DNA from: a virus
Lineage: Duplodnaviria; Caudoviricetes
Reading direction: 5' to 3' (one strand)
Virus record (IMG/VR): IMGVR_UViG_3300047272_000336
Coordinates: 1 to 24,106 of that record
Length of the DNA: 24,106 bases
Position numbers and translations under genes: made by a program
Shown here: in pieces, positions 1 to 24,106 of the stretch
How positions within the stretch are numbered: position 1 is the first letter of the stretch
Layout of the letters: the number at the start of each line of letters is the position of its first letter
The notes under the pieces: model-generated
What the model was told of the DNA's origin: nothing
Seen by the model: the letters and a program-made list of their open reading frames with translations, nothing else
Database searches by the model: none

Positions 1-10
1 GGGTACTGCC

Positions 11-79
11 TTAAAGAAAAATGAGAATTGCAAGGGCGATCTGAATCACCAAGCCCTCGATGTCGTCTTGCCAGCTCAT
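11..79 (-). CDS. Putative 22-aa membrane peptide MSWQDDIEGLVIQIALAILIFL (not in ORF track)
   Basis: Translated by hand. Its ATG overlaps the TGA of the 76..516 gene (ATGA), a GAGGTG SD lies upstream, and the C-terminus is hydrophobic. Confidence 0.45.
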   Translation of the reverse strand: MSWQDDIEGLVIQIALAILIFL

Positions 80-516
80 GCGTTCACCTCGCCCTCAAAA
101 AACACACCAAAATTAGCCAAGAAGAAGTCACGCTTCTGACGCAGCTCTTCCAGCTCCAACTCTTTCTTGCTGAGCTCGCGGTCAAACTTTTGCAGGACGC
201 TGGCCTTGTTCACTTCAAGCGCGTTGTGGTCAAGGTCGGCCACCACTTCAAAGTCCACGGTGTCGGCATTAAACGACTTGAAATTCAAGCTCGCGCTTGA
301 ATAATCGTCTCCCAAGTAGGCGACAACGATGGTGGGCTTTGTAGGAAACGGCTCAAAGCCAACGATCACGCCTGGGTAGGTTGCCCAATCGTTGTATCGC
401 TTGACCAAGCATTTGACTCGGCTGCCGATGACAAGCTGATCGATGCGCTTGGCGTTACGAAGGTCAACTTCCAGCTTCACGCCGTTAACTTCAATAATGG
501 TTTTTTGTGCGTCCAT
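76..516 (-). CDS. Phage hypothetical protein (146 aa; beta-rich N-terminus, coiled-coil C-terminus)
   Basis: AAGGAG SD inside the end of the upstream gene, operonic spacing, protein-like composition. Confidence 0.85.
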   Translation of the reverse strand: MDAQKTIIEVNGVKLEVDLRNAKRIDQLVIGSRVKCLVKRYNDWATYPGVIVGFEPFPTKPTIVVAYLGDDYSSASLNFKSFNADTVDFEVVADLDHNALEVNKASVLQKFDRELSKKELELEELRQKRDFFLANFGVFFEGEVNA

Positions 517-519
517 GCG

Positions 520-906
520 TCACTCCTTGAATTCAATGGCGACGCCGGTCTTGGCGGGCGTGACGGTCACCGCAGCAGCGATGTCGGACCAGAGCTTTGG
601 CGCTTCATTGCGAATCGCCTTGAGCTTGGTTTCGTCGGCCTTGATTTCGGTCTTAATAGGGCGGGCATCAGCGGGCCAGCCTTGCGTGATCGCGGCCAGC
701 TTTTCGATGTCAACCTTGTAGGTGAGCTTGCCGGTCAGCTTGATCTTTACGCCGTTGGGCGTTTGGAATGTCTCGCTGCCTTCTTCTCGCGCTGGGTGCA
801 TCTTCAAGATTTCGTTCTCGAGGAAGATGCGCAGCTCTTTGGCTGCTTCTTCTTTTTGCTTTGCAATGCTCCATTGCTTAGCCAGATCGTCTAGGGCGTC
901 TGTCAT
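520..906 (-). CDS. Conserved phage early protein (128 aa; start reassigned to MTDALDD)
   Basis: CAGGAG SD precedes the ATG at 906, which overlaps the upstream stop (ATGA). Resembles small proteins found in phage recombination/replication clusters. Confidence 0.85.
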   Translation of the reverse strand: MTDALDDLAKQWSIAKQKEEAAKELRIFLENEILKMHPAREEGSETFQTPNGVKIKLTGKLTYKVDIEKLAAITQGWPADARPIKTEIKADETKLKAIRNEAPKLWSDIAAAVTVTPAKTGVAIEFKE

Positions 907-1184
907 TTGGTAACTCCTGTCGTGGGTCGTGGATTGTGATAATCGCAACGGTCTTTGCCGCCGTCGATCTGCGGGGATTGAACCTGCAACTCAATGAGCT
1001 TTTGCAGGTAGTGCTGCGCTTTACGCAGATCGTCCACGCCGCCTTTGTCGCGCCAGCGTGAGACATACTTGACGATGTTGCCCTCGAAATACCCGAGCTC
1101 ATTAGCTGCAATGAAGTCCCAGGGCTGAATCGTCTTGCCTTTGTAGTGGCTGCCGGCCACTTGAATCTTGTTTGCTTGTGACAT
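903..1184 (-). CDS. DUF3310-family protein (T7 gp1.7-related putative nucleotide kinase)
   Basis: Characteristic motifs QVAGSHYK, IQPWDFI, YFEGNIVKYVSRWRDKGGVDDLRKAQHYL. Start reassigned to MSQANK at 1184. Confidence 0.88.
   Translation of the reverse strand: MSQANKIQVAGSHYKGKTIQPWDFIAANELGYFEGNIVKYVSRWRDKGGVDDLRKAQHYLQKLIELQVQSPQIDGGKDRCDYHNPRPTTGVTK
933..949. promoter_or_regulatory. Operator-like 17-mer ATTGTGATAATCGCAAC
   Basis: Imperfect palindrome, 13/17 identical to each of the copies at 2448 and 1755. Confidence 0.5.
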
Positions 1185-1305
1185 AGGTTTCGATGGTGGT
1201 GAAACGGTGAAGGTTTGCGCACTCATAACGGCGTCTCGTAGTTCGATCTGGACGCGCTCGAGTTTCGAGGACGCTGGTCCAGGCTTGGCATGTAGGACAT
1301 AGCAT
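1102..1305 (-). CDS. NrdR-like zinc-ribbon protein
   Basis: MLCPTC...VLETR...TRRRYECANLHRFTTIE matches the N-terminal Zn-ribbon pattern of NrdR-type proteins. The ATP-cone domain is absent. Confidence 0.8.
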   Translation of the reverse strand: MLCPTCQAWTSVLETRARPDRTTRRRYECANLHRFTTIETYVTSKQDSSGRQPLQRQDDSALGLHCS

Positions 1306-1315
1306 GCTGCGTCGA

Positions 1316-1513
1316 TCATGCTGCGCGGGTGAGGATGGCAACCAGAAAACCAGCTGCAAACGCCAAAGTCACACCAACCCAAAAGTCGGCATCGACGCGA
1401 TGCTGCTCGGGCGTGAACGGTCCCTCGATGGACTCTTGTGCATGGAACGCGTCGCGCTCGGTGCGGTGAAACTTGCGGGTGGTGGGGTTGAGGTCTTTAA
1501 GCATTGTTTGCAT
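1316..1513 (-). CDS. Small protein with C-terminal transmembrane helix
   Basis: Hydrophobic segment FWVGVTLAFAAGFLVAIL; operonic position. Confidence 0.7.
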   Translation of the reverse strand: MQTMLKDLNPTTRKFHRTERDAFHAQESIEGPFTPEQHRVDADFWVGVTLAFAAGFLVAILTRAA

Positions 1514-1706
1514 CCTTGGTGTTGACTTGCATGCCTTTGGGCGCGTGCTGGTTGAAGATTTCGAAATCGGGGTCGAGCTCGGCGCGCATGTCAGCGAGCT
1601 TCATCCATTGCTCTTTGCCACGATTGAATGAGCGGTAGTCGTCGGCGTACATGTAGTACCAGTCGTGTGCCTTGAGGGCGGCAATGTATTTGTCCATCGT
1701 TGTCAT
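1497..1706 (-). CDS. Phage hypothetical protein (69 aa, LKAHDWYYMYADDY motif), first gene of the leftward operon
   Basis: AAGGAG SD upstream of the ATG at 1706. The HDWxYxYxDD pattern is recurrent in small phage proteins. Confidence 0.8.
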   Translation of the reverse strand: MTTMDKYIAALKAHDWYYMYADDYRSFNRGKEQWMKLADMRAELDPDFEIFNQHAPKGMQVNTKDANNA

Positions 1707-1741
1707 CGTTGTTGCTCCTTGTTTGCGTTGACGATGATGTG

Positions 1742-1770
1742 ATGTTACATCAACATTGAGAAAAGCCCAA
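1742..1770 (-). promoter_or_regulatory. Putative leftward sigma70-type promoter TTGGGC-N17-TAACAT
   Basis: The minus strand reads TTGGGC (1770-1765), 17 nt, TAACAT (1747-1742), upstream of the leftward operon. Confidence 0.45.
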
Positions 1771-1771
1771 C
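1755..1771. promoter_or_regulatory. Operator-like 17-mer ATTGAGAAAAGCCCAAC
   Basis: Same TTG-N9-CAA dyad as the other copies; overlaps the -35 box of the putative leftward promoter. Confidence 0.5.
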
Positions 1772-1818
1772 ACCTAACCCGATGATTTTGCTCGGGAATT
1801 TCCCTGCAAACACAAGTA

Positions 1819-2403
1819 TTACTGGGGCTTGATCCAGATGATGCGAGAGGCCCACGCGACCGAGCAGTCGGTGCGCAGCGACTCGTTGGTGCAGCAGCGA
1901 ATGAGATTGAAAGTGCCCGAGCGGTAGCCGCGCTGGACAAACGCGACCAAGTGCTCGCCATTCTCGAGCGCGACCACGCACATCGTGTTCATGTGGGCGC
2001 GTGGGTCATCTTCCGAGGGCGAGACAAAGTACATCCAGCCATCTTTTTGATTGCCTGGCGTGCGCATTTGCAGCGCGTAAGTGCCCTCGGGGCAGTCAGC
2101 AGGGCCCACCACCTTGTCGTGCGTGCGCTTGGGGAAGAGCGTGACAACGGCCTCTGCATCAATGTGCCCCGTCACTTTCACATGGCGCACATCATCACTC
2201 ACCGCGATGCCGGCCTGGCGTAGCACCTCGGTAGTCTTCACGCCCAAGATGATGCCCATCTGGTGCGCTTCTTCATTCGTCATGCGTCGCTGGCCACGCA
2301 GCATCAGCGATATGGCAGCAGGATCGAGCTCCATCAGCGCAGCCAACTTGCGCTGTGACAGCTTCTTTGACGCTAATACTTGACGAAACCACTCGGTATT
2401 CAT
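1819..2403 (-). CDS. CI-like repressor: XRE helix-turn-helix plus degenerate S24-like C-terminal domain
   Basis: HTH LSQRKLAALMELDPAAISLMLRGQR; divergent from a Cro-like gene. Start reassigned to MNTEWF (GAGG SD). Confidence 0.85.
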   Translation of the reverse strand: MNTEWFRQVLASKKLSQRKLAALMELDPAAISLMLRGQRRMTNEEAHQMGIILGVKTTEVLRQAGIAVSDDVRHVKVTGHIDAEAVVTLFPKRTHDKVVGPADCPEGTYALQMRTPGNQKDGWMYFVSPSEDDPRAHMNTMCVVALENGEHLVAFVQRGYRSGTFNLIRCCTNESLRTDCSVAWASRIIWIKPQ

Positions 2404-2447
2404 CGTTGCCTCGTTTGGGTCATCGCCAAGGCTGACATAAACTCTGC

Positions 2448-2464
2448 GTTGAGTCAATCGCAAC
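2448..2464. promoter_or_regulatory. Operator-like 17-mer GTTGAGTCAATCGCAAC
   Basis: Lies in the divergent repressor/Cro intergenic region; GTTG...CAAC dyad. Confidence 0.55.
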
Positions 2465-2482
2465 CCATTAGGAGAATCAAAC

Positions 2483-2725
2483 ATGACCATTCCAGTAGTT
2501 CACAAGCTCGAGCCGGCGTTCACGATCGTCGAGAAGCTCGGCGGTAAGAGTGCCGTCGCAGCCGAGCTTGGCCTTGACAAGTCCACGCTGTCGCGCTGGT
2601 GCAAGCCCGCGCCTGGCGGCACAAATGGACTCATCCCGCAGCGGTACTGGCCGCAGCTGATCGCGATGGCACGCAAACAAAATGTGACCATCAATGTGAT
2701 GGAGCTTGTCGCCGTCGAGGTGTGA
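2483..2725 (+). CDS. Cro-like HTH regulator
   Basis: IVEKLGGKSAVAAELGLDKSTLSRW...IPQRYW pattern; AGGAG SD; divergent from the repressor. Confidence 0.88.
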   Translation: MTIPVVHKLEPAFTIVEKLGGKSAVAAELGLDKSTLSRWCKPAPGGTNGLIPQRYWPQLIAMARKQNVTINVMELVAVEV

Positions 2726-2748
2726 GCATGGTCGTCGGAGCAAGCACG

Positions 2749-4854
2749 ATGACCAACAGCGACTTCCTCGCGGAAATTTACGGCCAGCTCGAGCCAGGCA
2801 CACACGGTTGGGTGTGCAGCTTCAGAGCTGACCCCAGCAACGCCCCATCCAGCGTGTGGACGGGCCGCGCCTACAAAGGCATGCCGCAGCAGGCGGCCTT
2901 GATTGATAGAGCTGAGCAAGACAACACCTATTTCTGTACATCGGTCCTGACCGCCACAGAGGACGGGGAAGTTGTTCGACGCAAAGACGCATTTGTGCGG
3001 CTCGCGGTGCTTGTCTTGGATGATGTACAGCTCAGCGATGTGACTGGGTTTAGCTACGCAATCCAAACCAGTCCAGGCAAATTCCAAATAGGTATTTTTC
3101 TTGATGGGGAAGATACCGATGCCGGAAATAGGCAGCTTGTTGACCGCGTAATGAGCGCTTTGGCGGCTCGTGGCCGGTCGAACGACGCCTCGGGCAACGC
3201 ATGCGTCCGATATGTGAGACTGCCGATCGGGTCCAACACCAAGCCACGCGCTGCCGGCATGTGGTCGGTGAAGCTGGAAGTGTGGCAACCCAATGTGCGG
3301 TGGTCGTTGGAAGACGCTTGTGCCGCCGTGGGTATTGACCTCGACAGCCTGCGCATCGCCGCTCAGCTGCCAAAAACCTCATCTACATCAACGGGTCAGC
3401 AAAACCATGCCGGCGAAATGATCGCGGGCCTGACTGATCCAAACCCAGGCGCTCGCGTCTACCACGACAGCATCACGCGCTTGGCCGCGTCGCTCGTTTC
3501 GGGCGGCATGTTCCCTGGTGCTGCCGTGGACTTCTTGTATTCCCTGATGGACCAAGTGCGGCCAGGCGACCCCGAGGAGCTCGCACGCTGGCGCTCACGC
3601 CGTGAAGAAATCCCACGCGCTGTGAAGTCAGCCGAGAAGTTCGCGCCCGAGGAGCGCAAGCCACCCACCATCAACATCAACCTGGGCACAGGCTCACCAG
3701 ATGAGCCACCACCAGAGCCAAAGGCCGGCGAACTTGAGCCCATGGACTGGGGCGCGCTCAACAACACGCACCCCGAGCCAACCAACTGGCGGTATGAGGG
3801 CTGGCTGCCCGAAGGCACGGTGACTTTGCTCAGCGCCAACGGTGGTGTGGGCAAGTCAAACCTGTCGTTGCAGCTGGGCGTTGCCCTGGCTCACGGCATG
3901 AGCCTGTTCGACATTGCGACCAAACCCTCGAAGGTGCTGATCCTCTCAGGCGAAGACGAAGCGCGCACCGTGCACTTTCGCGTGGCCAACATCTGCGCAG
4001 ACCTCGGTGTGCCCATGTCCTCATTGGCCGATCGCCTGGTGGTCTATGACCTCACCCAAGCCGACTGCGTGCTGTGGAAAGACGGCACAGTCACCGAGCG
4101 CATGCAATGGCTTGCAGACACCACGGTGCGACTCAAAGCCGAGGTGCTGATCATCGACAACGCGTCCGATGTGTTTGCCGACAACGAGAACGATCGCACC
4201 GCCGTGCGTGGGTTCATGCGCTCGCTCAACCTGATTGCCCATGTCACACGCGCAGCTGTGCTGCTGCTGGCGCATGTGGACAAGGCCAGCGTGCGCGGTG
4301 GGGCAGGGCTTGACAGCAACACCACATTCTCAGGGTCCACAGCGTGGAACAACAGCGCTCGATCACGCTGGGCCATGGTGCGTGACGCTGACACCGTGGT
4401 GCTCAGACATGAGAAGTGCAACCTCGGGCCGCTCCAAGAAGAGATGCGCATCGAGTTCGATCAGGGCTCCAAGACATTCAAGCGCTTTGGGTCTGTGCCA
4501 GGCAATCAGCTCGCGAAGACGGTGATGCGAAATACACACCGCGCTGCGATTCTCAAACTGATTGGCGAGTCGGTCAAAGCCGGCGTCAATCTGTCGATGC
4601 GGGCCAATGTGCCTTCATCAAACATCTGGAACCTGCTCAAAGACGATCCCGACTTCCCGCGCCTCGAGCGCAGAGATTTCTTTGGGATGCTGCGCGAGCT
4701 CCAACGCGAGCGCTTGATCGAGGAGCAGGACTACCGAAAAGCCAACAGGACAACAGGCCAGCGCGTCGTGCTCACCAGCGCAGGCGAGGCCCGTGTGGCA
4801 GTTGGATCAGGGGCAGCGCCTACATGGGCACAACGCGAGGAGCAAGACCAATGA
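2749..4854 (+). CDS. Replication protein: RepB-type primase domain fused to AAA_25/RepA-like helicase
   Basis: N-terminal VLVLDDV, IQTSPGKFQ and VRYVRLPIGSNTK motifs. Walker A ANGGVGKS, Walker B VLIIDN, LLAH and SGSTAWNNSAR. GGAG SD before the ATG at 2749 (2728 is an alternative start). Confidence 0.88.
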   Translation: MTNSDFLAEIYGQLEPGTHGWVCSFRADPSNAPSSVWTGRAYKGMPQQAALIDRAEQDNTYFCTSVLTATEDGEVVRRKDAFVRLAVLVLDDVQLSDVTGFSYAIQTSPGKFQIGIFLDGEDTDAGNRQLVDRVMSALAARGRSNDASGNACVRYVRLPIGSNTKPRAAGMWSVKLEVWQPNVRWSLEDACAAVGIDLDSLRIAAQLPKTSSTSTGQQNHAGEMIAGLTDPNPGARVYHDSITRLAASLVSGGMFPGAAVDFLYSLMDQVRPGDPEELARWRSRREEIPRAVKSAEKFAPEERKPPTININLGTGSPDEPPPEPKAGELEPMDWGALNNTHPEPTNWRYEGWLPEGTVTLLSANGGVGKSNLSLQLGVALAHGMSLFDIATKPSKVLILSGEDEARTVHFRVANICADLGVPMSSLADRLVVYDLTQADCVLWKDGTVTERMQWLADTTVRLKAEVLIIDNASDVFADNENDRTAVRGFMRSLNLIAHVTRAAVLLLAHVDKASVRGGAGLDSNTTFSGSTAWNNSARSRWAMVRDADTVVLRHEKCNLGPLQEEMRIEFDQGSKTFKRFGSVPGNQLAKTVMRNTHRAAILKLIGESVKAGVNLSMRANVPSSNIWNLLKDDPDFPRLERRDFFGMLRELQRERLIEEQDYRKANRTTGQRVVLTSAGEARVAVGSGAAPTWAQREEQDQ

Positions 4855-5237
4855 GTATTGAAGCAACGCACATGGATTTAATTGTTGGCAACCTGATTCG
4901 TGAAGGCATCAACAAGCATCGAGCCAGAGAACTTGCAAGACATTTCATCAAACACATCAACACACGGCCAAAGGCAGAGAAGCAAGAGCCTGTGGCATAT
5001 GTCCACCGCAATGAATACAACGAGTATCGACTTGAGCCAACTGACAACTTCAAAATTGAAGACCTGCCCGTTGGTGTTGAGGTAATGCTTTACCGTCACC
5101 CAAAACCAAAGCGTGAGCCGCTGACGGATGAGCAGATAGCTGAATTTTTTGGGGCTAAGGCTGTTGATGAATCATTTGTTGATTTTGTCCGAGCAATCGA
5201 AGCCGCCCACGGCATTAAGGAGAAAAACAATGGATGA
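4851..5237 (+). CDS. Phage hypothetical protein (128 aa, AT-richer than its neighbours)
   Basis: ATGA overlap with the helicase stop; GAGGAG upstream; ends EPLTDEQI...RAIEAAHGI. Confidence 0.8.
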   Translation: MSIEATHMDLIVGNLIREGINKHRARELARHFIKHINTRPKAEKQEPVAYVHRNEYNEYRLEPTDNFKIEDLPVGVEVMLYRHPKPKREPLTDEQIAEFFGAKAVDESFVDFVRAIEAAHGIKEKNNG

Positions 5238-5445
5238 CATCGTGAGAACTTGGGAAGACGCTCAGCGAGAGGTGGCCACCGGCGTCACCACGCCCATGCA
5301 GGAGCACGCGGACAAGCTCCACACCATGGGCTGGAACGCGGCGCTCGAGTACGCGGCCATGCGGTTGGTCAATGAGCATGTGCATTCGTTTGGGCCCGAC
5401 ACCATGGCCAGCGTGGCTGCTTACATCAAGGGGATGCGCAAATGA
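5230..5445 (+). CDS. Phage hypothetical protein (71 aa, GWNAALE motif)
   Basis: AAGGAG SD before the ATG at 5230; overlaps both neighbours. Confidence 0.8.
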   Translation: MDDIVRTWEDAQREVATGVTTPMQEHADKLHTMGWNAALEYAAMRLVNEHVHSFGPDTMASVAAYIKGMRK

Positions 5446-5699
5446 CCTACTTCATCGCACAACCCTACAAGTGCATCAAGTGCGACCACGAATTCAAGTT
5501 CTCGCAAAGCGATGGCCACCCAGCACCAGTTCTCAGCGAGCAATACGAAACCGATCGCGGAACGGTGCAGCGCTACATGCCCGTGTGCCCTGCATGCTGG
5601 ACCAAGTTCTTGCAAGAAAACATTGGCCTTGGCTACTGCACCCAGAAGTGGCGGCCAGAGGGCAGCGACTACGACATGGCCAAGGAGAAGCAAGCATGA
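5442..5699 (+). CDS. Zn-ribbon protein (CIKC...CPAC)
   Basis: Two CxxC pairs; ATGA overlaps at both ends. Confidence 0.8.
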   Translation: MTYFIAQPYKCIKCDHEFKFSQSDGHPAPVLSEQYETDRGTVQRYMPVCPACWTKFLQENIGLGYCTQKWRPEGSDYDMAKEKQA

Positions 5700-5911
5700 C
5701 CGCGCCCCGACTGATCAGGCTTGTGCCAACAGGCGAGGTGTTCGACGGGGTTGACCTTGTGCTGCCCGAGGAGGTTGAACCGCTGAGTGAGGAGCAGATC
5801 GACAAGCTGTGGGATGAGCAGCATCTGACTGTGCAGCAGCGCCTCGCCCGTCGCGAGATGGTGCGCGCAGTTGAGCAAGCACACGGCATCGGCAGGAGGA
5901 TGGACGCATGA
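5696..5911 (+). CDS. Phage hypothetical protein (71 aa) sharing C-terminal motifs with 4851..5237
   Basis: AAGGAG SD; ATGA overlaps; EPLSEEQI...RAVEQAHGI. Confidence 0.78.
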   Translation: MTAPRLIRLVPTGEVFDGVDLVLPEEVEPLSEEQIDKLWDEQHLTVQQRLARREMVRAVEQAHGIGRRMDA

Positions 5912-6171
5912 CCAAATCAGATGGTGGCAAAGGCAGCGATCGACGCCCTGGCGTTGGTTATGGCGATGGCTGGGATCGAATCTTTGGGGGCAAAAAGGAG
6001 GAGCTGCACCGAAGTGCTCCGAACCTGCACCTTACTTGCTCCGAAGGTTCGGTGCGGTTGGGTGCAATGTGTGAGGAACCCCCCCAAGGGGGTTCTCACA
6101 TTGCAACCGCTTGTAAGACTAAGGTGCTCGAAAAGAGTGCACCGAACCCAGCTGCACCGAACCATAGATAG
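5908..6171 (+). CDS. Small phage protein (GKGSxRRP...WDRIFG motif); the C-terminal half runs through the repeat block
   Basis: AGGAGG SD and ATGA overlap. The N-terminal 30 aa match a recurrent small phage protein motif. Confidence 0.6.
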   Translation: MTKSDGGKGSDRRPGVGYGDGWDRIFGGKKEELHRSAPNLHLTCSEGSVRLGAMCEEPPQGGSHIATACKTKVLEKSAPNPAAPNHR

Positions 6172-6193
6172 AAGGGGGGTTCGGTGCGGTGCA
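6005..6193. repeat. Iteron-like TGC(A/T)CCGAAC repeats in both orientations around a long imperfect palindrome; candidate replication origin
   Basis: Direct copies at 6005, 6015, 6026, 6037, 6138, 6153; inverted copies at 6047, 6057, 6179; palindrome at 6054-6110. Confidence 0.75.
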
Positions 6194-6225
6194 GTTTAGA
6201 AAAATGAAACCATAGGAGGTTTGAA

Positions 6226-6405
6226 ATGGTGGATTGGGAAATGAAGGCCAGACATTTGAACGATAGCTTGAAGACGCTTGGCGCGATCGCCGCAGGAGCT
6301 GGATTGGTCAACATGTTCATCGGCGAGGGTGCGCTGTTTTGGTTGGGCGCTTGGTTGTTCGCCATCGGTGTGATTGTTTTGTGTGATGAGAGAATCGCGC
6401 CATGA
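6226..6405 (+). CDS. 59-aa protein with two hydrophobic segments (not in ORF track)
   Basis: Strong AGGAGGT SD at 6214-6220. Translates MVDWEMKARHLNDSLKTLGAIAAGAGLVNMFIGEGALFWLGAWLFAIGVIVLCDERIAP. Its stop overlaps the TerS start (ATGA). Confidence 0.78.
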   Translation: MVDWEMKARHLNDSLKTLGAIAAGAGLVNMFIGEGALFWLGAWLFAIGVIVLCDERIAP

Positions 6406-6959
6406 TGAAAACGCAACAAGATGAAGAACGAATGCTGCACGCGGCTGCGCTTCATGCCGCGTTTGCTGCTGCGGCTGAGTCACCGGTGAGTGAGCCGGAA
6501 AAAGCAGGGGGAAACGAGGAAACGGGGGCGCAGCCCCGCGCCGTGAGCCCGCTCACCGGTGCGCCCGTGCCCGCCGGCCGCCCGAAGGGGGTTCGGAACC
6601 GGCTGACCAACCTGCGCGACGCGGTGCTCGAGGCGTTCGACCAGGTCGGCGGCACGCAGTACTTGGCGCGGCTGGCCGAAGGCACGCAGAGCGATCGGGC
6701 CGCGTTCGTCAGCCTGGTGAGCAAGGTGCTGCCGAGTCAGATCAACGCCAATGTGGAGGGCGGCATTCAGGTGCAGCTTTCATGGCTTGGCCAGCGATCG
6801 ATTGGCACAACTACGGCACAAGAAGTCGAGGCAGTCACGCAAGTTGTTGATTTAGAACGGGATTCGGCAGGCAAGTACCGGATTAAAGATCAGGACACAC
6901 CATCGGATGCCGGCGGGGCGGCGGCAGGAGAGGGCCAGCAAGGGGCTAAAGGTGGGTGA
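6402..6959 (+). CDS. terS: Putative terminase small subunit
   Basis: GRPKGVRNRLT...AVLEAFDQVGGTQYL...AFVSLVSKVLP pattern; upstream of TerL. Confidence 0.72.
   Translation: MMKTQQDEERMLHAAALHAAFAAAAESPVSEPEKAGGNEETGAQPRAVSPLTGAPVPAGRPKGVRNRLTNLRDAVLEAFDQVGGTQYLARLAEGTQSDRAAFVSLVSKVLPSQINANVEGGIQVQLSWLGQRSIGTTTAQEVEAVTQVVDLERDSAGKYRIKDQDTPSDAGGAAAGEGQQGAKGG
6840..6852 (-). promoter_or_regulatory. IHF consensus site AATCAACAACTTG
   Basis: Exact match to WATCAANNNNTTR on the minus strand, in an AT-richer patch of terS. Confidence 0.5.
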
Positions 6960-7147
6960 GGCTACTACCCCACCAGCCACCCCGCGATCGCCTGCTGTGC
7001 GGCCTGCCAGCCCCGTGCGTGGGGCCGTGGCCGCGTGGCCGTGGCCTGACCCCCTACCCCCCGTCGAGGCGGGGGCGGGGGGCTCGCCCGAGCTGGGGCC
7101 CCCCTCCCACTTTCAGTACCAAAAAATCGAATGTTGAGTAAAACGCA

Positions 7148-7285
7148 ATGACCCCCTGCAAACACCGCTGGACCTTCATCGACATAACCCAGCGCAAAGA
7201 ATTCCACCGCGTCGGCATGCACATGCTGTACTGCCTGCGCTGCTATGAGGCGCGCTTGGCGCAGTTGACGGGGGTGAGCGAATGA
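7148..7285 (+). CDS. 45-aa Cys/His protein (CKH...CLRC; not in ORF track)
   Basis: Translates MTPCKHRWTFIDITQRKEFHRVGMHMLYCLRCYEARLAQLTGVSE; stop overlaps the next ATG (ATGA). Confidence 0.6.
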   Translation: MTPCKHRWTFIDITQRKEFHRVGMHMLYCLRCYEARLAQLTGVSE

Positions 7286-7536
7286 CCCGCGAAGACATCA
7301 TCAAGCTGGCGCGTGAGGCTCGCATGGAGCAGGACGGCGATAACTTCTTTTCGCCTGGACACGAAGAGATTGATGTGCACATCACAGACTTGGAGCGCTT
7401 TGCCCAGCTGGTCGCCGCAGCCGAGCGCGAGGCCTGCGCGAAGGTGTGTGAAGAACGATGCACAGGTCAAGGGTTGCCGTTTGTCATGGCGGCAGCAAAT
7501 TGCGCTGAAGCAATCCGCGCAAGGGGCACGGCTTGA
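7282..7536 (+). CDS. Phage hypothetical protein (MTREDII...AEREACAKVC...AIRARG family)
   Basis: Recurrent small phage protein pattern; coupled to both neighbours. Confidence 0.8.
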   Translation: MTREDIIKLAREARMEQDGDNFFSPGHEEIDVHITDLERFAQLVAAAEREACAKVCEERCTGQGLPFVMAAANCAEAIRARGTA

Positions 7537-8870
7537 ACCTCAACGAATACCAACCCCGCAGCGTCTTTGTCCCGCTGCACAACCGCGACAAGCGCTGGAC
7601 CGTGGTGGTTGCCCACCGCCGCTGCGGCAAGACGGTGGCCATGTGCGCTGACCTGGTGATCGGCGCGCTCGAGACAGCATTGCCCAAACCGCAGTTTGCT
7701 TACATGGCCCCGCAGCGCGATCAGGCCAAGCGTGTGGCATGGACCTACCTCAAGGACCTGACGCGTCCGATGTGGAGCAAGCCGCCCAACGAGTCCGAGC
7801 TCAAGATCACGATCAACAACGGCCACGGTGGTGAGTCAACAATCTATGTGGCCGGCGCGGACAACTACGACGCCCTGCGCGGTATGTACTTTGACGGCGT
7901 GGTGTTGGATGAGGTTGGCCAGATCAGACCGAGCGCCTGGTACAAGGTTTTGCGTCCCGCGCTGTCAGACCGCCGCGGCTGGGCCATCTTTGCCGGCACA
8001 CCGGCAGGCAAGAACATGTTTTGGAATTTGCGCGAAGAGGCGCGCATGAACCAAAACACTCACATGCTGATCGAGCTGCCCGCGAGCAAGACCGGAATCA
8101 TTCACCCCGACGAATTGCGCGACGCCAAGGCTCAGATGACTGAGGAGGCGTTCTTGGTCGAATACGAGTGCTCGTTCGACGCCGCCGTGCCTGGCGCGTA
8201 CTACGCCAAGCAGATTGGCGACGCGTATGCCGATGGCCGCATTGGCGCGCACAAGATCGATCCCGAGCTGCCCGTCAACTTGGTGGCCGACTTGGGCTAC
8301 ACCGACAGCTGCTCATGGTGGGGCTGGCAAGAGACGCCTGACGGCTACCGGATTGTCGATTTCATGGAAGACGACAACCAGCCGATCAAGCATTACATCG
8401 ACTGGGTGAAGTCACGGCCCTACAAGGTCAACCATGTGTACCTGCCGCACGACGCCAAGGCCAAGAGCTTGCAGACCGGCAAGTCGATCGTTGAGCAGTT
8501 CCTGCAAAACGGCATTCAGCCAAGGCTTGTGCCTGAGATGTCGTTGCAGGATGGCATCGAGGCGGCGCGCATGATCCTGCCCGACTGCTGGTTTGATGAG
8601 GAGCCGACCTATGACGGGGTCGATCACCTGCGTGCGTACATGCGTGAGTGGGATGAAAGAACGCAGACCTACCGCAACAAGCCCAAGCATGACCAGCACT
8701 CGCACGCGTCCGACAGTTTCCGATACCTAGCGCTCGCTGCGCGCAAAACGGTGAGGAAATCTAAAGGGGGGCATAAAATCACAAGCAAGCAGTCAGGCGG
8801 CGCAAATTACCAGTTCGCCCTTGACGATATTTGGGACACAGGTCCCGTCCAGTCAGGAAGGATTGGTTGA
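7533..8870 (+). CDS. terL: Terminase large subunit
   Basis: Walker A HRRCGKT, LRG...Walker B VVLDE, motif III GTP, nuclease DLG...D and HASDSFRY; TTG start. Confidence 0.96.
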   Translation: MNLNEYQPRSVFVPLHNRDKRWTVVVAHRRCGKTVAMCADLVIGALETALPKPQFAYMAPQRDQAKRVAWTYLKDLTRPMWSKPPNESELKITINNGHGGESTIYVAGADNYDALRGMYFDGVVLDEVGQIRPSAWYKVLRPALSDRRGWAIFAGTPAGKNMFWNLREEARMNQNTHMLIELPASKTGIIHPDELRDAKAQMTEEAFLVEYECSFDAAVPGAYYAKQIGDAYADGRIGAHKIDPELPVNLVADLGYTDSCSWWGWQETPDGYRIVDFMEDDNQPIKHYIDWVKSRPYKVNHVYLPHDAKAKSLQTGKSIVEQFLQNGIQPRLVPEMSLQDGIEAARMILPDCWFDEEPTYDGVDHLRAYMREWDERTQTYRNKPKHDQHSHASDSFRYLALAARKTVRKSKGGHKITSKQSGGANYQFALDDIWDTGPVQSGRIG

Positions 8871-11113
8871 TGGCACAAGGCAACATCACAAGCGCGGAAG
8901 ATTTCAAGAACACACCGCAGGGCTTGGCCCAGCGTTGGACAACTGAAATCAGCGCCTCCAAGCAGGAGCTGACCAAGTTCCATGAAGATTCAAAGAGGAT
9001 CGTTCACCGATACCTCGACAAGCGCGACGACTTTGGCCGTGACCAGTCCCGCGTCAACCTGTTTTGGTCAACCATGCAGGTGCTGCTGTCGATGCTGTAC
9101 GCACGGCCACCACGCGCCGATGTGTCACGCAGCTGGCAGGACTCTGAGGACGACACCGCACGCGTTGCCGGCACGATCATGCAGCGCTTGCTCAACCGTT
9201 CGTTTGACGACAATGTGTCGCCCTGGGACGCGACGGTGCGCAATGGCATCGAGGACTGGCTGACTGTTGGCATGGGCCAGATGTGGCTGCGCTACGAGGT
9301 GGTCACCGAGCCCTACACCATTGAGGCCGTGGTCGATCCAATGTCGGGCATGGTGCTCTCGCCCGAGACAGAGGCCGAGCGCATCGTCAGCGAAGACGCC
9401 CCCTGCGATTATGTTTACTGGAACGACTTCTTTTGGTCACCAGCACGCACATGGGGTGAGGTTCGCTGGGTTGCGCGCCGCGTCTACATGACCAAAGACC
9501 AGTTGGTCGAGCGCTTTGGCAAAGACATCGCCAACATCGTCCCGCTGACCCGCCCCAACAAAGACGGCAACACCCGCAACGACTCACCCGAATACGACCC
9601 ATGGAACAAGGGTGAAGTGTTCGAGATTTGGTGCAAGGAAAACAAGAAGGTCTACTGGTACGCCAACGGCGCAGAAGTCATCTTGGATGTGAAGGATGAC
9701 CCCCTCGGCCTCGAAAACTTCTTCCCCTGCCCCAAGCCTCTGTGCGCGAATGTCACCACCAGCAATTTCATGCCGCGTGCTGACTACATCTTTGCTCAAG
9801 ACCAGTTCAACGAGCTCGATGAAATCAACACCCGCATCACCTGGCTCACCCGCGCAGCCAAGGTTGCTGGCGTGTACGACAAGACTGCCGGCGATTCTGT
9901 TGGCCGCATGTTCTCGCAGGCTGCTGAGAACCAGCTGATCCCCGTGGACAACTGGGCAATGTTTGCCGAGGCCGGCGGTGTGAAGGGCAAGATCGATTTC
10001 GCACCGATCGACCAAGTGGTCAACTGCATCAACCAGCTGCGTCAGTACCGCCAAGACAAAGTCATGCAGATTTACGAAGTCTTGGGCGTGTCCGATGTGA
10101 TGCGCGGCTCAAGCAAAGCAAGCGAAACAGCCACCGCGCAGCAAATCAAGGCGCAGTTTGGCTCGACACGCGTGCAGTTGAAGCAGTTCTACATCGCTGA
10201 GTGGATTTGCAATGGCTTGCGCATCAAGGCCGAGATCATCTGCAAGCATTTCCAGCCTGAGACGATGATCAAGCGCAGCAACATCGAGCGCACGCCCGAT
10301 GTGCAGTATGTCCAGGGCGCGATTGAGCTGCTCAAGAACGAAGAAATGGCCGAGTACCGCATCAACATCGAGGCTGACTCGATGGCGGCACTTGATTGGG
10401 CAGCAGAGCGCGACGCAGCTGTGCAGTTCTTGCAGGGCATGGGCGCATTTGTGTCGCAAGTCGCACCGATGGCGCAGCAAAACCCCGAGGCAGCGCCTGT
10501 TCTGATGAAGTTGCTGCAATGGGGCGTGGCCAAGTTCCGCGTCTCGACCGAAATTGAGTCGGTTCTCGACCAGGCGATCGCGTCAATGCAGCAAAAGATG
10601 CAGCAACCACCTCCACCGCCCCAGCCAAGCATCGACCAGCAGATCGAGCTCAAGAAAATCGAGACACAACAGCAGATTGCCTTGCTCGACTCGCAGACCG
10701 ACAAGGAAATCGCTGGCCTCAAGGGCGCGATCGAGCTCCAGAAGACCGAGATGCAGGCCAAGATGGATCAGATGCAACAGAATTTCGAAAACATTCGCGA
10801 GATGTTGCAGTTGAACCCCGAAGCGGGCTCAAAGATTGGCGATTTGCTCGACAACATGCACACGATCGCGAGCGGCGCGCTGAACACACAGATTCAGACG
10901 CAGCAACAGCTCGCGCAAGTGATGGATGCACTCAATCGCAAGAAGCGCCGCGTGCCTGTTCGCGATCCGCAGACTGGCGACATCCTCGAAGTGCGCGAAG
11001 TGGACGACGAGCCTGCGTTGTTGCCTGGTACAGAGGCCGCGTTGGCTGGTGGCGCACCGCTACCACCCGCAGTCACACCGCAGATCGCTCAGCAACCACA
11101 AATGCCCATGTAA
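8870..11113 (+). CDS. Portal protein with long Gln-rich C-terminal extension
   Basis: 747 aa directly after TerL; DFFW/EVRWVARR, FFPCP and ETATAQ segments. Start reassigned to 8870 (TGATG overlap). Confidence 0.85.
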   Translation: MAQGNITSAEDFKNTPQGLAQRWTTEISASKQELTKFHEDSKRIVHRYLDKRDDFGRDQSRVNLFWSTMQVLLSMLYARPPRADVSRSWQDSEDDTARVAGTIMQRLLNRSFDDNVSPWDATVRNGIEDWLTVGMGQMWLRYEVVTEPYTIEAVVDPMSGMVLSPETEAERIVSEDAPCDYVYWNDFFWSPARTWGEVRWVARRVYMTKDQLVERFGKDIANIVPLTRPNKDGNTRNDSPEYDPWNKGEVFEIWCKENKKVYWYANGAEVILDVKDDPLGLENFFPCPKPLCANVTTSNFMPRADYIFAQDQFNELDEINTRITWLTRAAKVAGVYDKTAGDSVGRMFSQAAENQLIPVDNWAMFAEAGGVKGKIDFAPIDQVVNCINQLRQYRQDKVMQIYEVLGVSDVMRGSSKASETATAQQIKAQFGSTRVQLKQFYIAEWICNGLRIKAEIICKHFQPETMIKRSNIERTPDVQYVQGAIELLKNEEMAEYRINIEADSMAALDWAAERDAAVQFLQGMGAFVSQVAPMAQQNPEAAPVLMKLLQWGVAKFRVSTEIESVLDQAIASMQQKMQQPPPPPQPSIDQQIELKKIETQQQIALLDSQTDKEIAGLKGAIELQKTEMQAKMDQMQQNFENIREMLQLNPEAGSKIGDLLDNMHTIASGALNTQIQTQQQLAQVMDALNRKKRRVPVRDPQTGDILEVREVDDEPALLPGTEAALAGGAPLPPAVTPQIAQQPQMPM

Positions 11114-11123
11114 GGAGTAAGAA

Positions 11124-11507
11124 ATGGCAGTTAACTATTCAACCGCAGCGAAGAACGCCCGCCTCGAGGGCGTGATCAACACCATCGACGCCGGCTCTGG
11201 CCCAGGCGTGCTGCAAATCGGCACGGCGGCCATGGCCGTGGTGTTGGCAGAGATCACCTTGGCTGACCCTTGCGGCACGGCCTCTGGCGGCGTGCTGACC
11301 TTCTCGGGTTTCCCCCGCAGCGACACCACCGCCAACAACACCGGCGTGGCTGCTGCTGCTCGCTTTCGCGACAGCAACGGCAACGATGTGATCACCGGCT
11401 TGACCGTGGGCACGCCTGGCTCTGGTGCTGACCTGATTTTGGACACAACCAACATCGACGCCGGCGAAATCGTCACGCTCAACAGCGCGACCATCACCGC
11501 CAACTGA
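11124..11507 (+). CDS. Putative virion structural protein (Gly/Ala/Thr-rich, beta-type)
   Basis: TAAGGAG SD; composition typical of fibre or decoration proteins. Confidence 0.7.
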   Translation: MAVNYSTAAKNARLEGVINTIDAGSGPGVLQIGTAAMAVVLAEITLADPCGTASGGVLTFSGFPRSDTTANNTGVAAAARFRDSNGNDVITGLTVGTPGSGADLILDTTNIDAGEIVTLNSATITAN

Positions 11508-11519
11508 TAGGGGCGCGGC

Positions 11520-12398
11520 GTGGCGCAATGGGGCTCAGCGATATGGGATCAGTCCTATTGGGACATGGTCTACGGCACGCTGGCCGCAACCGAGTCCGGT
11601 ACTGACACATTTGCAGGTGAGGGCGATGTCCAGCTCACCGGCTATTTGGCGGCCACAGAGACGGGCGTCGATACCTTCTCGGCCACGGGCACAGTTGAAG
11701 TCCAAGGCTACATGGCCGCAGTTGAGACTGGGGTCGATGTCTTTGCAGCAACAGGCACGGTCGAGGTGCAAGGCTACTTGGCCGCGACTGAAACAGGTGT
11801 CGATGTTTTCTCTGCCACCGGTGATGTTGAAGTTGCCGGCTATTTGGCAGCGACTGAGACGGGCGTCGATGTCTTCTCCGGTGAGGGTGATGTTGGCGTG
11901 GCCGGTTATCTGGCCGCTGTCGAGACAGAAGTCGATGTGTTCGCGGCCACCGGCACAGTCACACCACAACCAACACCTGTGCCCGTCATCACCGCCGACA
12001 TTGGCCCAGGTGATGAGAAGCAGCGACGCAAAGCACAGAAGAAACGCGACGAAGCATTTGAGCGCGAGAAGCTCGAGCGCAGCAAGTTGCGTGAAGAGAT
12101 CGAGCGCGTCATCAATCCGGTGGTGGCCAAGGCTGAGCCCGTGGTGGTGTCAGAGGCCAAGAAGTCGGTGCAGGTGCTGTCAGTTGATGGCAGCCGCGTT
12201 GGCATTGATGTGCCTGCCGCGTTTGATGTTGCCGAGGTCGCACGCATGGTGGCCGAGGTGCTTGAAGAAGCAAAGATTGAGGCCATGCGCGTGCAGCGCA
12301 GGCAAGACGCAGAGCGCGCACTTGCGATCGCTCGCGTGACCGTGGCAAGGATAATTAAGCGCAAGCGAGACGATGAGCTCTTGCTGCTTTTGGATTGA
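11520..12398 (+). CDS. Repeat-containing putative virion protein with charged helical C-terminus
   Basis: GTG start; six 22-aa repeats; ends KRKRDDELLLLLD. Confidence 0.8.
   Translation: MAQWGSAIWDQSYWDMVYGTLAATESGTDTFAGEGDVQLTGYLAATETGVDTFSATGTVEVQGYMAAVETGVDVFAATGTVEVQGYLAATETGVDVFSATGDVEVAGYLAATETGVDVFSGEGDVGVAGYLAAVETEVDVFAATGTVTPQPTPVPVITADIGPGDEKQRRKAQKKRDEAFEREKLERSKLREEIERVINPVVAKAEPVVVSEAKKSVQVLSVDGSRVGIDVPAAFDVAEVARMVAEVLEEAKIEAMRVQRRQDAERALAIARVTVARIIKRKRDDELLLLLD
11574..11969 (+). repeat. Six degenerate 66-bp coding tandem repeats (GYLAATETGVDxFxxxGxVxVx)
   Basis: Units start at 11574 and 11640 and continue every 66 nt; synonymous positions have diverged. Confidence 0.92.
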
Positions 12399-12405
12399 GG
12401 TTCAC

Positions 12406-12768
12406 ATGAATACAGCAGAGCAATTTGTCTCTTTGGTTTTGTTGGCGCGTGATGTCACGCACCTGGCGCATTGGAAAACAAAGAGCTACGCGCAGCACAA
12501 AGCGCTCAACGAGTTTTATGACGGCGTGCTCGAGCTGATCGACGGTTTTGTCGAGCAGTATCAGGGCTACTACGGTGGCCGCATGGACATCAAGCGCGCC
12601 GAGGACGATGGCAAAGCGTCGCCCAAGGAAGTGCTCGAGTACCAATGCGAGTGGATCGAGATGAAGCGATACAGCATCTGCGCGAAAGAAGACACCGCGC
12701 TGCAAAACACCATTGATGAAATTTTGCGTCAGTACCAAAGCACGCTGTACATGTTGACGCTGGAGTGA
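12406..12768 (+). CDS. Ferritin/Dps-like four-helix protein (DUF5856-type)
   Basis: THLAHW, SYAQHKALNEFYD, IDGFVEQYQG, LQNTIDEI, LYMLT; GAGG SD before the ATG at 12406. Confidence 0.8.
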   Translation: MNTAEQFVSLVLLARDVTHLAHWKTKSYAQHKALNEFYDGVLELIDGFVEQYQGYYGGRMDIKRAEDDGKASPKEVLEYQCEWIEMKRYSICAKEDTALQNTIDEILRQYQSTLYMLTLE

Positions 12769-12772
12769 AGTG

Positions 12773-14278
12773 ATGGAAGAAACAATCGTTCAAGAAACGC
12801 CCGTCAAGCGCCAATGGGCAAAGGCTTTGTCAGACGCGTTGCGCGCAGCGCGTGACGCCGGCAACCGAATGGTTCCCGAAGATTTGCCGCTGGTAGGCGG
12901 CGCAAAGTTGGGCGACATGTTTTTGGGCCAAGCGCCTGAGGGTGCAGAGCGGTTGGCCTATGGCGAGCGCATGACATCAGGCCGTGGGCAAACGCTCCAG
13001 ATCAGGCCTGAAACGCTCGACTTGGCCACCTTGATTCCAATCCCTGGTGGTGGTCAAACCGGCATGGCTGCTCGCGCAGGTGGCAAGGTTGATGCTGCGA
13101 TCGGCGCGCTCAGAGCACCAAAGGTCAAACAAACCGTGGAGAACGCGCAGCGCATCGCCTACCCAGGCATCTACAAGCGCCCCGATGAAATCGCCCGCGA
13201 GGCGTCTGAAATGGTGGCTCCCGAAAACCCCATGCTCAAGCAGTTGTTTGGCGTGACTCGCGATGACCTGTATCAGATCAGCAAAGGGCGTCAGGGAAAC
13301 ATCAACCCCGTGTTGCCTGGCGCGGCTGCAAAGCCAAAAGGCAGCGCGGCTGCCGAAGGCGTGATGAACAAGCGCAACGAAAACCGAATTCTCAATACGC
13401 TGGGAGAAGCAGAGCAGCACCCCGAGCTTTACAAGGGCATGGTGGGTTGGTATGTGATGGACCCAGCCTTTCAGCGCTTGAAGGCGCTGGTGGGCGAAGA
13501 CGAGGCCATCAAGCGATACAGCCAGTTCAACGCATTGAGCGGCATGGCCTCACCTGGCAGCGATGTGCTGACTGAGTTCAACCGTGGCAGCGCGGCCAAC
13601 TGGTTGGCCAACGAAGGCCGGTTTGATGACTTTGTGAAGTACGCCGGCATGCCCGCAGATGCGCGCTATGGCCAGTTCCCCTCAGACATGATGGGGATCA
13701 TGGGTCACCCGTACCACAAGACCGCGCAAGCCCAGCCAATGCAAAAGTTTTTGGCCAAAGGTGAAGTGGACATGAAGTCGCCAAAGGTTCCGATGTACAT
13801 CGAGGCGAGCGGCGTGCCAGAGACAGGCTTTCAAACAGCCATGCCGGTGGGCGACGCGCATTGGTCGCGTGCTGTTGGCCTTGGCGACACGCGCACCAAT
13901 CAAGCCTATGGCGCAAGCGTGAGCACGCCTGAGATGTCGCAGCTCGGGCCATGGTGGCGTGATCGCATCGCGGCCAAGATGGGACTCGAATCAGTCCCAG
14001 CTCAAGCGCTTGCCTGGGGCACATTCGCCAAGCAGACAGGCGTTGACACACCTGTTGGCGCGCCCAAGCTGGAGCTGTTTGCGCAACAAATTGAGAAAGC
14101 AGCAAAGCGCATGGGCGTCACTCCTGAAACTGCTCGAGATTTGATTTTGACTGGCAAGGCTCACGCAGGCTTGGTTGGCCAAAACGGCGACATGAAAAAG
14201 ATGGTCGCTGATGAAGGGCGCAGAGCGCTTGTCTCTGCGTTGAGAAACAAATCCCAGAAGAAGGAAGAGGACGAATGA
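12773..14278 (+). CDS. Large hypothetical protein with a possible DNA glycosylase-like domain
   Basis: Long ORF with phage codon usage; ordered motifs GWY, ASP, PKVxxY, VGDAHWSR, PAQALAW. The function is inference. Confidence 0.6.
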   Translation: MEETIVQETPVKRQWAKALSDALRAARDAGNRMVPEDLPLVGGAKLGDMFLGQAPEGAERLAYGERMTSGRGQTLQIRPETLDLATLIPIPGGGQTGMAARAGGKVDAAIGALRAPKVKQTVENAQRIAYPGIYKRPDEIAREASEMVAPENPMLKQLFGVTRDDLYQISKGRQGNINPVLPGAAAKPKGSAAAEGVMNKRNENRILNTLGEAEQHPELYKGMVGWYVMDPAFQRLKALVGEDEAIKRYSQFNALSGMASPGSDVLTEFNRGSAANWLANEGRFDDFVKYAGMPADARYGQFPSDMMGIMGHPYHKTAQAQPMQKFLAKGEVDMKSPKVPMYIEASGVPETGFQTAMPVGDAHWSRAVGLGDTRTNQAYGASVSTPEMSQLGPWWRDRIAAKMGLESVPAQALAWGTFAKQTGVDTPVGAPKLELFAQQIEKAAKRMGVTPETARDLILTGKAHAGLVGQNGDMKKMVADEGRRALVSALRNKSQKKEEDE

Positions 14279-14601
14279 CACGACGCCGTTGGATTCAAGA
14301 CCGACACACGGGTGAGCTGATTGAAGTCACAGCTGACCATCAAGCCGAGCTACGCACCGACTCTGGTGCGCTGTGGGGCGATCGCTCCTATGACGGGCTC
14401 AAAGCGCCTGATGGCACAGACATCAGCTCGCGCTCAAAGCACCGCGAATACATGAAAGCCACCGGCCTCACGACAGCCGATGACTTCAAACAGACTTGGG
14501 CGAAAGCTCAAGTTGAACGAGAACGCGCCTACACACAGGGCGGCTCGTTCAGCAAGGCCGACATCGAGCGTGCCATTCATCAAGTTCAAAACAGAAGGTA
14601 A
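14275..14601 (+). CDS. Conserved phage head-region protein
   Basis: ATGA overlap; PDGTxISSRSKHREYMK pattern, commonly seen before scaffold genes. Confidence 0.8.
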   Translation: MTRRRWIQDRHTGELIEVTADHQAELRTDSGALWGDRSYDGLKAPDGTDISSRSKHREYMKATGLTTADDFKQTWAKAQVERERAYTQGGSFSKADIERAIHQVQNRR

Positions 14602-14607
14602 AAAAAT

Positions 14608-15732
14608 ATGAGCGAACCCACGACATCACTACGCGACGCAATCGAGTCCGCGCTTGAGGAGCCAGAGGCGGCAGCACCAGCTGCACAAGCAACACCTGAA
14701 CCGGCTGCACCAGTCGAATCAGAGCCTGTTGCTGTCGAAAGCGCAGAGCCTGCCGGCGAGCCTGCTGCCGATTTGAACGCACTTGCCGAAGGCGGCGAGG
14801 CTGACAACGAACAGGTTCAACAACCCGAGCGCGACGAGCAAGGAAAATTTAAGAAGACCGATGGCGTGACGCCTGGACCCAAGGCCGAGCCAAAGCAGCA
14901 AGCTGCCAAGGCTCCTGCGTCATGGCGTCCCGAGGTGCGCGAGCATTGGAATCAGCTGCCCGACACCGTGCGCGGTGAAATCGCTCGCCGTGAGTCCGAG
15001 GTGGCCCGCACCCTGCAAGAAACCGCAGAAGCGCGCAAGACTGCCGAGGCGGTGATGAAGACGATCGCCCCGTATGAGGCATTCATCAAGGCCGAAAACA
15101 GCTCGCCCTTGCAGGCAATCGACAACCTGATGAGCACGGCGGCGCGTTTGCGCACCGGCACAGCGCCCGAGCTGGCGACCTTGGTGGCCGGCATCGTGCA
15201 GCAGTTCGGCGTTGGCCGATTCGGCAATGGGTTTATCGAAGCGCTCGATTCAGCGCTGGCAGGGCAAACACCACGCCTTGATCCCCAGCAGGCCGCGATT
15301 GACCAAGTGCTCAACCAGCGCCTGGCTCCGATCCAAAGCATGTTTCAGCAGTTCCAGAGCGCTCAGCAGCAGCAACAACAACTCGTTGCACAACAAGCGC
15401 AAAGCGAAGTTGAGCAGTTTTTGAACCAATCCGAGTTTGGCAACGATGTGCGCGAGGACATGGCCGACTTGCTCGAGGCCGCACAACGCCGTGGCCAGTC
15501 CATGACCTTGAAACAAGCCTACGACAAGGCTTGCATGCTCAATGACAGCGTGGCCAAGGTGATGCAGCAGCGTCGCCTATCGCAAGGTGCTCAAGTGCAG
15601 ACCCAAGCAGCTCAGCGCGCCAGGTCGGCTGCGGTGAGCGTTTCCGGTAGCGCGCCGGTGGGTGCATTGCAGCAACCCGCCACCGATGTGCGCTCTGCGA
15701 TCGAGGCAGCTATTCAGATGTCCTCACGCTGA
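14608..15732 (+). CDS. Putative capsid scaffolding protein
   Basis: Acidic Pro/Ala-rich N-terminus, RDEQGKF, APASW, helical body; immediately upstream of the capsid gene. Confidence 0.8.
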   Translation: MSEPTTSLRDAIESALEEPEAAAPAAQATPEPAAPVESEPVAVESAEPAGEPAADLNALAEGGEADNEQVQQPERDEQGKFKKTDGVTPGPKAEPKQQAAKAPASWRPEVREHWNQLPDTVRGEIARRESEVARTLQETAEARKTAEAVMKTIAPYEAFIKAENSSPLQAIDNLMSTAARLRTGTAPELATLVAGIVQQFGVGRFGNGFIEALDSALAGQTPRLDPQQAAIDQVLNQRLAPIQSMFQQFQSAQQQQQQLVAQQAQSEVEQFLNQSEFGNDVREDMADLLEAAQRRGQSMTLKQAYDKACMLNDSVAKVMQQRRLSQGAQVQTQAAQRARSAAVSVSGSAPVGALQQPATDVRSAIEAAIQMSSR

Positions 15733-15741
15733 TGCCATAAT
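15713..15741 (+). promoter_or_regulatory. Putative promoter TTCAGA-N17-CATAAT with extended -10 TG
   Basis: TTCAGA at 15713-18, TG at 15733-34, CATAAT at 15736-41, upstream of the capsid leader. Confidence 0.4.
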
Positions 15742-15914
15742 CACACCACGGGGCAAGAAATTGTCCTTGGTGTGCCCAAGCACCCCAGCCACCGCATGAT
15801 CTTAGGAGACGCCAAGGCGTCCCACCTACGACGAAGTCGGACTGTGAAAGGTTCGCGTAGGCGCATCTGAAAAAAGGTGAGCGCAAGCTCGTTTTCAATC
15901 AGATGAAGGATCAT
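15742..15914 (+). ncRNA. Structured RNA leader of the major capsid gene (unassigned family)
   Basis: Four hairpins, two capped by GNRA loops (GAAA, GCAA), plus a long-range stem 15796-15803/15907-15914 over the SD. Confidence 0.65.
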
Positions 15915-15919
15915 CAATC

Positions 15920-16891
15920 ATGGCATTCCCAAATGTAAGCGACATAGTCGCAACCACCATCCAAAACCGTTCGCGTCAAATCGCGGACAACGTTACTAAA
16001 AACAACGCCCTCTTGGCCCGTCTGAATCAGCGCGGTAATGTCAAGACCATCTCCGGCGGTAATGTAATTTTCGAAGAACTGTCTTTTGCTGAGAACGCAA
16101 ACGCCGGTTTCTATTCGGGTTACGACTTGCTGCCCGTGGCTGCTCAAGATGTCATCTCTGCTGCTGAATTCCAGATCAAGCAGTTCGCAGTTCCTGTCGT
16201 TATGAGCGGCTTGGAAATGTTGCAGAACAGCGGCAAAGAACAGTTCATCGACTTGCTCGAAGGCCGTTTAAATGTGGCCGAAAGCACCATGATGAACAAG
16301 TTGGCTCAGTCCATCTACTCTGACGGTACTGGCTCTGGCGGTAAAGAAGTCACCGGCTTGAACGCTGGCGTTCCTTCTGACCCCACTACCGGCACTTACG
16401 GTTCGATCGACCGTGCAACCTGGACCTTCTGGCGTTCAAAGTTGTATGACTTCAGCGCTCAAAGCGTGACCCCCAGCGCCACCACCATCCAAGCCGCAAT
16501 GAACTCGTTGTGGTCTTCTTTGGTTCGCGGTACTGACCGTCCCGACTTGATCGTGTTGGACAACAACTACTGGACTTACTACATGTCCAGCCTGCAAGCC
16601 CAACAACGCTTCACCAGCCCTGAAACCGGCAACCTTGGCTTCCCCACATTGAAGTTCATGGACGCTGATGTGGTGCTGGACGGCGGTATCGGCGGCTACT
16701 GCCCTGCCAACACCGGCTTCATGTTGAACACCAAGTACCTCAAGTGGCGTCCACATGCACAGCGCAACATGGTTCCGCTGTCGCCTAACCGTCGCTACGC
16801 CATCAACCAAGACGCAGAAGTGCAAATCTTGGCTTGGGCCGGCAACTTGACTTGCTCTGGTGCTCAGTTCCAAGGTCGCATCCAAAACTGA
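15920..16891 (+). CDS. Major capsid protein
   Basis: 323 aa after the scaffold; strong high-expression codon bias (GCT/TCT/CGT/ACT); HK97-fold-like pattern (IADNVTKNNALL, IYSDGTG, PDLIV). Confidence 0.9.
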   Translation: MAFPNVSDIVATTIQNRSRQIADNVTKNNALLARLNQRGNVKTISGGNVIFEELSFAENANAGFYSGYDLLPVAAQDVISAAEFQIKQFAVPVVMSGLEMLQNSGKEQFIDLLEGRLNVAESTMMNKLAQSIYSDGTGSGGKEVTGLNAGVPSDPTTGTYGSIDRATWTFWRSKLYDFSAQSVTPSATTIQAAMNSLWSSLVRGTDRPDLIVLDNNYWTYYMSSLQAQQRFTSPETGNLGFPTLKFMDADVVLDGGIGGYCPANTGFMLNTKYLKWRPHAQRNMVPLSPNRRYAINQDAEVQILAWAGNLTCSGAQFQGRIQN

Positions 16892-16920
16892 TTTTGGTAG
16901 GCCTGTCGTGGGTCACCCTT

Positions 16921-16959
16921 CCCGAGGGACTGGGGTGACCCACGCCCCTCGGGCTTTTT
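16921..16959 (+). terminator. Intrinsic terminator with a competing upstream antiterminator strand
   Basis: CCCGAGGG (16921-28) pairs with CCCTCGGG (16946-53), with an apical TGGG-GTGA-CCCA hairpin, followed by CTTTTT. Confidence 0.7.
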
Positions 16960-16975
16960 AACAAAGGAAATCATC

Positions 16976-17164
16976 ATGGCAGTAACTTACGGCGCAGCAG
17001 TATCTGCAAACGCTCCAGCGGTAGTCGATACCGCTGCCTCTCAAGACACAGGCGCAGTATGCGAAGGCATCGGCCTGACTGGTGCTGATGGCGCCAGCAT
17101 CGGCGGTTCTCGGATTGGTGGCTCTCCTGGCACCGATCTGAAAATCGAAACCAACGCGGCCTAA
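16976..17164 (+). CDS. Small Gly/Ala-rich putative virion protein (62 aa)
   Basis: AAGGA SD; capsid-like codon bias. Confidence 0.75.
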   Translation: MAVTYGAAVSANAPAVVDTAASQDTGAVCEGIGLTGADGASIGGSRIGGSPGTDLKIETNAA

Positions 17165-17193
17165 GAGTCGCTATCTAAAACAGAAAGAAAACC

Positions 17194-17808
17194 ATGCAAC
17201 CCACGACCCCTACTATCTTTGAGGACCCCTCAGATTTACCCATGCCCGACGAAAGTCGATTCGAGCATGACAACAAGTTGTACATCGAGTTCTCGCGTAA
17301 ACCGCGCCTCCACCCTGGCAAAAGCCGTGAGGAAGGCCGCGCCATTTACGAAGAGATCGACTACTTGCGCATCCATGTCCCAGGCGACAAATCGTCAGTC
17401 GTGGAGCGCCCAGTAAGCCAGCTCGACATTCAGCGCTTTGCTGACCGTTACAACAAGTGGAAAGCAGGACAAGCCGAGGCCGTCATTGGCACGCCCTTGA
17501 CTGCTCTGCCTGGCATGACCCCCGCGAAGGTTGAGGAATACAAGTATTTCAAGATCATCACGGTGGAGCAGTTGGCCGAAGCGAACGATGGCCTCGGCCA
17601 AAAGTTCATGTCCTTCAACCAGGACAAACAACGCGCCAAAGCATTCATGGAAGTCGCACGCAACAACGCGCCCATCGAAAAGATGAACGAAGAGTTGACC
17701 AAGCGCGACGCAGAAATCGAGAACCTCAAAACGATGGTAGAGGCTTTGCAGGCTGCTCAAACGAGCAAGACCCGCAAGGTTGCAGCAACAGCCGAAACGG
17801 CTGAGTAA
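17194..17808 (+). CDS. Conserved phage protein with HhH-like segment and C-terminal coiled coil
   Basis: TPLTALPGMTPAKVEEYKYFKIITVEQLAE segment; position between capsid and tail adaptor. Confidence 0.8.
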   Translation: MQPTTPTIFEDPSDLPMPDESRFEHDNKLYIEFSRKPRLHPGKSREEGRAIYEEIDYLRIHVPGDKSSVVERPVSQLDIQRFADRYNKWKAGQAEAVIGTPLTALPGMTPAKVEEYKYFKIITVEQLAEANDGLGQKFMSFNQDKQRAKAFMEVARNNAPIEKMNEELTKRDAEIENLKTMVEALQAAQTSKTRKVAATAETAE

Positions 17809-17824
17809 GTAAAGGGAGCGCGGG

Positions 17825-18583
17825 ATGCCGAGCTATCAAATCATCGACGACACATCGTTGTCGGCCATTGTTCAAAATGTGGCCGCGATGGTTGGGTATC
17901 CCCCGCCTGCCGATCCTGCTGGGTCAACTGACCCTGCGGTGATCCAGATGGTGCAGGCCGCGAACATGGCCGGCACAGAGCTGCTGTCGATGTACGACTG
18001 GCAGGAGCTCATCAAGTATTACGACATCTCAATCTATGCGGACACCAACGGCCAACGCGAAAAAGCGTTCGACCTGCCGGTGGACTTTTACGATTGGATC
18101 GATCAAACCAACTGGAACGCGACCACTCAGTTTCCCTCGCTGGGCCCCGTGTCTCCACAGATGTGGCAGCAGCTGCTGATCCGCATCACATTGCCCACCT
18201 TGTCCTTTTATTGGCAGGTGCGCGACAACAAGATTTATGTCTTAGCGCCCCCCAACGCGCCACAGACAATGAAGTTCTTCTACTTGTCGAACGCTTGGGT
18301 CCGCGACCAGGACAACAGCGATCTGTACAAGAACCGCATGACGAAGAACGGGGATGTGGCGTTGCTTGATGCGACGCTGATGATCCTCTACACCCGCGTC
18401 AAGTGGCTCGAGATGAAGGGCTTGGATTCAAGCGCTGCGATGCGCGACTTCCAGATCGCCTACGAGAACCGCAAGGCGTCCGAGAAGGGCGCATCTGTGT
18501 TGTCGATGGCTCGCGACTTCCGCATTCCCTACATCCAACCGCTCACCAACACGCCTGACACCGGCTACGGGGGGCTCGGCTGA
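17825..18583 (+). CDS. Head-tail adaptor / tail tubular protein A-like
   Basis: Size and position; YDWQEL, FDLPVDF and DVALLD segments; GGGAG SD. Confidence 0.7.
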   Translation: MPSYQIIDDTSLSAIVQNVAAMVGYPPPADPAGSTDPAVIQMVQAANMAGTELLSMYDWQELIKYYDISIYADTNGQREKAFDLPVDFYDWIDQTNWNATTQFPSLGPVSPQMWQQLLIRITLPTLSFYWQVRDNKIYVLAPPNAPQTMKFFYLSNAWVRDQDNSDLYKNRMTKNGDVALLDATLMILYTRVKWLEMKGLDSSAAMRDFQIAYENRKASEKGASVLSMARDFRIPYIQPLTNTPDTGYGGLG

Positions 18584-20190
18584 TGCCAGTCGTACCTCTC
18601 AAGCCATTCAAGACTCCGATCAAAGCGGCAGCTGGTCAGGTGTCTCAGCTGTTCAACACACCGCCCCCCACGGGCGGTTTGAATTTGCGCGACCCCATCA
18701 GCGAGATGTCACAGCTCGATGCGATCGTGCTCGACAACTTCATTGCGCGCCAGCAAGGCGTGGAGCTGCGCAAAGGCAGCCGCGTCCACACCGAAGCGCT
18801 CGAGGGCGTCACACAGTACGAATCGATCTTCTCTTACAACGCGGCTGACGCCGGCGAGAGCAAGGTTTTCGCCGCGTTTGATGGCGACATCTACGATGTG
18901 ACAGAAGACCCTGCCACGGTGTCGCAAAGCGCTACGGGTAGCGCCACCGATCAATGGTGGACGACTCAGTTCTCGACCACATCGGGCAGCTACTTGCTGG
19001 CCGTGTCGCCTGGCGCTGGGTATTGGACCTATGACGCAGCCAACGGCTGGGTTGATCGCACAGCGTTGACTGTTGGACTGCCAAACAATGTGCGTACAGT
19101 TTCCGTGTGGAAAGAGCGCATTTGGTTCACTTGCGAGGGTGACTCGGATGTTTATTACATGCGCGCGGTGAATGCCATTCAAGGGCATGCTGACGCATTC
19201 CCGATGGGCTCGGTCCTGCGCAATGGCGGTAGCGTGTCTGCCCTGGCCAACTGGACCATTGACTCAGGCTTCTCGGTAGACGATTTCCTAATTGTCATTG
19301 GCACAGAGGGCGACATCGGCGTGTGGTCAGGGACCGATCCCACCAGCGCCGACACCTTTGGCTTGAAGGGCGTTTGGTACATCGGCCCCGTGCCTCAATA
19401 CGGCGTGTATTTCACGCCCTTTGGCGGCGACATCATGATCTTGAGCCAACAGGGGCTGATTCCCCTGTCAAAGATCGTTGCAGGCCAATACAACGAGGCT
19501 GCGGCCAACACGATGCCTGCATCGAAGATTCAGCCCGCGTTGGTCAATGCGCTGACGCTGCTGAAAGATGTGCCCGCGTGGAATGTGATGATGGTCCCCA
19601 AGGAGAGCATCCTCATCATCAAGTTGCCTGTGGATGTGTACGGCCAGTATCAGCAGTTTGTGATGAACACCATCACCGGCGCTTGGTCCACCTTTTCAAA
19701 TCTGAAGATGGTGTGCACCACGCTCTTGGGTGGCCAGCTCTACTACGCCGACAACAATGGCCAGGTGGTCAAGGGCTTGTTTGGCCAGTTTGACAACGCA
19801 GACATCGACGGCAACAACGGGGCCGCGATCGAGGGCGATGTGCAGGCCTCGTTCAACTCGTACAACACGCCCGCGCAGCTCAAGAAGTTTCAGATGGTTC
19901 GCCCCATCTTCATCTCTCCCAGCGCGCCCAGCGTGAAGCTGCAACTCAACACGCAGTACGCGCTCAACAATGTGACCGGCGCGCCCGCGTTCACCGATCC
20001 GAGCAGCGGCATTTGGGACGGCAGCAACTGGAACCAGGCTTACTTTGCCGGCAGCGCCAACACTTACCAAGCGTGGGTGGGCGTTTTCGGTTTGGGTTAC
20101 TACGGCTCGCTGCGCATGAAGGTGAAGGGCCTGCCAGGCACGATCCTGACCTCCACGCATGTGATGTCCGAAATGGGGGGTGTCATGTGA
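18583..20190 (+). CDS. Tail nozzle / packaged-DNA stabilization protein (P22 gp10 or T7 gp12-like)
   Basis: N-terminal PPTGGLN...AIVLDNF...LRKG; beta-propeller-like composition; follows the adaptor. Confidence 0.78.
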   Translation: MPVVPLKPFKTPIKAAAGQVSQLFNTPPPTGGLNLRDPISEMSQLDAIVLDNFIARQQGVELRKGSRVHTEALEGVTQYESIFSYNAADAGESKVFAAFDGDIYDVTEDPATVSQSATGSATDQWWTTQFSTTSGSYLLAVSPGAGYWTYDAANGWVDRTALTVGLPNNVRTVSVWKERIWFTCEGDSDVYYMRAVNAIQGHADAFPMGSVLRNGGSVSALANWTIDSGFSVDDFLIVIGTEGDIGVWSGTDPTSADTFGLKGVWYIGPVPQYGVYFTPFGGDIMILSQQGLIPLSKIVAGQYNEAAANTMPASKIQPALVNALTLLKDVPAWNVMMVPKESILIIKLPVDVYGQYQQFVMNTITGAWSTFSNLKMVCTTLLGGQLYYADNNGQVVKGLFGQFDNADIDGNNGAAIEGDVQASFNSYNTPAQLKKFQMVRPIFISPSAPSVKLQLNTQYALNNVTGAPAFTDPSSGIWDGSNWNQAYFAGSANTYQAWVGVFGLGYYGSLRMKVKGLPGTILTSTHVMSEMGGVM

Positions 20191-20627
20191 AGTTGGTCAC
20201 CGACAAGCCAGGTCAGCCGCCAGTTGTTTGGCAATGGATGCATGAACGCACACATTTGCCATGGAGCAGCGACCTGCGTTGCATCGCCGCGATGCGCGAC
20301 GATGGGACAATCGCAAGTGCGGTGGCCTTCAATGCGTGGACCGAAAATGCGTGCTGGATGCATGTCGCGTTTGATGGTTCACACGGTTTAACGCGATCGC
20401 TTTGGCGTGCGGCTTTTGAGTATCCACTTGTCACCTGTGGCAAGGCTGCGGTTTACGGCCTCACACCAAAACGATTGACTGACGCGGTGGCGATGAATCG
20501 AAAACTCGGGTTTCGACAAATCGCTGAGACAGTTGATTGCATCATGTTTGAAATGACAGCCGACGAGTGTCGGTGGATTAAGGAGAACGCTCATGGGCGG
20601 CAAATCATCAGCACCAGCAGCGCCTGA
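20187..20627 (+). CDS. GNAT-fold acetyltransferase-like protein
   Basis: AVAMNRKLGFRQ motif. The GTG start at 20187 overlaps the nozzle stop. Typical position before ejection genes. Confidence 0.75.
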   Translation: MKLVTDKPGQPPVVWQWMHERTHLPWSSDLRCIAAMRDDGTIASAVAFNAWTENACWMHVAFDGSHGLTRSLWRAAFEYPLVTCGKAAVYGLTPKRLTDAVAMNRKLGFRQIAETVDCIMFEMTADECRWIKENAHGRQIISTSSA

Positions 20628-21909
20628 TTACACAGGTGCAGCCAAAGAGCAGGCGGCAGCGTCGCGTGAACTGACCGATGTGCAGAACTGGGCCAACCGA
20701 CCAACGCAAAACACGCCATGGGGCCGTGTCAGCTGGGACGCGCAAAAAGGCGTTGACCCTGCCACCGGCAAAGACATCACGCAATGGACGCAGAACACCA
20801 CGCTCAACCCACAGTTGCAGAGCGCGCTTGATGACCAGTTTGCATTGCAAGGTGGCCGCAGCGCGTTGGCTGGCAACTTCATGGGCCGTGTGGCTGATGA
20901 GTACAGCAAGCCGTTTGACTACAACAGCCTGCCCGCGATGGCCACCACGCCTGGCGTTGGCAATCTGCAAACGCAGACCAACAACTACACAGGCGGCCTG
21001 CAAACCGGCTTCAACTTTGGCCAGCCTTTGCCACAAGTCGATTCGTCCTATCGCGACAATGTGGCGAACCAACTCATGCAACGCATGCAGCCAACGCACG
21101 ACTACCAAACCAAGCAGCTCGAGACAAAGCTGGCCAACCAAGGCCTGCGCGCTGGCTCAGAGGCTTACAACCGCGCCATGAACCAGCTCGGCAACCAGCA
21201 GTCGCTCGAGCGCTTCAACGCGTTGGATCAGTCCGGCAACGAGGCACAGCGTCTGTACAACATGCAGATGCAAACAGCGCAGCAAGGCTTCAACCAAAAC
21301 CTTGGCGCGGCGCAATTCAACAACCAGGCATTGGGCCAAGCCTCGGCGCTGGACCTTGCACGCATGCAGGCGCAAAACCAAGCGGTGGGCCAACAGTACG
21401 GCCTCAATCAACAGGCTGCACAGTTCCAAAACCAGCTGCGTCAACAAGCGATTGCAGAGCAGGCGCAGCGTCGCGGCATGTCGTTGAACGAGATGAACGC
21501 GCTGTTGTCTGGCCAGCAAGTTGGCATGCCTCAGATGCCATCGTTCAACACCGCCCAGCGTTCGGAAACTCCCAACCTGTTGGGTGCGGCTCAGATGGGC
21601 TACGACGCACAGCTAGGCGCAGCAAACGCTCAGAACGCACAGTTTGGCAGCCTGCTCGGCGCGGGGGCTCAACTCGGTTCTGCTTACATGATGGGCCCAG
21701 GAGCTGGCGCGTTCAGTTTCTCTGATCGTCGCTTGAAGCGAAACATCAAGCGGGTGGGCACACATGAAATTGGTGTGGGCATTTACGAGTACACAATGAT
21801 GGGAATTGCACAACGCGGTGTGATTGCTCAAGAGGTCCAAAGCGTTCGTCCTGACTTGGTCAAGCGTCACGCAAATGGCTACTTGATGGTGAATTACGGA
21901 GGTCTGTGA
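20593..21909 (+). CDS. Putative DNA ejection/internal virion protein with C-terminal S74 intramolecular chaperone domain
   Basis: TAAGGAG SD; Gln/Asn-rich helical body, glycine-zipper segment, then SDRRLKRNI...GVIAQEV...VNY. Confidence 0.8.
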   Translation: MGGKSSAPAAPDYTGAAKEQAAASRELTDVQNWANRPTQNTPWGRVSWDAQKGVDPATGKDITQWTQNTTLNPQLQSALDDQFALQGGRSALAGNFMGRVADEYSKPFDYNSLPAMATTPGVGNLQTQTNNYTGGLQTGFNFGQPLPQVDSSYRDNVANQLMQRMQPTHDYQTKQLETKLANQGLRAGSEAYNRAMNQLGNQQSLERFNALDQSGNEAQRLYNMQMQTAQQGFNQNLGAAQFNNQALGQASALDLARMQAQNQAVGQQYGLNQQAAQFQNQLRQQAIAEQAQRRGMSLNEMNALLSGQQVGMPQMPSFNTAQRSETPNLLGAAQMGYDAQLGAANAQNAQFGSLLGAGAQLGSAYMMGPGAGAFSFSDRRLKRNIKRVGTHEIGVGIYEYTMMGIAQRGVIAQEVQSVRPDLVKRHANGYLMVNYGGL

Positions 21910-22283
21910 TGAATGACGATTTGATGTTTGACTACCTGTTGCAGATGGGCGCAATGCGTCCCGAGCAGGATGAATTGAAGCGCAAGCAAGCCATGGTTGA
22001 TGCTTTGCGCAAGACCGCGCTCACGCCAATGCAAGGCGAAATGGTTGGCAAACATTATGTTGCCCCAGGTCTTGCACAAGCTGCGGCTCAGTTGGGTACT
22101 GCCTACTTTGCAAACCAAGGCCAACAAGGTGTTGACCAAAGCATGCAAGGTATGAACGCACGCCAAGCGCAAATGCTCGATGAGCTGCGCAAGCGTCGCA
22201 AACCAGCAGCACCAATGAATGTGCAAGGCGCGCCCGTGGCTGCTGATCCTTACGCGCAATTCAGCTACGGCAACGAGGCTTGA
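21909..22283 (+). CDS. Small putative ejection protein
   Basis: TGATG overlap, GGAGG SD; PMQGEMVGKHYVAP and an amphipathic helix. Confidence 0.72.
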   Translation: MNDDLMFDYLLQMGAMRPEQDELKRKQAMVDALRKTALTPMQGEMVGKHYVAPGLAQAAAQLGTAYFANQGQQGVDQSMQGMNARQAQMLDELRKRRKPAAPMNVQGAPVAADPYAQFSYGNEA

Positions 22284-22285
22284 TC

Positions 22286-23488
22286 ATGGCTGAATACGAC
22301 ACCTATACCAACGAAGACGATGGAGTCGTCTTAAAAAAGGCGCGTGCAAAGTCGAAAGGCGGCATGCTGACTGACACCGTGCGCCCTGGTGATGCGGTGT
22401 CGTTGCCTCAAGCCCTGTCAAGCTATCGCCAGCGCGCTGCCGACCTGTACCAACAAGGCTCCGATCTTTACAACTCGGACCCTGACATCAGCCAGCTGCA
22501 AGAGTACGCAAAGACTCGCGGCCAAGAAGGCCAAGGGGCCATGCTTAACGCGTTGGCTGCACAGTTTGCCGGCGAGGGTTTCCAGCCCGTGCAAACCCAG
22601 TACCTCAAGCGTGCTGCGGCTGCGCAAGAGCCGCTCAAGCTCGCCGGCGGCATCCTGACTGACCAAGGCCAATTCATCAAAGACCCGTTTGCGGCTCAAG
22701 ACAAGCGCGCAGAGTTTTTGTTGCAGCAGGCCAAGGCTTACGAGCAGATGGCGCTCACCGCACAGACAGCGCAAGAGCGTCAGGCTGCCGAGCAGCAGTA
22801 CAAGATGATCATGGCCGGCATCGCTGGCATGAACGCACAAACCAACCGCATGAACGCCGGCGGCGGCATGCTGGGCGCTGGTGCTGCGACTCAGATCGGA
22901 TCAGGTCCAGAGAATCAACCGATCTTCCGACAGAACTCTGGTGCTTTGTTCACTTACGATCAGAACGGCATGCCTGTCGCATACAGCGGCCAAGTCAACC
23001 CCAGAGCCACCAGCGCACAACCCACCGAGGACGAGCGCAAGGCAGCGGGCTGGTACTTCCAGGCTGACAACGCACGCCGAAACATGGCCGGCATCATCGC
23101 CAAGAACCCTGGCGCTGCGTATCCCACCGTGCCCGAGCGCCTCACCGGCCTCGTTCCTGTGGTTGGTGCTGACATTCAAAACTCGCTGCGTCCAGAGGAC
23201 CGTCAGAAGTTTGTGCAGGCATCGGGCTCGATGGCCGAAGCGCTGTTGCGTGCTGCGACCGGTGCGGGCATCAACGCCTACGAAGCCGACCAAAAGGTCA
23301 AGGAGCTGGTCCCACAGCTGGGCGACAAGCCTGGAACCGTCCAGCAGAAGATGGACGCGTATCAGGTGTACATGGACTCGCTGCGCACTCGCGCTGGCCG
23401 CGCTATCCCTGGCAACACACCTAGTGGCGCACCACCTGCAAACGACGACCCGCTGAATATGTTCCCGCAAGGGCGGCCTGGAAAGTAA
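22286..23488 (+). CDS. Putative ejection/internal virion protein
   Basis: Ala/Gln-rich; PTEDERKAAG and ALLRAATGAGI motifs; GAGG SD before the ATG at 22286. Confidence 0.75.
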   Translation: MAEYDTYTNEDDGVVLKKARAKSKGGMLTDTVRPGDAVSLPQALSSYRQRAADLYQQGSDLYNSDPDISQLQEYAKTRGQEGQGAMLNALAAQFAGEGFQPVQTQYLKRAAAAQEPLKLAGGILTDQGQFIKDPFAAQDKRAEFLLQQAKAYEQMALTAQTAQERQAAEQQYKMIMAGIAGMNAQTNRMNAGGGMLGAGAATQIGSGPENQPIFRQNSGALFTYDQNGMPVAYSGQVNPRATSAQPTEDERKAAGWYFQADNARRNMAGIIAKNPGAAYPTVPERLTGLVPVVGADIQNSLRPEDRQKFVQASGSMAEALLRAATGAGINAYEADQKVKELVPQLGDKPGTVQQKMDAYQVYMDSLRTRAGRAIPGNTPSGAPPANDDPLNMFPQGRPGK

Positions 23489-23497
23489 GGGGTCGTC

Positions 23498-24106
23498 ATG
23501 GAAAAAATCAAAATGTCAGCGATCCGCGCTCAGTTCCCGATGTACGGGGATGTGAGCGATGAACAGTTGGCGATCGCCATTCGCAAGAAGTATTACCCCG
23601 ACATCCCATCGGGGCAGTTCTACAACAACATCGACTTTGACACCGAGCGCGAGCGCCGCCAAAAACAATTGGTGGACTCGATGTCTACCGGCGAAAAGTT
23701 TTTGGCCGGCATGGGCAAGTCGTTTGTGGACATCGGACGCACCGCCAAGCGCGTCGGCAACATGGTGGGCTTGGGCGATTACGACGAAGCAGCGGCCAAG
23801 GCCGATGCTGAGCTCGACAAGCCGTTGCTCGACACTACCGCAGGCTCGGTGGGCAAATTCACCGGCGATGTGGCCACAACCTTTTTGCCTGGCCTCGGCG
23901 CGGCAAACAAGATCACGCAAGGCGTGCGCACCGGCGCGGCCATGCTGCCTCGAGCAGCGCAAGCATTCACCCGTGGTGCAGCTCCCTACATCGGCGCTGC
24001 CGGTTCAGGCGCTGCCGTGGGTGCTGCCCTCACACCAGAGGACATGTCAGGCGGGGCAGGAATGGGGGCTATGGCAGGCGCTGCGGGCGAGCTGGGGGGT
24101 AGGGTG
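23498..24106 (+). CDS. Large ejection protein, N-terminal part (truncated by window end; not in ORF track)
   Basis: Open frame to the window end: MEKIKMSAIRAQFPMYGDVSDEQLAIAIRKKYYPD... followed by glycine-zipper segments; TAAGGGG SD. Confidence 0.85.
   Translation, partial: MEKIKMSAIRAQFPMYGDVSDEQLAIAIRKKYYPDIPSGQFYNNIDFDTERERRQKQLVDSMSTGEKFLAGMGKSFVDIGRTAKRVGNMVGLGDYDEAAAKADAELDKPLLDTTAGSVGKFTGDVATTFLPGLGAANKITQGVRTGAAMLPRAAQAFTRGAAPYIGAAGSGAAVGAALTPEDMSGGAGMGAMAGAAGELGGRV

Follow-up and report, generated by a model that had tools for sequence, protein, structure and literature searches.

The locus and its genes

The window, by which we mean the whole 24,106-nucleotide stretch of viral DNA that was analysed, encodes a primase, a terminase, a portal, a scaffold-like gene, a major capsid gene and tail genes. 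Between the stop of the scaffold-like gene (15732) and the ATG of the capsid gene (15920) lies a gap of 187 nt, of the size first described, and it is this leader that we have studied (Table 1). The capsid protein has its closest cultured relatives in Stenotrophomonas phage BUCT555 (73.5%) and Myxococcus phage Mx8 (64% identical), and a search by sequence for a relative of solved structure found none. PHROG and Pfam searches with the scaffold-like protein returned no family. The 108-aa protein encoded upstream of it contains no cysteine; its predicted fold is of low confidence (pTM 0.35), no structural match was found and its Atlas clusters are all unnamed. Among its longer homologues, 7 of the 33 tested carry a weak zinc ribbon of the FmdB type (FmdB being our label for the Pfam family concerned), all of them under the Pfam cut-off. 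The 108-aa gene is retained in phages that do not have the leader, and it was not found upstream in L551, where it was looked for.

Table 1. Features of the capsid leader and its flanking genes (positions in the window)
Feature	Position	Strand	Remarks
108-aa basic protein, candidate ligand	14275..14601	+	Mx8 p46 homologue; some longer homologues with weak FmdB-type zinc ribbon
Putative scaffolding protein	14608..15732	+	role inferred from position and composition; 43% identical to Mx8 p47
Predicted sigma70-type promoter	15713..15748	+	-35 15713-18; extended TG 15733-34; -10 CATAAT 15736-41; predicted +1 15748
P1	15742..15774	+	15742-48/15768-74 (extension) and 15750-56/15761-67; core hairpin 15750-67 in both isoforms
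5' strand of ON helix X (15769-76), overlapping hairpin P2	15769..15783	+	P2 15772-75/15780-83
ON helix Y with loop 1	15786..15844	+	15786-94 with 15838-44; CCA 15789-91 opposite A15841
OFF closing stem P0, anti-SD/SD	15796..15914	+	15796-803/15907-14; fold, partner permutation, sister pairs
P3 and its ON extension P3b, with loop 2	15803..15828	+	P3 15808-12/15817-21; P3b 15803-06 with 15825-28; A15807 opposite CCA 15822-24
OFF helices P4 and P4b	15825..15861	+	15825-30/15856-61 and 15838-43/15850-55; dismantle both A/CCA loops
Switch strand 15860-70	15860..15905	+	pairs with 15769-76 (X, ON) or 15899-905 (P5, OFF; 15864-70/15899-905); GCAA hairpin 15879-90 (15879-82/15887-90)
Major capsid protein, podophage type	15920..16891	+	phrog_9953 E 1.6e-113; NF033394 E 1.6e-95

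The description of this region as an overlap-packed late operon holds in part, as a further gap of 84 nt follows the capsid gene. Past the capsid stop, window positions 16893-16958 form a long hairpin, and pairing is possible between its loop and an 8-mer that lies downstream, immediately ahead of a U run; the element may act as a pseudoknot or as a two-state terminator. In the tail gene at 17825 (window 17780-18690), a long stem formed with the gene's own coding sequence buries both the SD and the start codon (z -5.7), and two more tiles of the same gene also fold unusually well. Elsewhere in the window, an ORF at 11520-12398 contains four repeat copies at 66-nt spacing (window 11622-11960), and near-perfect inverted repeats with a repeated 9-mer (window 6049-6150, z -7.0) lie downstream of the primase gene and look like DNA hairpins or an origin.

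Conservation of the leader

When the best 80 capsid homologues in IMG/VR were picked by capsid protein alone, 42 of the 80 had the same core within 200 nt upstream; several of the remaining loci had too little upstream DNA or a different leader, and some relatives (L057, L058) are nearly gapless before the capsid gene. A DNA pattern taken from the 5' half of the leader found 120 loci, with the capsid gene next in 100; among the other 20, one was at a contig edge and none had the 3' core. Of the 362 pattern loci, 107 match the whole motif, and in every one of these the gene that follows is the same podophage capsid gene. Clustering at 95% reduced the set to 73 leaders, i.e. 66 in the family of the window (family 1), six in a sister family (family 3) and one chance match that was dropped, with one start codon and two promoter calls adjusted by hand. 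The leader is therefore conserved in 66 distinct family-1 relatives. In a tree of 95 capsid proteins family 3 is sister to family 1, with the HNH-filled alleles and family 2 (both described below) nested inside. Loose core patterns gave mostly chance matches, with the capsid gene following at 7 of 122 viral loci and at none of 120 loci in bacterial genomes, so that the host could not be identified by this route. The isolate-derived match L147 was discarded as a carrier, having no capsid homologue. A conserved leader peptide was likewise rejected, since an ATG or GTG stands at +1 in only 20 of the 66 leaders and the frames range from 3 to 43 codons.

The earlier note had not recognised the leader as a named riboswitch or ribozyme, and Rfam agreed, with no matches in the window or in 20 homologous loci other than chance ones at E values up to 10. 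Resemblances to HDV-like, twister, SAH and glycine motifs, judged by eye, were dropped as Rfam gave no match to them.

A predicted closed fold that occludes the translation start

Every helix of the original drawing is present (Table 1), and the four-way junction into which they close is the minimum-energy fold of 15730-15935 (-76.5 kcal/mol, z -4.86, none of 200 shuffles as good). For 15742-15919 the folding z was -4.2 on the + strand and -2.7 on the - strand. Four of 68 window tiles (20 shuffles each) have a lower z than the leader, so stability alone does not make it unique. The closing stem P0, which was said to bury the AAGGA of the SD, does so for all but the first A (15906), which lies outside it. 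We refer to this structure as the OFF fold.

Stem P0 is kept in the relatives. It reaches -4 kcal/mol or lower in 61 of the 66 leaders, and true partners pair better than swapped ones (mean -6.97 against -5.56 kcal/mol; swapped partners did as well in none of 2000 permutations). For P5 own partners likewise beat swapped ones in all 2000 permutations. One of the two negative controls in this test gave 13/2000, which reveals a pull of relatedness, and in contrasts between 33 disjoint sister pairs P0 and P5 each scored 8 for and 3 against (p 0.11, not significant). P0 forms in 60 of the 66 computed ensembles, occluding the translation start, and the full-length RNA folds OFF whether it begins at the predicted +1 or upstream, with a mean unpaired probability of the SD of 0.16 and 0.18, respectively.

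An intrinsic terminator or attenuator, i.e. a GC hairpin followed by a U run, was looked for in the leader and none was found; some relatives have U runs after P5b, and these pair back in P5. RNAalifold on a plain alignment recovered only P2, P3, P4b and P5b.

A second, mutually exclusive fold

The earlier reading drew the OFF fold only. A second fold, which excludes the first and is also conserved, can be built around helix X, in which 15769-76 pairs with 15860-67. This pairing is possible in 66 of 66 leaders and removes P2, P5 and the end of P4. When X is forced, the best fold of the window also holds helix Y and a shifted base of P3 (P3b, 15803-06 with 15825-28), and Y and P3b each carry a 1x3 internal loop with a single A opposite CCA. 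We call this the ON fold.

On a 54-leader alignment that had not been fitted to it, the 15 pairs of the ON fold are paired in 98.4% of 810 cells, 53 of which are double changes; no shuffle of 500 scored as high, and slid controls reached 18-47%. Double changes occur at all six counted pairs around the P3b loop. The third pair of P3b is kept in 65 of 66 leaders, with nine double changes, and the same base pairs within the OFF helix P4 in 51 of 66; pairs 4-6 of P4 also show double changes (7, 7 and 4). The presence of double changes in both P3b and P4 indicates that two mutually exclusive helices are both selected. Sister-pair contrasts for P3b ran 6 to 0. X and Y are nearly invariant inside family 1 and so show almost no covariation there. 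Family 3 repeats the ON layout in other letters: the sequence of X differs, the 3' strand of Y is itself the anti-SD, and the terminal C-G of Y is G-C in all six leaders, a change that is probably one inherited event.

Covariation in homologues, which had been set as a check on the stems, was thus found in the ON fold (54 leaders) and in P4 (66 leaders), and the view that the pairing acts at the RNA level is borne out by conservation and by pairing kept in relatives. Structure and conservation together make it well supported that the leader is a real, conserved RNA element without a catalogued family.

A predicted promoter would give two RNA isoforms

The predicted promoter overlaps the scaffold stop, and its -35 box sits within the final codons of the scaffold-like gene. 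Over the 66 leaders the -10 box has the consensus NATAAT (A2 59, T3 58, A4 63, A5 63, T6 52), the extended TG is found in 46, TTG occupies -35 in 42, and the base at the expected +1 is a purine in 54; the search favoured the consensus within about 40 positions, so that these counts lean upward. The predicted +1 would place the CACACC arm of P1 upstream of the RNA start. P1 therefore needs correction as first drawn: its 5' arm is the discriminator of the predicted promoter, and the full helix would exist only in RNA read through from the upstream operon, where the extension (15742-48/15768-74) would block helix X. The CACACC arm nevertheless keeps its pairing with GGUGUG, often via G-U pairs, and the sister contrasts for the P1 extension are 7 to 0. 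The pairing of the extension is hence under selection, and the read-through RNA probably matters too.

We computed the folding of the two isoforms at a cut 12 nt after the X strand begins. Helix X formed in 56 of 66 promoter-started RNAs and in 4 of 66 read-through RNAs, and helix Y in only 19 of the 66 nascent RNAs. When 13 nt more had been transcribed X was left in 5 of 66, giving a short capture window. The energy gap between the ON and OFF folds of the full-length RNA has a median of 10.4 kcal/mol; this gap and the early loss of X imply that the ON fold is a folding intermediate unless it is held.

These results bear on an explanation that needs no ligand, in which the point of RNA start, or a ribosome that terminates at the scaffold stop, determines whether the P1 extension forms, the 30S subunit loads within a brief co-transcriptional interval and the loops only shape the fold. 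The strong isoform effect on X, the selection on P1 extension pairing and the position of the scaffold stop 9 nt before the P1 arm all fit such a kinetic switch, and T4 has late promoters inside hairpins (PMC2988022). However, X collapses before the SD is transcribed, and the explanation does not account for the same A/CCA letters recurring, often twice, in unrelated leaders (see below). We regard it as unlikely.

Freshwater and river RNA-library contigs cover the leader in five of eight runs (X1-X4 and X9; not X5-X7). One spans 15726-15922 with no differences and begins 22 nt upstream of the predicted +1. Such contigs show neither strand, start nor level, and DNA may be present in the libraries; the scaffold body is almost uncovered by them, which carries no evidential weight.

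The A/CCA loop recurs in unrelated leaders

We defined a strict loop as the A/CCA loop with three pairs on each side. It is present in 83 of 83 family-1 and 6 of 6 family-3 leaders, which is partly circular as many of these were found by patterns containing the loop. It is also present in 5 of 5 family-2 leaders, 3 of 9 HNH-filled leaders and 9 of 22 other leaders, Mx8 among them, where shuffles give about 0.1. For a test on unseen leaders, capsid loci were collected with the Mx8 protein; of the 79 examined, 52 had been seen before, four were too short and 23 were new, one of which belonged to family 1 and was set apart. The strict loop occurred in 14 of the 22 that were left, with two or more matches in 11 (shuffle 0.09), and A/CCA was the top one of 256 loop types; the other eight had no strict loop. 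Judged by eye, the unseen leaders comprise about eight sequence groups with the loop and seven without. The loop was absent from all 37 regions examined upstream of the scaffold gene and was not enriched before three other genes. Its single A is invariant, and it is closed mostly by C-G.

In the capsid leaders of L710 and L712 the A/CCA loop stands in directly repeated hairpins, like tandem operators. The leaders of L077, L079, L714 and L724 carry a different repeated hairpin-loop word, which may be a second recognition motif; the strict A/CCA loop is absent from L079, L714 and L724.

A riboswitch for a small molecule or an ion, coupling capsid synthesis to the state of the host, would share the layout of an aptamer plus an expression platform, as well as invariant unpaired bases, with the leader. 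We nevertheless think it improbable: besides the lack of an Rfam match, the regulated gene is structural, and what is conserved is a 10-nt loop that turns up again in unrelated scaffolds rather than one complex pocket.

Effect of the loop fold on the ribosome site

With X, Y and P3b forced, the ribosome site became computationally cheaper to open in 65 of 66 family-1 leaders (median 15.2 to 7.3 kcal/mol), and forcing the loop fold in 25 other leaders lowered the cost in 18 and raised it in one. Decoy 1x3 loops lower the cost too: in 22 family-1 leaders by 3.4 kcal/mol, compared with 5.3 for the motif, and in the other leaders by 2.0 compared with 2.7, the motif doing better than the decoys in only 16 of these 25. 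With the loops forced, SD accessibility rose by more than 0.2 in only four of 28 leaders (in the window from 0.05 to 0.73), fell in two and was unchanged in 22. Support is therefore mixed: the ON label is fair for families 1 and 3, whereas in other leaders it is uncertain.

In other phages, coat and scaffold proteins act as autorepressors, and the loops could instead bind capsid or scaffold protein for repression, for protection of the mRNA or for assembly on the capsid mRNA. The 22 leaders in which SD accessibility did not respond point in this direction, as does L710, in which both loops form with the SD still paired. Against this, in families 1 and 3 the loop fold excludes the SD helix or the P5 helix that supports it, and 75-130 nt separate the loops from the start codon downstream. 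We consider a role other than activation rather unlikely, and the direction of control moderately supported.

Homing-endonuclease genes in the same gap

An HNH endonuclease frame of about 200 codons occupies the gap in 12 loci or more, and only 9 of the best 80 homologues of this HNH protein adjoin the same capsid gene. The HNH alleles keep the promoter and have GTG or ATG at the predicted +1, which suggests leaderless translation. In eight loci (L024, L035, L036, L045, L452, L528, L534 and L698) we observed a free-standing HNH gene that starts at the predicted +1, has a 5' hairpin and ends by overlapping the capsid SD or start. In L040 a second HNH-like frame (1218-2001, - strand) separates the scaffold gene from an intact leader, and a new -10 box is present there with the customary spacing to P1.

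The first 70 bases of the HNH alleles can be aligned with the family-1 leader if one gap of some 14 nt is allowed. The letters of P2 (in the region 15769..15783) match the V-C-x-K-H-P codons of the HNH alleles at the locus, with the best match at the same position in five of six (p 0.005-0.11); the same knuckle is present in one HNH protein elsewhere, so that it is native to the protein. Under a relaxed rule the coding sequence contains an A/CCA loop in 11 of 11 HNH alleles at the locus, against 3 of 52 elsewhere. The leaders of family 2 are copies of the 3' half of the HNH gene that have suffered deletion. Searches for the leader core in the HNH alleles did not find it (p 0.5-1.0), and nhmmer with a leader profile against HNH and family-2 DNA gave no match. 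We lean somewhat towards the 5' third of the leader being a relic of an older HNH insertion that was joined to an older core, although the order may have been the reverse.

The whole leader could be a decaying homing-endonuclease remnant, kept only for its promoter and SD. The HNH genes in the gap, the alignment of the 5' part of the leader with HNH 5' ends and the origin of the family-2 leaders are what this would produce. For the core, however, it is largely refuted and very improbable, since the core is absent from the HNH alleles and present in sister family 3, nhmmer gave no whole-leader match to HNH DNA, and covariation argues for selection on structure.

A proposed mechanism

On balance we favour the view that the leader is a translational switch through which a phage protein activates the major capsid gene, and that this protein would do so by holding the twin-loop ON fold. 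RNA would start at about 15748, as the promoter predicts, leaving out the 5' arm of P1. In the computed folds the nascent RNA would then pair 15769-76 with 15860-67, and Y and P3b would provide the two 1x3 loops; the completed RNA would drop by about 10 kcal/mol into P4, P5 and the anti-SD stem, i.e. the OFF fold. A protein bound to both loops could trap the ON fold until ribosomes load. In read-through RNA from the upstream operon the X strand would be locked in P1, and the RNA would be mostly OFF. A translational switch for capsid synthesis, as the earlier note proposed, thus stands as the best reading, with the responsiveness to scaffold or capsid inferred and only half of the folding drawn. 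Nothing was found in favour of the other proposal, a processed structural RNA.

Within this mechanism the scaffold protein is the leading candidate ligand, at somewhat under even chances. It is favoured on logic alone, because free scaffold signals a need for coat; scaffold and capsid genes are present throughout. The capsid protein is a possible ligand, a host factor a less probable one, and the 108-aa upstream protein the least probable of the four.

Relation to known systems

By analogy, the leader would be closest to Mu Com/mom activation with a T4-like start-site effect added, without being a member of either system. In Mu, the proposal is that the phage protein Com exposes occluded translation start signals by binding RNA upstream of them (PMC6483171). 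A translation start occluded by P0 in the computed folds is also found here. The weak zinc ribbon in seven of the 33 longer homologues tested recalls Com; the 108-aa protein itself has no cysteine. Com is described as binding a hairpin beside the inhibitory stem, whereas here the pair of 1x3 loops would form solely in an alternative, long-range fold, capsid synthesis is the target and the ligands are candidates only. The T4 late-promoter RBS hairpins (I-TevI, segB and Aeh1 mobE) have a promoter inside the 5' arm of the stem (PMC2988022). Here too the read-through and promoter-started RNAs fold differently, with a predicted start inside the P1 5' arm, and free-standing HNH genes occur in this setting as well. 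In T4 the truncated stem itself hides the RBS, whereas in the capsid leader both isoforms contain the SD stem, and the choice of start would act via a three-helix relay.

P22 scaffolding protein reportedly represses its own gene, and an assembly protein may likewise report its free level to translation here. The P22 analogy of the earlier note is not directly transferable, as the element precedes the capsid gene, none of 37 scaffold upstream regions has the A/CCA loop, and the logic points to activation rather than autorepression.

The A/CCA loop fits the definition of the C-loop in size and first base: the C-loop, as defined in PMC9516175, is an asymmetric 3x1 loop whose long strand starts with C and is a protein-binding site in viroids. 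It differs in its mostly C-G closure and its invariant single A. Fremin et al. (PMC10690425) list candidate cis-regulatory RNAs from IMG/VR upstream of the GP20, GP32 and PHA00201 capsid genes, and the leader resembles these as a predicted cis-regulatory RNA before a phage structural gene. No sequence or contig match to it was found in the four supplements of that paper that the comparison covered, and a prior listing is possible. The main-text passages of Weinberg 2017 that we compared make no mention of capsid, and our literature search found no paper on such a scaffold-capsid leader.

Implications for capsid control

Tailed phages must match coat protein to scaffold, and we know of few post-transcriptional controls of a coat gene that have been described. 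A wider, speculative reading is that the leaders form a family-wide sensor of capsid assembly, in which free scaffold would bind the twin A/CCA loops on nascent capsid mRNA and license coat translation, the site having been rebuilt in many unrelated leaders and in the invading HNH genes, one of which would have left its 5' end in this switch. In family 2 an HNH gene with an A/CCA loop in its coding sequence has decayed into a non-coding leader, so that a route from mobile gene to regulatory RNA is visible. The finding provides a defined candidate RNA switch and a 10-nt recognition motif that members of a capsid family share, and since Myxococcus phage Mx8 is a carrier in culture, the idea is open to direct testing.
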